Shown: positions 1 through 64,000 of the stretch, piece after piece
Numbering within the stretch: position 1 is the stretch's first letter
Layout of the letters: each line of letters begins with the position of its first letter
IMG/VR virus record: IMGVR_UViG_3300037231_000129
Location: 34,025-98,024 of that record
Reading direction: 5' to 3' (one strand)
Length of the DNA stretch: 64,000 nucleotides
Origin: a virus
Program-made: the position numbers and the translations under genes
Notes under the pieces: model-generated
Databases searched by the model: none
What the model was told of the DNA's origin: nothing
The model's input: the letters and a program-made list of their open reading frames with translations, nothing else

Positions 1-540
1 CTGCTCCGGCGCCTCGATCTCGAGCACCTGGTTCTCCAGTCGGACCGCCCGGCCAACCGTGATCGTCATCATGCCGGTCCCCAGGGACTTCAGCGCTGGA
101 TCCTTCGCGTCGATCGGTTTCCACCACTTCACGATGATCCAACCCCGTTTCGCTGCCATTTCGGGTATCAGATAGAGTTTTGCCGCCATATCCGGCGGTG
201 ACAACGGCCGCTGGTTGGTGTGAAGCACGGGAGTCCTCGATTTATGCTCGGCCATGACGGTCACTTCCTTTGCGGGTAAAGCGGTTGGATATCGATGATG
301 CAGGCAATCGGGATGATCGTCCTGCGCTGGGGGTTGAGACGCATCTGGATGACGTTCATGCGCACCTCTTCCGGCAATCCCGTTGCCCGCCAGACCTCGG
401 TGAAGACGGCGTTCAGATAGGTCACCACGACGGGGCGACGATGCGGGATGGTGAGCCGGAACCGTTCGACCAGTCGCCGCTGTACGTTCGGCGCGGCGGC
501 CGGCGGCGGCAGCATATCGAGCCTGGCCTGCTCAGGAGTA

Positions 541-918
541 TCAGCCGGGCTCATCAGACCGCTCGCCAGTGAACGTACCCGCCTCGATGTCGCCTTTCTC
601 CCGGATGATGCTGGCGAGGTAGCCGACAGCGATGGCGTTGCCGTGTTTGGCCTCCGTGTTCAGTACATCCCAGAGTTCGATCAAGCACATCCCGCGCAGC
701 TCGTTGTCGCGGTCCGCCGGCAGATTTTTCGCATAGCTCAGCATCTGGCTACGAAAGCGCTGCACGCCGGCCGCCCGGCGCCAGTCATCCAATTGGGCCG
801 CGGTTTCGCGAAGAATTTCCGCCAACGGCTTATCCCCCAAAACCCGAGCAGCGGTTCGCAAAAAATCTGTCGTCGGCCACCACGGCTGTGGAAAACGAGA
901 TGGGTTCTTGCGCGTCAT
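541..918 (-). CDS. hypothetical phage protein
   Basis: 125-aa ORF overlapping the ndk stop codon (ATGA coupling). Confidence 0.55.
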   Translation of the reverse strand: MTRKNPSRFPQPWWPTTDFLRTAARVLGDKPLAEILRETAAQLDDWRRAAGVQRFRSQMLSYAKNLPADRDNELRGMCLIELWDVLNTEAKHGNAIAVGYLASIIREKGDIEAGTFTGERSDEPG

Positions 919-1406
919 CGCCAGCTCAGCACGATGCGCGGGAAGAACAGCGCGATCTCGCGCCTAGCCGCGGTGGCATCCTCCGAGCCATGCGCGACGT
1001 TCTCGGCCACCAGGTTGACGTTGCCGTATTCCGCCCGCAGCGTACCTTTGTCGGCGAAGCCTGGATCCGTGGCGCCCAACACCCCGCGCCACGCTTTCAC
1101 TGCATCGCGGCCGCCGATCACCATGGCGACCACCGGGCCCGACACGCTGTCGACCAGCTGCGGCCAGTAGCGTTTTTTCCTGTGCTCGGAGTACAGATCG
1201 AGGATCTGCTCGCTGGTGAGCGTCGCCGCCACCGCGGTCATGATGATCAGCTTTTCCCGCAGGATACGAGAGAGCACGAGGCCGACCAGATTGGCCCTGA
1301 CGGCATGGCTTTTGATCAGGGCGAAGGTGGTTTCCAGAGCAGCTTCACCGGCCGGCGGCTGCGGGATAAGCAGGTTTGGGATCATGACGATTTCCTTATG
1401 ACGCAA
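915..1406 (-). CDS. ndk: nucleoside diphosphate kinase (divergent)
   Basis: ETTFALIK, GPVVAMV, GATDP..GTLRAEYG, NVAHGSE..A.REIALFF motifs; catalytic His present. Confidence 0.9.
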   Translation of the reverse strand: MRHKEIVMIPNLLIPQPPAGEAALETTFALIKSHAVRANLVGLVLSRILREKLIIMTAVAATLTSEQILDLYSEHRKKRYWPQLVDSVSGPVVAMVIGGRDAVKAWRGVLGATDPGFADKGTLRAEYGNVNLVAENVAHGSEDATAARREIALFFPRIVLSWR

Positions 1407-2608
1407 CGGCAGTTGGGAGGGGTAGAGGCGGTGGGGTCGACCAGGATCGCGAGATACAGCGGCCCTTCGTCAACGAATGGCCGGGGCATCGGCGCACCGG
1501 TTCGATCATCGCGCCAGACCTTGCCGATCCCGCCGCAGGGATCACACCGCTTGGCCGATAACCGATCCCAGTTGCGGAGCAGGCGCATAGACTCAGGAAC
1601 GAAGGCACCGAGGCCTTGGCAGACCGGGCAGACGAAGACCGCGACGTTCATGTTCCGTAGATCTCTTTGAGCCGCTTTTCGCTGTAATTGTCCGGATGCT
1701 CGCGGTTCAGTTCTTTCAGCTCTGCGACCGATTTGTTGACGACCCCGGCTATGTCCGCGTCGTCGCACATGAAGTCCCCATGCCAGCAGCATGCACACAA
1801 ACACCTTGAGCATACGATCACCATTCGGTCGTCGTTCATCGCCGGAATTGCTCCGGAATCGGGGTGCCGTCGGGCATCTGCCCGTTGCGGTACCAATCAG
1901 GGGTTTTGTTGGTGGATTCCAGCCGGCCGGGCGGGTAGCCCGCCTGGGTCAGGCGCCTGTTAAAATCGCCCATTTGCTCGCTTTGGTTCTGGAACACCCA
2001 GGCGACCTCGTTGCGGAATTGCTCGTAACGAGCAGTCAGCTTGAACAGCATGACGATCAGGAGGGTCTCGAGCATGACGGACGCGACGATGACAGCGATC
2101 AGGACGATCCAATCGAATAAGGTCATGTCACACCCCCTGTGCTGTGCTGATCTGCGGGCAATCGATCACGATCGGCGCCGGCCGGCCGAGGCAAGGCGCG
2201 TTGCCCTCGGTTGACCAGGGTCGCTCGTAGCAGCGCATGCACCGTCCCATGTAGCTGTGCAAATCGCCCCATAAATGGCCGCTTTTGTCGGACGTTAGGG
2301 CGACAGGGAACCGGGGAAACTCGGACGCGAGTGAATCTTGGCTCATCACCCGCTGACCCTTGTCTGATTGTGGTAGATATCGAGCCTGATCTGATTTGCC
2401 GCGATCTGCTCTTCGAGGTTGGTTATCGCCCGCTCAAGCCGCTCCACGATTGCTGGGAAATAACCGATAAGCTTAACGCCATCGCAGATCGTTTGCAGAT
2501 CGATCAGCACCAGGTGGTCTTCCATGATCTGGAATGTGAGATCACGGATCATCCGGAATCGCCACATTTCGTCTGCGCGAGCGCTGTGTGGGTAGAGCTG
2601 AGTGACCA

Positions 2609-2872
2609 TCAACCCGTGACCTCTTCCGGGGCGTCGTCATCGATGTGGCGCTCATTCCAAGTTGTGCGCCCCAACGCCAACGTTTCAGCAGCTACGTGAG
2701 GTGCTACCAAGCAAAAATCCGCCACACACGAAACCATGACCTTCTCTGGACCACCCCCATGCCAGGATTCGACCTGGGGAATTTCACCGCACCAGGGACA
2801 CCCTTTGAAGCCTTCGACGACGAAGATCGCCATGTCACTCTCCTGCCTTGAACGGCACACGGTCATAGACAC
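2609..2872 (-). CDS. Lar-like (restriction alleviation) zinc-finger protein
   Basis: CPWCG ... V.C...C ... WNER pattern. Confidence 0.55.
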   Translation of the reverse strand: MSMTVCRSRQESDMAIFVVEGFKGCPWCGEIPQVESWHGGGPEKVMVSCVADFCLVAPHVAAETLALGRTTWNERHIDDDAPEEVTG

Positions 2873-2887
2873 CTTTTCGAACCCGGG

Positions 2888-4459
2888 TCAACGGTTGCCC
2901 CGCGGGCCAGTGACCGGCGCCAGCCCCATCGCCTGCCGCAACGCGTTCTCCGATTCCAGCACCTTCTCGGCCTGCGCCTTCAGGAATTCAAACAGTCCGT
3001 CGGTGCCGTTGATGAACATCGCGAAGCCGGACGCGACCGCGTCGACCTGGTCGTCATGCGCGCCGGTGGGGAAGCTCTGGATTTCTTCCAGGAAGTCCTC
3101 GTTCCAGCCCGCCCGGTAGTAGAAGACATTGCCGGCGGAGGCCTGCGACGCCAGCGGCGAGGCGCGAACCGACTTCGAGCCGGTCGCCGGTTCCCATTTC
3201 ACGGTGTAGCCGGCGAGCTGCTTGACCAGGTAAGCGATCTGGTATTTGCCCGCCTGCGCCGGATCCTGCGGAATGAAGATCGGGATCGATTTACCATCCT
3301 GCGCGGCGGTGGTGCTGATCAAGGTCTCGACGCCGCCGGGATCAAACCGTTCCCGAGTAATGTGGCCGATGATGTAGGTCTTGGTCGCCGGATGAAAACC
3401 GAACTTGCAGCCCACCGTCCAGTCCGGATCGGCGCTGCCCATCTTCTCGGTCGCCGCGAGATCCCATGCCCGTACCCAGATAACGCCGTGCGGGATCGCC
3501 TCGAGCGGCTTGAACCAGGCCCGCTTGAATAGACCACCCTCACGCGGCTGCGGCCGCTGCTGCTGCTGTCCGGCCACCGCATAGCCGTCCTGGCCGCCCA
3601 GGTTCTTCCACAGGCCGTCCAGCACCACCTCTGAGAACTTCTCCGGCCACAACGGCTCGCCCTCGGTGGTGCGCCAGTCGAATTCATGGCGATTGGGGTG
3701 CTTGAGCTCAAATCGCGCCGGCAGCACGACGGTGTAGTAACCGCGGCGGATGCACTCGCCGGCGACGTCTTTGTCATTGATCCGCTGCTGCACCACCATC
3801 GACACGCCGCGCTCGGGGGCGTTGAACCGGCCCGACATGGTTTCAAACCAGAAAATCCGCGCCATGGTGATTTCGGCGGGGCTATCTCCCGAAGTGATGT
3901 CGTGCGGATCATCGAAGATATTGAAATCGCTACCATGTCCGGTTACACCGGTGCCGGGCGACCCTACGAAACGAACCCCGCCTTCGGTGGTCTGGTAGTG
4001 CGTCTTGGTGTTCTGATCGCGCCGGAATCGCACTTCCGGCCATCGGGCCTGATACCAGGGGCTTTCGATCAACCGCCGCGACGCGCTGGCATCCCGGGTG
4101 GCGAGCGGCTGGGCGTAGCTCGCGGTGATGAACTTCGCGGACGGCCACCAGGTCCATACCCAGGCGGGAAACGCCACGCTGCAAAGCAGGGACTTCGAAT
4201 AGCGTGGCGGGATGCAGATGACGATTTGCTGGATGTCGCGACGGGCGGCACGCTGCAGGTGGTAGCAAATGACCCGGATATGCCGGCCGTCTTTGAACGG
4301 CTCTGGATCCATAATGGGCCACGCCATCTTGTAGAAATCGATGAACGATCGTCGGCCGAGCTCGCGTTCGACGTCGATCCGATGGCTCAGGAAATCGATG
4401 GTGTCATTGTCAGTGGCGAGCATTGGGTCTACGGTAATGGACCAAAGAGGGGTATCCAA
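2888..4459 (-). CDS. terL: terminase large subunit
   Basis: IPPRYSKS Walker A-like, VTGHGSDFNIFDDPH Walker B, AWDLA nuclease motif, FPTGAHDDQVDA C-terminus. Confidence 0.95.
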   Translation of the reverse strand: MDTPLWSITVDPMLATDNDTIDFLSHRIDVERELGRRSFIDFYKMAWPIMDPEPFKDGRHIRVICYHLQRAARRDIQQIVICIPPRYSKSLLCSVAFPAWVWTWWPSAKFITASYAQPLATRDASASRRLIESPWYQARWPEVRFRRDQNTKTHYQTTEGGVRFVGSPGTGVTGHGSDFNIFDDPHDITSGDSPAEITMARIFWFETMSGRFNAPERGVSMVVQQRINDKDVAGECIRRGYYTVVLPARFELKHPNRHEFDWRTTEGEPLWPEKFSEVVLDGLWKNLGGQDGYAVAGQQQQRPQPREGGLFKRAWFKPLEAIPHGVIWVRAWDLAATEKMGSADPDWTVGCKFGFHPATKTYIIGHITRERFDPGGVETLISTTAAQDGKSIPIFIPQDPAQAGKYQIAYLVKQLAGYTVKWEPATGSKSVRASPLASQASAGNVFYYRAGWNEDFLEEIQSFPTGAHDDQVDAVASGFAMFINGTDGLFEFLKAQAEKVLESENALRQAMGLAPVTGPRGNR

Positions 4460-4972
4460 ATGTCACACTATACCGGTCCTAATCCGGCGGCGATTAAGTT
4501 CGTGGAAAACGTCCCCGATGAATTTGCGGAGATGTGCCGTATTTCCAATGGGATACTGTATTTGCACATTTGGGTGCCCGGACCGGATTCTGAGAAGCGA
4601 TTTGCCGACACAACCGATCGAGATGCTCAAGTGGACCGCTATCTCGTTGAAACCTTCTTCAAATCTCTCGCCAGCCACGAAAACCCGTTCTGTATGCTTT
4701 GCGACACCCGTTTCCATATCGCGGCACCATCGCTTGAACCACCGCCGCTCGTAAATCCGAACATCTATCCCGTCGCCATTGCGATTTTGCGACCCGATCT
4801 CGATGTCGGAAAGAAGCATCGTGAAATGCCCGCCATTATCAGTGGGATATGCGACGATTGTGCCGGGCGTCATCCCGACCTCTACCAGACTCTGGCCCTT
4901 TTTTATGGTCGCTATTACCTTGATGGGGTCCGGCTGATCGACCGCTCGACACACGAGCCCGGTCATGCCTGA
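4460..4972 (+). CDS. hypothetical protein, first of a + strand cluster of small genes (4460-6671)
   Basis: AGAGGGG SD before ATG 4460; CxxC pairs; followed by tightly coupled small ORFs. Confidence 0.55.
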   Translation: MSHYTGPNPAAIKFVENVPDEFAEMCRISNGILYLHIWVPGPDSEKRFADTTDRDAQVDRYLVETFFKSLASHENPFCMLCDTRFHIAAPSLEPPPLVNPNIYPVAIAILRPDLDVGKKHREMPAIISGICDDCAGRHPDLYQTLALFYGRYYLDGVRLIDRSTHEPGHA

Positions 4973-5211
4973 TTCACCTATCCGCACAACACAAGAGACG
5001 ATCGCGATCTACGAGCAAGATTGGCGGGATACGCTTGGCCGCGAAATGACCTTCGAAACATACGTTCAGGGAAGGGTCGATCAAACGATGCTCGATCTTC
5101 AAAAAATCCAGGAAATCCTGAAATGGCTGAGAGCAGGCCCATCAAAGCGATCGCGTATCGAGCACGAAAACAGGCTATTTAGCCGCCACATCGTATTTCC
5201 CGAGGTGAACG

Positions 5212-5514
5212 ATGGCTGACCGACAATTCTTAGAACAGCTGACCAAACAACTCGCCAACGATGGCAAGCTGATCGAATCCGGCTACGTCGCGATGCGGCT
5301 TCACTGCATGGATCGGGACGCGCCGCCCGACCAGGTGCGGGAAATGCGCATGGCGTTCATGGCCGGCGCGCAACATCTGTTCAGCAGCCTCATGGTTACG
5401 CTGGATCCCGAGCATGAGCCGACGGAGGCGGATATGCGGCGGATGGACCTGATCGACAAAGAGCTTCGCGCGTTCATCCCAGAGTTGAACAAGTGGGTGG
5501 CCGCTCATGGCTAA
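5212..5514 (+). CDS. hypothetical phage protein
   Basis: GAGGT SD; Q.REMRMAFMAGA motif resembling small phage proteins. Confidence 0.6.
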   Translation: MADRQFLEQLTKQLANDGKLIESGYVAMRLHCMDRDAPPDQVREMRMAFMAGAQHLFSSLMVTLDPEHEPTEADMRRMDLIDKELRAFIPELNKWVAAHG

Positions 5515-8500
5515 ATTTGGGAGCATCTTCGATTACGCTGAGCAGGTCACAATCGATGGCGACCACAGTCTCAAAGCGGTGGTAACTGGCTTTCACTTCG
5601 GTCCGCCGGGCTACGAGATGATCGATGTAGCCTGGATTCACAACGGCGAGCAGAAGACCGCGACGGTCCATGCCTGCCGATTGAAATCGACGCTCAATAA
5701 GCCGCTGCCGCCGGGATACCTCAAGCCATGAACGAACCCCTCTACGGCTGGTTCGACAAGGCTGACGCACCACCGGTCTACGAGCCGCCCCTCGACACGC
5801 CCTGCCCCTATTGCGGGCTTCCCTGCACGGACGACGATGTCCGCACCCACAGCTTCGTCAGCCTGGAGCGCCGCGCCGGCAGACGGTCGTATTTCTACCG
5901 CACGCACCAGACCTGCGACGACCAGGCCTCGGAGGGAGAGCAGGAATCCATTTTCAACGGCGTGGTCGAGCAGATCGCCGTGATCGAGGGCGAAGAGCCA
6001 TGACGCAATCCATTCCTCCCGCAAGGCCGGCCAACAACAACGATCGGATTCCCAAGAATTTCATAAGCTTCAGCGATCTCGCGACAGGCATGGGACTAGA
6101 TGAAGACGTTCTTCTGCAACGGCTCGCAAAGATTTTCAGCAAGCGAGACATCCCTGCAGCCGAGGGTGAACCGCCGTAACCGAACAGGAGACAAACCCAT
6201 GGATTACACGGCCTCCCAGCAGCTTGTCGTCGATGAACGCAACGCGCTGGAAGCAAAGATGACGACGCTGGTGGAGTACATCGCGAACTCGGAAGAATTC
6301 GCGCTGCTGCCTGTCGAAGACCGCGGCCGGCTGCGGATCCAGCTGTCGATCATGCGCCAGTACAGCGACATTCTGTTCGTCCGGATTGACCATTTCGCCA
6401 AGCCATGAGCCGCGCATCTCACCCTGAAGCCACCGCCGACGAAGTCTTCATCGGCAACATCTGGCGCAGCGATTTCTCGAAGATCGGTTGGAAAACCAAG
6501 CGACTTGGCCGGATCGCTTATGCGAGCGATGGCCGGGAAATTCCCAAGCACCAGGCATTCTCGCCTGTCTTCGCGAGTCGCGAAGAGGTTGAGGCCGCTG
6601 GTGTGGCAATCCCCGATACCGGCGTCATCGATCACTGTTGGCACGGCAAACTGAACTCTCGACCCCTCTGAAACGGCACGCGGGGATGACGCTGATCACG
6701 CCTGCGACGACGCGCCATCTGATTGCCGAGCTGCGCGCTCAGTGCCGGGAAATGCCGGCGCTGGCGTAGCCGGAATGGGCGTAAGCGGTTCATCGCGCGC
6801 CATGTGGCCGTGTCGACCACGACCATCGTTTCCGGCCATGGGACCTTCCACTGATCCCAGAACGCGTGCAGCGCCGCGTCGATCTCGATGATCATCTGGC
6901 TATCTGGCATTCTGGCTATCTGGCTTTCCGTCTCAATGGTTCATCGACGGCCGCGCAGCGCGTCCTGTCGGCGTCAGGCGCACCATTGGTCGCGGCCAGT
7001 TAGAGACCTCGATCAAGCTGTTCATGAGAAGCTCCTGGAACGATCTCCACTCAATAAGCCCATAATCGATGGGCTGCCATTCCGGCGTGATCAGCGCCAG
7101 CACGCGACGCCCCGCCGGCGAGATCAAATCTTGCGATGACTTAGGTGTCAGCTTTGCTCACGGGAAGCAGAGACACTGACATAGAATCGATCCCGTAGGC
7201 CTTGAGCGTCGTGCGTGCCTCGATCAGCTGCTCGACCACATCCCGCATCTGGTTGTCGGTCCATTCAGGCCGCGTATCAGCGCCAGGCCGGTCTTTCGGC
7301 CCACAGCTTTGCAGCAAGTCTTCCAGCTCGGCGGAGGTAGCCCGCGGTAGCCGCCAATTGAGCCGCGATCGCCGGCGCGAAGTTTCCCTGCTTGCCGCCA
7401 TGCGCCGCAGCTTGATGAGCTGCTCGAGCACGTCCCTCATTTGACCATCGAGCAGCTCTAGGTCGAGTAGTCTGCGGAGTGTTCGGGCATAACAGAGCCA
7501 CGTGTCGCGACTGATGTGCAACGGCACCTCGAGGCGGGAATTGACCGCGAAATGCCAGAGCAGGAACTGAGGATTGTCGAGTTCTGATGGTCTGCCTGCG
7601 TTCTCGGCTTCGATCTGCCAGTGCTCGGCCCCGTCGGTGATATTGGGAACGTGCAAATTGTCGCTCATGTGAGCGGCCACGCGAGGCCCAGCGCGGCCGC
7701 GACCTCCATCGACGTGATCTCCCATCCCTCCTCGGTGTCGCCCTCCTGGCGCATGACGTGAAACGCCGGCAGGGCGTCCTCAGGAAACAGGTCGGCGGCG
7801 ATCGGCGTCTCGTCCACCACCTCGACACCGCCATGAAAGCCTTCCACGGGCTCGACGGTGATCGGCGCGTCGTCACCGTTGGGATTGTGGACGATGTGGC
7901 GCAGCTCGCCGCTGAGCAGCGTGACGTCGAACGGTGGTGGCCCGAAGCCGCCCAGCATGAGCGTCACTTTCGGAATTTCGCGCCAGGTGCCGTTTTCGAT
8001 CCAGCCCCAGGCGCGCCCGTCGTCGAGATTGTCGAACTTGGCCATTTAGCGCTCCAGCCCTTTAGCGTCGGGCACCTCCAGCCGAAAGTTGATGATCGTG
8101 CCGAGGACAGCCTCGACTGGCTGCATAACAAGAACCACAGGCGCCAACCGATTACAGGCTACCCACCCAGACAAAAATGCCCGGCGATGCATGCCTTCCT
8201 CGCGCACGGTCAGGGTTCCAAGGTGTTGCCGATAGGCCGCATAATCTGCGTACATGGCTTTACGCTTTTCGTCATCAGTCATGAGGAAGATCCTGCCAAG
8301 CATGTTCGACAGCTTCGACCCGCTGCCATCCTTCGAAGTGGATCAGCGTCTCGGCATCGACCTTGCGCGCGAAACGGAGAGCCTTGCTTGCGTCGTTCGT
8401 CCACAAATCGGGCGTCACCAGCGCTTGCTGCCATTCCCATCGCGACGCCGGCCCAGCTGCATACCAGGACGGTGATCCTACTCCTCGTCGCTCGATGAGC

Positions 8501-8604
8501 CAGCCGGTTTCAGCAACCGCTGGCGTCGTCTTGCCGAGATCCCCCATGACGCACCGCTTTCCAGTTGCGGCGGCCCCCGAGCAGCAACGCGAGGGCCGCG
8601 TTGA

Positions 8605-10185
8605 TCATGCCGCGGCTGCGATGGCCCCGGTGACCGTCGCAAACCCGCTGATCGTCGGCGCCACGGTTCCCTTATGGGTGCAACCAACCAACACCAGTTT
8701 CGAAGTCGGCATATAGCTGCCAGCCTGGATTTCACCAGCAACACCACCGCCGTCGAAAATGACATCTGTCATTGTAACAGTGGCACCCGTCGCCTGGTTT
8801 AAGGCGCTCTCCATGCTGTATCCGAAGAACAGCGTATTCGCCGCATTGGCTCGCAGCGCGATCGTGGTTCCGGTGATCGACACCAGGCCACCGTCAGGGA
8901 TGTCGACGACACTTCCGGAAACCGCGCCGCCGTCGGCCGCGCCGCCCGTCAGCACGCCGCCGGTGATGGTCGTTGTTCCCGCCCGTGATTTGACCGCGTG
9001 TGTGGAAAGCGGACCGGTCGATACAGTCGATGTCCCCAGCACGAATTTTGTGGTCGGACTGCCGCCGACATACATCTCGTGCGTGTAACCATCGCCAGCA
9101 CCATTGCCGTGGATGTTGCTGCCGTTGACCGTGATGTTGCTGGCGAAGGTCAGAATTCCGTCCTGACAGCCGGTGATCTCGACATCGGTCAGCGTGAAGC
9201 CGATCCCGGCCGCGCCGTCTCGCACTCCCGCCGCGTTGTTGCCCAAGGACGCTGGCACCGCCGCACCTTGAATCGTCAGCTTCTCGATCGTCACGCCGGC
9301 CACCGTTGGGACCAAGACGGCCTTGTTCTCATATGGCGGCAAATCGGTGGCGTTGATCGTTGTCACCCCCGTCCCGGCGCCAGTCACGATCCCGGCCACA
9401 TTGATCGCGCCGGTACCGACAAACGTCCCGGCGCCCAAGGTCAGCGTCTGGCCTGTCGCCAGATCCGTTAGAAGCGTGGCAAGCGTTCCCGATTTGGCGA
9501 CACCAGCGATTGTGCCGGCGACGGTGGTCAGCGCGGGCGCAGGCACCGGGATCGGAGCCGCTGGGACGGCACTTTGAGGCAGGAACGTCATATTCGAGCC
9601 GTTCGAGTTGAAAATCGACGTGGCATACGAAGCACTCCCGGTGCCCCGCGAGTTCGCCGCGTCCTGATTACACCACCACGGGATCAGGCCGACGGTTGCC
9701 GCGTTGATCCACAGTCCATTCAAGCCTGGCCCGGTTGCATTGATCTCGAAGCCGGTCATGCCCGTGAAATCGCCGTTGATAGTGAAAACCTGCGATCCGG
9801 TCATGGTCTCGCCAACGTCCGAGGTCACGGTCAGGGGGCCGGCGAGCGCCGTTTGCTCGGTTCCCTGATTCATGATGAGCACGAATTCGCAGCTGCCCGC
9901 CGTGCCCGGGTTGTTCGAAAGGGTGAGCTGGATGCTGTTGGGGCCTTTGCCGAGAGTGACTGGCGCTCCGGCTGCAATTCCCGTCGGCATTGCGAGGGGA
10001 TAAGCGTTGGTGCTGCCGGTGACGACCGGCGTCGTGCCGCCTCCCGTGGTGCCACCTCCCGTGGTACCGCCTCCCGTGCCCGTCCCGCTGCCTGTTACGC
10101 TGGCACCGCCGCCTGTTAAGACGGTGGTCTCGACGGTGGTCGATGAAAGGGTCGTGGTCTTCGTGGTGGTGTTGTTGCCGCTCAT
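8605..10185 (-). CDS. Gly/Thr-rich protein with C-terminal right-handed parallel beta-helix domain
   Basis: GGAG SD; GGGTT repeats; GNNAAGVR..CQDGILT..HGNGAGDGYTHEMYVG..HAVKSRA beta-helix pattern. Confidence 0.7.
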   Translation of the reverse strand: MSGNNTTTKTTTLSSTTVETTVLTGGGASVTGSGTGTGGGTTGGGTTGGGTTPVVTGSTNAYPLAMPTGIAAGAPVTLGKGPNSIQLTLSNNPGTAGSCEFVLIMNQGTEQTALAGPLTVTSDVGETMTGSQVFTINGDFTGMTGFEINATGPGLNGLWINAATVGLIPWWCNQDAANSRGTGSASYATSIFNSNGSNMTFLPQSAVPAAPIPVPAPALTTVAGTIAGVAKSGTLATLLTDLATGQTLTLGAGTFVGTGAINVAGIVTGAGTGVTTINATDLPPYENKAVLVPTVAGVTIEKLTIQGAAVPASLGNNAAGVRDGAAGIGFTLTDVEITGCQDGILTFASNITVNGSNIHGNGAGDGYTHEMYVGGSPTTKFVLGTSTVSTGPLSTHAVKSRAGTTTITGGVLTGGAADGGAVSGSVVDIPDGGLVSITGTTIALRANAANTLFFGYSMESALNQATGATVTMTDVIFDGGGVAGEIQAGSYMPTSKLVLVGCTHKGTVAPTISGFATVTGAIAAAA

Positions 10186-11445
10186 GGGTGTCTCCTCTGA
10201 AATCATAGAAAAATTGCAATTATTCAGTCGGCGTCGCGATCTGGCCCTTGACCATATCGAGTAGAAACTTGTTTAGCCTGTTTTGAGCTATCACGGCTGG
10301 ACCAATTAAAGTGTTGACCTCGGCCTGCGCCGCATCGAGCCGCATGCGAGCGGCCCTTAGCTTCGCCTGATATCGCGCGGCGTCAGCGACCAACGTACGG
10401 ATCTGAGCAAGATCATCGTCAGCCACGACGAACGGCGCGCCGCAGAGCTGCTTCACGTTGGAGACGCTCCGCCGCGTTTTTCAACTGCTCGACCTGGCCG
10501 GGCGTGACTCGAGCATGCACCAAATCGTCGAGAACCTCGTCGACGCGTTTGGCGACCTTACGAGCCGCTTCGATTTCCTCGGCCTTTTCCACGGCTGCCC
10601 GCGCGACGACGATCTCGCCAGCGACGGATCTGAGTCGTTCTCGACCTGATTGCTGGAGGACCAGTGCGGGATCGTTGTAGATCCCCTCCTGCATGGGATG
10701 ACCTCCCATCGGCACGATCCCGACGCTTTTGCCGTCCGGCGCCATCTCGGCGTGCGTCCCATAAAGGTCACCCGCGCGCAACATACGTTCCGCCTCCGCG
10801 ATCATTTCGTCGGAGAAAGCCTTATCGGTCTCGGAATTACCGAAACGACCGAAACCCTTGCACGATATCGAGTATCTCGGCACAGCGTCAGTGCTCGGCG
10901 GAAGCCGCGCCACCGGATGATCGCTCGCCAGGAAACGTCGTTCGCAGCGCAGCCACGCCTCCGCCGGCTTCGGACTGGGTTTCTGGGACGTGATTCCCGG
11001 TCCAAATGGGTCTGCCGAGGCGATCTGCGACGTTTGGCCGGCGAGAGGCTTGGTGATGACGGCTTCGATCTGCGCCCGCAGCTTCGTCTCCTCATCCTCG
11101 AGATCGTCGAAGATCATCATGCTCGCGCTCAAGCCTGTTAGGCTCGCCGCCGGCGATATCTTCGTCGTCTTCCAACGATACCCGACCGGGATTGGCACCG
11201 TATTGTCCTCTGGGTGAAACACGGAAACGGGCCCATGCTCGAGGCCGACCTCGACGTCTGCGACTCGGAACACGGGCTCGAGCGCTTCCAGTGGGATGCG
11301 AAAATTCTTCCGCAAAACACCGAATCCCTGCGATTTCCCACAATTTAACAAAGCCTGCATCTCGGCCAAAGTCGGGAGAACCTTCGGTGGATCGCCGCAT
11401 GCCATTTGCCTGCCTCCATTCCTGATCCCAGCATCATAGGCGCAT

Positions 11446-11521
11446 TGGTGCCCAGGGATGGAATCGAACCACCGACTCCCGCGTTTTCGGCGCGGAGCTC
11501 TACCAACTGAGCTACCCGGGC
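11446..11521 (-). tRNA. tRNA-Phe(GAA)
   Basis: 76-nt cloverleaf GCCCGGG/CCTGGGC, D-arm GCTC/GAGC, anticodon loop CC-GAA-AA, TTCGATT T-loop, encoded CCA. Confidence 0.9.
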
Positions 11522-11525
11522 AACG

Positions 11526-11625
11526 AGCCTGGTGAGGGATTCGAACCCCCGACCTCTCTACAGTCCCACAGCCGTGAAGCTGACCCTGCTTGAGTGCTCT
11601 GACCGAATAACTGAGCTACCCAGAC
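11526..11625 (-). ncRNA. tRNA-like RNA with greatly extended anticodon arm
   Basis: acceptor GTCTGGG/ACCAGGC, TA-GCTC..GAGC D-arm, AGGTC variable loop, GGGGG-TTCGAAT-CCCTC T-arm; 39-nt stem-loop in place of the anticodon arm; no CCA. Confidence 0.7.
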
Positions 11626-11658
11626 CCGACGCAACCTTGATCGGCCCATGATCGTGTG

Positions 11659-12783
11659 TCAATCAGGCTTCGGCACTTCCTCCTCCGGATCCATAACTCG
11701 CCGCAGATCCTCAAGACTGTCCGGCGGCGGCGGCCGCGGCGGCTCACTCTCGCGCCGCACCTCGCCGGCGAGCAGCAACTGCCCCGCGCGCACGATGCGC
11801 AGCTCGTCGCTGCGCAGCTTCGACATATCCGCCTGTGGCAGCAACGCCGGATCCGCCGGCGGCACCGTGGGCCCGCGACCACCACCCCCGCCCAGCGCCA
11901 GGCCGGCGATCGCGCGTTCCAGAGTGATTGTGTCCTTCAGCGAGTTGGTGAGCGCCCGCAGCGTCCCCGCCAGCGTGTCGCCCTCGGTCGGCAGCAATAG
12001 CGTCAGCGCAGCCCGCTGCACCTTCAACAGCTTCTCCTGCGCGTCCTCCTCCTCAAGGCCCTCGGTTTTCACGTAATCATGCGGCGTCAGGTAAACCGAC
12101 AATAAATGCGTCACTTCCGCCAAGATCCGCTTATGTCGCTCCACCTGCTGGAGCTGCTGCAGCGACATCATCCCGCGCAGCGTTGAAAGGTGAACCTGGA
12201 GCTCCGCTTGCTCCTCTTTCGACCGCGTTGGGAATATAGTCGCTTCGGGTGGTTTAGGCGGTGGTTTCGCTCCCGGAAACGGGATTACGTGCGCACCCGG
12301 CGCTTTGCCGGCCTTCGCTGGCTTGGCGGAATCCCCGACGGGCTTGGCTGGTTCTTCGGGAGGGGTCTGCTGGGGTGCCGGCGGAACGGGGGGTGGGAAT
12401 GGCGTCCCAGGCCGAACAGCCGGTGGCCCATGCGGCCCTGCCTGCCGCTTTGCGATCCGCTGGGCCTTCTTTGGCATGGGTGGACCGCCGAGGCTCTTGG
12501 CCAGCCCCTGCGCCAGGACTTCGTCGTGCGCCTCCGCCGCGGCATCCTTCACCTGGCGATCGAATTCCGCGGCCTGCTGCTTGGTGAGCTTCTTCATCTC
12601 GCCGGGAGAGGTGTATTTGAGCCAGCCGCCGACCTCGATCCAGTACTCGATGGCCCCCCGGTGAACACCATATTTCCTAGCCAGGTAGCGCTGGGAGCAG
12701 GCGGAGTTTTCGTATTCCCAGCGGCAGGCTGCCAGGTGTGCGTCGGTTAACTTCCGGACAATCCGGGTTGGATGCTTAGCCAT
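11659..12783 (-). CDS. putative terminase small subunit (N-terminal HTH)
   Basis: WEYE..SQRYLARKYGVHRGAI..W..GGW HTH typical of TerS; same strand as and upstream of terL. Confidence 0.55.
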   Translation of the reverse strand: MAKHPTRIVRKLTDAHLAACRWEYENSACSQRYLARKYGVHRGAIEYWIEVGGWLKYTSPGEMKKLTKQQAAEFDRQVKDAAAEAHDEVLAQGLAKSLGGPPMPKKAQRIAKRQAGPHGPPAVRPGTPFPPPVPPAPQQTPPEEPAKPVGDSAKPAKAGKAPGAHVIPFPGAKPPPKPPEATIFPTRSKEEQAELQVHLSTLRGMMSLQQLQQVERHKRILAEVTHLLSVYLTPHDYVKTEGLEEEDAQEKLLKVQRAALTLLLPTEGDTLAGTLRALTNSLKDTITLERAIAGLALGGGGGRGPTVPPADPALLPQADMSKLRSDELRIVRAGQLLLAGEVRRESEPPRPPPPDSLEDLRRVMDPEEEVPKPD

Positions 12784-12943
12784 GGCAACAATTCAACATT
12801 TTTGTAAGAAAAACGCAACGAGACCTTGAAATTATCATTGATTTTGCACCGAAAAACACCACATACTTATAGACCGAAACGCTCGGTCGGCCCAGCCGGG
12901 ACACCCCCGTTGCTGGGTCTTTGCATATCTAAGGAACACCACC

Positions 12944-13309
12944 ATGTTCAAAAAGTTCTTCCGCAAAATCGTCCCGGCAGTTCCTGGCTCCCCAAGGGGT
13001 CCTTTGGTTCTTGTCGTGACACCTCCGACGGCTCTTGCCGAGCCTGTCGTCGATTTCCTGACCCCGTTCATCCAGTTCTCTCGGATGCGGATCAATTCGC
13101 TTCGGATGTCCAGTTGCTGTCCCACCTCTGTGGTGGCACGGAAGCTGCGAAGGATCGAAGCAAAAATCGATAATTTCCAAAGACTGGTTATCTGCCCAAC
13201 CGGTCTCGATCTTGAACTCTCGATCATCATGGTCGTCGAGCTCATCAACGGGATTACCGCCGATTTGGACCAGGTCGTCAGTGAAATGGGAGTTGTCGAA
13301 ACCGTCTAG
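12944..13309 (+). CDS. hypothetical early protein
   Basis: AAGGA SD plus ACACCACC spacer; first gene of the + strand cluster. Confidence 0.6.
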   Translation: MFKKFFRKIVPAVPGSPRGPLVLVVTPPTALAEPVVDFLTPFIQFSRMRINSLRMSSCCPTSVVARKLRRIEAKIDNFQRLVICPTGLDLELSIIMVVELINGITADLDQVVSEMGVVETV

Positions 13310-13324
13310 CGCCGCGTGAGCGGC

Positions 13325-13381
13325 GTGCCTTCCCTGTGATCAAGCAGGGCAGAGAGCTGGCTGCGCTCCAGCGAAAGGCAC
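13325..13381 (+). ncRNA. hammerhead-like ribozyme, type III, CAGAGA core (A1)
   Basis: stem III GTGCCT/AGGCAC, N17=T, stem I CCCTG/CAGGG, CAGAGA, stem II GCTGG/CCAGC, GAAA. Confidence 0.7.
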
Positions 13382-13387
13382 ACCCCA

Positions 13388-13756
13388 ATGTTCAACGCAA
13401 TCCTCCCCGTCGTTCGTCCCGTCGCCATTGCTGGCGCCCGGGTTGCCGGCGGCATCGCCATTGACGTGACCAAGACCGCTGCCGGCGTCGTTGTCGGTAT
13501 CGCGCTCGCGGTCGGTCTGGTTCGTGGTCTCAACAAAATCGAAACCACGTATCAGACGGTCAAGACCCGCCGCCAGGCGCGGCAGATCGCCAAATCGGTG
13601 GCTCAGGAAATCGCAAAACGCAATCTCCTGGCCTCCAACGGCTTTCTGCACCGCGACCAAGTGGCTCCTCAGCTGCACGCTGAGATCCAACGGATGATCG
13701 ACAATGGCCGTCTGGTCCTTGTCGCCGATCCGATCTCCGATGAGCTCGCCGCGTAA
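13388..13756 (+). CDS. hypothetical protein with hydrophobic N-terminus
   Basis: ATG 7 nt after motif A1. Confidence 0.65.
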   Translation: MFNAILPVVRPVAIAGARVAGGIAIDVTKTAAGVVVGIALAVGLVRGLNKIETTYQTVKTRRQARQIAKSVAQEIAKRNLLASNGFLHRDQVAPQLHAEIQRMIDNGRLVLVADPISDELAA

Positions 13757-13801
13757 GCGGCGTGCCTTCGGGCCTCCTAAGACCACGCCGCACCATGCGG
13801 C

Positions 13802-13860
13802 GTGCCTATCCAGCACCGCTGGACAGAGAGCCGAGACCTGTCCGTCTCGGCGAAAGGCAC
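13802..13860 (+). ncRNA. hammerhead-like ribozyme, type III, CAGAGA core (A2)
   Basis: GTGCCT-A-TCCAGC acc GCTGGA-CAGAGA-GCCGAGAC ctgtcc GTCTCGGC-GAA-AGGCAC. Confidence 0.75.
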
Positions 13861-13868
13861 ACCCCAAT

Positions 13869-14138
13869 ATGCCCACCCCCACAGAAGAAATCCTCGATCC
13901 CTCCGATGAAGAGCTGGTCGAGACCCTACGCTGCATCAACAGCCTGGCTCGGCTCCGTGAAATCATGGGCGGCCGCCTCGGCAGCTCTGATCCAACGGTC
14001 GCACTCTTGGTAGCGGTCATCTTCCGTCTCGAGCGCGACTACCAAACGGATTCGAGCGAGGCTCAGCGTGACGAAATCAGACGCCTGGTGGCTTCGGAAA
14101 AAAGACACGAAATCACCAGCCTGCTGAATTCGCTATAA
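13869..14138 (+). CDS. hypothetical protein
   Basis: ATG directly after motif A2. Confidence 0.6.
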   Translation: MPTPTEEILDPSDEELVETLRCINSLARLREIMGGRLGSSDPTVALLVAVIFRLERDYQTDSSEAQRDEIRRLVASEKRHEITSLLNSL

Positions 14139-14155
14139 GAACCTGGCGCAAGCCA

Positions 14156-14214
14156 GGGCCTTCCCCACCCCGTGGGGCAGAGAGCCGGGACCTGTCAGTT
14201 CTGGCGAAAGGCAC
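14156..14214 (+). ncRNA. hammerhead-like ribozyme, type III, CAGAGA core (A3)
   Basis: GCCT-T-CCCCAC/GTGGGG-CAGAGA-GCCGGGAC/GTTCTGGC-GAA-AGGC. Confidence 0.7.
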
Positions 14215-14220
14215 ACCCCA

Positions 14221-14541
14221 ATGACTTTCAAATCCTTCCTGTCGGCGACCGGCAGCGCGATCGGTGCCACGGCAAAGATCATGAACGACGTCGCCATGAC
14301 CAATGCACGTGGCAATCTCCTGTTGAGGCTTCCGACCGAGATCGACAAGATCGATACCGCATTCGGAACCTTGACAACCGATCTTCACATGCTCGCCGCC
14401 TACGGCAAACCGAGCTCTTCCGAGCAGCTTCGCGCTACGCGGGAGATCTCTGACAAACTGGCAGCTTTGGCCGCCAAGCTTGTCGCAACATCCTCCGAAC
14501 TCGCGGCTTTGGCCGGGGCCAAGAAGATGAGCCCCGCATGA
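14221..14541 (+). CDS. hypothetical protein
   Basis: ATG directly after motif A3. Confidence 0.65.
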   Translation: MTFKSFLSATGSAIGATAKIMNDVAMTNARGNLLLRLPTEIDKIDTAFGTLTTDLHMLAAYGKPSSSEQLRATREISDKLAALAAKLVATSSELAALAGAKKMSPA

Positions 14542-14545
14542 CGGG

Positions 14546-14603
14546 GCGCCTTTCCAGCACCGCTGGACAGAGAGCCGAGACCTGTCGTCTCGGCGAAAGG
14601 CAC
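14546..14603 (+). ncRNA. hammerhead-like ribozyme, type III, CAGAGA core (A4)
   Basis: GCCT-T-TCCAGC/GCTGGA-CAGAGA-GCCGAGAC/GTCTCGGC-GAA-AGGC. Confidence 0.7.
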
Positions 14604-14608
14604 ACCCA

Positions 14609-14731
14609 ATGCTCAAAACTCTTACCCGAAAACTCCTGGTCACAGGCGTTGCGCTCCTATCGGGCGCCACGGTGGCCGGGATCACTCTCGCGATCATCTC
14701 CGTCAAGGGCGCGAAAGGCGCACCCGAATAA
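14609..14731 (+). CDS. 40-aa predicted membrane microprotein (not in ORF track)
   Basis: MLKTLTRKLLVTGVALLSGATVAGITLAIISVKGAKGAPE; ATG directly after motif A4. Confidence 0.6.
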   Translation: MLKTLTRKLLVTGVALLSGATVAGITLAIISVKGAKGAPE

Positions 14732-14753
14732 CCAAACTGCCCCTCTCGTAGGG

Positions 14754-14809
14754 GCGCCTTCCCCGCACCGCGGGGCAGAGAGCATCCCTGCAATGGATGC
14801 GAAAGGCAC
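14754..14809 (+). ncRNA. hammerhead-like ribozyme, type III, CAGAGA core (A5)
   Basis: GCCT-T-CCCCGC/GCGGGG-CAGAGA-GCATCC/GGATGC-GAA-AGGC. Confidence 0.7.
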
Positions 14810-14815
14810 ACCCCA

Positions 14816-15202
14816 ATGAGTTTTGCTTCATCCTTCGGCCAGCCGCTCGCGCGTACTGGCCTTAATTTGCTTCGTGGGTCCACGATCCAGGCCATCGCCC
14901 GCACTGTGGGCGTTGTCGCTGCCGCGGGTCTCCTCGGAGCAGTCTACCACGTCGTCAACGACGAGGCCCGCAACGTCGTCCAGCTCGCCCGCTTGCGAGG
15001 CCAGTACCGCCGGCACCGCCACGATCGAATACTCGTAGCGACGCTCGGCACGGCTCTGGATCCGCAGCTGCAATACCAGCTGCTCTCGTCGCGGGATGCA
15101 TTCAAACGCATCACACGCCTGCTGGTCGATCCGGCCGTCGACGACGTCTCACGTAACCAGCTGCGCCAAGCCATTGTCATGGCCTGCTCGCAGCCGGTTT
15201 AG
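14816..15202 (+). CDS. hypothetical protein with one hydrophobic segment
   Basis: ATG directly after motif A5. Confidence 0.65.
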   Translation: MSFASSFGQPLARTGLNLLRGSTIQAIARTVGVVAAAGLLGAVYHVVNDEARNVVQLARLRGQYRRHRHDRILVATLGTALDPQLQYQLLSSRDAFKRITRLLVDPAVDDVSRNQLRQAIVMACSQPV

Positions 15203-15251
15203 AACGGGTATCATACCCTTTCTCGTTCCCGCTTTGGTCCACCAAAGCGGG

Positions 15252-15316
15252 CGGGATACCCTCTCGACTGAGAGGGGAGTCCAGCCGGCCGCTCTGAAAG
15301 CGCCGACGAAATCCCG
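15252..15316 (+). ncRNA. divergent hammerhead-like motif, type III, GAGTCCA core (A6)
   Basis: CGGGAT/ATCCCG stem III, CCCTCTC/GAGAGGG stem I, G3-C8 swapped core, CGAAA. Confidence 0.45.
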
Positions 15317-15329
15317 AAAGGCACACCCA

Positions 15330-15746
15330 ATGGCCAAATCCAAGCTGTCCGAACGCATGCTTCCTGTGCGAGGTTCCAAGCAATCACATGAATTGCTGAT
15401 AGAGCTGGTCGCCGAACTTAAAATGGCGGCCGAAGAAGGCACTGTCTTGCATTATGCGCCTGTTTTGGACGCTTACGTGTCAAAGCGTAAAGCCAAACAG
15501 ATAAACAAATGCTTTGAGGAAATGCTCGACGAAGTTTTGCTTCGAAAATTGACGACCCTCGAATTTTTGTTTGTTGCGGCTAGACTCTGGCATTTCGCCA
15601 AGCTAGAAACAAATATGACGATGCCGATCCAAGCACGTCCATACTTACCCAAGCTGTTCGATCTCGCCGAAGAATTCGGCGTCGCGGCAGCGGATATCGC
15701 ACAAATCGAAATCGACCATGTCGTGAACCCGCCGCCCGATGATTGA
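15330..15746 (+). CDS. hypothetical protein
   Basis: GAAAGGCACACCCA-ATG leader shared with cluster. Confidence 0.65.
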   Translation: MAKSKLSERMLPVRGSKQSHELLIELVAELKMAAEEGTVLHYAPVLDAYVSKRKAKQINKCFEEMLDEVLLRKLTTLEFLFVAARLWHFAKLETNMTMPIQARPYLPKLFDLAEEFGVAAADIAQIEIDHVVNPPPDD

Positions 15747-15752
15747 TCGGGC

Positions 15753-15811
15753 GGGCCTTCCCCGCACCGCGGGGCAGAGAGCCGAGACCTGCACGTCCCG
15801 GCGAAAGGCAC
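15753..15811 (+). ncRNA. hammerhead-like ribozyme, type III, CAGAGA core (A7)
   Basis: GCCT-T-CCCCGC/GCGGGG-CAGAGA-GCCGAGAC/GTCCCGGC-GAA-AGGC. Confidence 0.7.
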
Positions 15812-15816
15812 ACAAA

Positions 15817-15942
15817 ATGCCGTTCCTCCTCGCCCTGGCATTCATTTACCTGCCGGGTTGGGTCTGGCCCGCGCTCATCATTTTCGCGTTGATCGCGCTG
15901 CTAGTGCCCGGCCTTGCACCCCCCAGAACCGGCGGTAAGTAA
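15817..15942 (+). CDS. 41-aa membrane microprotein
   Basis: MPFLLALAFIYLPGWVWPALIIFALIALLVPG..; ATG directly after motif A7. Confidence 0.6.
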   Translation: MPFLLALAFIYLPGWVWPALIIFALIALLVPGLAPPRTGGK

Positions 15943-15978
15943 CCGCCGGCGCCGGCATTCAACCGGCTTGAGAAAGGG
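15922..15978 (+). ncRNA. hammerhead-like motif, type II, TTGAGAA core (B1)
   Basis: GAA-CCGGCGGT/ACCGCCGG-C-GCCGG/CCGGC-TTGAGAA; weak stem II. Confidence 0.5.
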
Positions 15979-15984
15979 ACAACC

Positions 15985-16260
15985 ATGACCATAGACCCCA
16001 ACCTCCTCCGACCTGGTCATCGTCTGCGGTTCACCCAATCGCTGGACGTCTTCACCCTGGACCACATCTTTCCCAAAGGTGCGGCGGGCACGATCGAAGA
16101 CGCCGAACTCGACGCCCTCCCGGGTCTGCCAATCCTGTATCTGCGCATGGATGACGTCTTTCCCTGCTTGAGCAGCTTCAAGAATGTTCTGCAGATCTTC
16201 CGGTCTAATGACCTGGGTGCGGAGGTGACCGACGCTGAATTCGAACCATGCGGCTTCTAA
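15985..16260 (+). CDS. hypothetical protein
   Basis: AAGGGA SD within motif B1. Confidence 0.65.
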   Translation: MTIDPNLLRPGHRLRFTQSLDVFTLDHIFPKGAAGTIEDAELDALPGLPILYLRMDDVFPCLSSFKNVLQIFRSNDLGAEVTDAEFEPCGF

Positions 16261-16297
16261 GCCGCCTGGTGCCAGGACACCCCTGGCTTGATAAGGA
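16240..16297 (+). ncRNA. hammerhead-like motif, type II, TTGATAA core (B2)
   Basis: TTC-GAA-CCA.GCGGCT/AGCCGC.TGG-T-GCCAGG/CCTGGC-TTGATAA-GGA. Confidence 0.6.
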
Positions 16298-16304
16298 CAT
16301 CCAC

Positions 16305-16910
16305 ATGTTACTCACCGACGACCAGGCCACACGCATCAACGGCCTTCTCCGTGCCACGCGGCCGTTCGCCAAATTGCCGGCGACGAACCAGCGACCCATG
16401 AACACCACGTGGCAAGCACTGAACGACACGTTGATGTCGATGCGGCTCCCCCTCTATCACAGATCCCTGCGCAAGCCGGTTCCCACGGAGAAGGTCTACG
16501 AGGCCGCCGTGCAGAATGGGCTTGCACTCCTCGGCGCGTTCGCGGCGACGCTTGGCACCAAACAGGCCATCGTCAGCAGCCGCGGCCGCTGGATCGACCG
16601 CATCAGCTTTCAGCCCCGTCCCGACGGGATGAACTGGAATGCGGCGCATGCCATCTCCCCGGAGTATCTGGTCCAAAAACGGGCCAGTGATCCGAACCAA
16701 GCTGTCTCGTTGGAGGATTTCCTGTTCATGGCCGCCAAGACTACCTACGTGGTAGCCCGGCGGTCCGCAGGCGCGATCCCCGACATTACCGCTACCTTCG
16801 CCTTCGACGTCGCCTCCGATGGTGCGCCGACGGTCGATGGGGTGGTGCGAGAACACGGCGCCCAGACGCATAACGCGAGCTTGCTGCCGCTTTCTCCTTT
16901 CCGCCTTTGA
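16305..16910 (+). CDS. hypothetical protein
   Basis: TAAGGA SD within motif B2; ATG 16305. Confidence 0.65.
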   Translation: MLLTDDQATRINGLLRATRPFAKLPATNQRPMNTTWQALNDTLMSMRLPLYHRSLRKPVPTEKVYEAAVQNGLALLGAFAATLGTKQAIVSSRGRWIDRISFQPRPDGMNWNAAHAISPEYLVQKRASDPNQAVSLEDFLFMAAKTTYVVARRSAGAIPDITATFAFDVASDGAPTVDGVVREHGAQTHNASLLPLSPFRL

Positions 16911-16965
16911 GAAAGGCGCGCCCTTCGGGGCCGCTTATCCATGCACATCATCATGGACTGAAGAC

Positions 16966-16994
16966 TTGATTTCCCGCCTGATCATTACCATATC
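16966..16994 (+). promoter_or_regulatory. putative sigma70-type promoter for the large ncRNA
   Basis: TTGATT-N17-CATATC in an AT-richer stretch just upstream of the structured region. Confidence 0.5.
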
Positions 16995-16999
16995 AGTTG

Positions 17000-17815
17000 G
17001 GTCATTAAAATCCGAATGATCTGGGCCCGGTTAGCGCCCTAGAGTGCGGCGCTTCTGCGCGGCTTGAGACGATCCTGGTGCGACGGTCGCACTTGCAATT
17101 TAGCAGGCGAGATGTTGAGGAAGACATCAATAGAGATTCCGCATCGTTGTGGTACTTGCAAGAACGCGGAAAAGGCCAATGCTCGACTGTAAGGCCAGTT
17201 GGGATTTGAGTACGGCAGCACTTGTAACCCTGCCCGAACACGGGGGCGCCACCCTCCAAGCCTAAACCTCTTCTATTTCGTCCAATGAGTATCGACCAAA
17301 ATGGCTCCGCTATAGTCCATCGGCATGCCGGTCATCCGGATTGATGCCAGTTAGAATGCGGTTCCGAGTGCCTGGGGTCTATGGCCCCCAGGCCGCCATG
17401 AGTAGTCGAGCCATCCGTAGTGGTAGAAGTTGGTTTGACTATGGAAATCAAACTGATGGAATTCACCGCGGAGATCCTATCCGGCAAGCCATTGGCGACC
17501 GCAAGGGCGCCGAGAATGCCGAGAGTTCATGCAGGCCCATGAGCAGGATAGGATCTGGTTTCCGTCGCATAACGCGGCGGGCTGAGAACTCGCCCGGGGC
17601 CTGGTCGCAATCCAGTAGCCAGAGCCCCCGGGCGGCAGAAACCAGATATCATTCCCATAGCATAGCGGTCCGAGTAGCTTAGTGCGCTCGACTGCTAAGG
17701 CCGGCAGCTTCTGCTGTGTTTCGAAAGGAACCCGCGTTGGGTGTGCGCGGCGGCCGGCATCTCACCCACCACCCAACTTCCCCCCTGACAGGACCCCCTG
17801 TCAGGGGGTTTTTTT
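17000..17815 (+). ncRNA. large (~800 nt) highly structured non-coding RNA, GOLLD/ROOL-like in size and style
   Basis: no credible ORF; many local hairpins, long-range 10-11 bp helices, GNRA loops and AGTA/GAA loop-E-like motifs; bounded by promoter and terminator. Confidence 0.75.
17781..17815 (+). terminator. intrinsic terminator
   Basis: CCCCCTGACAGG-accc-CCTGTCAGGGGG followed by T7. Confidence 0.9.
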
Positions 17816-18238
17816 GTGCCTTTGACGCCAGCTCGCCAGTCCGTGCAACGCGGCGCGGAGTAATGGCTGCTGGGTGGCCGTGGGCGGGTTTTCCCACACC
17901 ACGCAATTTACCAGCACATTCCAGGAATCCGGGCCGATCGCGTCGTAGGCATGCGCCAGCTGGTGCAACGCGGCTGCCTGCTCAGACGCGCGCGTTGCGT
18001 CTGCTTCAGTGAACGAGGAGCGGCTCAACCGCCCGCGGAGGTTGCCTGTCGTCGCCATTTCGCCAAACCAGGCGGCCGCGCCCAGCAGTTTGGCGACCTC
18101 GTCGCCCAGCTCGCCGGCGTGCGCCATCACCTCGAGCGGTGTGAGCATGCGGCCCGGAATGACGGTTTTCACGACCATCCGGCCATCTTTGATCGTGACG
18201 TCGGCGAATGCCGCCTTGACACGATGTTGATACGCCAT
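17801..18238 (-). CDS. DUF6456-like putative late-transcription regulator
   Basis: A...L..AYDAIG....VLVNCVVWE...LLRAALHGLA.W pattern resembles the GafA C-terminal family. Confidence 0.4.
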   Translation of the reverse strand: MAYQHRVKAAFADVTIKDGRMVVKTVIPGRMLTPLEVMAHAGELGDEVAKLLGAAAWFGEMATTGNLRGRLSRSSFTEADATRASEQAAALHQLAHAYDAIGPDSWNVLVNCVVWENPPTATQQPLLRAALHGLASWRQRHKKTP

Positions 18239-18304
18239 GGAAAACCCCTCTATCGTGGACCATGATCTTGCCTACGACTCTAGGAAAGCGGTTAACATCC
18301 GGCC

Positions 18305-18841
18305 ATGAAAGCCCCGACCAGCCTCCCCGTTCTGCCATTAAAAGCCGATATCACGAGCGAGGTGGGTCAGATCGCGATCGCGATCCCACTGGCCACGACG
18401 TATCTGCTTTCACTGATCGATCCGGCCGACAAGAAAGGTAAACGGCATCTGTATAATCAGCGGCACTTGCGAAATTTGACCGGCGGTGGCGACAAGAATG
18501 GCAAAGGCGGCAACGAAGAAGACCGGCTGCACAAGAATTCGATCCTGAAAATCTGGGACCTGCGCAAGATATGGGCGGTCCCTCAGCCAATAAATCCCAC
18601 TTTGGGGAGAGCCTATCGAAAAGCATGCTCAGTGGCTGGTGGTACGCCCACCATGAAGAAACCGAAAATGCACTGGATCGAGGCGAAAGAGGGTGCATCC
18701 GGCTTCATGGGCGAAAGCGGGCGCTACCAATGGCTGTGGAACCCTGAGGTTTCCACCTTCGAGAAGCTGGAGCTGATCCTCGCTGAAGCCCGCCGGCGGG
18801 GGTTTGACGCCGAGGTGGTCAAGATGCGGCAAGCGGCGTGA
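18305..18841 (+). CDS. hypothetical protein
   Basis: 178-aa ORF divergent from the preceding gene. Confidence 0.6.
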   Translation: MKAPTSLPVLPLKADITSEVGQIAIAIPLATTYLLSLIDPADKKGKRHLYNQRHLRNLTGGGDKNGKGGNEEDRLHKNSILKIWDLRKIWAVPQPINPTLGRAYRKACSVAGGTPTMKKPKMHWIEAKEGASGFMGESGRYQWLWNPEVSTFEKLELILAEARRRGFDAEVVKMRQAA

Positions 18842-18853
18842 GGGATCCCCCGC

Positions 18854-19477
18854 GTGAGCCCCGAAAACGCCCCATCCTCGCTCACCATCCCTGTTGCGTC
18901 TGCGCCTCTCGATTTGCTCCCTACGGCGTCGGAAAAAGCTTTCCTTGGATCTTCAGTCAGGACTGGGAAACCTACTTCAAATCCATGCTCTGGTACTGTC
19001 CGAAGCACAATCCAGACACCGCGGCGTCGCAACCATTACGAACGCCGGCTGCAAATCTACCTCGTGCGTCAGTTCCGCCGCCTGGTCGATCCACTGGACG
19101 CGAGCCTGATCGCGATCGAGAACGGCGAAGACCGTAGCCCGGAGACGCTCGAGCTGCTCGATGCCATGGGGTTGGAGGCCGGTATCACCGACCTGGTGCT
19201 GCTCGCCACAGGCGCACGGGCGCACTGGATCGAGATCAAGCTGGCCAAGACGGATCTGCATGCAGCGACCGACGTGCGGCCCAACCAGCAGGTGATCCAC
19301 AACCTGCTCCGCTATTATCGCTTCCAGGTCAGCGTGGTGCGGACGGCGGACGAATTCTGGGCAATCGTGGATGCGATGCAGATCCACCATTTGCCGCGGC
19401 CGCCGGTGCATGAGCAGCTGCACCTGCCGGTGATGCGCCGGCGGCGGCTGAAGCGCCCGACGGCCGAGGCGGCCTAG
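18854..19477 (+). CDS. VRR-NUC domain nuclease
   Basis: MGLEAGITDL...WIEIK...RPNQ...VVRT PD-(D/E)xK pattern; start uncertain. Confidence 0.75.
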   Translation: MSPENAPSSLTIPVASAPLDLLPTASEKAFLGSSVRTGKPTSNPCSGTVRSTIQTPRRRNHYERRLQIYLVRQFRRLVDPLDASLIAIENGEDRSPETLELLDAMGLEAGITDLVLLATGARAHWIEIKLAKTDLHAATDVRPNQQVIHNLLRYYRFQVSVVRTADEFWAIVDAMQIHHLPRPPVHEQLHLPVMRRRRLKRPTAEAA

Positions 19478-19968
19478 CCGATCGGCTTAGCCGGCGGCCG
19501 CGATTCCATCAGTTGTCCCGTTTTTCCATGCGAGAGAGTCGGCCGGGACGGTTTCCCCTGAGCCTGCGGCCTGCATCCGTCAGCCAAAGCAACCGGTTCT
19601 CCGTCCTGGTGACGAGGCCGGCTGACGTCGCGGCGGCGACGATCGCCCGGTCATCCGGCAGGCTACGCGATTCCCACCATTCGGCGAACAGCGTGCTGTC
19701 AGCGATGACGGCCTGGGGCGTCGGATCTTGCGTCATCATGGCAAATCCGTATTCGAGGCGCTGGACAGCGAGCACCATCCGTCCCACTCGGTCATCGTCG
19801 ACGTCGTCCAGAGCATGCAGCCATCCGCCAGACACCGTGTCGCGACGATGACGTTCGCCGTCTGTTGGCTGCTCATCGTCGGTCCTGGCCGGTTGATGGC
19901 TGGCCCCTCATCCTGCATCGACAGGGTGCGCGACCATGGGCACCATTTCTTCTTTGCTTCGTCGGGGC

Positions 19969-20520
19969 TCATTCTTCGGTTTCCTCTGGTTCTGGAGCGT
20001 CGGCGGCGAGCACCTCTTCAGGGTGCTTTTGCGCCATGTGGGCACTGAGATCAGCGAAGCTGGTATCGCAGTGCAGGCAGATGCCGTGAGCCGCCTGCTT
20101 CTCCGCTCGCCGCAGCGCCTTGTTGGCGTCGCGGGCCTTGCGACGCGCCCGATCGCGCGCCTCGATCGCCACGCTGAAGGCTTCTACCGCGCGGAATTGG
20201 CGGCCCTGCGCCTCGGTCGCAATTCGCTGGAGGCGCTCGATCTCTTCCGCCTGGCGGGCGGTCTCCTGCTTCAGCCGATCACGCTCGCGGCGCGTCATCT
20301 CGTCCTGGCAGTTGTCTTTGTCCCAGCCCCAGCCGTGCCCATTCGGACAGTAATTGTAGCCGCCCTTGTTGTGCCGGTGGTCATAAACCTTGATCGGAAC
20401 GACATAGAGAACGCCACAGCTGCCGCATTCGGTGATCCGGTAGGACTGGTCGCGGATCTCGATCAGGTCGCAGCTAAGAGATCGTGTCGGCGGGATCACC
20501 GCCAGATTTTGCCGTCCCAT
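19969..20520 (-). CDS. zinc-binding coiled-coil hypothetical protein
   Basis: CGSCG, YCPNGH, coiled coil, C..C...F..L..HM..KHP. Confidence 0.6.
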   Translation of the reverse strand: MGRQNLAVIPPTRSLSCDLIEIRDQSYRITECGSCGVLYVVPIKVYDHRHNKGGYNYCPNGHGWGWDKDNCQDEMTRRERDRLKQETARQAEEIERLQRIATEAQGRQFRAVEAFSVAIEARDRARRKARDANKALRRAEKQAAHGICLHCDTSFADLSAHMAQKHPEEVLAADAPEPEETEE

Positions 20521-21286
20521 ATTGCACCTCCCTGGTGATCGGGAATGTCTGCCACCGCTGGAGCGTCACATGCTCGGGCGGCGCGGTGCGGCCGCGCCCA
20601 GCCGGCGGCAGGGGCCACCCTTCATCGGTGCAGCCGATACAGTACCACCGCGTCTTGCGCCGCTTGCGCGCGGTGCGGAACCACGCAAGCCAGTCGTCGA
20701 AATCGCTGACCTCCGCATCAGTCAGCGGGCCGGTAGCGACAACGATATCGGTGCAGTGGGTGTTTTTCGAGGCCACCCCAGCGAGAGTGGCCGCGTTTAC
20801 CACCAAGTTCCACATATTGGGGCCACTGGCCCGCCAAACCTGCACGTGGCCACGATCTGGCATCATCACCGGATAGAGGCTGACGATCATCAGGCCGCCG
20901 TAGCCCAGCCGATAACTCCACCGAATCATACGCTTGACCGCCAAATTACTGACGTCAGCGGTCGACGGGTCGGCGTTGTAGGTAACCCAGCAAAGCTTCG
21001 GACCTGACCCCCAGGTATGGATCAACAGCTCGCGCCAGCGGGTCATATCGCTATCGTCCCAGCGTGGCTCCTCGTTGTCGTCACGCCACCGTCTCATGCC
21101 ACCACCATGAAATACCACGTGGCGCATCACTGGCTTGACCGGCCTATCGCGAGAACGAACCACGGGCGGCAACGTCACGCCGCTGCGTTTCAGCATTTCC
21201 TCGATGTCAACGATCGCGTCCATGCCGCCTCCTGCCACGGATGTGTCCATGATCATAGACCAAAAATCCGGATGGTCCAGCCTCAA
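20474..21286 (-). CDS. DUF1643-like protein
   Basis: R..L...WG.GP..CWV..N.DPSTAD..KR....GYGGLMIVSLYP. Confidence 0.7.
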   Translation of the reverse strand: MRLDHPDFWSMIMDTSVAGGGMDAIVDIEEMLKRSGVTLPPVVRSRDRPVKPVMRHVVFHGGGMRRWRDDNEEPRWDDSDMTRWRELLIHTWGSGPKLCWVTYNADPSTADVSNLAVKRMIRWSYRLGYGGLMIVSLYPVMMPDRGHVQVWRASGPNMWNLVVNAATLAGVASKNTHCTDIVVATGPLTDAEVSDFDDWLAWFRTARKRRKTRWYCIGCTDEGWPLPPAGRGRTAPPEHVTLQRWQTFPITREVQYGTAKSGGDPADTIS

Positions 21287-23214
21287 TCATCGTAGCGATC
21301 CTGCCATGACTGCCCCACCGGCTCGCGGAGAGCGTCAACCGACACCAGCTGCGGCGTGATCCGGGTATTGCTGAGGTTGTAGCGCATCATCGTGTCGCCC
21401 ACGGTCACGTAGTAAGACTCCTTTGACTTCCAGCTTCGCACCAGCATGTCGGAGTTTTCAAAGTTCGGGCGATGAATTGTCAGGCCGAAATCGCAGCGCG
21501 AATAGAAATTCTGTCCCCCACCGATGTCGTAACCGACGGGCACCGGATAACTGCCATCCTTGTTTTTCTCGCGCATGGTATGCGGGTGCACGATCAATAC
21601 GATATTAGTGCGAAGCTCTACCGCGAGCCCGACGCAGCCTTGCAAGACAACGCCCAGCCAATCGGTTTGCGTCTTGCGCCAGCCCTGTGGCATTTCGTCG
21701 TCGATTTCCTGCCACGGATCCCAGATTACCAGCTTGGCCCCGGTGCGCTTCACCGCTGAGCGTGTTGTTTCTTTCAACCAGGTGAGCGGGGCCGGTTTGC
21801 CGCGTTCCGGCCATGCGATGAAGCTCCAATATTTGTGGACCCATTCCTGATTGGTCATCAACGCGGTGGCGCGATCCATACGCTCGAGATGGGCATTGCT
21901 GAAAAATGGCTGTTGGGTGCGTTGGGAAATCAAATCGACGCTGACGCGTTTGTTGCTGACCTCGGCCGAGAACATGATCGTGTGAAACGGCCGGGCGAAT
22001 TGATTGACCTGCATCTGATCAATCGCATGTTCGGTCACCATGGTGCTGTAGGCTGTCCAGAATGCCGATTTGCCATGGCCTGGAATCCCCGTAGTGACCC
22101 AAAAACGTCCGTCGTCCGCCAGACTTATCCGTTGATCCAACGCCGCAACCCCGGTGATGAACCGCCCGCGTCCGATCCCGTCGTAGAGATTGCCGACTTC
22201 CTCGTCGGTGACGACTTCGATGCCCTCAAGCGGGTAAGGCTCGGCATGGTCGATCGCGAACCGCACGGCGTCACGGCCACGCTTGGACAAGGTATCCTTG
22301 GCGTCCTTGCAGCCTTCGGGCCAGCGGACCAGCCAACAGCGCTCCTTGCCCAGCCGGCGGGCGATCTCCTCGTGATGATTGGATCCGGCCAAATCCATGT
22401 CACCAGCGAGAATGATCTGCTTGAGGCGCTTCAGCTTTTGGTTGCTATGGAGGCAAATATACCTCTGATCGTCATCCGTGACCGGATCGTAGACCTTCGA
22501 CAGCTTCGCCGGGCTGCCGTCTGGCAAACTCGTGGTCTGGCGAAAGCCGGCCTCGACGCATGCCGCAACGTCGTCCTCGCCCTCCACGATGATACCGGTT
22601 TCATCGCTGACGAAGCTGTCGACATTGTAGAGCGATTGCTCGGCGTCCGGTTCCTGGCTGAACCGCTTCACCCCGCTGCTGTACACCGCCTTGTATTTGA
22701 CGTTCAGCAACGCGCCATCTTCGCGGTAGGGATAGGCGATCACCGGGCGCATGCGGCCGGCGCCGTCGATCTGCTTGCCGGCCTTGTCGATCGCCGGCAT
22801 GAAGCGCTGGCTCCGGTAGATGCCGAGCATCTGCACGGTAGCCTCGGAGATCCCGAACTTCGCGAACCAGGTCAGCAGCGATGCCGGGCGATCGATATCT
22901 TCCGGTGGTACCGGCCGCCGATAGACCTTCGGGGCCTGCTGGCGGCGCGGTGGTGATCCGGAGAGCCGGCGGCCGCCGGTGATGCCGCAGTTGTTCGCCC
23001 GGTGGCATACCCAGGTGAAGCCCTGCCCATCATCGTCGATCCGGACGTAGAAATTCTTCTCCCGCTGCTTGCCACCACCGCATTCGGGGCAGAACAGCTT
23101 GGAGCGACCACCGCCGTGGTTCTTGCCGGGTCGCGGCGCTTCGTGAAGCTCGATCCGCTCATCGTCGAGTAGCTCCTGCAGCGTTTCGCACGGCTGCTCG
23201 CCCTTCCGCGCCAC
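21283..23214 (-). CDS. bifunctional DNA primase-helicase (T7 gp4/Twinkle-like)
   Basis: CPECGG zinc-binding domain, TOPRIM IVEGEDD and DMD, CKDAKD, TGIPGHGKS Walker A, IWDPW, IVHP. Confidence 0.92.
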   Translation of the reverse strand: MARKGEQPCETLQELLDDERIELHEAPRPGKNHGGGRSKLFCPECGGGKQREKNFYVRIDDDGQGFTWVCHRANNCGITGGRRLSGSPPRRQQAPKVYRRPVPPEDIDRPASLLTWFAKFGISEATVQMLGIYRSQRFMPAIDKAGKQIDGAGRMRPVIAYPYREDGALLNVKYKAVYSSGVKRFSQEPDAEQSLYNVDSFVSDETGIIVEGEDDVAACVEAGFRQTTSLPDGSPAKLSKVYDPVTDDDQRYICLHSNQKLKRLKQIILAGDMDLAGSNHHEEIARRLGKERCWLVRWPEGCKDAKDTLSKRGRDAVRFAIDHAEPYPLEGIEVVTDEEVGNLYDGIGRGRFITGVAALDQRISLADDGRFWVTTGIPGHGKSAFWTAYSTMVTEHAIDQMQVNQFARPFHTIMFSAEVSNKRVSVDLISQRTQQPFFSNAHLERMDRATALMTNQEWVHKYWSFIAWPERGKPAPLTWLKETTRSAVKRTGAKLVIWDPWQEIDDEMPQGWRKTQTDWLGVVLQGCVGLAVELRTNIVLIVHPHTMREKNKDGSYPVPVGYDIGGGQNFYSRCDFGLTIHRPNFENSDMLVRSWKSKESYYVTVGDTMMRYNLSNTRITPQLVSVDALREPVGQSWQDRYDD

Positions 23215-23217
23215 CGG

Positions 23218-24537
23218 TTAGAACTCGGATCCCGCCCAGTCTGGAGGAGGATCCCCGGCATTGCCGCTATGCCCGTTATTTTGCCCGTACAGCGGGTCTG
23301 GCGTTTTCCCCACCTGCTGACCGGCGAAATCGTCGGACCGTGCTGAGGCGCCAAAAATCTCTGCCCGCAGAACCGGATCACGCTCGACCGCCTGCCACAT
23401 AAACGAGCCTGGTTTGCTGGGATCGTATCCCCAAGCCTCTTTGAGGGCGGCATTCTGATCACTGACGAACGTGATCTTCACCATCGAGAAATCGCTGCAA
23501 TGAAGGGGATCAATGCCCGGCGGTATGTCAACCAGGATCGCTGGATTACGCGAAAGATCGACCAGGTTGGCGTAATTGTCGCGGATCAGAGCGTAGAGAT
23601 CGAGCTGGCGCAGCCGTTCCTCCGACACGTTGGCCAATGTTTTCAGCGGCAAGCTGGCCCACCACCGGCTGATGTTTTCGCTGGTGGCGATTTGGCGAAT
23701 TGACGCTGGATAGCCGCCTCGACGATCGCCGCGGAAGAATGGGTCCTTCGCAGCCCAGCGACAGCAGCGTGCCCAACGATCAAGCTTGTTCTCGATGCTG
23801 GTATGTTTCATCGCCTGCTGGAGCATGATGCACTCGCCGCGGGTCGGCGTTCCCACCATCGGGATCAGCGGCGATCCTGCGATTTCGCGATTCCAGACTT
23901 CGATGATCTCGGCCGGGCTCGGCATGCGGGGTGCTGGAGGTGGCGGCTCGACCCCCGGCAGCGACGGCTCGGCGATCGGAGCGGTGGTCGCATCCACCGG
24001 CGCTGGGCGCGCCCCCTGCCCGTCCGATGGATCGACAGGCCCTTCATGCACGAAGGAGCTCTTCGGGGGGGCCGCCGGCGAAGCCGGTGGCGGCGCGGTG
24101 GCGCAGTCCGGATCGGCCTCGAAAATTGGTCGCGCGCTCTCTTTCTCTTTCTTGTTTATTTCCTTGATTGATTCGTAGGACTCTGTGACCGGTGCAAACG
24201 TCGTTCGAGTCCAGTCGGTCCTGTCGTCGGAGTCCGTTTTCACCGGCCGGGACGTAAACCCGACGATTTGGTAAGTGCTGGCAGTGCGGCGTCCCTGCCC
24301 ACTGACCAGAATTCGTAGCAGACCCATTTCGACCAATTGATCGATGGTGCGCCGGACGCTGCGCTCGTTGGCATGGACCATCTCGGCCAGCCGGTTGATC
24401 GTTGGATAACTGATGCCCTGGCAATTGGCGTGCTGACCAAAGGCTTGCAGGAGGTAACCTTGCAGCTGTGTTCGCACCTGTTGTGCCCATGCCCATTGAG
24501 CGCCCGCTACGTTGACGTAAGTCGTGGTGCAGCTCAT
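23218..24537 (-). CDS. replication initiator-like protein with N-terminal winged HTH
   Basis: WAW...HAN..G.SYPTINRLAEM..ANERSVRRTIDQLVEMGLL; adjacent to primase-helicase. Confidence 0.7.
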   Translation of the reverse strand: MSCTTTYVNVAGAQWAWAQQVRTQLQGYLLQAFGQHANCQGISYPTINRLAEMVHANERSVRRTIDQLVEMGLLRILVSGQGRRTASTYQIVGFTSRPVKTDSDDRTDWTRTTFAPVTESYESIKEINKKEKESARPIFEADPDCATAPPPASPAAPPKSSFVHEGPVDPSDGQGARPAPVDATTAPIAEPSLPGVEPPPPAPRMPSPAEIIEVWNREIAGSPLIPMVGTPTRGECIMLQQAMKHTSIENKLDRWARCCRWAAKDPFFRGDRRGGYPASIRQIATSENISRWWASLPLKTLANVSEERLRQLDLYALIRDNYANLVDLSRNPAILVDIPPGIDPLHCSDFSMVKITFVSDQNAALKEAWGYDPSKPGSFMWQAVERDPVLRAEIFGASARSDDFAGQQVGKTPDPLYGQNNGHSGNAGDPPPDWAGSEF

Positions 24538-24905
24538 GGGACGAGCTCCTCGCTTGAGGAGTCGGGTGGAAAACCGATTATTTGGTAGATGATGATTTGC
24601 TCCGCGTCGCCGCGGCGCTCACCCGTATCGGCAATAAAGTTGCCGGCTATGAGACGTTCTGGAATTCTGGTGAGAGTTTTCTCGCTCACATTTGTGACGC
24701 TGCCTAGCATCTGGTTTTTATCCGGTGCGCTGATGCCATTTTCATCGGCCCAAGAAGCGAGGCTGAAAAGGATGAATTTTTCCTTGTGATTGCCCGGTTG
24801 CTTGGGAATTACGTATGCTATCGCATCTGCGTTGATCGGACGTTCCTTAGCAGGGAGTGCCAAAATGGCTGTTTGGTCCACGTTCATGTTCCGCCCCTTC
24901 ATCAC
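24534..24905 (-). CDS. winged-HTH protein, paralogous to initiator N-terminus
   Basis: KFILFSLASWADENG...TNVSEKTL.R...L...FI.DTGERRG...IIIY. Confidence 0.6.
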   Translation of the reverse strand: MMKGRNMNVDQTAILALPAKERPINADAIAYVIPKQPGNHKEKFILFSLASWADENGISAPDKNQMLGSVTNVSEKTLTRIPERLIAGNFIADTGERRGDAEQIIIYQIIGFPPDSSSEELVP

Positions 24906-25376
24906 AATCGATTTGCGACGCGGCGTGAAACTGAAACGAGGGCTTGCAGCCCAGACATATAACCACTAATTTGCCAGACGAGGTCATGGCAGACCAGGTG
25001 CTTCAACGCGGACGAGGGCCCGCGAAGTGTCTGAGCGTCGAATCCGTCGCCACGGTTTCCCGCTTCGTCAGTCAAGTCAGGGGCGGTCGGGTTAGCTGGC
25101 CGACCGCCCCACCTCTTCATCAAACTCCAGACTGTAATCAGCGAGTCCCAATCACGCAATATCCATGATTCCAGCTGCGACACATTTGCTGTATTTTCAA
25201 TACCTAAACGATTCCAGTCGCTTGATCGCCAGAGTCGGCATCACCATATCTATTGGGCAATAACCACACGCAAAAATTTACCACCGGGACTCGGTTTTTT
25301 GTGCCGATCCATAGAACGGCCGGTCTGCATGCACGCATGCGAATCGTCTGTGTTCCCGTTTTGAACGTGGTTTTCA

Positions 25377-25460
25377 TATCCGAAACCGCTCCGTGGCCGT
25401 GCCTCCCTCCCATGACCACGGGACGATCCGCCGGCGATCAAGCCGGCACTGATGAGGATA
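25377..25460 (+). ncRNA. hammerhead ribozyme-like, type II, CTGATGA core (B3)
   Basis: stem II TATCC/GGATA, GAAA, stem III CCGTGG/CCACGG, ATC site, stem I GCCGGC gatcaa GCCGGC, CTGATGA. Confidence 0.8.
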
Positions 25461-25464
25461 CCCC

Positions 25465-25698
25465 ATGACAACACGCATCCCGCAGGTCGTTCTGGACGCT
25501 TACGTCGCGCGTTGGTCGCATCTCGGGATATTGGCCGGGAAGGTCAATGATCCTGCTGTCACCGGCCTGCGCGCCGCACGCACATTCGCCCAGACGGTTT
25601 GCTGTCTCGAATCACCTCCCACGGTCACCATCAACCAGGTTCGCGGGCTTGCCCGCGTGGCCAATGGCGAACCCTGGGAAGCGATCCCCGACGTTTGA
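25465..25698 (+). CDS. hypothetical protein
   Basis: GAGGA SD within B3. Confidence 0.65.
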   Translation: MTTRIPQVVLDAYVARWSHLGILAGKVNDPAVTGLRAARTFAQTVCCLESPPTVTINQVRGLARVANGEPWEAIPDV

Positions 25699-25751
25699 AA
25701 CCCCGGCCCGCCGGGTTCCCGGCGCAATCTGGCGCCGGACTGATGAGGAAC
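25693..25751 (+). ncRNA. hammerhead ribozyme-like, type II (B4)
   Basis: GAAAC-CCCGGC/GCCGGG-TTC-CCGGCGC/GCGCCGG-A-CTGATGA-GGAAC. Confidence 0.7.
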
Positions 25752-25756
25752 ACCCC

Positions 25757-26002
25757 ATGCCACCAAGAAGACGCGTTGAATGGCTCGCGGCGAAAGCCGA
25801 GGGTCAATGCAACGACGTGCCCTACGACACCGAGCTGGTGAACAGCAACGGCGTCTCCATCCATTTTTGGCTGGGCGACCGTGAACCCACCGACGAACTG
25901 CTCGACGATCTCTCACGACGTGCCTGCAATCGGCGGGACATCGTGCGGATCCAATTCTCCGAGGGTCAGCCCACCGGCTTCTGGGCTCACTCCGATTTCT
26001 GA
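25757..26002 (+). CDS. hypothetical protein
   Basis: ATG after B4. Confidence 0.6.
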   Translation: MPPRRRVEWLAAKAEGQCNDVPYDTELVNSNGVSIHFWLGDREPTDELLDDLSRRACNRRDIVRIQFSEGQPTGFWAHSDF

Positions 26003-26062
26003 CGAAACCCCGGCTCAGCCGGGTTTCCGGCGCAATCCTGCGTCGGGCTGATGAAAGGAATC
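25994..26062 (+). ncRNA. hammerhead ribozyme-like, type II (B5)
   Basis: GATTTCT..CGAAAC-CCCGGC/GCCGGG-TT-TCCGGCGCA/TGCGTCGGG-CTGATGA-A-AGGAATC. Confidence 0.65.
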
Positions 26063-26064
26063 AC

Positions 26065-26577
26065 ATGCCCCTTACCGTCCTTCGCGACGGTGCAGCACCG
26101 GTCATTCTTTCCAACCGGACTGTCTTTGATCAACTTCCCGACGAGATTGACGTAGCCGAGCTGATGAGCTCGATCCGCGCCGGCGACACCGTGCCCGTTA
26201 CCTTACGGGAGATCGGTGCTGTCCGGCTGACGTCGCCAGGCATGGTGCCAACGCTGGATTACAATCCGCCCCAGCAATCGTTGGCTCTGTCCACGGCGCA
26301 TCCCATGCCCGTGGATCGGCCGTTCGAACTCGAATGCCGGATCCTGGTTCCAATCGATGCCATGATCAATTGCCATGCCCCCTCCAAAAAGGAGGCTATG
26401 GAATTGGCCAACAAGGTTTTCGATGGTGTCAGGCAGGCGCCTTCGAGTTTCCAGGTGGTGGTGAACCGCGATGATATAGCGGAAATCTTCCACGATCTGG
26501 AGAACGGCATGTCGCGCAGACGCTTCGACCTGATTGGCGCCCACAACCTGGTGGTCAATCGAACGGAAGAACGATGA
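26065..26577 (+). CDS. hypothetical protein
   Basis: AAGGA SD within B5. Confidence 0.65.
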   Translation: MPLTVLRDGAAPVILSNRTVFDQLPDEIDVAELMSSIRAGDTVPVTLREIGAVRLTSPGMVPTLDYNPPQQSLALSTAHPMPVDRPFELECRILVPIDAMINCHAPSKKEAMELANKVFDGVRQAPSSFQVVVNRDDIAEIFHDLENGMSRRRFDLIGAHNLVVNRTEER

Positions 26578-26590
26578 AAGAATCCAGCCC

Positions 26591-27166
26591 ATGGCAAATC
26601 TGACTGTTTACCGCCAGCAAGAGCCACCGTTTTCAATGACGATGGCCAACTGCCTGGCGGCCGCTGCCACCCAGGAAGACACCGATCTGATTGCCCTGTC
26701 CATGCGCACCAAGCGCCCTGCTCTGGTGGGCCTCGACAGCCGGTCGTCGATCATTCTACCCGGTGGAGACCTCGACGGACGTACCACGTTCGAAGATCTC
26801 TACGACACCTGCCTGACATTGGTCGACCTGCAGCACATGCGGGAGGCCAATGTTAGCAACCCTGAGGATGTGCCACTGCGAGCCTACAGGCTCGAAGTGT
26901 TGTTTGCGATCGATGGCACCTGCCAAATACCGATTGCTCTTCTCGCCAGTTCTATCGGCGATGCACGCCCCCGTTTGCGTACTCTCCTCGCCAAGGATGT
27001 TATGTTCCGCGAAGCCCTGTTTGACGCTGTCATTCAGGCTATCGACCGGAACTTTCGGGCTGAGGAGGATATCGTATTCCGGGTGCGGGAGAGCAGCATG
27101 GACGATCGCTCCATCATCCCGCCCCTGCTCCCAGGGGCCGGGCCAGAGTGGCGCATTCTTGAGTAA
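26591..27166 (+). CDS. hypothetical protein
   Basis: ATG 26591, follows previous gene. Confidence 0.6.
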   Translation: MANLTVYRQQEPPFSMTMANCLAAAATQEDTDLIALSMRTKRPALVGLDSRSSIILPGGDLDGRTTFEDLYDTCLTLVDLQHMREANVSNPEDVPLRAYRLEVLFAIDGTCQIPIALLASSIGDARPRLRTLLAKDVMFREALFDAVIQAIDRNFRAEEDIVFRVRESSMDDRSIIPPLLPGAGPEWRILE

Positions 27167-27168
27167 GT

Positions 27169-27231
27169 GAAAACCCCGTAGCGGATACCGCCGCGGGGTT
27201 TTGCTTGCATTCAGCAAGCATTGATAAGGAA
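27169..27231 (+). ncRNA. hammerhead-like, type II, TTGATAA core (B6)
   Basis: GAA-AACCCCG/CGGGGTT-T-TGCTTGC/GCAAGCA-TTGATAA-GGAA; weak stem II. Confidence 0.65.
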
Positions 27232-27239
27232 CACACCCA

Positions 27240-27482
27240 ATGTCTGACGAACCCAAGATCCTTGACGGGATCGCTATGCCCCCGATCCACCCCTCGATCA
27301 CCATGGACTTGGTTCTCGAAGCCATGGATCGCTCACCAAGCGAGACAGACGCCCTCGGCTTCTGCCTGGCGTGTGGCGAGAGCGTGCGAGAGATCGCTAC
27401 GAGCACCAGGCGCGAGACATGCGGCTTCTGCGGTTGCCCTGCCGTCTTCGGCGCCGAGGAAATCATGTTCATTCTCGCCTGA
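27240..27482 (+). CDS. small zinc-finger protein, paralog 1
   Basis: GFCLACG..CGFCG.PAVFGAEE. Confidence 0.7.
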   Translation: MSDEPKILDGIAMPPIHPSITMDLVLEAMDRSPSETDALGFCLACGESVREIATSTRRETCGFCGCPAVFGAEEIMFILA

Positions 27483-27533
27483 TCCGAACCTGGGCCACGC
27501 CCGGGCGCGGGCATTTCGCCCGCTTGAAAAGGA
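27483..27533 (+). ncRNA. hammerhead-like, type II, TTGAAAA core (B7)
   Basis: TCC-GAA-CCTGGGC/GCCCGGG-C-GCGGGC/GCCCGC-TTGAAAA-GGA. Confidence 0.65.
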
Positions 27534-27540
27534 ACACCCC

Positions 27541-27786
27541 ATGTCGAAAACCGCTCAGGAGATCCTGGATGCCCTGCCCCTGCCGCCGATCCATTCGAGC
27601 GTCACGCCCGAGCGGCTCACCGAGGCGCTCACCCGCTATCAGCAGACCTTGGATAACCCAGGGTTTTGTTTGAGTTGCGGCGCCGAGGCCGAGGGCTGCG
27701 AACCCGATGCCCGTCGCTACCACTGCGACGAGTGCGGACAGCCCGCCGTCTTCGGCGCCGAGGAACTCGTGCTGATGACGATGTAG
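27541..27786 (+). CDS. small zinc-finger protein, paralog 2
   Basis: NPGFCLSCG..GCEPDARRYHCDECG.PAVFGAEEL. Confidence 0.7.
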   Translation: MSKTAQEILDALPLPPIHSSVTPERLTEALTRYQQTLDNPGFCLSCGAEAEGCEPDARRYHCDECGQPAVFGAEELVLMTM

Positions 27787-28017
27787 GAGGCAGCCATGGC
27801 AGCGCGTCTCTGGAATCCTCACATTGGCACCCTGAAAGGCGGCCTACATCATAGTGTGGCCTACATCATTCAGATGCGGGTGCCACGCGATGAAGGCTAT
27901 GGCTCGCCCATGGTCGCCCTGTCCGATTACACCACTTCCCGCCGTACGGCGGATAGCTGGTTGGCGGATGCTCGGGTGAAGGCCGGCCGCTATCTCAGGG
28001 ATACCCGAAACAAATAA

Positions 28018-28066
28018 CCGAACCCGGGCTACACCCGGGTGCGAGCATCCCGCTCGCTTGAAAAGG
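28018..28066 (+). ncRNA. hammerhead-like, type II, TTGAAAA core (B8)
   Basis: CC-GAA-CCCGGG/CCCGGG-T-GCGAGC/GCTCGC-TTGAAAA-GG. Confidence 0.6.
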
Positions 28067-28075
28067 AAACACCCC

Positions 28076-28669
28076 ATGGCTTCCTATCGTGAACTCGCGG
28101 CCGCCATCGAGGCGCTCTGCCGCGCTATTCGTGCTCGAACGATATCGCCTGCCTCGGCGTTGCTCACGTCATGTGAAGCGCTTGCCGCGGCCGCTCGCCG
28201 TGGCATCGTTGCTCAATCGCCCTGGACGCCCTTCGAGCCAGCGACAGCGCCGCCGATCTCCGAACGGGCACTGCAGCTCACCGCTGAAAGACTGAACCTG
28301 CCCCTTGAGGACGTCCGTCGTGAGTTGACCGACGAAATCCAGGGACCGCAGATCTTCATCAACAGCCGCTACCAGGTCGCCATGCGGCTTTGGGAACCCG
28401 GCGTCATGTATCTGTCGATCAAGCGTCTGGACCAGCAACCCATCCGGTCCTGGCGCGACCTGCAGCGGATCAAGACCGAACTGGTTGGCCCCGAAAACGA
28501 AGGGGTCGAACTGTTCCCCGCGGAATCGCGGCTCATCGATCGGGCCAACCAGTTCCACCTGTTCATTTTGACCGATCCAGCGGCGCGGTTCCCGTTCGGT
28601 TACAAGCACACCCGCGACGTCGGCCCTCCCGTTGGCCTTGGCGAGGCGCAGGAACCATTCGAGGCATAA
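28076..28669 (+). CDS. phage hypothetical protein
   Basis: YLSIKRLD..PIRSWRDLQRIK.ELVGPE.EGVELFPAESRLID.ANQFHL motif resembles a recurrent phage family. Confidence 0.7.
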   Translation: MASYRELAAAIEALCRAIRARTISPASALLTSCEALAAAARRGIVAQSPWTPFEPATAPPISERALQLTAERLNLPLEDVRRELTDEIQGPQIFINSRYQVAMRLWEPGVMYLSIKRLDQQPIRSWRDLQRIKTELVGPENEGVELFPAESRLIDRANQFHLFILTDPAARFPFGYKHTRDVGPPVGLGEAQEPFEA

Positions 28670-28670
28670 T

Positions 28671-28715
28671 CCGAACCCCTTCGGGGGTGCGAGCAATCAA
28701 GCTCGCTTGAAAAGG
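28671..28715 (+). ncRNA. hammerhead-like, type II, TTGAAAA core (B9)
   Basis: CC-GAA-CCCC ttcg GGGG-T-GCGAGC aatcaa GCTCGC-TTGAAAA-GG. Confidence 0.6.
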
Positions 28716-28723
28716 CTACACCC

Positions 28724-28926
28724 ATGTCGAGGCACCCTCAATTCAGAATGGGATTTAAGACCGGCAACAATGCTTTCGATTACGGTCTGGGCATCCTGGA
28801 ATCCATCGCATTTTGACCGAGATCAACGCCAAAATCGCTGATGGCGATCGAATAGGTAAGATCATGGACAGCAACGGCAATTCCATCGGCCAGTGGTCAC
28901 TGGAATTGCCGGACGATAAAGATTGA
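28724..28926 (+). pseudogene. small phage gene with apparent 1-nt frameshift near 28800
   Basis: MSRHPQFRMGFKTGNNAFDYGLGILE continues in another frame as HRILTEINAKIADG..GKIMDSNGNSIGQW. Confidence 0.55.
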
Positions 28927-28927
28927 G

Positions 28928-28979
28928 CCGAACCCGCGGCGCAAGCCCGGGCGCGAGCGATCAAGCTCGCTTGATAAGG
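28928..28979 (+). ncRNA. hammerhead-like, type II, TTGATAA core (B10)
   Basis: CC-GAA-CCCG.GGC gcaa GCC CGGG-C-GCGAGC gatcaa GCTCGC-TTGATAA-GG. Confidence 0.65.
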
Positions 28980-28988
28980 AAACACCCA

Positions 28989-29423
28989 ATGGGATACACA
29001 CATTTTTGGTTTGCACCCGAAGCAATCAGACCCCGCATCTGGTGGGTCGTGATGGCCGACGCGCTTAAGTTGGTGGAAGCATTCCCAGGCCCTGGTGGCC
29101 TCTGCATGGGCATCGAGAACCAAGCCCAGCGAGCCTTCGTCTCACGCGAGGAAATCCGCTTCAATGGCGGACCAGGCGCGCAGGCGGAGGATTTCAGGCT
29201 CACCCGGGAAGCCGGCAAACGGTATAGCTCCTGCAAGACCCAGCATCAGCCCTATGAACGGCTGGTCTGTGCTATACTTGCCTCCACCGCTGATCGTACT
29301 CGGCTCATTCGCGTCACCAGCGATGGCAATCATCACGATTGGTTACCATATATAGAGTGGGCGTCCACGGTGTTGCGGCGTCCACTCCCGATGCCGATCC
29401 ATACCAACGAAATCACAGGGTAA
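28989..29423 (+). CDS. phage hypothetical protein
   Basis: MGYTHFW..IRFNG..EDF..CKT...PY...VCAIL..V.SDG motif resembles a recurrent phage family. Confidence 0.7.
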   Translation: MGYTHFWFAPEAIRPRIWWVVMADALKLVEAFPGPGGLCMGIENQAQRAFVSREEIRFNGGPGAQAEDFRLTREAGKRYSSCKTQHQPYERLVCAILASTADRTRLIRVTSDGNHHDWLPYIEWASTVLRRPLPMPIHTNEITG

Positions 29424-29480
29424 CGAACCCCACCGCCCGGTGGGGACGCCGGCGATCAAGCCGGCACTGAGGAGTAACCC
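29418..29480 (+). ncRNA. hammerhead-like, type II, CTGAGGA core (B11)
   Basis: GGGTAAC-GAA-CCCCACCG/CGGTGGGG-A-cGCCGGC gatcaa GCCGGCa-CTGAGGA-GTAACCC. Confidence 0.7.
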
Positions 29481-29481
29481 T

Positions 29482-30303
29482 ATGGCAGATCTCGACATTA
29501 TCGAACTCATGCGGAGCCCGCTGACCCAAAGCGGGAAATCCTCGAACTTCCTGCGCCTGGTGCTGTCCGAAGCCGCAAGCTACGGCATGCCGGCGCAGGT
29601 GGTTGCTACACTCGACGACATAGCGGCGATGCTCGGCTACTACCGGCCCCTGCCAGAGGGGCAGGCCGTGCATCTGGCGGGTCCTCTTGTGCAATGGCGT
29701 ACCGACCGGCAACAGCCGGTGCTGGAACGCATCACGGAAATCGAAGGCCTGGCGCTCAAACAGCGTGCCCTCGTTGCTTTCGGCGGCGCACCACCCGACC
29801 ACCGGGTAGGCACCGCGGAGATCATCGTCGCGCTGTCCAACTGCCATAAGAGCTTCATGCCAAAGCCCTATTATGAGATTTGGGCATGGGCTTGTACCAC
29901 CGTCATGGCGCATCTGACCGGCGAAAACCCCGAGAAGATCCGCAAGACGAATGAGTGGCCGCAAGTTTTCGACAACGATGTGCTCCGCCCCGGCGGCCGT
30001 CTGCACCCCACTTACACGGAGATCGCCACCTCTATTCGTCGCGTCAGCATTGATTCGATGCGAGGCGATGAAGAAAACCCACGGGTCCGGCTGCGGCCCC
30101 TTGCTCTGGTGTTTCTCCACGCGCATCAACGGTATCTCAACGAAGCCAAGCACGAAGCTGGTTCCGTCGAGTTGCTACAGGTTGAGGCGGTGGAAAACGC
30201 GATCAAGTCGATCCACAGCATGTTTCCCGATATCACTCAGGACGAGATCAACGCCGTTGATTTCACTGAGGAAGTCTCAAAGCTCGCAGAGCTGAGCATT
30301 TAG
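29482..30303 (+). CDS. hypothetical protein (probable remote paralog of 33192-33779)
   Basis: GAGGAG SD within B11. Confidence 0.7.
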   Translation: MADLDIIELMRSPLTQSGKSSNFLRLVLSEAASYGMPAQVVATLDDIAAMLGYYRPLPEGQAVHLAGPLVQWRTDRQQPVLERITEIEGLALKQRALVAFGGAPPDHRVGTAEIIVALSNCHKSFMPKPYYEIWAWACTTVMAHLTGENPEKIRKTNEWPQVFDNDVLRPGGRLHPTYTEIATSIRRVSIDSMRGDEENPRVRLRPLALVFLHAHQRYLNEAKHEAGSVELLQVEAVENAIKSIHSMFPDITQDEINAVDFTEEVSKLAELSI

Positions 30304-30365
30304 CCGAACAACCGCCCGGGCCCAGCGCCTGGGTGGTTTAGCGCCAACACGGCGCCAGACGAGGC
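30303..30365 (+). ncRNA. hammerhead-like, type II, CAGACGA core (B12)
   Basis: GCC-GAA-c-AACCGCCCGGG/CCTGGGTGGTT-ta-GCGCC/GGCGC-CAGACGA-GGC. Confidence 0.55.
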
Positions 30366-30394
30366 AATTCTGCTCGCTGCACCGGGATATCCCG

Positions 30395-30703
30395 ATGGCT
30401 GATCACAAACGAAAACCCGCCAAAACCACGAAATTTCCGAAAAAGTTTCGCATGAAACTGGAAAAAATCGTGGAGGCCAAAGCCGGGCGGGCATCGGAAG
30501 CGACGAGAGAAGAGGCATTCGACAAGATTGCCGACGTTCTCGGCCGCGAACTGCTGACGCCCGGCTCGGTCTACGCGACGCACACGGTGATCGACGAAGC
30601 GAATTTTCGTCTAACCTCGCGTCACTGGATCCAGCCGATCGACAAGCTTCGCTACCTGTCGGTTCCTGCTCCCTGGCTTCCCGAAACCCCGGCCTCCTCG
30701 TGA
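30395..30703 (+). CDS. hypothetical basic protein
   Basis: 102-aa ORF in cluster. Confidence 0.55.
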   Translation: MADHKRKPAKTTKFPKKFRMKLEKIVEAKAGRASEATREEAFDKIADVLGRELLTPGSVYATHTVIDEANFRLTSRHWIQPIDKLRYLSVPAPWLPETPASS

Positions 30704-30744
30704 GGCCGGGATATGCCGGCGATCAAGCCGACACTGATGAGGAA
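30678..30744 (+). ncRNA. hammerhead ribozyme-like, type II (B13)
   Basis: CC-GAAAC-CCCGGCCTC/GAGGCCGGG-ATA-TGCCGGC gatcaa GCCGACA-CTGATGA-GG. Confidence 0.75.
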
Positions 30745-30750
30745 CACCCC

Positions 30751-31074
30751 ATGAGATACTGCAAAATCATCAACGGATTGCTCTACGACACCGAGACTGC
30801 CGACCTGATCTGCGACATAACTCCGAAAGAGGCCGGCCAATCTCGCAGCGATTTCAACTACGATGACACTGGGCTCTACCGCACCCCCGGCAAGAGGTTT
30901 TTCATCGCCGGGGAAGGAGGTCCCACTTCCCGCTGGAGCACGCCTGTGAACAACGGTCTTTTCGAAGGCAATGGCCTGAGAGAAATTACCGAAGAAGAGG
31001 CAAAAGCGTTCGTCGAGGAATTCGCCTCGGTCGAGATGTATATCGCAGTTTTCGGCGAGCCCGATTCTGCTTAA
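30751..31074 (+). CDS. phage hypothetical protein
   Basis: KIING.LYDTETA..LYRT..GKRFFIAGEGGP.SRW motif. Confidence 0.7.
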   Translation: MRYCKIINGLLYDTETADLICDITPKEAGQSRSDFNYDDTGLYRTPGKRFFIAGEGGPTSRWSTPVNNGLFEGNGLREITEEEAKAFVEEFASVEMYIAVFGEPDSA

Positions 31075-31136
31075 GCGAAACCCCGGCCTCCTCGTGAGGC
31101 CGGGATATGCCGGTATTTCGCCGGCGCTGATGAGGC
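31075..31136 (+). ncRNA. hammerhead ribozyme-like, type II (B14), at end of cluster
   Basis: 38 nt identical to B13, then stem I TGCCGGT/GCCGGCG, CTGATGAG; no downstream + ORF. Confidence 0.7.
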
Positions 31137-31137
31137 C

Positions 31138-31923
31138 CTAAGCCGGCAACGATGCCACGTCCGCCGAGAGCGACGCCCAATCCAGGTCGGATGGAGCGAG
31201 CCCCGTGGTGGTGATCCAGAACCGCGACAGCGCGACGTCGGTGGCGAGCCAATACCTGGAGAGAAAATCAGGGTGCATCCACACCTGCTCCGCCCACGTC
31301 TCGCCATTGAGATAGCCGTCGCGCTGGCCGCCCACGGCAATGCTGTGCTGACCCCAGCCACCAGGCTCCCAGCCTGTCCCGGTGCCAGGCGCATCCCCCC
31401 AAGCACTCACCGGGGCCTGCAGCAGCGCCTCGGGCAGCGCCAGGGTGATGCGGACCGGGCCGGCCAGATCGATCGCCACCGGGGTGTCCGCCAGGTCAGC
31501 GTGCGTCCAGCCGATGACGTCGAGGTCGTTGGCCGGATTGCCGAGCGGCAACCCTTGCGTCGCCCACCAGGCCATGAACTCATTGGTGTTGGTGCCCGAG
31601 CCCATACCGGGTGGCGTGTAGCCCGTGCGCTGGGTGTACAGGCCGAGACAGCCGGCCGTCGTCGGCAAGTAGCTGTTCGGTCCCCAGGCATGATGTGCCC
31701 GGGCGCGGGCGATCTGGAAGGCGCTCACCTCGACGCAATTACCGGCGTCATTGTTGCCCAGCATGGGATCGGGGCCGCTAGCGAAATCGATCCCGTCGAA
31801 CCAGTCGGTTTCCGGTTTGGTCTGGGGCAGCTGCAGCAGTGAAGCGAAAGCGCGAATCACGGCGGGCCGGGGCGTATGGATCGCCCCGGTGCAACGTTCG
31901 ATCATCTTACTGTACCGAAGCAA
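31138..31923 (-). CDS. papain-like cysteine peptidase family protein
   Basis: MLGNNDAGNCV (Cys), GQHSIAVGG (His), ETW. Confidence 0.55.
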   Translation of the reverse strand: MLRYSKMIERCTGAIHTPRPAVIRAFASLLQLPQTKPETDWFDGIDFASGPDPMLGNNDAGNCVEVSAFQIARARAHHAWGPNSYLPTTAGCLGLYTQRTGYTPPGMGSGTNTNEFMAWWATQGLPLGNPANDLDVIGWTHADLADTPVAIDLAGPVRITLALPEALLQAPVSAWGDAPGTGTGWEPGGWGQHSIAVGGQRDGYLNGETWAEQVWMHPDFLSRYWLATDVALSRFWITTTGLAPSDLDWASLSADVASLPA

Positions 31924-32443
31924 CTTGCAGGTAAGCCAGACCCAGCAGGCTGAACATGCTGGCTTCGGTGGGATTCTTGTCGATGCCGGCGAGGTGGGTG
32001 ATGTGGTTGATCATCTCCGCCTGCTTGTTCGCGGTGGCGACGTCGGCCTTCAATTTCTGGAAGTCGAACATCGCCTTGGCATCGACCGGCGCGGTCACGG
32101 TGCCAGGCATTGGCGCGAGAACCGCAACCAATCCCAGGATCGAGGGCAGGAAGCTGCCCAACTGGCTGATCGTGTTGGTGACATCCGTCAGCACGGACGA
32201 AGCCGTGGTGCCGGAGGTTCCCAAGTTCAGCGCTGCCACGTCCGTGGACAGTTTCGACGTGGCCGCGGCGACCTGCTGGAGCTCCGTCGTGGTGAGCGGC
32301 TGGCCGTTGGCGTCGGCCTCGATGTCAGTGATCAGCGTCGCGGTGTCGCCGGCGACGGCGCTGATTGCGGTCGAGCTGGTCGAGCTGCAAGACGCGACCA
32401 GCAGCGCGGCCGTGGATGCGCCGACGAGGAGAACTTTTTTCAT
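31907..32443 (-). CDS. lipoprotein
   Basis: MKK + hydrophobic stretch + LVASC lipobox. Confidence 0.7.
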   Translation of the reverse strand: MKKVLLVGASTAALLVASCSSTSSTAISAVAGDTATLITDIEADANGQPLTTTELQQVAAATSKLSTDVAALNLGTSGTTASSVLTDVTNTISQLGSFLPSILGLVAVLAPMPGTVTAPVDAKAMFDFQKLKADVATANKQAEMINHITHLAGIDKNPTEASMFSLLGLAYLQVASVQ

Positions 32444-32479
32444 CCGAGTGGCCTTTCTACGATGTGGCGATGGGTCGCC

Positions 32480-32791
32480 TTATGAGCCGGTGGCGGGTGC
32501 CGGCGACGGTGCGGGTTGCGAGAGCGAAGCGGCAAACGCGGTTGCGGCGGCCAGGACCGTCTCGCCGGCGTTCTCGATCTGCACCACGGGCACGCCGTGT
32601 GCCTCGGCCGACGCAATGCCGGCGGCCAGGGCCTCCGAGATCAGCGGCGAGCTTGCCGTCAGGGTCGTCAGGCTCTCCTCGGCCACCGCGACCTTGCCGA
32701 CCAGCCAAACCGCCGCGTGTTCGACCGCGGTCAGCCCTTCGTGGCCAATTTGTTCAAGCTTCTGGACGATTGTCATCGAGGGATCGGACAT
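32480..32791 (-). CDS. hypothetical Ala-rich protein
   Basis: GGAGG SD. Confidence 0.65.
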   Translation of the reverse strand: MSDPSMTIVQKLEQIGHEGLTAVEHAAVWLVGKVAVAEESLTTLTASSPLISEALAAGIASAEAHGVPVVQIENAGETVLAAATAFAASLSQPAPSPAPATGS

Positions 32792-32897
32792 GGGAATCCT
32801 CCAAATATATTAGGTTTATCCAGCGGATTGTTCATGCGCGCATTTTTGGTTTGCGGCGAGTCACAAAATCACAGGGTAGTGTTTCAATTTGATCTGT

Positions 32898-32953
32898 GAA
32901 AGCCCCGCATTTTACTAGGAGCTCTGCCGGCACCCCGCCGGCGCTGATGAGGA
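32898..32953 (+). ncRNA. hammerhead ribozyme-like, type II (B15)
   Basis: GAA-AGC..GCT-C-TGCCGGC/GCCGGCG-CTGATGA-GGA; weak stem II. Confidence 0.65.
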
Positions 32954-32957
32954 CACC

Positions 32958-33125
32958 ATGAAATACGCTGTGATTCCCAGCTCCTGGCTCACCACCGGCT
33001 GGGGCTGGAGCGCCCGCCGTCTCATTGTCCTGCAACGGATGGCGATGCGATACGAACTGCCGTTGGACGATCCAACGCGGCTGGAAGGCCTGTATCGCCA
33101 CGTCTGCTTTGAGATATGGCCTTAG
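32958..33125 (+). CDS. 55-aa hypothetical protein (not in ORF track)
   Basis: MKYAVIPSSWLTTGWGWSARRLIVLQ..; fills the gap between B15 and B16. Confidence 0.6.
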   Translation: MKYAVIPSSWLTTGWGWSARRLIVLQRMAMRYELPLDDPTRLEGLYRHVCFEIWP

Positions 33126-33187
33126 TGCGAACCCCTGCCTCCCGATCGGCAGGGGTCCGGGACAATCAAGTCCCGACTGATGAGCAC
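33125..33187 (+). ncRNA. hammerhead ribozyme-like, type II (B16)
   Basis: GTGC-GAA-CCCCTGCC/GGCAGGGG-TC-CGGGAC aatcaa GTCCCG-A-CTGATGA-GCAC. Confidence 0.75.
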
Positions 33188-33191
33188 CCCC

Positions 33192-33779
33192 ATGAAAAAC
33201 CAACCCTGCTACGTCTCCGCGGACGACAACAACATCAAATTGTTCCGGACCATGGCCGCCGTCGGTTTACCGATGAGCCTGCTGGGCCAATTGATCGCAA
33301 CGCTCCGCGTCGACCTGAATATTCCGATCGCGATGCTACGCTACGTGTTCGGACCGCTGGTCATACATGTGCCACCCGGCACCCCAAGCGGCGATATGGC
33401 ATGGCTTGACCGCAAAACCATCGATCGCTGGAAACCACGGGTTTACGTCGAACGACTGGAGATCCTGTGTGGCGAAGTACCAGACATCGTCTCGGCGACG
33501 GAAATCTGGCTGGTCACCACGAACGCACTTCATGAAGCACCACCGCGGCATCAGCTGGCGGAGGTTGTTCTATGGGCCGCGAATCGTGCGCTGATCCGCT
33601 CCGGTCAGGAGAACCCCTTGACCAAGGCCGACAACACCTATCGGCTGGCGTCGGATGAAGATGTCATCGAGGGCAACTATTCGATGGAATATCGCGAATT
33701 GTCCCGTCAGATCATCGCCAAGGTGATTGCACACAGCCAGATCGAGCGACGACCGCGCCGCGCCGCCGCGGCGGAATGA
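33192..33779 (+). CDS. hypothetical protein
   Basis: ATG after B16. Confidence 0.65.
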   Translation: MKNQPCYVSADDNNIKLFRTMAAVGLPMSLLGQLIATLRVDLNIPIAMLRYVFGPLVIHVPPGTPSGDMAWLDRKTIDRWKPRVYVERLEILCGEVPDIVSATEIWLVTTNALHEAPPRHQLAEVVLWAANRALIRSGQENPLTKADNTYRLASDEDVIEGNYSMEYRELSRQIIAKVIAHSQIERRPRRAAAAE

Positions 33780-34130
33780 GACAAGCCCCTACGTTTTCAA
33801 CGTGGGGGCTTTTCCTCTTGCGCGATCGGTGTTTATATGGTCCATGATAGTGTGATAAAACTGGAACCCGGGGGAAAGCTGCCCATGTTAGGGAGTGGCC
33901 ACGCAAGGCTCTTGGAGGTTGTCATGGCCGGTAAGACCCGCAAGACAGCCGGGAGGGAAGAGTATCGCAAGGCTCGACGCGATCTGGCGAGCAGCATGTT
34001 TGAGCCGCTGCTGCTGGCTCTCGTCCTCTACCTGCTAGCGCGGTGGCTTTTCTCCGCGGTTTTCTAGGCGCCGTCTTCCGTCCGGAAGGCGGCGTTTGCG
34101 TATGAGCTGTCTGCAACGAGGAGATTGTCG

Positions 34131-35285
34131 ATGAGCGATCACGGAATTCCGTCCGGCTATAACGACCGCCACGACGTCGCCACGCGCGATCCCGAGATTC
34201 TTCGCCCCAAACCGGCCAGCTTGGTCTCGGTCAGCCCGGAGCTGGTCCAGGAGATCATCCGCAAGCTGACCGAGGGCGGCGCGGACGCGACGATCGTCAA
34301 GGCGATGATGGCCGCGTTGAACGCCGCCGGCGGCCAGTCCGAGCCGCTGCCGATCATGACCAACCCGGAGCTCGTCGCCAAAGCGATCATCGGTGTGATG
34401 GGGAAGGTCAAGGAAGTTGCGAAGAGCGGATACAACAAGGAAGGCAAGTACGGCTACGTCTACTTCGGTGATGTTAGAGCGTTGTTACAAGACGCTTTTG
34501 TCTCGGTCGGGCTTACCCTCAACCAACGGCAGGTCGGTAATCCCCGCGTCGTCGGCAAGACGTTGATGATCAAATACACCTTCGACGCTTTCACAGCGGA
34601 CGGCGGCATTATTCTCGGGATAACGACCACGACAGGCGCCTGTCGTTTCGAGTTCAAGAGCGGCACTTTTGACGACAAAGCGCCGAACAAGGCCTTCACG
34701 GCGGGTGAAAAATCGGCCATGACGGCGCTGTTCAAGATCGCGCCGGACGATAATCAAAGCGAACGAACCCTCGACGCGGATCCCGACACGCAAGGCATGT
34801 ATGACGAAGAGCCGGCCGAGCGTACCAACTTTCGCGGTCCGGATGATCGAGGTCGTGATCGTGGTCGTGATGAGCCCCGGCGGGGGGGCGATCGCCCGCG
34901 CGATGAACCGCGTGATCGCGGCCGGCGCGACGACCCACCGCGGGATGACCCGCCTCGAGGTGGCTACGATAATCGCGACGATCCGCCGAGCGATCGGGGT
35001 CGTGGCAGTCCCGATCGCGGCCGAGGCGGCGGCAACGCCGATGAACCGCCGGACGGACGATGGGATGACGGCCCTCGCGAGCCGCCGCCGTCCGACGTCA
35101 CCGCCGGCCACCGCGACCTGGTAACCGATTTCCAGCGCAAGCAGGATGCCTGCAGCTCGGAGGAGGATGCCGCCGCCTTGTGGCGGGATGATGCCGCATT
35201 GCTCACCGAGACGAACGACCGGACCTACACTCACCTGGTCGACACATACGAAAAACGGTGGGGCATTCGCCCGCCGGCAATCTAG
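34131..35285 (+). CDS. ERF-family single-strand annealing protein with R/D/P-rich tail
   Basis: KSGYN...YGYV..GDV...GL...DDKAPNKAFT..K..LF.I..DD..D.D; next to ssb. Confidence 0.8.
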   Translation: MSDHGIPSGYNDRHDVATRDPEILRPKPASLVSVSPELVQEIIRKLTEGGADATIVKAMMAALNAAGGQSEPLPIMTNPELVAKAIIGVMGKVKEVAKSGYNKEGKYGYVYFGDVRALLQDAFVSVGLTLNQRQVGNPRVVGKTLMIKYTFDAFTADGGIILGITTTTGACRFEFKSGTFDDKAPNKAFTAGEKSAMTALFKIAPDDNQSERTLDADPDTQGMYDEEPAERTNFRGPDDRGRDRGRDEPRRGGDRPRDEPRDRGRRDDPPRDDPPRGGYDNRDDPPSDRGRGSPDRGRGGGNADEPPDGRWDDGPREPPPSDVTAGHRDLVTDFQRKQDACSSEEDAAALWRDDAALLTETNDRTYTHLVDTYEKRWGIRPPAI

Positions 35286-35309
35286 CCCTCGATCACAAGG
35301 AAACATGCC

Positions 35310-35948
35310 ATGGCTTCCAGCGCCGCGAATATCACTGTCGTCGGTTACGTCGGACAGGATCCGGAAATCCGTAAACTCGATGGTGGTCGCGAGGTCTGCA
35401 CGATCTCGATTGCCGTCTCCGGTAAGACCGGGGGCGATGAGTGGACCAATTGGTACCGCTGCTCAATCTGGCGCGAAAACGACATAGATTTTATCGATAA
35501 ATACATCAAAAAAGGCGCCTACGTCGCGGTGTTCGGCGAGTTGCACAGCCGCGAATACCGCGACCGCGAGGGCTACGACAGGACGTCGATGGACGTCAAC
35601 GCGCAACGATTTATGTCGCTCGACAAGGGCGATGGCGGCGGCCGGAGCGGCGGCGATCGCGATCGCGGGCGCGGCGGTGACGATCGGACCCGGTCTGGCG
35701 GTGGGCGCGGCGACACCCGTGGTGCTGATCGGGGCCGGGGCGGTGATGACCGAGGCGGCGGGCGTGGTGATGACCGTGGCCGCGGCGACACCCGTGGTGC
35801 TGATCGGGGCCGGGGCGGTGATGACCGTGGCCGCGGCGGCGACGCGCGTGGCGCCGATCGGGGTCGCGATACCGGTGGCCGTGGCGGCGATACCGGGCGC
35901 CCGAATGCGCAGCGGGATGCTGACCTGGACGATGAGATTCCATTTTGA
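35310..35948 (+). CDS. ssb: single-stranded DNA-binding protein
   Basis: VGYVGQDPEIR..T.WYRC..W..KKG..V.V.GEL..REY.D; C-terminal DDEIPF. Confidence 0.95.
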   Translation: MASSAANITVVGYVGQDPEIRKLDGGREVCTISIAVSGKTGGDEWTNWYRCSIWRENDIDFIDKYIKKGAYVAVFGELHSREYRDREGYDRTSMDVNAQRFMSLDKGDGGGRSGGDRDRGRGGDDRTRSGGGRGDTRGADRGRGGDDRGGGRGDDRGRGDTRGADRGRGGDDRGRGGDARGADRGRDTGGRGGDTGRPNAQRDADLDDEIPF

Positions 35949-36490
35949 CCGTTCTAATAGTTACGGTCTAGGAACTATCTGAGGGAGGTATGTCATGTCA
36001 GTATCTGCAATACAAGTGAATTCGGCTCGGCGCGCGTCGAAGCTGGTGAAAACCAATGACTGACGAAGATCTGCGCAACCTTCGGGCAATGCTGGAAACC
36101 CGACGTTCCAGCAGTATCGAAATCATCCAAAAGTTTCCGTCGCCAGCACGGTTCGGCAGCAGTTCCGAGGAACTTCTCGTCGTCGTCCGTGAAGCCATGG
36201 CTTGGCGGGCGGCGGTGCGGTCGCAATCGCACGAACCGTTCACCACAATCCATGTTCTGCCGGGGGCCGCGCTGCGCCTGTTGCTCGAACCGACAGAGCT
36301 GGTCAGTGAAACCACCGGTCCAGTCGAGGTTCGGCTCTGGAAAGGCCTGACGAACCGCGGCACCGACGTGGCGGCCTTCATCATGGCCATCGGCTCGCAG
36401 TCGCCGGAATTCGATGCCGAGGTCGGTGCCCTGCTGCGTTCGACCGAGCCACCACCGATCGTGGAGTCCCCGCTCTGAAGGAAAGCCCTG

Positions 36491-36892
36491 TTGGCTGATC
36501 GTCGTCCAACCTACCGCGATGTCGAGCCCGTCCGCCACGCGGTGACGTACGAGGAAATGCAGGAAGCCAAGGTCTTTGTCGATCGCACGGCCAACGAGTT
36601 CGGGCGGCTGAAGGCGCGGTCAAAATACGAGAAGCTGGTGCTGGATGCCCTCCTGCACCGGCTCATCCGCGATTCAGACGCCAAGACGTACAAAATGCGC
36701 GAAGACGACGCCGAGGCCTCGCCGATCTATTTGCGCCAGGCCGAGCAATGGCTCGCGGTCGAGACACAGTGGAACCAGCTCGAGGCGAAGACCAAGGTCG
36801 AGTACACGAAAATCGAGATTTGGCGGACGATCAGCGCCAACGAGCGGATCCGCGAGCAATCGCCTGATTCAACCCGCGAAAGGAGATCATGA
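36491..36892 (+). CDS. hypothetical coiled-coil protein of the recombination module
   Basis: C-terminal KIEIWRT.SANER motif. Confidence 0.55.
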   Translation: MADRRPTYRDVEPVRHAVTYEEMQEAKVFVDRTANEFGRLKARSKYEKLVLDALLHRLIRDSDAKTYKMREDDAEASPIYLRQAEQWLAVETQWNQLEAKTKVEYTKIEIWRTISANERIREQSPDSTRERRS

Positions 36893-37615
36893 ATGCCAGG
36901 ATCAAAATCCCCGCGATCACCGGAATTCGTCAAGGAATTCACGCAATTATGGGAGGCAAAGACTGGCCCGAAGTGGACCTATACGACCTCCGATATGGGC
37001 CACCGACTGGGCATCACCAAAAATACCGTCTGCGGCCTGCGCAAGCGTTTGGACCTTCCGGAACGCGGGACCCCTCTGAGAGGAAACCTGACGTTCGTGA
37101 ACGGGAAACTGGTGCGCGAAAAAATGCCGCCCAGGCCACGAAAACCACCGCTAACCGTTGAAATCCCTGGCGAACCGATCCAAATCCCAAGAGCGCGGTG
37201 GCTTGAATGGTTCAACCGCCTCGAGTCTCCCCAGAAACAGCGAATAGCCGCCGCGATCCATCCCAGAGGCTGCGCCATGCTGGCGTCCGGTGGTGGCATG
37301 TGGGAATGCACCTGTGGCCTGTCGCTGCCCGGTACCGCGCTGGCGCGCACCGCATCGAAGCGCGAATGCGTGGCCGATGTGCCGGCGGAAGCGATCGCCG
37401 GGCTGGCATCGTCACCACCGTCTAAACGCAGGTCTCACACCGTCGCCGCAACTAGGCCGAGTCCCTTCCGGCGAACGGAGCCATGCTGTTGGCCGAATGG
37501 CCCCTGCGACGCCGAGGCGGTGCCAGGCAAGCCCTACTGCGTTGAACACTGGGAGCTGACCCACCAGAAATCGAGGCAGCCTGAGCGGCAGGAAGCTGCT
37601 CACGAGTCGGCGTAG
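36893..37615 (+). CDS. GcrA-family cell-cycle regulator homolog
   Basis: LW...SDMGHRLGITKNTVCGLRKRLDL HTH and CCWPNG..C.....GKPYC.EH C-terminus. Confidence 0.75.
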   Translation: MPGSKSPRSPEFVKEFTQLWEAKTGPKWTYTTSDMGHRLGITKNTVCGLRKRLDLPERGTPLRGNLTFVNGKLVREKMPPRPRKPPLTVEIPGEPIQIPRARWLEWFNRLESPQKQRIAAAIHPRGCAMLASGGGMWECTCGLSLPGTALARTASKRECVADVPAEAIAGLASSPPSKRRSHTVAATRPSPFRRTEPCCWPNGPCDAEAVPGKPYCVEHWELTHQKSRQPERQEAAHESA

Positions 37616-37931
37616 CCATGCCCGGGCGCTGCGCTAGCTGCCGCTCATGGGACGGTCATACGCAGGCTCGGTTGCGGCAGATGGGCAGTTGCGATCTCGA
37701 TGGCCAGCTCGTGCATGCTGGCTACGGCTGTCCATCGCACAGGCCCAGCGTGCGATCCCTCCAAGTTATTGTCGGCATGACCCTCACCGACCTGGTGCGT
37801 CTACGCCAAGACCACGGCGACGCGGCCGACCAGCTGCGCGAAGCGTGGCTCATCCTCTGGAAAAAACCTGACGACGATCCGACACGCTGGATGTTCGAAC
37901 GGCTGCTACGCGACTACCGCAACATACCGCC

Positions 37932-37981
37932 CTCCTGAAACAGCAATGTCCGCCGGTGATCAAGCCGGCACTGACGAGGAG
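37932..37981 (+). ncRNA. hammerhead ribozyme, type II, canonical core (B17)
   Basis: CTCC(T)-GAAA-CA gcaa TG-TC (GUC site, predicted cut after 37950)-cGCCGGT gatcaa GCCGGCa-CTGACGA-GGAG. Confidence 0.8.
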
Positions 37982-37989
37982 CACATCCC

Positions 37990-38292
37990 GTGCATCATCT
38001 TATCATCCACAATCCAGAAGGGTTCGCAGCGTTCACCGCCGCGGCCCACGAACGCGGCAAGTCAGCCGATTTCGCGCTGGCCTGGACGCGCTTGACCTGT
38101 CTGTTATTTGGCTATTTCGACCCGGACAATCCGGGGCGATCCATCGAGATCACATTTCCCGTGGATCAGACCCGCTCGATCCTCTGGGCGGTCTTCGATC
38201 CCTCGTACACACGCGGCCCCCGGCCGGGCATTCGGCTCGCCGGGGCCATGCTCTTTCACGAATCCGATCAGACCTGGGGGATCCACACATGA
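37990..38292 (+). CDS. hypothetical protein
   Basis: GAGGAG SD within B17, GTG start. Confidence 0.65.
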   Translation: MHHLIIHNPEGFAAFTAAAHERGKSADFALAWTRLTCLLFGYFDPDNPGRSIEITFPVDQTRSILWAVFDPSYTRGPRPGIRLAGAMLFHESDQTWGIHT

Positions 38293-39268
38293 ATTCCACG
38301 GTCATCGGGCTCGATCATCCGGAGGTCATCAAACTCCGGACCGAGTTCAAAAACATCTGCACAAACGCTGCCGGTAAGGGGGCCGAGGCCATGAAAGCCG
38401 AGCTCATTCGAAAACCGGCGCTGTACTGGCCCTCGAGGATGACAGCCGCAAATCGCGACCGTCTCATCGAAATCTACATGCGAGCATTCGACGCCGAAAT
38501 GCAGCGTCGCCTGCCACAGCTCGCAAATATCGACCATGACCTGCATGCGCTCTGTGCCGAATGGCCGCTCCACAGCATCGAGGAGCTGCTCAAACGGCCC
38601 GATCCGCCGAAAGTCGGAGGTTTCGGATGAGACGCATCACACGGGCCATGCACGATCGCTGCCTCCGGCTCGCCATCGAGAAGAAGACGAGCTTGACCGA
38701 GGCCGATATGCGGACGCTCAACCTGGTCGCTTCCGGCTGGGCGGCCGATCTCGAAGTGACCGCGCTCGAATACGACGCGGCCAAAGCTATTCTCAAGCGA
38801 AATGAAGGGACTACCCCATGACCGAAACCTACGCTGAACACCTGGCCTGGGCGAAAGCCCGGGCTCTGGAATACATGGACCTTGGCGAGCTCGAGATGGC
38901 CGTCTCGTCCATGACGAACGACATGACCAAGCATATGGACAGCGACCAGGCCGTTGCCCAGGCCATGGCAGGCACCCGCCTGCTGCTGGCCGAGAGCCTC
39001 TCGGAAAAGGCGATCCGCGCTTGGATCGAGGCATTCCGATGAACGACAATTCCGACGGCGGCTACGTTTTCGGTCTGTCTGACTGCCTGATCTGCCAGAA
39101 GTCCTTCCCCTACAACCCACATCGGGTCCCGAGTTTTCGGATCGATGGGGTGAAGGAACCGGTCTGCGGATCCTGTATGGTCGAGGTCAACGCCGAGCGG
39201 GAGAAGCTGGGTCTCGAAGCGTTCGTCATCCCGACGGACGCCTACGAGCCGATCCCGGTGGGCGAGCT

Positions 39269-39670
39269 ATGAGGAAACGCAATTACGATGGTTGCCTTCG
39301 CGGTCGCATGACCGTGGCGGAAAAAACAGCCATCGAGGATCTGGCCGACCAGGGATGGAAGGCCGCTCGCATTGCTCAGCGGCTCAACCGTCATCCCGGC
39401 ACCGTTTCCCACCATATGACGGTGAACGGGTTTCGCCTGGTCATCATGCGGCCGCTCAAACCTTACGTCCGCAACGGCTCGACCGTTGTTTCCTTCACGA
39501 AGGTTGAAGACACCTTCATTGAGGAACGCGCACTCGCCGGCCTGAAAAACCGTCAGATCTGCGCGGAAATCTACCGGCGCTTCGGCCACACGCGCAGTCC
39601 TCATACGATCGCCTATCGGCTTCGTATGATCGCGGCGACGGCCGAATTCGAAGCGGAGCATGCAGCATGA
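39269..39670 (+). CDS. helix-turn-helix protein
   Basis: MT..EK..IE.L..QGW.AARIAQRLNRHPGTV. Confidence 0.6.
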   Translation: MRKRNYDGCLRGRMTVAEKTAIEDLADQGWKAARIAQRLNRHPGTVSHHMTVNGFRLVIMRPLKPYVRNGSTVVSFTKVEDTFIEERALAGLKNRQICAEIYRRFGHTRSPHTIAYRLRMIAATAEFEAEHAA

Positions 39671-39850
39671 CCGAAACCGCAACTCCGAAGCCTCAGTTGA
39701 GAGAAGCCTTAGACGATCTGGACGAAGTGTTCGGTGCCGTCTTCGGTCACAACGCAGGCGATGAGCCCAATCTCTTTGCTGACTATGATCGGGCCGTCGA
39801 AATGCAAGGCAAGATGCGGCGGGCGATTGCCACGCTGCGGGGGGCCGAGC

Positions 39851-40684
39851 ATGGTTGATGCTCCGAAACTGCCGTTCAATGACGCCCTGGAAAAGGTCGA
39901 GGTCAGCTATGACCTCGGCAATGGCACCGTCATAACCATGACGTTGCTTCAAGGCGACACCCCGGCCGGTGGCCGGCGCTGTGGCAGCTGCTCGCTATGC
40001 TGCCGCCTGGTGCCGGTCGCCACGCTCGGCAAACCGGGCAACACCAAATGTCGCTTCAGCCGCCAGCACCCGAAAGGGTGCTGCTCGGTCTATGCGACAC
40101 CTCAGCAGCCCATGGCCTGTCAAACCTGGTCCTGCCGCTGGTTGATCGACAAGGCGATCGACACGTCACGCCCCGATCGCGCCCACTACGTGATCGACGT
40201 GATGCCTGATCTCATCAAATCGGTCCGTGAGGACGGTGAGGTCAGGGAAGCGCCTGTGGTGCAGATCTGGCTCGATCCTGCCTATCCACTGGCACATCGC
40301 GATCCCAGGCTACGCGCCTGGGTCGAGGCCAACGCCCGGGAAACCGGGATGGCCGCGATCGTTCGGGTCAGTGCGCGAGACGCGTTTTTGCTGATCCCGC
40401 CGTACCTGCATTCCGATGGGGTGTGGGAGGAACGGGGCGCGAAGATTGTGGCAAAGACCGGCATGTGGAGCGAGGAATCCGGCGTCCTCACCAGGACCGA
40501 GGAAGCCTTGACGGAAGGATCCGTCTTGTTCCCGGTGCTGGATGAGGGCCGCAAGGACTTCAAACGCGCCGAGACGCTTTACCGCGACGACAGCTGTCTT
40601 GAACGAGACTGCGATCGTTGTGGCAAGCGGTATCGAGGCCCGGCGGTCTATTGCTGCCTGGCCTGCGCACTCGCCGACGCATGA
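39851..40684 (+). CDS. CxxCxxCC cysteine-cluster protein
   Basis: RCGSCSLCC...KP....C.....GCCSVY..P.AC..W.C.WL. Confidence 0.65.
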   Translation: MVDAPKLPFNDALEKVEVSYDLGNGTVITMTLLQGDTPAGGRRCGSCSLCCRLVPVATLGKPGNTKCRFSRQHPKGCCSVYATPQQPMACQTWSCRWLIDKAIDTSRPDRAHYVIDVMPDLIKSVREDGEVREAPVVQIWLDPAYPLAHRDPRLRAWVEANARETGMAAIVRVSARDAFLLIPPYLHSDGVWEERGAKIVAKTGMWSEESGVLTRTEEALTEGSVLFPVLDEGRKDFKRAETLYRDDSCLERDCDRCGKRYRGPAVYCCLACALADA

Positions 40685-40900
40685 CAATCCCAACCAAAGG
40701 AACGTCACCATGAAACCGTTGGAAATTTATGCGGTGCTTGAAGAAGTCTATGAGAAAGTGCGGACGTTGTCCGGCAATTTCGAAAACGTCTCAGCTAATA
40801 GTGCCTTCGCGATAGGCGAAGCTTTGCGGCGTGCTCAGCAAAGCGAAAGCTCTTGTCGGGCGTGACATCGAAGACATACGCGAGCGCGACGCCTAAGACG

Positions 40901-40933
40901 AAAAGCCCCCAGGTTCGCGCCTGGGGGCTTTTT
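40901..40933. terminator. bidirectional intrinsic terminator between convergent early and virion operons
   Basis: AAAAGCCCCCAGG-ttcgcg-CCTGGGGGCTTTTT. Confidence 0.85.
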
Positions 40934-41327
40934 CGCGTCCATGTCGATTTTTGCCACCACAAATGAGGGGGCAAAACCGGAAGTAGCGCCCTATTTGAGC
41001 GCGCGAAGCCCGGCGGCGATGGCCTCGAGCGACGCGATATGTGTTCTGAATGTCGGCTCCAGACCGGCGATCTGGGTCAGGATCGCCGCCCGCGTCGGCG
41101 TTCCGGCGGCCGTCTGGGCCGTTGCACCGGTGATGGTGGAAGCGGCGGCCGGCATCGTCAGCGAGATGCGGATCGTGGCGAGCAGCTGGGTGAGCTGCTT
41201 CATCAGGAGAGCGCCCTGCATGGCTTGCCCGGCGAGCATCGTCGGCGTTGTGGCGGGTGCTGGCAGCAGGGCCCTGACCAGGTGCGGCGGCCGGCGCGGC
41301 AGTGGTGGCACGCTCATTGGGCACTCC

Positions 41328-42239
41328 TTACGTGATGACGCTGACGGCGGTCTCGATCAAAGGTGGAACAATGCTAGTGACCGTGAAAGTCTGCGATGTG
41401 CCGGCAACCCACGGCGCCGAGACGAAGGACGTAACCGTGGTCCATGTCGTCCCATCGGGCGAACTTTGCAGCGACCAGGCCTCAGGGGCCTGCGGCGGGG
41501 TGCCCGACGGTGGCGTAACGGGTAGTATGGTGACTTCAGCGATTGAGACGGATGCGCCAAACCCATAGGCCCACCAATTTGGTAACAAATTTCCAACCCA
41601 AGCGGTGGTCGTGTTGCCGTCGGAGGCTTGGGACGGCGGATAGAAGGTCGGCCAGCTGCCATCGTAAATGTCCTGAGCAAATGCAACACCACTGCCGATC
41701 AGGTTGGGACCTCCCACAGAAGCCGCCATCGAAACTTCAGCAAGGGCCGGGTAACTTCCGTAGACACTGCTTGTGAAGTAAATGCGCCAGAAACTATCGG
41801 CTAGAGGGGCAGCATTGAAGAGTGAATTGACTTCGAAGGTTTGTGTTGTTCCAGCAACCCATGTCGCGGATTGGAAAAATCCGATGGCCACCCAGTTAGT
41901 GTTATCGTCGGAATACTCAAGTTCCCAGACTTTTGGTGTTGTCGACGGGGTATCGGCTCGAGGCAAGATGACAACCTCAGCCACTGCCACCGCCGATCCA
42001 AAATCGTATGCCCACCATTGTTGCGTCACGGAACTCGACGCATTCCAATAGGTGGTGCCGTTACCGTCGCAGGCCTCCGCTGCCGTGGTGCCACCGGCGA
42101 AACTGGAAGCGGACGGCGTGCCGCTGCCGATCTGGTTAGCGCCTCCAACGGTCGCGGACATGCTTACTTCGGCGAGGCAAGGATAACTGCCGTAGTCATT
42201 GCTCTCGATGTAGATGCGCCAGTACCGGTGCGCGGTCAT
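41328..42239 (-). CDS. tandem discoidin (F5/8 type C)-like domain protein, putative receptor-binding
   Basis: two repeats of YWRIY..YP.LAEVSM..A.DGN.TT.W..WWAY.FG..P..W.L..S.D...W. Confidence 0.75.
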   Translation of the reverse strand: MTAHRYWRIYIESNDYGSYPCLAEVSMSATVGGANQIGSGTPSASSFAGGTTAAEACDGNGTTYWNASSSVTQQWWAYDFGSAVAVAEVVILPRADTPSTTPKVWELEYSDDNTNWVAIGFFQSATWVAGTTQTFEVNSLFNAAPLADSFWRIYFTSSVYGSYPALAEVSMAASVGGPNLIGSGVAFAQDIYDGSWPTFYPPSQASDGNTTTAWVGNLLPNWWAYGFGASVSIAEVTILPVTPPSGTPPQAPEAWSLQSSPDGTTWTTVTSFVSAPWVAGTSQTFTVTSIVPPLIETAVSVIT

Positions 42240-43984
42240 GCCCGTGTGCCCGCCAGCGTCGCACCGAACAACGCCAGCGTCGTATCCGGCGTCGTAGGGC
42301 CAATCCAGCGCATGAAATCGCCTGTGGCAAAGGCGGGTGTGCCGCCGCCCACGGTGGCGAAGGTCGCGGTGTGGCCGCCGGCGGCCATTGTCATCGTGCC
42401 CACCGTGGTCCAGGAGCCGGACACCGTTGGGTCGTCGGCGGCCGGGCAATGGTCGATGTTGATGACGGCACTCGCCGTGGCGTCGATGAAGCTACCGCCC
42501 GAAGAGGCCGGACCCATTGGCGTGGCGCCGAAATTGACTGGAAACGTCACAGCGATGCCGAAACAATGGGCCAGAATGATCTGGCTGGCGGTGAATGGCG
42601 TGGCGCCGGTCGAGCCAGCCACGATGTAGGGCTGTTGGGCGATATGACCAGCAACGAGCGTGGTTATATTTGCAATATCTATAGTAGCTCCGCCGACGAC
42701 CTGAAGATTATCTAAGCCATTTTGAACGGTCGTGCCAATCATGACCACATTGCGAATTGACAGCTTCGTAGTGGCAACAGTAGTTCCGGTGTTAATGGTA
42801 TTAAAATTCAGTCCGGAACCGTTGTTGGTCGGCGTCCAATTCTCTGTTGCCAGCATATTAAGACCTGTGCCACTTACCCAAGCCGTTCCATTATAGCCTG
42901 CTCCAGAATATTGAAATAGATTATTACTATTGGATGTGGCCGTTGGCGCAGCTTGAGTTCCTCCCGATTGATATCCAACTAGCCGAGCGTTTGAGCCGTA
43001 GCCGTGTATGACTATCTGAGCAAGTTCCCCATCTTTGCCGAAAATCTCCTCGACCGATCCGGTCAAACCTGAAAGTGCAACTACGCTGTTGGCATTGATA
43101 ACCAGTGGCGCCGTAGTCGCTACCACGGCGAAGGTCGGCGACGGTTCGATAACAAGGCTGCCCCCGGAGAAACCAAGGTTGCCACCAACAGGAATCAAGC
43201 TTGCAGCGGCGGCGGTGCCTCCTGGATTGCCGATCAAGCTTTGCGCGGCAATCGTCGGCGACGAGATCGTGCCGGGGTTGCCGATCGAGCCGCCATTGAG
43301 AAACACGCTGGCAAGAACATCGATCGCGACCGTACCGGCTGGGCCAATTGAGCCGGGCGCGCCGGGGGTCCCGGGGGTGCCGGGTGGCCCGATGATGTTG
43401 CCTTCCAGATCGTAAGTGCCGGCGGCGTTCTGGTAGACGTTGCCCGTATTTACGTCGAGGTAGAGATCGGTATTCACCCCCAGCGTACCGGGCGGAACGC
43501 CGGTCCCGGTGTGCCACAACGAACCGGCGAGGCCTGTTAGACCGGTGGAACCCGTGAGACCGATGGAGCCTGGAACGCCAATCGATCCCTGCGGCCCCGG
43601 GCCGCCCGAGGCGAAGACGATGCAATTGGTGCCATCGCATTCGATCTGACCAGTGCTGCCGGCTGCCAGGACAACCGTCAAACCGGTGGGACCACCAACG
43701 GTCAGGCTTTCCGACGAGGAATTGTTGCGCACCGTGAAGACGCGCTGCGTCAGCGGGATCGTCAACGTGCCGGCTGCCGTCTGACCCGAACAAACAAAGA
43801 CCGCCGCGCGGGTGTACTGCGCCGCGCTGAGCGTTACCTCGTTGCTAATGGCGAAGCTGACCGGGATCTGTCCCTGGGTCGCAGCCTCGAGTGCCAGAAT
43901 CCCGTCGTTCTGGGTCGTCGTCTTGTTGGTTTGATCCGGCGCGGTCAGCGGAATGGCCAGGATCGGGGATACGGTGAGCGACAT
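42236..43984 (-). CDS. tail fibre protein with collagen-like repeats
   Basis: Q.NK..T.NDGI..LE N-terminus, G-X-Y repeats, position after tail tip. Confidence 0.75.
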   Translation of the reverse strand: MSLTVSPILAIPLTAPDQTNKTTTQNDGILALEAATQGQIPVSFAISNEVTLSAAQYTRAAVFVCSGQTAAGTLTIPLTQRVFTVRNNSSSESLTVGGPTGLTVVLAAGSTGQIECDGTNCIVFASGGPGPQGSIGVPGSIGLTGSTGLTGLAGSLWHTGTGVPPGTLGVNTDLYLDVNTGNVYQNAAGTYDLEGNIIGPPGTPGTPGAPGSIGPAGTVAIDVLASVFLNGGSIGNPGTISSPTIAAQSLIGNPGGTAAAASLIPVGGNLGFSGGSLVIEPSPTFAVVATTAPLVINANSVVALSGLTGSVEEIFGKDGELAQIVIHGYGSNARLVGYQSGGTQAAPTATSNSNNLFQYSGAGYNGTAWVSGTGLNMLATENWTPTNNGSGLNFNTINTGTTVATTKLSIRNVVMIGTTVQNGLDNLQVVGGATIDIANITTLVAGHIAQQPYIVAGSTGATPFTASQIILAHCFGIAVTFPVNFGATPMGPASSGGSFIDATASAVINIDHCPAADDPTVSGSWTTVGTMTMAAGGHTATFATVGGGTPAFATGDFMRWIGPTTPDTTLALFGATLAGTRA

Positions 43985-43995
43985 GTTCAATGACC

Positions 43996-46900
43996 TCAGA
44001 AGGGCGCGAGGGCTGCGTAAGCCTGGAATCCGCGACCGATCGCAGCGGAAATCTGGTAGCCGACCAGGTAGAGCGTCTCCGTCGCCGGCGTGAAGCCGTC
44101 CGCGGTCATCATCGCCGCGGTATAGGTGACCGTGGGCCCCGGAATTGCCAGGAAGCTCCGGACATAGGTCGCAGGTACTGTCGGATCGAACGCCGCCAGC
44201 GCCGCGGCATTCGCCAGCAGGTAGACCTGATACTGCTCGCTTTCCTCGCTCAGCGGCACCGTGTCGATGCCGTCCTGCTGCAGGCCTCCGATCCGGGTGC
44301 GCCGAACCCAGCTCAGCACCAGGTCGGCACCGCTCGCTGCTCGGGCGAACTGCACCGGGGCATACGGCTTCAGATCGTAGCCCTGGTAGACGAAGCTCTC
44401 GGTCGGGGTCTGTCCGGGCGTTCGGCCGGCCGGCGTCAGCTTCCAGAATTCGCCGACATTGAGTTGGGCCAGCGGCAGCTTGTTGCCGTAAACCGGGCCT
44501 GGCGCCAGAAACAGCACGGTTTCGCCCTCGCCATGGTCAGCGGCCGCCCAGTCCGTGCCGCGCACGCCGCGCAGCAGCGTCGAGAGGGTGAGTGAGCCGT
44601 CGGTGTTTTCGGTGACCGTTTGGAACTGGATGATCTCCGAACCGACCAGCGCCGGATTCACACCGTTCATCAGGTCGAGGTAGGCGCAGCTGCTGGGCGG
44701 CATCGCTCCCGGTGGCAACACCACCGTCAGGGTGCTGACATAATCGGTGGCGAACACCGCCGGCGGCGCGGCGAGGATGTTGCGCGCGCGGCCCCAGCTG
44801 ATGAACTGGGTCAGCGTGTCGAACGGCGGGAACGTCGAGCCATCGGTGCTTTTGTAGAGGTATTCGGCGGTGCCGGCCGCCAGGATCGTGCCGGAGCCTG
44901 CGGCGTAGTAGATCCGCGAGGCCGTCCCACCCAGGTCGTCGCTGTCCTCGAGCAGCGGCACGTTGAACAGGAACAACTCGCAGAAGACACCCGGGGTCAG
45001 CGTCTGGTTGGTGAAACTGACCGATGCGCCTGGCAGGGCTGACGGTTGGTAGACCGTGGAATTTTCCGACATCAGCGACAGCTGCATCGAAAAGTCGGCG
45101 CCGATCGCGTTCTCCTCGGCCCGCACGGTGTAGCTGTTGCCGTTGTCCAGCACGACAGTGATGACGTCGGTGGGATCGAGCGCCAGGTATTTCGGACTTA
45201 GAACAGTCGAGTACGTCTTGCGCTGGGCCCATAGCGTATAGAGCCATTTTTCGGCGATTTGCATCGCTTCGAGGTTGGTGGCGACGACCGGTAGATCGAC
45301 GGACTTCACCCGGCGGGAGAACTGCGTCGGTACCGGCAACGCGGTGCGCTTGGCGTAAGCCCCGCCGGGCTGGTAATCGAGATCGGGATCGGTATAGCGA
45401 ATGTTGAGCTGGAGCGGCAGCTCCTGCTCCTGCGCATCCTTGCCCTGCCAGAACTTCGATGGGTCGGCGGCATCGGTCGAACCCAGATCATCCTGGGTAA
45501 TGGTGAGAATCGAACCCTGACCTTTCGGCACGAATTTCAGCGTGTAGTCGCTCTCCACCATGTCGATTTGGTAGACGTTTAGCAGATCGGCGATGCATGC
45601 ACCGGCCGATTTGTTCTCGGTGATCGCGTAGCCGATGGTGGTCGCGGTGACCAGGCTGACGTCGATCTGTTCGGGGGAGAGGCCTGCCTTGGTGCATTGA
45701 TCGACGATGATCGAGGCGACCGGGTATTCGGCCCCGCTGTTTCGTTGCAAATAGATCAGATACAAGTTACCGCTGCCCGCGGCATTGATGATCGCGGAAC
45801 TGGAATTGCTGGAATAGGCGAAGGTGAAGGCGGGCAGGATCAGCGGATCTGGTCCGTCAAAGGCCGTGACAGCGCCGGCGTTGAGGTCGCCCTGCCAGTA
45901 GCCGCCGCCCGCGGTGCCCAGGTCGGTTTCGAAGTACTGGCCGCTAATCGGGGTCATCGGGAAACCGGCCGACGACCATTCAACCCCGCCGCCCGTGTTG
46001 AGCTTGATGGTGCGTCCCAGGGTCAGGTCAGTGATGAGCATGGTGTTGTCGGCGGCGTCGTAGACAGCGACGGTGCTCGGCCGCCATCCATACGGTGTTT
46101 CCACGCCGAAATCCGCAGCATGGTATGTGCCAACCGGGACCAGGGAAGTGTAGAAGGGAACGCCTCCCAGGGTCAGTCCAACCGAGGCGGCGACGGCGGT
46201 CACGGTCGAGATATAGACGTTGAGCTGGGGTCCATCGAGACCGATCTCCAGCGCACTGCCGCACATCCACCAAATATCGACCGTGCCCGCCGTCGGGTTT
46301 TGGTTGCCGACAATGGCGTCAGCCCAGCCACCTGCCCCCGAGTAAGGCATCGGCAGCGCAATTCCGGTGCCGTTGCTGAAATCGACGACCGAGAGATAGG
46401 CAAAGACCGATACGCAGGCGATGATCTCGAGCGAATTGCCGGTCGCGCTGGCCAGAGTCACGGCCGTCATTCTATCGATGTAATCGCCGCTTCCGGTTCC
46501 GGAAACGATGCTGACGCCTTCGCCGTTGGTTGGCGCGATGGTGGTGTGAACTTCCAGCGAATTCGGATCGACCAACGAAATTGTCGGCTGGGACCAGCCG
46601 ATGCCTTCGAAAGCGTCGCCGCCATAGAGGCTGACCCCGAGCTCGAGATCAACCGCAGCAATCGCTACCGAGGGAAACAAGGGATCGCCGGTGGAAAAGT
46701 AAGCTAACTCGACGCTGCTACCCGATACATAGACATTCCCGCCCTGGGCGCATGCCATGGTTTCCAGCGTGGGAAAGATGACGGAGTAGCCGACCATCAG
46801 CTGGGCGGTCTGTTGCGCTATGGCGCCGAAACAGATGCCGGTGGACATCGTAAAGCCGCGGATCGTGCCGTCGCCCGACAGCTGATAAACCACGCCGCGC

Positions 46901-47619
46901 ACCCAGTCGGTGACCACCGACTGCAAGCCGGTGTCCAGGGAGACATCCGGACTGGGCCGCACCAGCGGCGTGACCAGGGTGATATTGGCGACATTGCTCG
47001 ACACCGTTGCCGTGACGTTCGGGAACCGGTTGCCGAAATGGATCAGGTTGATCCCGGAAAACACCACGTACATCAGGCCGCGATAGGCCGGGCATGAGTA
47101 CGGCGGGCTGACGTGCTGGGCGACCCAGGCCGCCATCTCCACGTCCTGCATCTGATCTTCGCCGCCCTCGTAGATCCGCATCGGGAAGCTGTAGGACACC
47201 AGCTCTATCGGGTTCGCCGCGGTGCCGTCGTAGAACAGGTTCCCGTCGGTCCAGATCTGCAGCAGCTTGGCCGGCCCGACGCAGAATCCCAGCGCCGCGC
47301 TCTGGTAATAGTTGTAGGTCGAGGCCCCCATGCCCTTGCCGGCCTGCGGCGACGTGGTGATGGTCGATTCCCAGAAGATCGTCGCCGGAAGCCGCACGGT
47401 GCCGTAGATGATCGGAATGATGTGGCCGTACGAGCTGCCGGCGAATTGCATGTCCGGGATCAGCGGCTTGAGCGAGCGGTTGAACAGCATCGAGCCGACC
47501 AGGCCGCCTGCCATACCGCCGATCGCGCCACCGATCGGACCGCCGAGGAACGAGCCGGCAATGCTGCCGACCAGGCTTAGCGCGGTGGTTGCCAGTGAGC
47601 CGCCGCCGCCCTGCCCCAT
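43996..47619 (-). CDS. tail tip / host-specificity protein (GTA-like)
   Basis: SSYG..IPIIYGTVRL, PAYRGL.Y.VF, QEQELP, GSEIIQF, LLRG.RGT, LSWVRRTRIGG. Confidence 0.9.
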   Translation of the reverse strand: MGQGGGGSLATTALSLVGSIAGSFLGGPIGGAIGGMAGGLVGSMLFNRSLKPLIPDMQFAGSSYGHIIPIIYGTVRLPATIFWESTITTSPQAGKGMGASTYNYYQSAALGFCVGPAKLLQIWTDGNLFYDGTAANPIELVSYSFPMRIYEGGEDQMQDVEMAAWVAQHVSPPYSCPAYRGLMYVVFSGINLIHFGNRFPNVTATVSSNVANITLVTPLVRPSPDVSLDTGLQSVVTDWVRGVVYQLSGDGTIRGFTMSTGICFGAIAQQTAQLMVGYSVIFPTLETMACAQGGNVYVSGSSVELAYFSTGDPLFPSVAIAAVDLELGVSLYGGDAFEGIGWSQPTISLVDPNSLEVHTTIAPTNGEGVSIVSGTGSGDYIDRMTAVTLASATGNSLEIIACVSVFAYLSVVDFSNGTGIALPMPYSGAGGWADAIVGNQNPTAGTVDIWWMCGSALEIGLDGPQLNVYISTVTAVAASVGLTLGGVPFYTSLVPVGTYHAADFGVETPYGWRPSTVAVYDAADNTMLITDLTLGRTIKLNTGGGVEWSSAGFPMTPISGQYFETDLGTAGGGYWQGDLNAGAVTAFDGPDPLILPAFTFAYSSNSSSAIINAAGSGNLYLIYLQRNSGAEYPVASIIVDQCTKAGLSPEQIDVSLVTATTIGYAITENKSAGACIADLLNVYQIDMVESDYTLKFVPKGQGSILTITQDDLGSTDAADPSKFWQGKDAQEQELPLQLNIRYTDPDLDYQPGGAYAKRTALPVPTQFSRRVKSVDLPVVATNLEAMQIAEKWLYTLWAQRKTYSTVLSPKYLALDPTDVITVVLDNGNSYTVRAEENAIGADFSMQLSLMSENSTVYQPSALPGASVSFTNQTLTPGVFCELFLFNVPLLEDSDDLGGTASRIYYAAGSGTILAAGTAEYLYKSTDGSTFPPFDTLTQFISWGRARNILAAPPAVFATDYVSTLTVVLPPGAMPPSSCAYLDLMNGVNPALVGSEIIQFQTVTENTDGSLTLSTLLRGVRGTDWAAADHGEGETVLFLAPGPVYGNKLPLAQLNVGEFWKLTPAGRTPGQTPTESFVYQGYDLKPYAPVQFARAASGADLVLSWVRRTRIGGLQQDGIDTVPLSEESEQYQVYLLANAAALAAFDPTVPATYVRSFLAIPGPTVTYTAAMMTADGFTPATETLYLVGYQISAAIGRGFQAYAALAPF

Positions 47620-47620
47620 C

Positions 47621-48052
47621 TCAGTCTTCCACGCCCGGGAAGGCGAACAGCCCGATGAGCCGCAGCGAATCTTTCAGAACCGCGTTCCACGGCTCCTCGA
47701 CCACGCGGGCCGGGATCATGCGGGCATGCACTAGGTGCAGCATGCCATGCTTGACGGTGAAGATCCCGACATGGCCTGGCAGCCGCGCCTCGGCGAACAC
47801 GCCGACCGTGCCGGGCAGCGGCGTGTCGGTGTAGGCGATTGGGATCAGATCCTGGCTGAGACGACGCAGGATCAGCAGATCAGCGCTGGGCGTGCTCTTG
47901 TAGCCCGGTTCGTCGACATGCGGGACGGCGAGCGCCCGGCCGATCATCACCAGAAGCCCCAGGCAATCGACCCCGCGCATGCTGCGGCCCTGATCGCGAT
48001 ACCGGACGCCGTCCCACTTGCGCGCCTCGGCGACGATTTGGTCGCGGGTCAT
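47621..48052 (-). CDS. NlpC/P60 tail-associated peptidase
   Basis: IVAEARKW.G..Y..QGR...GVDCLGL ... HVGI ... VHA. Confidence 0.9.
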   Translation of the reverse strand: MTRDQIVAEARKWDGVRYRDQGRSMRGVDCLGLLVMIGRALAVPHVDEPGYKSTPSADLLILRRLSQDLIPIAYTDTPLPGTVGVFAEARLPGHVGIFTVKHGMLHLVHARMIPARVVEEPWNAVLKDSLRLIGLFAFPGVED

Positions 48053-49449
48053 TGCGACATGTCCGGATAGGACAGGATGGCATCCATACCCGGCATGTCG
48101 GGCTCGGAGCGATTATTCAGGATATTGCCGTATTTCTCCTGGCAGGTGATCCGCGTCTTGTCGCAGCCGGCGTCGAAGAAAAATGTGTCGCCGGCCTGGA
48201 TCGGGAAGTTCATCGCCAGCCAGAGCGTGACTTGGCTGCTGCTCGAATTATAGAGCTTCAGCTCCATGGCGGTGCCGGCATTTGCGCCGGTGATCCAGAC
48301 GATGGTGGAACTGGTCAGCGGCGAAGTGCCGAAATCCTGGATGGTGAAGCCGCCCAGATAATCGCCGGTTTTGAGGATGCTGCCCGGCTGGCCCGAGTTG
48401 TTGGTCAGATAGATGGCGTCGCCGACCAGCGCATAGGTCATGTCGAGATCGGAGGCCGGATACAGGCCACCGGAATACTCGCCGCCGGCGAGCTGCGCAT
48501 ACAGCGACGACAGGGCGTTCTGATTGCCCTCGTTGGCCTTCAGGTCGGAATAGGTGTGCCAGGCGAAGGTGTTGATCCCGTCGGAGATCTCGAGGCTGGT
48601 GCCGGCCGAGATGTTGTTCCAGACGGTGATGATGGCGCTGGTGGTGGAAACCGAGGCCACGCCCGGGAGCGTCAGCGGTCCGGAGACGAAGTTGGACTCG
48701 TCGGTTACCGAGACGACGGTGCCGATGCCGCGGAAATACGGCATCGACAGCCAGGTGATCGATCCATCGACGGTGGTGGCGCCGATCGCGGTGTTCCAGA
48801 CCGGTTCGGTGGATCCCGAGGTGCCGCTGTTCTGCGCCTGGAAGATCGCCACCTGCAGCGCCCCCGATGACGCCACCAACGGCCGCACAAAGGGCAGCGT
48901 GGTGTCCACCGCCGGCTCGTAGAGAGTGTTGGGTTGCCATTGCTGCGGAAAAACCGGGATCTTGCAGAGCGTGTCGCCGAAGTCGGCGCGGCAGGTCGGC
49001 GAGTAGACATTCCCGAATTCCTGCACCAGCGCCTGGGTCAGCCCGCGCAGCTCGGCGATGAACATGCCGTCCGGCGCGAGGATCGTCTCACCGAGCCAGC
49101 CGTGCCGCAACCGGCAAATGCCCTGGGTCAGATCCATCCAGTTCACGGCGAAGATGTAGACGGACGCGTAATAATAGAGCCCGTTCTCCATGTCCTGCTG
49201 GGTAATTGCGTCGTCGGAGAAGAAGCCGATGCATTCGAGGTTGTCGACCGAGCCGCGCGAGCCGGTCGAGATCGCGGACCGCGAAAAGCCGACGGTGGAC
49301 TGATAGGTGACGCCGCTGACGACGAGATCTTCGTCGAACGAGGTGAACGCGAAGGTGACGCCGTCGGTTCGCACCACCATCCAGCATACGGTCATGGTCG
49401 TCAGCGGTTGTGCCAGGTGGGCCGCGAGTTCCGCGGTGATTGTTTTCAT
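48049..49449 (-). CDS. DUF2163/BR0599 baseplate hub protein with internal insertion
   Basis: CW.V.RTDG..F.FT.FD.DL, F.AELRGL, CRADFGD..C, AGCDK...C..KY.N..N.R.EP.MPG. Confidence 0.9.
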   Translation of the reverse strand: MKTITAELAAHLAQPLTTMTVCWMVVRTDGVTFAFTSFDEDLVVSGVTYQSTVGFSRSAISTGSRGSVDNLECIGFFSDDAITQQDMENGLYYYASVYIFAVNWMDLTQGICRLRHGWLGETILAPDGMFIAELRGLTQALVQEFGNVYSPTCRADFGDTLCKIPVFPQQWQPNTLYEPAVDTTLPFVRPLVASSGALQVAIFQAQNSGTSGSTEPVWNTAIGATTVDGSITWLSMPYFRGIGTVVSVTDESNFVSGPLTLPGVASVSTTSAIITVWNNISAGTSLEISDGINTFAWHTYSDLKANEGNQNALSSLYAQLAGGEYSGGLYPASDLDMTYALVGDAIYLTNNSGQPGSILKTGDYLGGFTIQDFGTSPLTSSTIVWITGANAGTAMELKLYNSSSSQVTLWLAMNFPIQAGDTFFFDAGCDKTRITCQEKYGNILNNRSEPDMPGMDAILSYPDMSQ

Positions 49450-50105
49450 CAGAGGATGTCCCTGATCTCGACAATAGGAATTGGTCCCCAAGCGAAATTA
49501 TCGGTGGTGGTGGTGGTGACCTTCATGTCGTCCGTGTCGAACCGCACGGGCGTGTCGAACTCGGTATAGCCGGCAATGGCATGTCCGGTCGTCGCGGCGA
49601 GCGCGAAGCTCAGGTGGACTATTCCCTGGGTCAGATCCACAGAGTAGTCCGGACCTTCAACCATTGGCTCGCCATTGTTGAAAAAGGCGTAGCTGCCCGC
49701 CACCGGCTTCTGGATCAGCCGGACGTAGGAACCGCCGACGTCGGTATAGATCTTCACCAGTTGGAACGTCACGGTGGTTCCATCGGTGGTGAGAAAGACC
49801 GGGAACGGGAATAGATCGCCGGGGACCGCATACCACCGTGGCAGCCGATAATCCGACCAGTCCTTGAACCGGAAGCCCCATGCTTTGCCGTTGCGGGCAT
49901 GGAAGAAGTCGAGCAGCTCCTCGATCTGCTGCTGGGTTTTCAGGCCGGTTGAGACATCCCACTCGCCGCGGCGGTTGGCCCAGTTGATGTTGCGATGCTC
50001 GTAGCCGGACGACAGGGTTTGCACGGTGGTGCTGAACCTCGGGCCGCCGACGGCGCCCTGGCTGATAAAGGGCGGAAATTGCACTTCCTGGAAGGAGATC
50101 CCCAT
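49449..50105 (-). CDS. DUF2460 distal tail protein
   Basis: F.EV.FP..IS.GA.GGP.FST, FF.AR.G...GFRFKDW.DY, FDTPVRFDTD. Confidence 0.92.
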   Translation of the reverse strand: MGISFQEVQFPPFISQGAVGGPRFSTTVQTLSSGYEHRNINWANRRGEWDVSTGLKTQQQIEELLDFFHARNGKAWGFRFKDWSDYRLPRWYAVPGDLFPFPVFLTTDGTTVTFQLVKIYTDVGGSYVRLIQKPVAGSYAFFNNGEPMVEGPDYSVDLTQGIVHLSFALAATTGHAIAGYTEFDTPVRFDTDDMKVTTTTTDNFAWGPIPIVEIRDIL

Positions 50106-53100
50106 TACCCTGACCGTCCCTGATTCCGCTGCAATTGCGCGGACGCCTTCGCATGCAGCTGGGATTGCGTCGCCATGAAGCTGTTGGCATCCGGCGTGGT
50201 GATGTTGAAATTGACCACGGGCGCCGCGCCGCTGCCACCATGCGCGGTGACCCCGAGCTGGCCGCTGGGACCGCGTTTCAGCGGCATGATCGCCTCCGAG
50301 CCTGCCTCGCCCATAAGGCCGACCGAAGCACCGTTGGCGAAGCGGAAGAACGTCGGAAAATGCACGACCTGGTTCTCGTAATCGGCGATGCCGCGGCCTT
50401 TGCCCGGCCGTCTCGACGAGTAGACGTTGCCCATGGCGCTATCGAACACGTCGTCCAGTGCGCTGGCATCCACGCCACTGGCGCCGGCGCCGGTGGCCGC
50501 ATCGCCGACCGCGCCCGCATCCCAGGCCCCGCTGTCGATCCCGTTGTCGGCCGCGCTGGATGCGACGCCGCTGCCGTCATCCCAGGATCCGCTGTCGATG
50601 CCGCTGTTGGCATTGTTGCCTGATCCGCTGCCGCTGCCTTTGAACAGCGAGCCGATCAGGCCACCGCCTTTGTAGTAGCCCTGGCCGGCGATCGCATCGA
50701 CCAGGCTGCCGGTCAGACCACCGGCATGGGAGAAAAGGCCAGCGAGGCCACCAGACGAACTACTGCTGCCGCTTCCGCTTCCACCACCGCCTGAGCCACC
50801 GCCTGAGCCGCCGCCGCCTCCGCCACCACTGCCGCCACCGCTTGCCCGGCCACCACCGCCACTGTCAGCCCCTGACCCGGTCTGCGCATCGTAGGCGGCG
50901 CTGTCGGCCGCCGCAGCGGTAGGGTCATCCCATGATCCGGTATCGACGCCACCACCGCCGCCGCCGCCTCCACCACCACCGCCGAACAGACGGCCGAGAG
51001 CACCGAATATACCGCCGCTGGAGCTGCCGCCGCCCGATCCGCCTCCACCACCGCCGGATCCACCCCCGCCGCCCCCAGCGAGGCCCTTGGCGGCCGCTCC
51101 GATGTCCGAGCCGACACCACCGCCGCCCGAGCCACCGCCGCCGCCTCCGCCGCCTCCGCCGCTTTTGGTGCCACCCGCCGGATCGCCGCCACCGAACAGC
51201 GACGAGATCATGTTCTCGAAGGGCTTGTAGACCACCGCCTTCAGGGCGATGCCCTCGAGATCCTTGGCGAGTCCCTGCAAGGCTTGATGACCATGCTCGC
51301 CGCCGATCGCCACCGCCGAGAACATGGATTCGAAAGCGCCTTCCGTGCTGGCGATCGTGTCGCGGGTCTGGGCCAGCTGCTTATTCTGAGCGGCCAGCGC
51401 ATCGGCGGCCTTGTTGTCGCTCAACATCTGCTGGCCTTCCGGCGTTTGCTCGAGTCCGGGATTTGCGTCGAATTTCTGCTGGGTGGTGATGCTGCGTTGC
51501 GCGGAGGCCTGCTGCTCGGGAGAGGCGAAGGGGCCCAGGCTGTTGACGCCGCTCTGCACCGCCTGGCTGTTTTCGGTGGCGACGTTGGTCTGGGCCTGCT
51601 CCTTACGCGCGGCGGCGAGCTGTTCGTTGAACAGCTCCTGACTGCGCGCGGCGGCATCCACCACGCCAGAGCCACGCGCCAGGGTCTCCTGATGCACCTG
51701 CAGCTCTCGGTCGAACGCCGCCAGCGCGGCTTGACCACGGCCGTAGCCGCTGCTGAGGGCGTCGGCCTCGCCGGCTGAAGCTGCGGTGCGGCTGGTGGTT
51801 TCATACGAGGCGACGCCTTGTTCGCCCTGCTGGCCGGTGATGATGCCCTGTTGCTGTCGGGCGCCTTCTCGTGCGCCGAGATCAGTAGGCAGGTTGGGAT
51901 TGAGCTCGATGACCCGCGCGGCATTGCCGGTTTGGCCCTGGGCGTTGAACGCGTTGCGCCGGATCGCGGCACTCTGTTGCACGTCAAATCGTTCCCGTGC
52001 CTGCTGGTCAGTGTATTCCTGGTCGGTGCGGGTGTTCGACTGGTTCTGGTTCACGAGGCCAGTCTGCGCGTCGACTTCGCCCGGGGTTTGACCGGGCATC
52101 GCCACTGGCTGTCCGGAAGCCATGTTGGCAGCCAACAACGAGGCGGCGACCTGCTGCTGACGTGCCGGTGATCCGGTGACGGTACCGTAGGACCGCCCGG
52201 CTGCCACAACATCGCCGCCGGCGGCCGTCAGGCGAGCGCGATACTCGCGGGCGGCCGCCTCGATCGAGGTTGCCGGATCGTATTTGTCGCCACCGCCCAG
52301 ATAGACATTCCCGTCGATCTGCTGGCCCAGCCCGCCGGCGGTGCTCGCCGGCGCACCACCGGGGCCGGATCCGTTGCGCACATTCCGAAAACTGGATTCA
52401 TTCCCGATGATCTCGGCAAGCATCGTCGGCGTGAGGTTGTTGTTGGCGGCCGATTTGTTGATATCTCCCATGTAGGGCTGTGCCGCGGGATTATTGATCC
52501 AGAGCGGGCTGCGGGCCGCGCCGGCGGTCGGCACCGGCGCCTGGGAGGCCGTCATAGACTGGACGTAGACCTGGCGGTTGGCCTCGAGGGCGGCGCGCTG
52601 GGACGGCGGCGCGGCCATCAGCATGCGGGTGAAGGTCTCATTCATCGCGCCGGTTCGCGTGGCGTCCACATTTTGCGCCGCCTGAGCCGTGAGATCCTGC
52701 TCGCGGCGCAGCTCCTTCATGACTTGCAGCTTGCTTTCGAGGATTCCCTGGTCCCGGGTGTTGGCGTCGGCGATCGCCGCCGTCAGGGTTTTCTGGTCCT
52801 GCAGGATCTGCGCGGCCTGCCCGGCTGTCGCATTCTGATCGTGCATGATCTTCAGCAGATCGTCGGCGTCGGTGACCTGACCGCGCAGCGCGGTTTCCGC
52901 GCCGGCGGCGGTGACGGCGGTTTGGTTATGCTGCGCGGTGGTCGCGGCATGTGCGGCGTCCTGGCGCACCATTTGCGACTGGATCGACCTGTCACTGGGC
53001 AGTTGGCCGCCTCTGACCTGGCCCGCAACTTGTTGCCTGACCGCCAGTTGCTGCTGTGCAATCAGCCGCGTCGCATCGTTGGCGCCACTGGTGTTCAGCC

Positions 53101-54994
53101 GCCGGGCGAGATCGATCTGTTCGGCGATGTCGCTGTTCGCGCTCTGCGTTGCATCGTTGGTCGATCGGCCCTGGGTGATGCGCTGGGCAATCGTCAGCAC
53201 GCCGGCCTCGATCGCCGCCTTCGCCGCCTGGTCGTCGGTAGCGCCGATCCGCAACGCTTGATTGCGTGCATTCCACGCCCGGGTGAAATCTTCCGCTGCG
53301 CTACGGCCCTTCTGCACCGCAACGGCGAGGCCTTCTTGCAGCTCGATCTGCTTGTCGGTGTCTTCGGACTCGCCTTGCAGCTGGCCGGCCACCTGTTGGC
53401 GGAAGGCCCCCTGGCCGACATCGGCTTCGCCGCGCGACAGCTGGGCGCTGCGGGTGATACCCCCCAATGGCGTATCAACCGGCATGTTGGTGGCAGCCTC
53501 GCCACGGATCTGACCGAGATAGCGCAGCCCGAATTCGGCCGCGGCCCGGTCATTCGGCGATTGCGCCATGAGCAATGCCTGGCGGCCGGTTTCGTCGGCC
53601 GTCCGCATTTGAGGGGCGCGGGCGTAGATACTGTCCTGTTGCAGCGTGCCCAGCTGCGCGGCGGCGCGGCGCGTGCCCTGGGCATCGCCGAACGCCTGGC
53701 GGTACCGCCGCAGTGTATCGTCGGTGGCAAAATCGGTTACCCGCTGGTCGGCCTGGTTCATCGCTTCCAGCGAGCTGTCGCCCAGGTTCGACAGGATCCC
53801 GCCGGACTGCTCGCGCAAATAGCGCTCCTCGGACGGCGAGCGCCGCCGGTTATCCTGCAACAGCATCGGGTTGTAGCCGCCGAACAGGTTCTCAACCCGG
53901 CGTCCGGCTGCATACAAGGTCGCCCGGCCGCTACCATATTCCACGGCATCCATCTGCCGGCGGGCGGCGATTTCGTTCTGATTCGAGGAAAAGGTGCCGG
54001 AGGTGAAATTCCGTAGCATGTTCATCGGGCCGCTGTTCTCGATGCCCCGGCCGATGGTGCTCAAATAGGTCCGGTGCGCCTCCGCGTTGGGACCGGCGGC
54101 GATCGCCTCCGACGCGCGGCGTTGCGCGTTGTCGGTCTGGAACAAGCCGCCGGCAAAGGGATTGAGGCCAAGCCGGCTGAGGAAGCCTGTCCCCTGGGTG
54201 AACTGGGAACTGAGATCCTGCCGGCGTGCCTCGTTGCGGCTCAGATCGGTCAGCGCGCGGGCGATCTGCATCTGCTGGGAATCGATCTGCGCGGCCGCGC
54301 CGCTGCTCCGATCGGTCTGCCGGCGCTGAAAGTCGGTGATGTAAGGCTGGCTCTGCAACGCCGTCAGCTGCTGCGCGCCGAACGATGGCCCGAAGATCTG
54401 CTGGGCCGCCATCACGGTGCCCTGGTCCATGCGGTAGCCACGCAACTGGTCGGCGACGCGCTGCATCAGCTGGTCCGGCCGGTTTTGCGTGATGCCCTGC
54501 ATCGAGACGCCGAGCTGCGTCAGCGCCGTACGCGCTTGCAGGCCTTCGACCGTCTGGTTCTTCAGCGCCGCGGTGATCCGTTCGAAGCCGGTGCCCAGAT
54601 CGGCGATCGTCACGCGCAGCTCCCGCGCCTTGCTCATGTAGCGATCGAGCCCGTCGACCGTCGCGTTGAACGTCGTGGCGGCCGAGGCCGCGGCGACCAT
54701 GGTGACAGTGTACGCGGCCAGCGACTGTTGGCTGTCGTTCATCGCCTGGCGCTGCGCGTTCAACCGGACGTTCAAGCCGGTCAGCGTGCCGTCGAAGGTC
54801 CGCGTGGCGTCGACCAATTTGCCGATCCGGTCGCGCTGCTGGTCGTAGGCCTGCGACAGGTTGTTGGTCGCCGCGGTCTGCTGATTGACCTGCTGCTGGA
54901 CGCCGGCGGAGGTGGCTTTCAGTGATTCAAGGATCGCGATCGCCCGCTGCGCCTGGCTGGAATCAACCGCGAATTGGAGAGACGCGTCAGTCAT
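50105..54994 (-). CDS. tape measure protein with lytic transglycosylase-like domain
   Basis: 1629 aa Ala/Gln-rich; IIGNESSF..AGGLGQ SLT-like motif; C-terminal GLMGEAGSEAIMPLKR. Confidence 0.9.
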   Translation of the reverse strand: MTDASLQFAVDSSQAQRAIAILESLKATSAGVQQQVNQQTAATNNLSQAYDQQRDRIGKLVDATRTFDGTLTGLNVRLNAQRQAMNDSQQSLAAYTVTMVAAASAATTFNATVDGLDRYMSKARELRVTIADLGTGFERITAALKNQTVEGLQARTALTQLGVSMQGITQNRPDQLMQRVADQLRGYRMDQGTVMAAQQIFGPSFGAQQLTALQSQPYITDFQRRQTDRSSGAAAQIDSQQMQIARALTDLSRNEARRQDLSSQFTQGTGFLSRLGLNPFAGGLFQTDNAQRRASEAIAAGPNAEAHRTYLSTIGRGIENSGPMNMLRNFTSGTFSSNQNEIAARRQMDAVEYGSGRATLYAAGRRVENLFGGYNPMLLQDNRRRSPSEERYLREQSGGILSNLGDSSLEAMNQADQRVTDFATDDTLRRYRQAFGDAQGTRRAAAQLGTLQQDSIYARAPQMRTADETGRQALLMAQSPNDRAAAEFGLRYLGQIRGEAATNMPVDTPLGGITRSAQLSRGEADVGQGAFRQQVAGQLQGESEDTDKQIELQEGLAVAVQKGRSAAEDFTRAWNARNQALRIGATDDQAAKAAIEAGVLTIAQRITQGRSTNDATQSANSDIAEQIDLARRLNTSGANDATRLIAQQQLAVRQQVAGQVRGGQLPSDRSIQSQMVRQDAAHAATTAQHNQTAVTAAGAETALRGQVTDADDLLKIMHDQNATAGQAAQILQDQKTLTAAIADANTRDQGILESKLQVMKELRREQDLTAQAAQNVDATRTGAMNETFTRMLMAAPPSQRAALEANRQVYVQSMTASQAPVPTAGAARSPLWINNPAAQPYMGDINKSAANNNLTPTMLAEIIGNESSFRNVRNGSGPGGAPASTAGGLGQQIDGNVYLGGGDKYDPATSIEAAAREYRARLTAAGGDVVAAGRSYGTVTGSPARQQQVAASLLAANMASGQPVAMPGQTPGEVDAQTGLVNQNQSNTRTDQEYTDQQARERFDVQQSAAIRRNAFNAQGQTGNAARVIELNPNLPTDLGAREGARQQQGIITGQQGEQGVASYETTSRTAASAGEADALSSGYGRGQAALAAFDRELQVHQETLARGSGVVDAAARSQELFNEQLAAARKEQAQTNVATENSQAVQSGVNSLGPFASPEQQASAQRSITTQQKFDANPGLEQTPEGQQMLSDNKAADALAAQNKQLAQTRDTIASTEGAFESMFSAVAIGGEHGHQALQGLAKDLEGIALKAVVYKPFENMISSLFGGGDPAGGTKSGGGGGGGGGGSGGGGVGSDIGAAAKGLAGGGGGGSGGGGGGSGGGSSSGGIFGALGRLFGGGGGGGGGGGGVDTGSWDDPTAAAADSAAYDAQTGSGADSGGGGRASGGGSGGGGGGGSGGGSGGGGSGSGSSSSSGGLAGLFSHAGGLTGSLVDAIAGQGYYKGGGLIGSLFKGSGSGSGNNANSGIDSGSWDDGSGVASSAADNGIDSGAWDAGAVGDAATGAGASGVDASALDDVFDSAMGNVYSSRRPGKGRGIADYENQVVHFPTFFRFANGASVGLMGEAGSEAIMPLKRGPSGQLGVTAHGGSGAAPVVNFNITTPDANSFMATQSQLHAKASAQLQRNQGRSG

Positions 54995-55232
54995 CTGCTT
55001 CGTCTCCGGCCAGATCTTCCTGGCTGATCGTCTTCTTACGCACTATCGCCAGCCAAATGTCATCCAGTGCGGTGATCGCTTCGAGTTCCCATGGCCGCAA
55101 CGGCGTTCGGTAGAGGCGCGACCACGATTCGATGTCCGTCCAGCGCAGCGGCAGGAAATTCGCCCCGTTGATCGGCCGGTGCCGGCTGACCTGGACGAAC
55201 ATATTCCAGATGTAGCGCATCTCCGGCGGCAA
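54987..55232 (-). CDS. tail assembly chaperone, frameshift-extension part
   Basis: PL.WTDIESW.RL....L.PWELEAI..LD; frame is open upstream to the slippery site. Confidence 0.75.
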   Translation of the reverse strand: MPPEMRYIWNMFVQVSRHRPINGANFLPLRWTDIESWSRLYRTPLRPWELEAITALDDIWLAIVRKKTISQEDLAGDEADD

Positions 55233-55288
55233 TACCGGAGCTTCTCGGTCATGCGGCAGCCGCTTGCCCTTGGTGGCCTTGCGGTAGG

Positions 55289-55828
55289 CTACGAAGAGAT
55301 CGTGGAGTGTTCCGCCGGTCGGGAGGGGTCGTCTGACAAGGAACTGATATCGGGCGAATTTTTTGAGGTTCCGAAGACGGATGGCAAAAAATTTGCGTCA
55401 CCCAGCATGAAATCGAGCCCCTGCTGGCGGAAGAACGGCCAGCGCTTGCCGATCCAGAAGGTCCGCATGTTCTCGGGCGAGCAGTGAAACGGCTTGCCGT
55501 CGAGCACGGTGATCGTCCATTCGCGGGTGCAGGCGCAGAGCAGATCGGTGTTCTCGCGGTCGATGCGCTCCTGCGGAACCGGCGGGATCGGCATTCCGGG
55601 GTATTGTGCGGCAAACGTTTTTTGGTCGGTGGCGCGGACTTCGTTGATCGTCTTGATGGCAGCGGCGAACGCGGTGCTGTGGCGTCCCAGCAAAGTCACG
55701 GTCCAGGGGGTTTTTTCCTCGCTGTCCTCGTCGCGCAGCGCCACGCCGGTGAAGGGATGCCGCAGCGGCATGGCAACGCCCTTCTCGGATAGCGGCAAGA
55801 TATCGAACGAAGCGAGATCAGTTGCCAT
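55289..55828 (-). CDS. tail assembly chaperone
   Basis: G....LRHP.TG..L, position between tail tube and tape measure, D.ANF near slippery site. Confidence 0.8.
   Translation of the reverse strand: MATDLASFDILPLSEKGVAMPLRHPFTGVALRDEDSEEKTPWTVTLLGRHSTAFAAAIKTINEVRATDQKTFAAQYPGMPIPPVPQERIDRENTDLLCACTREWTITVLDGKPFHCSPENMRTFWIGKRWPFFRQQGLDFMLGDANFLPSVFGTSKNSPDISSLSDDPSRPAEHSTISS
55385..55394 (-). other. -1 programmed frameshift slippery site
   Basis: GCA AAT TTT TTG contains in-frame A-AAT-TTT; the -1 frame is open to 54987. Confidence 0.7.
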
Positions 55829-56327
55829 GCGAATCGTCTCCCTGAATGGGCGGGAGCCTATGAGCATGGACTATCGATAACAATGGCTTGGTATCCGGCG
55901 CTTGTTCATCGACGAAAAGATGACAGGCGCCGCAATAGCGTTCGCGGGCGTCCACAGGGTGGTGGCTGGTGCGCCCGCAATAGGGACAGGTAAACGCCAT
56001 TAATCCGTGGCGACGCGCGCACCCGGGATCGATGATGCGCCGCCGATGCTGCTGGCGCCGGCGATCGTGGTTTTCTGCTCCAGCGGCGCCGCAGCAGGTA
56101 CTGAAGCGGCGCCGGCGAGCGTTGCCCCGCCGATCGTGGAAGCACCACCCACAGAGGCCGCGCCGGTGACCGTGCTTGGCGCTTCCAGGTTGAAAGCCAT
56201 GATGGCGGTGACAGTGGCCGTCTGGAGATCCTTCGCCCCGACATGCGCCTGGATCTGCTTGAGCCGAGTGAACTGAGCTTCGGTCAGCGTGGTGGTAAAC
56301 AGCATGGCAATCTCCTCGGGATGAAGG

Positions 56328-57521
56328 TCAGGCGGCACTGTCTTGAATGACCAGGGTGGTCATGTCGATAGTGTCGTCCGCCAGGTTCAGCAGCGCCGTA
56401 TAGGTGAACGACTGCACCAGGCTCATTTGCCCATCGGATTTCTGCTGACCCATCAGCTTCACCCGCGGCAGGGTGAACCGCATGAAGTCGTCGGTTTCGT
56501 CGCCCATCGTCAGCATGATGCTGATGCCGACTTCGATTTCGTTGTAGAATGTGTCGGCGATCACCTGGTTTTCGAACAGCGCGGTGAAGCTTCCGGTCAC
56601 GATCATCGTACCGAGGAAGATCCAGGGCACCACATTCGAGCCGATGACCGGGGGCGCCTCCATCGCCGGCGCGATGCTGATGGTGGCGCCGGTGATGATT
56701 ACCTCGTCGACGTTGTTGTAGCTCATCGAGCCATTGACCGCGGCCAATGCGCTGGTGGTAGTTGGACCGGTCGGATCGGTGAGCTGCTGCGACACCCCGC
56801 TGGTCATGTTCTGCCCCATCATTTGCGAGGTGAACGTGACCAGGCCGGTGGCCGGCAGCTGGATCGTCGTCTGGCCGATCCGGCAACCGGTGAAGAGTTC
56901 GGAGACCTCGATGTCGGAGAACCAGTGCTCGATCGCGTAGCTGGCGTAGATCTGGCCGCTGGTTGGCATGATCAGCTTCTTGCCCACCACCGTCACTGTC
57001 AGGCCGACCAGCGCGCCCAGGGTCAGCCCCTCGGGCAGGTCGCGGGTGGTGATGACGGTGTCCGACAGGCCGTTGATTCGCAGATTGACGCCGTTCAAGG
57101 CGGTGTTGGGCGCGATGGCGCCGCTGATCTGAACGACGTCCTCGCGCAGCAGCCCGGCCGCGAGCAGGCCGCCGCCGACCAGTGTCAGCGTGCCGGCGAT
57201 GACGTTCAAGGTCAGATCGACGGTCGACAAGATCGAGCCGGTGGCGAACGTCCCGCGCAGCAGCCCCTGCCAGAAGGCGTCGAAGCTGCCCGGGCTCATC
57301 TGGCCTGAGAAGGTGCCGGCGGGCCGGCGAACGCCGTGGCGGGCGTCCTCGATCTGCTGGGAGGGCAGGATTTCCTGGCTCTGGTAGCTGTCGATGTTGA
57401 GCACCAGGTCGGAACTGGTGCGCCGCAGGTAGACGCCACCGGTGACCGGGCTCGTTCCGAAGACTTCTTCCAGAGCGATCGCCACCTTTTTGGCGACGCC
57501 TGTAGCGAAAGTGCCAGACAT
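56328..57521 (-). CDS. major tail (tube) protein
   Basis: E..FG..P, S.EI....Q..D.RHG.R, Y.IEHWFSDI..SELFTGC; AAGGAG SD at the ATG. Confidence 0.85.
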   Translation of the reverse strand: MSGTFATGVAKKVAIALEEVFGTSPVTGGVYLRRTSSDLVLNIDSYQSQEILPSQQIEDARHGVRRPAGTFSGQMSPGSFDAFWQGLLRGTFATGSILSTVDLTLNVIAGTLTLVGGGLLAAGLLREDVVQISGAIAPNTALNGVNLRINGLSDTVITTRDLPEGLTLGALVGLTVTVVGKKLIMPTSGQIYASYAIEHWFSDIEVSELFTGCRIGQTTIQLPATGLVTFTSQMMGQNMTSGVSQQLTDPTGPTTTSALAAVNGSMSYNNVDEVIITGATISIAPAMEAPPVIGSNVVPWIFLGTMIVTGSFTALFENQVIADTFYNEIEVGISIMLTMGDETDDFMRFTLPRVKLMGQQKSDGQMSLVQSFTYTALLNLADDTIDMTTLVIQDSAA

Positions 57522-57541
57522 GTTCGTCTCCTTAAAAGGCG

Positions 57542-57958
57542 TTACGGGGCTTCCGTCGCGAACCAGTGGATCTGCACGGGCAGGATCGACCAGTCGCCGA
57601 AAGCGGTAGGCATCGGCGCCGTGCTGTATTCGATCGTCAGGACGTTGCCGCCGAACGTCGGCAGGTTGGCGCCGCGGGCGAAGGTGTTCATGACCCTCTG
57701 CGCCCAGATTTCTTGCGATCGTGTGCCGGCGTCGCGCGGCACCGTCACGCCGACCTGGTAGATGCCGACCCACTGAATGATGCCGTCGGCGCCGATGCCC
57801 AGCGGGGTCTTATTCCGGCCGGCGTTTTCGACGCCGAGATAGGGAATACCCTTCTTCGGGGTATAGATCTTGTTCGGCCACGCGATCTCGTTGGTGATAC
57901 CCGCCTCGGTCAGCGCGGTGTTCAGTGCATCGGTGTAATAGCGGAGATCAACGCTCAC
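57542..57958 (-). CDS. tail terminator protein
   Basis: IAWPN....P..G..YL ... GIYQV.V.VP...G; synteny. Confidence 0.75.
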   Translation of the reverse strand: MSVDLRYYTDALNTALTEAGITNEIAWPNKIYTPKKGIPYLGVENAGRNKTPLGIGADGIIQWVGIYQVGVTVPRDAGTRSQEIWAQRVMNTFARGANLPTFGGNVLTIEYSTAPMPTAFGDWSILPVQIHWFATEAP

Positions 57959-58380
57959 GGCTGCACCGCCGATCCGCCGCCGAGCACGCGCTGTTTCGCC
58001 TTTTCAGCGATCTCGGGCATTTCGGTCATGGTCTGGGTCATCATGTGCCGACCCTGCTGATTGTAGTAACGGCCGAGGCTGTCTTCGCCGACGAAGCCGA
58101 ATTCTATGCGGCGGGCGTAGGCCACCGGGTTGATGATCAGGATGACGTCGCCCACCTCGGCGTCAGCGATCGCCACACCTGGCGGCGACACGCGGCCGGC
58201 CACCGGCTCGGCATCGCCCTTGCGGATGGCGGTCCAGTTCGACCGCAGGAATCCGGTTTTGACTGGGGTCAGCTCCTGCACCCGCATGACTGCGTCGAAG
58301 GCGATTGCCTGGAAGACGTCGGAAGCGAGCCCCTTGGCCTCGTTGCACCATTTGCTGACGTCTGAGGTGAAATCGGCCAT
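57955..58380 (-). CDS. HK97 gp10-like neck/tail completion protein
   Basis: TPVKTGFLRSNW, N...YARRIEFG. Confidence 0.8.
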   Translation of the reverse strand: MADFTSDVSKWCNEAKGLASDVFQAIAFDAVMRVQELTPVKTGFLRSNWTAIRKGDAEPVAGRVSPPGVAIADAEVGDVILIINPVAYARRIEFGFVGEDSLGRYYNQQGRHMMTQTMTEMPEIAEKAKQRVLGGGSAVQP

Positions 58381-58381
58381 C

Positions 58382-59131
58382 TCAATGGCACTGCAGCGAA
58401 TAGAGGAAGTTCACGCCGTTGCGGAAGATCGGACCCACCGCCATGATCGAGCGCTCTTCGCCGTTGACGTAGATCAGATCGTCCACCGCCGGCAGCGCGA
58501 CCGGTACGCCGTTGGCCATGGCGGCGATGTTGAGGCCGAGCGTGTTGACCTGGGTCCAGCCTTTCTGGGTCATCTCCTCGAGCGTGAGCACCCGGCCGAA
58601 AACCTGCTCATCTGCCAGGAAATCGAAGGTGACCGGCTGGCCTATCATCTGCACCGGAAGCAGCGGTCCCGGTGAGGTGACACATATCACCGGAAAGGCG
58701 TTGTTCGCGGCCAGCGTGTCGGCATTGTAGATCGTGGGGACACCAAACGACGGTTGGCTGCCGCCTCTGCCGGTGTTGAATCCCAATGGAATGCCATCGC
58801 TGTCGGTCAGGACATCAGTCGGCATTGTTTGCACTGTCCAAGCCACGCCGTTGACGAGGATCTGGTCGCCGGCGACCAGACGTCCGCTGAGCGTCGTCGC
58901 GGCCAATCCGAGGTAGGTGTTACTGTCGGTGCCGGTGACTGCCCCTGTGACGGCTATGTCGGTGCTGTAGGAGGGCGGGTTCGAATAGGGGACGGCCCCA
59001 CCGCCGGCGAGCAGACTGACACGGCGCAGGGTCATCGGTTCGCCGCGGGCAAGCATTCGTGTCGCCACCCGCTGCTGGACGTAGCCGTTACGGGATCCCT
59101 GCGCGCCACCGGGCCAGAGGGGGGCTGCCAT
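58382..59131 (-). CDS. putative head-closure protein with insertion
   Basis: synteny; G..MTLRR N-terminus and P.VDD.I...G......V.P C-terminus. Confidence 0.5.
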   Translation of the reverse strand: MAAPLWPGGAQGSRNGYVQQRVATRMLARGEPMTLRRVSLLAGGGAVPYSNPPSYSTDIAVTGAVTGTDSNTYLGLAATTLSGRLVAGDQILVNGVAWTVQTMPTDVLTDSDGIPLGFNTGRGGSQPSFGVPTIYNADTLAANNAFPVICVTSPGPLLPVQMIGQPVTFDFLADEQVFGRVLTLEEMTQKGWTQVNTLGLNIAAMANGVPVALPAVDDLIYVNGEERSIMAVGPIFRNGVNFLYSLQCH

Positions 59132-59148
59132 GGCTTACCCGCGGCATT

Positions 59149-59757
59149 TCATGGTGCGGTCCTCTTGTAGTTCCGCAGCAGTGACTGAGCGCCGCGCGGG
59201 ACCCCGCCGGCGCCTTGGTCGTCGTACGTTCCTGAAAACACGCCAGCGGTCGATTCGGAACGCAGGTTGGTGTCGGCCGCCTGGGCGTTGTAGATCGCGT
59301 TCGCGGTCAATTTTAACGCCAGGTAGATGTTGGCTGGCATCGCCGGCGGCACCCCGCCGGGGGCCAGCGACATGTCGTAGCCGGCCGTGTAGCTGACCGA
59401 AATGTTTAGAATGCCACGCGGAAGCCTGCCGTAGCCGGCGAACACCAGCTTGCGCGGGTTTTCCGGTGCGATCCGATAGCCGGGTTTGTTCGGGCCGGCT
59501 GGCACCAGGTTTGATCCGAAGGGCCAATCCGAGATCGTCACGCTGCTGACCGATTGAACCGGCCAGTTGTTGAGCAGGATATAATCGGTGCCGTTGCTGT
59601 TGTAGAGCTCGCCGGTATAGGTCTGCAGCGCGAGATCACGTTCGATATGATCCCGGACCGCATCCGAAGCGGCATTCGCGATGACGCCGGCGGAGATGTC
59701 ATCGATCCCCGGCCCGAGCCACGTTTCCACATCAGCGATCGATACCCAGAGCGCCAT
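59149..59757 (-). CDS. head-tail adaptor (gp6-like)
   Basis: L..WPV.SVSSV, PRG..NI.VSYTAGY...P..I..A. Confidence 0.8.
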   Translation of the reverse strand: MALWVSIADVETWLGPGIDDISAGVIANAASDAVRDHIERDLALQTYTGELYNSNGTDYILLNNWPVQSVSSVTISDWPFGSNLVPAGPNKPGYRIAPENPRKLVFAGYGRLPRGILNISVSYTAGYDMSLAPGGVPPAMPANIYLALKLTANAIYNAQAADTNLRSESTAGVFSGTYDDQGAGGVPRGAQSLLRNYKRTAP

Positions 59758-59758
59758 C

Positions 59759-60127
59759 TTACCGGATCGACTCGTTCAGCACGGCGCTGGCGCCGGATGT
59801 CCGTGCCTGGCGTTCGCTGTAATCGGCCCACATGCCGCGCAGCTGCTTCAGCGACCGGCGTCGGTCGACCTTGGGACCCACCGCGTCCAGTTTGGTGAAG
59901 AGGGTCTGGCGTTCGGTCTCGTCCATTTCAGAGTTGGCGCGCATTTCATCCATGGCGACCTTGTCCGTCGGATCGATCGCCCTGCAGCCATGCTCGGCGA
60001 GGGCCTTTTTCAGCCCGGGCGAGAAGGCATGGACCTCGAGCACACCATCGGCATTGACCTTGTGCTCGATCCCATCGACGGAAAGCGATGTCATGCCCGG
60101 ATTTCCGAGCGCGTAATGCATCGGCAT
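59759..60127 (-). CDS. hypothetical virion-associated protein
   Basis: GAGGAG SD; directly after major capsid. Confidence 0.6.
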   Translation of the reverse strand: MPMHYALGNPGMTSLSVDGIEHKVNADGVLEVHAFSPGLKKALAEHGCRAIDPTDKVAMDEMRANSEMDETERQTLFTKLDAVGPKVDRRRSLKQLRGMWADYSERQARTSGASAVLNESIR

Positions 60128-60183
60128 TGGCTGTCTCCTCAGCGGTTGCGGGGAGACCACAATGGCCTCCCCCACGCCGAACG

Positions 60184-61695
60184 TTAGCCCGGCGCGATGT
60201 TGGTGATAAATCCAAGCGACGGCGGGAAATAATGTTGCAATACCTGATCGGCGTAGACACCGTATTCGTACTTGCGGGTCCTCAGCGGCCACTCGATCTG
60301 GTAGTACTCCTTCCGGCTTTTGATCTGGTACACGTTTTGCACATCGTTCAACGCGTACGGCAGCTCATCCGTCAGGAACATGATGTTGCCCGGCGGCAGG
60401 TTCGGATGGAGTTTGATCGGCAGATCCTGCGACGGGCCCATTCCGAACGGGTTGGTGTAGCCGGCGATGCGGCTGCCGCCTTTCAGGCCGTCCCGATCGG
60501 TGGTGACGGTGAACCGCGACAGCGGCACAGCGCCGGCGCTGGGCGAAGTCAGCACCTTCCTACGCATGTAATTTTGTTCCTGAGAGCTCACCCACATGGT
60601 GGTCGGCGACAGCCGGTAGTTGTTCCAGAAGGACTCGAGCGCCGCATCCAGCTCGATGATGCCACCGGTGCCGTCGGGCGTCAGTGGAGTCCCAATGCCG
60701 TTCGGCCCGGTGGGCTGCGCCGCCCAGTAGGAGCCGGAACCCGGTGTCGCGGCGATCGAGGAGAACCCGTTGAACACCAAGTGGTTCACCGAATTGTCGC
60801 CCGACAGCGCGGAGAACAATTGGCCGCTGACCGGCAACGCGGTGATCGAGATCGAATTGATGTTGGTGACGGCGTACATGTACACGTTCGCGCCGACGCC
60901 GACATACCAGGCATAGCCGAAAGCGCCGATCACCGGGGCCACCGAGGCGGTGACGGTGGACGACGCCGCGGCGGTGAGCACGCTGGCGGTTGCTGACGGA
61001 CCAGCCGCGCCGCAGCCATAGGTCTCGACAGAGCCGTCCGCGTTGGTGCGGGTCAGGATGCCGGCGGGAGAACCGGGAATGCCGCCGGCAACGGTGACGT
61101 TGCGCAGGCCTTCCATGGTCAGCGCGACGCAGCCGACGACCACGGTGGTGGCGTTGGCAATGGCGCCGCCGGAGCCGATCGCCGCGACAACCGGGGTCGG
61201 CGTGGTGCCGAGTCCGGTGATGCCGCTGCCACCCAAAATAATGAATTCTTCCTCGATCATCAAAGCGCGCAGCAGTGATTGCACCGCGGTCGCCTTCAGA
61301 TCCTGGAAGCCCTCGGCGGACATGTCCGCTTCGAACGTGACGTAGTTGTCAAAGCCGATCCCGGCGAACGCCGCCAGGTAGCTCATCACGGTTTCCTGGA
61401 TGACAGCGCCACGGTTGCCCTGGCCAAGACCACCGGAAAGTGAGGTGGTGTTCACCCCGGTGATGGCCCGCCAATTCGCCTGGATGCCGCGGCCGCCGCC
61501 GACTCGCGGGATCATGTTCCGCAGTGGAGTCAGGACCGGGTAGAGCAGTTTGGCAGGGGCTTCGAGGTCATAAACCTGTAGGCCGGTGGTGGCTGAGCCG
61601 GGTTGCACCCAGGCTTTCGCCAGATCGCCCATTTGGCCAGAGTTGGCCGCGATCGTCTCGCGGATGAGCCGCAAGGAGTCCGAAGTTACACCCAT
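60184..61695 (-). CDS. major capsid protein
   Basis: YDLEAPAKLLYPVLTPLRN.IPRV, YYQIEWPLRTR.YEYGVY, G.ITNI; upstream of neck genes. Confidence 0.85.
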   Translation of the reverse strand: MGVTSDSLRLIRETIAANSGQMGDLAKAWVQPGSATTGLQVYDLEAPAKLLYPVLTPLRNMIPRVGGGRGIQANWRAITGVNTTSLSGGLGQGNRGAVIQETVMSYLAAFAGIGFDNYVTFEADMSAEGFQDLKATAVQSLLRALMIEEEFIILGGSGITGLGTTPTPVVAAIGSGGAIANATTVVVGCVALTMEGLRNVTVAGGIPGSPAGILTRTNADGSVETYGCGAAGPSATASVLTAAASSTVTASVAPVIGAFGYAWYVGVGANVYMYAVTNINSISITALPVSGQLFSALSGDNSVNHLVFNGFSSIAATPGSGSYWAAQPTGPNGIGTPLTPDGTGGIIELDAALESFWNNYRLSPTTMWVSSQEQNYMRRKVLTSPSAGAVPLSRFTVTTDRDGLKGGSRIAGYTNPFGMGPSQDLPIKLHPNLPPGNIMFLTDELPYALNDVQNVYQIKSRKEYYQIEWPLRTRKYEYGVYADQVLQHYFPPSLGFITNIAPG

Positions 61696-61923
61696 GATTT
61701 TGGTCTCGCCGCCGCGCCCTGTTGCAGCGTAACGGGAATGTCAGCCTGATGCTGATCATGCGGGCCGGTGCCTGGGCGGCAGTCTCGGCAACGCTCCGGA
61801 TCGAAACCGGAGTCGGGTAGCCACTCAGAAAGCGGCCACCCGTGTCATCTCATAACTAAGACACCGGCGCAAGCGGTTTCGGCTCACGCCGGCGCAGCCG
61901 GTTAGTACCCCTGACGCGAAATA

Positions 61924-62598
61924 TTAGGCCCGGCGACGATGCCGAACCAGTCCGAGAGAAATCAGACCAAAGCCCAGCACAGCCAGCGAAACCGGCTCAG
62001 GAATCGACGAAATGTCGATCGTGTCGTTTGCCGTGCAAGGATGGCCGACGGAACAAGCTCCCATTGTGAGCGCGTATTCCACCGTTTCGCTGTACGGTGA
62101 CGACAGCGCCGACGACGTGTTGATTATGTTCATCGCGTCTGTTTCATGGGTGAACGTAGCCGTCGCCAACTGGGCACCGGCAAATAGAAGATTGCCGGTA
62201 GACAGATAGGTGGTTTCCACCACCGACACGACGTCGTTCGTCCACGTATTCGACGTGAAGCCGCTCAAAAACGAACTGACTCCGAGCGGTGACGAAAGTC
62301 CTTGCTCCGTCACCCATACATACAGCGTTGAGCCAGCGTGAGTTGTTGAGACATTGACCGATGTCGTGTCCAGGTTTGCCTCCGGGAAACCGAGTGCCGG
62401 AAAACCTTGTGCGCTGACGTTGTACGAAGTGTCAGTCGGGCTTGAGATGTAGTCGACAAAGCCACTGCCGCTATCCGTTGCCACCGTCGAAGGCGTCGAA
62501 CCGATGCCGATCGAAATAAGGCTCGCTTCGGCGAACCCGGCTGACAACCCGATACCGAGCGCCGCCAAGGCAACCATTCGCAAAAGATGCTTTTTCAT
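61924..62598 (-). CDS. PEP-CTERM sorting domain surface protein
   Basis: signal peptide MKKHLL..AEA; Ser/Thr-rich; C-terminal IPEPVSLAVLGFGLISLGLVRHRRRA. Confidence 0.92.
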   Translation of the reverse strand: MKKHLLRMVALAALGIGLSAGFAEASLISIGIGSTPSTVATDSGSGFVDYISSPTDTSYNVSAQGFPALGFPEANLDTTSVNVSTTHAGSTLYVWVTEQGLSSPLGVSSFLSGFTSNTWTNDVVSVVETTYLSTGNLLFAGAQLATATFTHETDAMNIINTSSALSSPYSETVEYALTMGACSVGHPCTANDTIDISSIPEPVSLAVLGFGLISLGLVRHRRRA

Positions 62599-62651
62599 AC
62601 CCCTGTATCCTTTCGTAGGAGCACACCTTGCACTCCCGAAAAGATTGCAGA

Positions 62652-62666
62652 GCAATCTTCGTGCCA
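62652..62666 (-). promoter_or_regulatory. sigma54 (-24/-12) promoter
   Basis: TGGCAC-GAAGA-TTGC, consensus match ~55 nt upstream of the PEP-CTERM ATG. Confidence 0.8.
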
Positions 62667-62730
62667 AAAACGAAAATGAATATATGTCAATCTGTTATGC
62701 TGACTTTGGTCGAACCCGTGACAACCGACC

Positions 62731-62747
62731 TGTAAAGAATTCCGACA
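62731..62747. promoter_or_regulatory. putative enhancer-binding-protein site (PEP-CTERM box-like)
   Basis: TGTAAA-gaatt-CCGACA (TGT-N11-ACA) ~65 nt upstream of the sigma54 site. Confidence 0.6.
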
Positions 62748-63153
62748 CCTTGGAAACCAACTGGATGGGTTATCACGGTTTCGGTCAGCCGATGGTTTCA
62801 GCCGATGGTTTGCAGCCGTTCGACTTTCTCGTCCAGCCGGCTGACAGCTTCCTCGAGCGCATCCAGATCCATATGCAGGTTGGCCAGCACGCCCTCTTTG
62901 GAGACCATCGCCATTTGTCCGGCTTGCAAAGTGGCCCCTTCGTTATGCACCCGGCTGATGATACTCTGAGCGGCGTCAGCGGTATTGTTGATACGCGTGG
63001 TCAGCGCCGAAATGCGATTCCGGATGTATCCGAGATCCGTGTCCCTGGGTGAGGCACTCGCTCTGCCTGAGACTTGAGTCGAACGACCTAATGTGGCGGT
63101 TTCCATTTGATGGCCTTTCCTGTGATGCAGGCCAATCAGCGGAGGATTCCCCA

Positions 63154-63798
63154 ATGACCTACCCAGACATGTTGCCGGTGTTTCTGCTCACCGAGCAACC
63201 ACTGCGCCGACGCTGGTTGCGCCGGCTCAGCGCCGGCCTCGCGAAATGCGATATTTGCGAGCGCGGCTATCACCAGGCAAAAAATCTGATCGGCGATTTT
63301 GCCAATGATCTGCGCAAACATAGCAACGGAGGCAAAGTCTATCCCGATCCGCCACCACGCTCAGCCTATGAGCTGGATCCGCGCTGGCCCATGCGGGCGG
63401 CGTGCGGCTACATCTTCGAGGCGACCGACAATTGGCAGGTTTTCGAACGCGCGCTCTACAGCACGCCGACCGGCGAGCTGATCACTTTGGACGAGGCGGC
63501 GATCGGCGCCTGCTGGGATGCCTGGTGGTACAAGCGCAAAGGGCCTGACGGCCGGGCGCTGGTGGTGAAATGCCCGGATGGCTACGAATGGGCCGTCGAT
63601 CAGCGCTGCCGGGCCTGCACGCTACCGACTGAAAGCCACCACCATTGTTGGGTACGGCACGGCAGCCCGGAAGACGGCTCGCTGCACATCGACAAGGACG
63701 GCCTTACCTGCGGCGCCGGCGCCGGCTCGATCATGACCGGCAAATGGCACGGCTACCTCGACCACGGCCTGCTACGCCTCGAGCGCGCGCTCGTTTAG
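63154..63798 (+). CDS. hypothetical Cys/His-rich protein
   Basis: GGAGG SD; C-terminal C.AGAGSI...WHGYL.HG.L. Confidence 0.6.
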   Translation: MTYPDMLPVFLLTEQPLRRRWLRRLSAGLAKCDICERGYHQAKNLIGDFANDLRKHSNGGKVYPDPPPRSAYELDPRWPMRAACGYIFEATDNWQVFERALYSTPTGELITLDEAAIGACWDAWWYKRKGPDGRALVVKCPDGYEWAVDQRCRACTLPTESHHHCWVRHGSPEDGSLHIDKDGLTCGAGAGSIMTGKWHGYLDHGLLRLERALV

Positions 63799-64000
63799 CG
63801 GTGATGGCAGGATCGAGCCGTCCTGCCGGGTGCGTCTGTCCACATCGTCGCGGAATTCATGCACCACGTACGAGTTTTCACCCGGACCGTGCAGGGGCGC
63901 GAAGGGTTTCTCACCATCGACGTTGAACCATTCGCCCAGTTCATGATTTTCCACGCCGCGGCAGCATTCGAAGATCCAGCGCCGCCAGGTCTTTTCGTTG

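What the first reader, a model, noticed from the sequence alone, without database searches (positions are those of the whole stretch)
16966..17815. ~800-nt ornate non-coding RNA with its own promoter and terminator
Seen: no credible gene lies between 16910 and 17801. A TTGATT-N17-CATATC promoter and a 12-bp + T7 terminator bound the region. Long-range helices include AGATCCTATCC 17472 / GGATAGGATCT 17546, ATCTGGTTTC 17553 / GAAACCAGAT 17638, AGTAGTCGAGC 17401 / GCTCGACTGCT 17686, CCGCTAT 17307 / ATAGCGG 17662 and AGTTGGG 17197 / CCCAACT 17772. Local hairpins include GTTGGTTTGA/TCAAACTGAT, GCCTGGGG/CCCCAGGC and CGCCCGGGG/CCCCGGGCG. GNRA loops and repeated AGTA...GAA motifs occur, and some pairings cross (17307-17668 versus 17401-17696), implying pseudoknots. 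Known: GOLLD and ROOL are large structured phage-associated RNAs of unknown function. Inference: a GOLLD-like or new large RNA class; I cannot assign the family by eye.
Basis: partly seen in the sequence, partly recalled or inferred. Interest (0 to 1): 0.85.

Follow-up and report, generated by a model that had tools for sequence, protein, structure and literature searches.

The report
Structured phage RNA with 23S-like domain
A soil phage carries a stand-alone gene for an ~820-base, heavily folded non-coding RNA of a previously undescribed family, and one of its domains is a shrunken copy of part of the host's 23S ribosomal RNA, which suggests that the phage makes an RNA that imitates a piece of the ribosome.

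Summary
The gap 16911-17800 is real non-coding DNA in a 98-kb siphovirus from a peat metagenome. It has no codon periodicity. A CTTGAT-N17-CCATAT promoter (16965-16993) and a 12-bp + T7 terminator (17781-17815) bound it on the + strand.

Five related phages (TerL 48-60% identical) keep the same layout: [220-aa gene][same promoter, non-coding 430-760 nt, terminator][convergent DUF6456-like gene]. All four RNAs that were folded beat shuffled controls (z -5.7 to -9.3).

A five-helix core (17292-17410) is shared with three relatives. Of its 33 pairs, 12 show compensatory changes and 91% of cells pair.

No Rfam family reaches threshold, so it is not GOLLD, ROOL, OLE, HEARO, RNase P, tmRNA or an intron.

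Unexpectedly, 17090-17266 aligns to bacterial 23S rRNA domain I (H12/H13 + H21/H22, with H14-H20 deleted). The Infernal match is 25 bits (E 3e-6), and identity to alphaproteobacterial 23S reaches 82%. Two relatives carry degraded versions.

Verdict: a new modular family of large phage ncRNAs with an rRNA-derived domain. Function is unproven. A decoy or scaffold for ribosomal factors near the 50S E site (bL28/bL35) is my leading guess.

The parts
16965..16993 (+). Promoter: -35 CTTGAT (16965-16970), 17-nt spacer, -10 CCATAT (16988-16993). The start of the RNA is inferred at about 16999-17001.
   Evidence: Exact pattern match. The same hexamers and spacing occur at the syntenic place in all six phages while the spacer varies. 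The motif fits the alphaproteobacterial CTTGAC-N17-CTATAT consensus (from my own knowledge).
17000..17815 (+). The non-coding RNA itself, about 815 nt.
   Evidence: No codon periodicity. MFE z -5.9. Bounded by the conserved promoter and the terminator. Homologous non-coding units in G001-G005.
17090..17270 (+). rRNA-like domain (module A), a mini copy of 23S rRNA domain I. It is closed by a phage-specific helix, GAGG 17117-17120 with CCTC 17267-17270.
   Evidence: Infernal LSU_rRNA_bacteria, model positions 185-470 with 112 positions deleted: 25.4 bits, E 2.9e-6 and E 6.2e-5. blastn to Sphingobium 23S: 82% over 67 nt (E 5e-12) and 76% over 62 nt. Alignment with five real 23S rRNAs. Deep 23S contigs of four metagenomes pile on 17219-17265.
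17137..17171 (+). H13-like hairpin of module A (TTCCGC ... GCGGAA).
   Evidence: Aligned to H13 of the LSU model. The pairs are kept in the phage and 23S rows.
17208..17239 (+). H21-like hairpin (GGCAG 17214-17218 with CTGCC 17230-17234), flanked by GAGUA and GAAC as in the rRNA. Its loop CACUUGUAAC is close to the rRNA loop CACGUGAAAC.
17242..17266 (+). H22-like hairpin (GGGGG with CCCTCC) followed by the conserved AAGCCTAAA. Its GCCT (17260-17263) pairs back to AGGC (17173-17176) as in the rRNA.
   Evidence: Structure line. Alignment. An exact block is shared with phage G005.
17292..17410 (+). Conserved core, a multi-helix junction.
- P2: 17292-17296 with 17405-17409, plus 17301-17305 with 17395-17399.
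- P3: 17307-17310 with 17358-17361.
- P4: GGCA 17322-17325 with TGCC 17345-17348.
- P5: 17328-17331 with 17336-17339.
- Conserved AGTYA: 17349-17353.
- P6: 17370-17377 with 17386-17393, with the conserved loop TCTATGGC.
   Evidence: Model R1, built from G001-G003, finds this as the best match in 0.93 Mb and at E 2e-4 in the small search. Pair counts: 91.3% of cells paired, 12 of 33 pairs with changes on both sides, 0 of 500 shuffles as high, slid controls 25-43% paired.
17420..17780 (+). 3' half: lineage-specific helices known from prediction only. They include hairpin 17431-17468, a three-way junction closed by 17472-17482 with 17546-17556, hairpin 17593-17635 and hairpins in 17660-17760.
   Evidence: MFE and centroid folds. 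No alignable homologue, so there is no comparative support.
17781..17815 (+). Intrinsic terminator: 12-bp stem, 4-nt loop and a T7 run. It overlaps the stop codon of the convergent gene.
   Evidence: Equivalent terminators end the RNA in G001, G002, G003 and G005.
16248..16910 (+). Upstream syntenic gene (220 aa, no known family).
   Evidence: DNA-level homologues lie upstream of the RNA in G001-G003.
17801..18238 (-). Downstream convergent syntenic gene (145 aa, weak DUF6456 similarity).
   Evidence: Pfam E 1.3e-3, below the cut-off. Homologues next to the RNA locus in G001-G005. The fold has no match in the PDB.

Best explanation
This is a stand-alone gene for an ~815-nt, highly structured, trans-acting non-coding RNA of a new, modular family. 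So far the family is found only in a small clade of 90-107-kb soil and peat siphoviruses with GTA-type tails, whose hosts are probably Alphaproteobacteria.

Shown or strongly supported:
- The unit has a sigma-70-type promoter and an intrinsic terminator, both conserved at a syntenic locus.
- A conserved five-helix core (17292-17410) is kept through compensatory changes.
- A peripheral domain (17090-17270) descends from host 23S rRNA domain I and still folds like it. It keeps H12/H13 and H21/H22 and the long-range AGGC/GCCU pairing. H14-H20 are excised, and a new closing helix makes it a self-contained mini-domain.

Inferred (about 25-30%):
- During infection the RNA acts as a scaffold or decoy.
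- Its rRNA-like domain presents the H13/H21 surface that in the 50S subunit lies at the E site beside bL28 and bL35.
- It thereby captures a ribosomal protein or biogenesis factor, or docks onto assembling subunits.
- The conserved core carries the family's primary, still unknown activity.
- Module A is absent from G001 and G002, so it is an accessory domain and not the essence of the family.
For: Non-coding:
- No codon periodicity.
- No frame-consistent conservation.

Transcription unit:
- Promoter invariant in six phages with variable spacers.
- Terminator and equivalent terminators in relatives.

Synteny:
- [220-aa gene][gap][DUF6456-like gene] in G000-G005.

Structure:
- z -5.9, -9.3, -5.7 and -7.4 for the RNAs of G000, G002, G003 and G001.
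- Core pairs: 91% paired, 12 of 33 compensatory, 0 of 500 shuffles as high, slid controls 25-43%.
- The window is the top hit of the core model in 0.93 Mb.

rRNA origin of module A:
- Infernal LSU 25.4 bits, E 2.9e-6, with the rRNA helices and the long-range pair kept, one of them through a c-g to G-C swap.
- blastn 82% and 76% to Sphingobium 23S, and 74-82% to Azospirillum, Ensifer, Burkholderia and E. coli 23S.
- Eight-row alignment and consensus H13, H21 and H22.
- G005 shares an exact 22-mer and the same deletion boundaries.

Not an assembly artefact:
- A 360-nt contig from an independent soil study spans 17002-17361 with one difference.

Location of H13/H21 in the ribosome:
- The tips of H13 and H21 with H88 form a pocket at the 50S E site, with bL35 and bL28 at that site (PMC13372681).
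- H21/H22 reach their mature shape in the state that holds uL2 and bL28 (PMC9935924).
Against: - No expression data. No RNA run holds the sequence, so the transcript, its ends and its abundance are inferred.
- Only six loci are known, all metagenomic. Only four share the core and three share module A.
- G005 and G003 versions of module A are too degraded for Infernal to call. That argues against strict selection for rRNA mimicry across the clade.
- The core alignment was fitted to the model's structure and has four rows, so the pair statistics are indicative only.
- The 3' half (17420-17780) has no comparative support.
- Which protein binds, if any, is untested. bL28/bL35 rests on the position of these helices in the ribosome.
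Confidence: 0.7

Rival explanations
1. It is an RNA-only architectural particle of the ROOL/GOLLD/OLE type. The RNA would self-assemble into a multimer through loop-loop contacts, and the rRNA-like piece would be a borrowed structural brick.
For: - Size, phage origin, own promoter, ornate modular fold and extreme folding z-scores.
- Conserved 8-nt hairpin loops with palindromic or near-palindromic GGCC/UGGC (P6 loop YYUWUGGC; H9 loop CCUUGGCC in G002/G003) could form kissing contacts.
- ROOL, GOLLD and OLE do form homo-oligomers (PMC12286853).
Against: - No sequence or structure match to any of those families.
- Oligomerisation cannot be tested here.
- The proposed loop contacts are untested leads.
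Confidence: 0.15
2. It is the replication-origin region of the phage. The transcript would be a primer or activator RNA, in the manner of ColE1 RNA II or transcriptional activation of an origin, and the structure would serve RNA-DNA hybrid formation.
For: - The locus lies in the early/replication part of the genome. A Toprim/DnaB-like primase-helicase is at 21283-23214 and an ERF recombinase at 34125-35285.
- G003 and G002 carry long degenerate short-period repeats just after the terminator.
- The promoter lies inside an inverted repeat in G002/G003.
Against: - The repeats are absent from the window, G001 and G005.
- A strong terminator ends the RNA.
- Conserved multi-helix junctions and an rRNA-like domain are not expected of a primer RNA.
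- There is no AT-rich unwinding element; GC is 0.53-0.62 across the region.
Confidence: 0.07
3. It is evolutionary debris: a captured fragment of a host rrn operon plus decaying intergenic DNA, transcribed or not, without function.
For: - Module A is clearly rRNA-derived and is progressively degraded in G005 and G003 and absent in G001/G002.
- The family is very rare.
Against: - Promoter and terminator are conserved across phages whose terminases are only 48-60% identical.
- Compensatory changes keep the core helices and the H13/H21/H22 stems.
- Four independent sequences fold 5.7-9.3 SD better than shuffles.
- The H14-H20 deletion has the same boundaries in the window and in G005, and a new closing helix has evolved.
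Confidence: 0.06
4. It is a cis-acting or antisense regulatory region: a long 3' UTR of the upstream + strand gene array, or a convergent transcript that controls the DUF6456-like gene by terminator overlap.
For: - The terminator hairpin overlaps the last 8 nt of the convergent gene.
- The same convergent arrangement is found in all relatives.
Against: - The overlap is only a few bases.
- About 800 nt of conserved ornate structure and a dedicated promoter are not needed for that.
- In G002/G003, 350-550 nt separate the terminator from the gene, and G005 has an extra gene in between.
Confidence: 0.02

Closest known systems
GOLLD, ROOL and OLE (large ornate bacterial or phage-associated ncRNAs; PMC12286853)
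   Same: Length class (600-800 nt), many helices and junctions, phage or prophage location, own transcription signals, function unknown from sequence, variable peripheral domains.
   Different: No Rfam match even at E <= 10. Different conserved motifs. No flanking or embedded tRNAs. High-GC alphaproteobacterial-type phage rather than Lactobacillales, rumen or extremophile sources. Contains an rRNA-derived domain. Oligomeric state unknown.
Bacterial 23S rRNA domain I (Rfam RF02541), helices H11-H13 and H21-H22
   Same: 17090-17266 aligns in sequence and structure. It keeps the GAGGAA..GAGAUUCC junction, H13, the GAGUA/GAAC-flanked H21 with an rRNA-like loop, H22, AAGCCUAAA and the AGGC/GCCU long-range helix.
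   Different: Covers only about 170 of 2,900 nt. Scores 25 bits against the gathering score of 50. H14-H20 (about 90-110 nt) are replaced by a 22-nt hairpin. The tip of H13 is remodelled. The domain is closed by a new helix and embedded in an unrelated RNA. The whole-genome search for the family finds nothing.
rRNA mimicry in ribosomal-protein mRNA leaders (L1, L10, L20, S8, S15 autoregulation; from my own knowledge)
   Same: A short RNA element copies the shape of an rRNA protein-binding site outside the ribosome.
   Different: Those are cis-acting 5' leaders of host r-protein operons and arose by convergence or are minimal in size. This one is a trans-encoded phage RNA with no downstream gene, it is a true sequence homologue of the rRNA, and no leader is known to mimic H13/H21/H22.
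Other phage ways of touching the translation machinery: phage tRNAs and tmRNA, phage-encoded ribosomal proteins, ribosome-binding phage proteins (from my own knowledge)
   Same: A phage-encoded copy or binder of a component of the translation apparatus, expressed from the phage genome.
   Different: None of these is an rRNA sub-domain. Two full-text searches found no description of one.

Membership tests
GOLLD (Rfam RF01998) | Match to the family covariance model at or above its gathering score. | tested here: not met
   No match at gathering, nor at E <= 10 in 1.3 kb or in 200-nt tiles.
ROOL (Rfam RF03087) | Match to the family covariance model at or above its gathering score. | tested here: not met
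   no match.
OLE, HEARO, raiA, RNase P, tmRNA, group I/II introns, hammerhead and other ribozymes (Rfam 15) | Match to any of these covariance models within 16700-18000. | tested here: not met
   The only hits are a terminator-like hairpin (SNORA77, anti-hemB, sodF; all far below threshold) and the LSU match.
Bacterial LSU rRNA gene (RF02541) | Full-length or large-fragment match at or above 50 bits. | tested here: not met
   25.4 bits, model positions 185-470 only, with a 112-position deletion. No match in the genome-wide search. The domain is derived from rRNA but is not an rRNA gene.
Bacterial LSU rRNA-derived domain (homology, not membership) | Significant sequence similarity to real 23S rRNAs, with the rRNA helices preserved. 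| tested here: met
   blastn E 5e-12 (82% over 67 nt) and E 1e-5. H13, H21 and H22 pairs are kept across phage and 23S rows. Infernal E 2.9e-6.
Independent bacterial-type transcription unit | Sigma-70-type promoter with conserved hexamers and spacing. | tested here: met
   CTTGAT-N17-CCATAT, conserved in six phages. The generic E. coli-consensus scan did not list it. It fits the alphaproteobacterial consensus instead (from my own knowledge).
Independent bacterial-type transcription unit | Intrinsic terminator on the same strand. | tested here: met
Independent bacterial-type transcription unit | A discrete transcript is observed. | not testable with these tools
   No run on record as RNA holds the sequence.
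Structured RNA family (general) | Base pairs maintained by compensatory substitutions in homologues. | tested here: met
   Core: 12 of 33 pairs changed on both sides, 91% paired. Caveats: four sequences, and the alignment was fitted to the model.
Ribosomal-protein leader mimic | Lies in the 5' UTR of an r-protein operon and regulates it in cis. | tested here: not met
   A terminator follows the RNA and no + strand gene lies downstream.

The most novel reading that the evidence does not exclude
The phage makes a trans-acting mimic of a 50S sub-domain. Module A would reproduce the H13/H21/H22 surface at the E-site side of 23S domain I and soak up bL28, bL35 or a late assembly factor. This would stall or re-route host ribosome biogenesis, or tether the large RNA to ribosomes. 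It would be the first virus-encoded rRNA-domain decoy, carried on a new class of ornate RNA.
Probability: 0.2. Interest if true: 0.95.

Novelty: categorically new. Interest (0 to 1): 0.8.

Why it matters
Large structured RNAs of unknown function are rare, and each new class has so far brought new biology or architecture, as with the ROOL and GOLLD cages.

This one comes with an unusually concrete handle. One domain is a recognisable, structurally preserved miniature of a defined part of the ribosome. That turns 'function unknown' into a testable question: does it bind bL28, bL35 or pre-50S particles?

If it does, it would add RNA-level mimicry of the ribosome to the known repertoire of phage take-over strategies. 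It would also give a natural example of an rRNA sub-domain that folds autonomously outside the ribosome.

If it does not, the RNA is still a clean example of how an ornate RNA grows by capturing modules from cellular RNAs.

Tried and rejected
Searches for more homologues:
- blastn of the RNA against 50,697 GenBank phages found no match.
- The profile search of 5.8 billion proteins found five proteins. Two lie on contigs of 0.8-1.3 kb.
- The metagenome scan with the neighbour protein found none.
- DNA-pattern scans: the 22-mer found only G005. The core pattern gave 98 IMG/VR hits, of which only the known phages are real by the covariance model.
- A stricter pattern in the metagenome and genome collections gave five new places, none confirmed.
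- The mini-domain pattern found only G005.
- Five more TerL relatives hold no homologue.

Expression:
- No RNA holder listed.

rRNA-likeness of the rest:
- Tiles of all six RNAs against Rfam gave an LSU hit only for window 17090-17266.
- Module A of G005 and of G003 gave no LSU hit.
- blastn of all six RNAs against whole rrn loci of five bacteria found only module A.
- E. coli genomes by blastn gave no match.
- A suspected likeness of the 5' motif CCCGTYAGTG..CGAT to the 5' end of 23S was not significant and was dropped.

Alignments:
- Whole-length MAFFT alignments of the RNAs were unreliable.
- mafft-qinsi is not installed.
- A second model for the P7/H8/H9 domain of G001-G003 was not built because MAFFT put the H8 strands in inconsistent columns.

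Neighbour protein:
- The AlphaFold model has pLDDT 75 and no Foldseek match in the PDB at E <= 0.001.
- PHROGs and Pfam gave nothing useful.

Literature:
- The memory that L28 cross-links to 23S nt 195-242 and 368-424 (Osswald et al. 1990) could not be verified in the held library. I use it only as a lead.
Full report
CONTEXT

The window is bases 34025-98024 of a 98,024-bp IMG/VR virus record that CheckV rates 96% complete. Its best DNA holder is a peat metagenome. The genome encodes:
- a terminase;
- a GTA-type tail module (Phage-tail_3/Rcc01698_C, phiJL001 Gp84 hub, BR0599, tube);
- a Toprim/DnaB-like primase-helicase;
- an ERF recombinase.

The terminase is about 40% identical to those of Rhizobium phages. 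GC is about 60%. The host is therefore probably an alphaproteobacterium. This is an inference.

THE OBSERVATION

Between the stop of a 220-aa + strand gene (16910) and the stop of a convergent 145-aa gene (17801) there is no coding signal. The spread of GC content between codon positions is 0.02-0.18 there, against 0.3-0.4 in both flanking genes. The only ORFs are short and random.

The + strand terminator is strong: 12 pairs, of which 9 are G-C, a 4-nt loop and T7 at 17781-17815.

The promoter is best read as CTTGAT-N17-CCATAT at 16965-16993.

The + strand folds 5.9 SD better than dinucleotide shuffles. The - strand gives 3.8 SD.

So the basic observation holds. The helix list needs correction, as described under 'A conserved core' below.

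HOMOLOGOUS LOCI

The RNA has no blastn match in GenBank phages.

Terminase relatives in IMG/VR include five long contigs of 91-107 kb with TerL 48-60% identical. I call them G001-G005. All six phages have the same arrangement:
- a + strand gene, which is homologous at the DNA level in G001-G003;
- then 600-2,000 nt without credible genes;
- then a convergent homologue of the 145-aa DUF6456-like protein.

At the start of each gap the same promoter occurs. It reads C-TTGA, then 17 variable bases, then CCAT(A/C)T, invariant in spacing in all six phages. In G001, G002, G003 and G005 a strong intrinsic terminator follows 430-760 nt later.

The RNAs of G002, G003 and G001 fold at z -9.3, -5.7 and -7.4.

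Six-frame peptides of the RNAs match each other only in short blocks. These matches occur in several frames and on both strands at once, which is the signature of nucleotide conservation, not protein conservation.

This is a conserved non-coding transcription unit.

A CONSERVED CORE

Collinear motifs link the window with G001-G003. By hand, and then with a covariance model built from G001-G003 (R1), I defined a junction of five helices:
- P2, a long closing helix.
- P3.
- P4 (GGCA/UGCC, invariant), which encloses the variable hairpin P5.
- The conserved single strand AGUYA.
- P6, whose stem is completely different in each phage while its 8-nt loop stays YYUWUGGC.

R1 finds window 17292-17410 as the best hit in 0.93 Mb of viral DNA, and at E 2e-4 in the small search.

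On the four-row alignment:
- 91.3% of cells form standard pairs.
- 12 of 33 pairs change on both sides.
- No shuffle out of 500 reaches the observed values for percent paired, pairs or cells changed on both sides, or the covariation score; one shuffle reaches the count of further pair types.
- Sliding the partners by 1-3 columns drops pairing to 25-43%.

Two caveats apply. There are only four sequences, and the alignment was fitted to the model.

- The core contradicts two long-range helices. CCGC at 17307 pairs with GCGG at 17358 (P3), not with 17662. GTCGA at 17405 pairs with TCGAC at 17292 (P2), not with 17686.
- AGTTGGG at 17197 lies in a local hairpin of module A.
- The 10-bp helix 17553/17638 appears in one MFE fold, and an alternative takes its place in another.

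THE UNEXPECTED PART: A 23S rRNA-LIKE DOMAIN

G005 shares an exact 22-mer (17119-17140) and a second block (17228-17268) with the window.

When contigs of four metagenomes were laid on the region, very deep short contigs at about 80-85% identity piled up on exactly 17219-17265 in all four runs. This pointed to a highly conserved cellular RNA.

A small-window Rfam search then aligned 17090-17266 to LSU_rRNA_bacteria, model positions 185-470. The score was 25.4 bits, with E 2.9e-6 and E 6.2e-5 in a 4.5-kb search. The larger searches did not report this match. I take this to be a filter effect.

The alignment keeps these rRNA features:
- the junction GAGGAA..GAGAUUCC;
- H13;
- the AGGC/GCCU long-range helix, with one pair swapped from c-g to G-C;
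- the GAGUA/GAAC-flanked H21, whose loop CACUUGUAAC is close to the rRNA loop CACGUGAAAC;
- H22;
- AAGCCUAAA.

The 112 model positions of H14-H20 are replaced by one short hairpin.

blastn against real 23S genes confirms the homology:
- Sphingobium: 82% over 67 nt (E 5e-12) and 76% over 62 nt.
- Azospirillum: 82% over 60 nt.
- Ensifer: 77%.
- Burkholderia: 75%.
- E. coli: 74%, at E. coli nt 369-430. A weak 20-nt match at nt 218-237 (E 3.4) marks the first block.

The alphaproteobacterial signature GACAUCAA is present.

An eight-row alignment and its consensus fold show H13, H21 and H22 shared by the phage RNAs and the rRNAs.

In the phages the domain is closed by a helix that the rRNA lacks: GAGG/CCUC in the window, GGAGGG/CCCUCC in G005 and CGAGGG/CCCUCG in G003.

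The window and G005 share derived changes and the same deletion boundaries. The mini-domain therefore arose once, and its stems then evolved by compensatory change.

G003 has a vestigial version. G001 and G002 have none. Infernal does not call the G005 and G003 versions.

Nothing else in any of the six RNAs resembles rRNA.

A 360-nt contig from an independent soil study spans both borders of the domain with one difference. The domain is therefore not an assembly chimera.

WHAT IT IS NOT

No GOLLD, ROOL, OLE, HEARO, raiA, RNase P, tmRNA, intron or ribozyme model matches even at E <= 10.

It is not an rRNA gene. The score of 25 bits is below the 50-bit threshold, it covers about 170 nt, and the genome-wide family search is empty.

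It is not an r-protein leader, because no gene follows it.

HOW IT MOST LIKELY WORKS

Shown: it is a conserved, separately promoted and terminated, highly structured non-coding unit with a covarying core and an rRNA-derived, rRNA-folded accessory domain.

Inferred: it is a trans-acting RNA made during infection.

In the 50S subunit the tips of H13 and H21, together with the base of H88, form a pocket at the E site. bL35 contacts H13 and H88, and bL28 is part of the same site (PMC13372681). H21 and H22 take their mature shape in the assembly state that has acquired uL2 and bL28 (PMC9935924).

A free-standing copy of H13/H21/H22 is therefore a plausible bait for bL28, bL35 or a late 50S assembly factor. 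It is also a plausible docking module for immature subunits.

I give this decoy or scaffold reading about 25-30%. My reasons for not going higher:
- Module A is missing or decayed in some relatives, so it is an accessory domain.
- The function of the core is unknown.

The rivals, with my estimates:
- A self-assembling RNA particle in the manner of ROOL and GOLLD (about 15%). Conserved GGCC-containing loops could form kissing contacts.
- An origin or primer RNA (about 7%).
- Functionless debris (about 6%).
- A cis or antisense regulator (about 2%).

NOVELTY

The full-text searches I ran for a phage-encoded RNA that mimics 23S rRNA, or for rRNA-like fragments in phage genomes, returned nothing of this kind among the top-ranked papers. 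No Rfam family fits.

The family is very rare in the collections that could be searched: six phage contigs in all.

I class it as categorically new in kind. It is a new large-RNA family that carries a virus-encoded rRNA sub-domain. The function remains untested.

No look-alike on other DNA was on record.

LIMITS

- No transcript evidence.
- Few sequences, all metagenomic.
- The 3' half is supported only by thermodynamic prediction.
- Protein partners are untested.

Noticed in passing
L058:852-1384 (phage G003, just downstream of its RNA terminator): About 500 nt of degenerate pentanucleotide repeat, (GGCAN)n on the locus + strand, lie between the RNA terminator and the DUF6456-like gene. G002 has a shorter tract of the same kind. 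The window has none. These could be iterons or a protein-binding array.
   Followed up: partly
L057:2373-2425 and L058:2090-2145 (promoters of the RNA in G002 and G003); window 16976-17022: The promoter sits inside an inverted repeat. In G002/G003 the arms are 14-17 bp and run from the -35 hexamer to about +20. In the window the arms are TGATCATT and AATGATC around the -10. This could be an operator for a repressor, or a 5' hairpin of the RNA.
   Followed up: no
window 25221-25249 (+): A second exact copy of the promoter type CTTGAT-N17-CCATAT lies ahead of the second + strand array of small genes.
   Followed up: no
L059 reverse strand, oriented 1690-2180 (phage G004); window 13.3-16.3 kb and 25.4-29.5 kb: In G004, three copies of a ~30-nt element ending ..CCCGCCGGACTGAGGAGA stand just before small ORFs. 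This is the same kind of per-gene element that earlier notes (e1-5996883 and others) read as hammerhead-like. Rfam found no hammerhead at its gathering threshold in the window. I did not test them further.
   Followed up: no
L056:1137-1224 (-) (phage G001): The second domain of the G001 RNA scores 18.8 bits against the core model R1. This domain has a long closing helix P7, hairpin H8 and hairpin H9 with loop CCUUAGCC. The score suggests that the RNA grew by internal duplication of a domain.
   Followed up: partly
window 17381-17385 with 17489-17493: A loop contact or pseudoknot is possible between the conserved P6 loop (AUGGC) and GCCAU downstream. In G002 the loop reads UUGGC and a GCCAA follows H9, which is an A-U to U-A swap. 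G001 does not fit. Untested.
   Followed up: no
window 11446-11521 (-) and 11526-11625: A tRNA-Phe (GAA) is confirmed by ARAGORN and Rfam. Not examined here.
   Followed up: no
window 17145: Near-identical phage contigs in two other metagenomes read A instead of C at 17145, inside the H13-like hairpin. The variant makes the sequence more like the rRNA (UAGU).
   Followed up: partly
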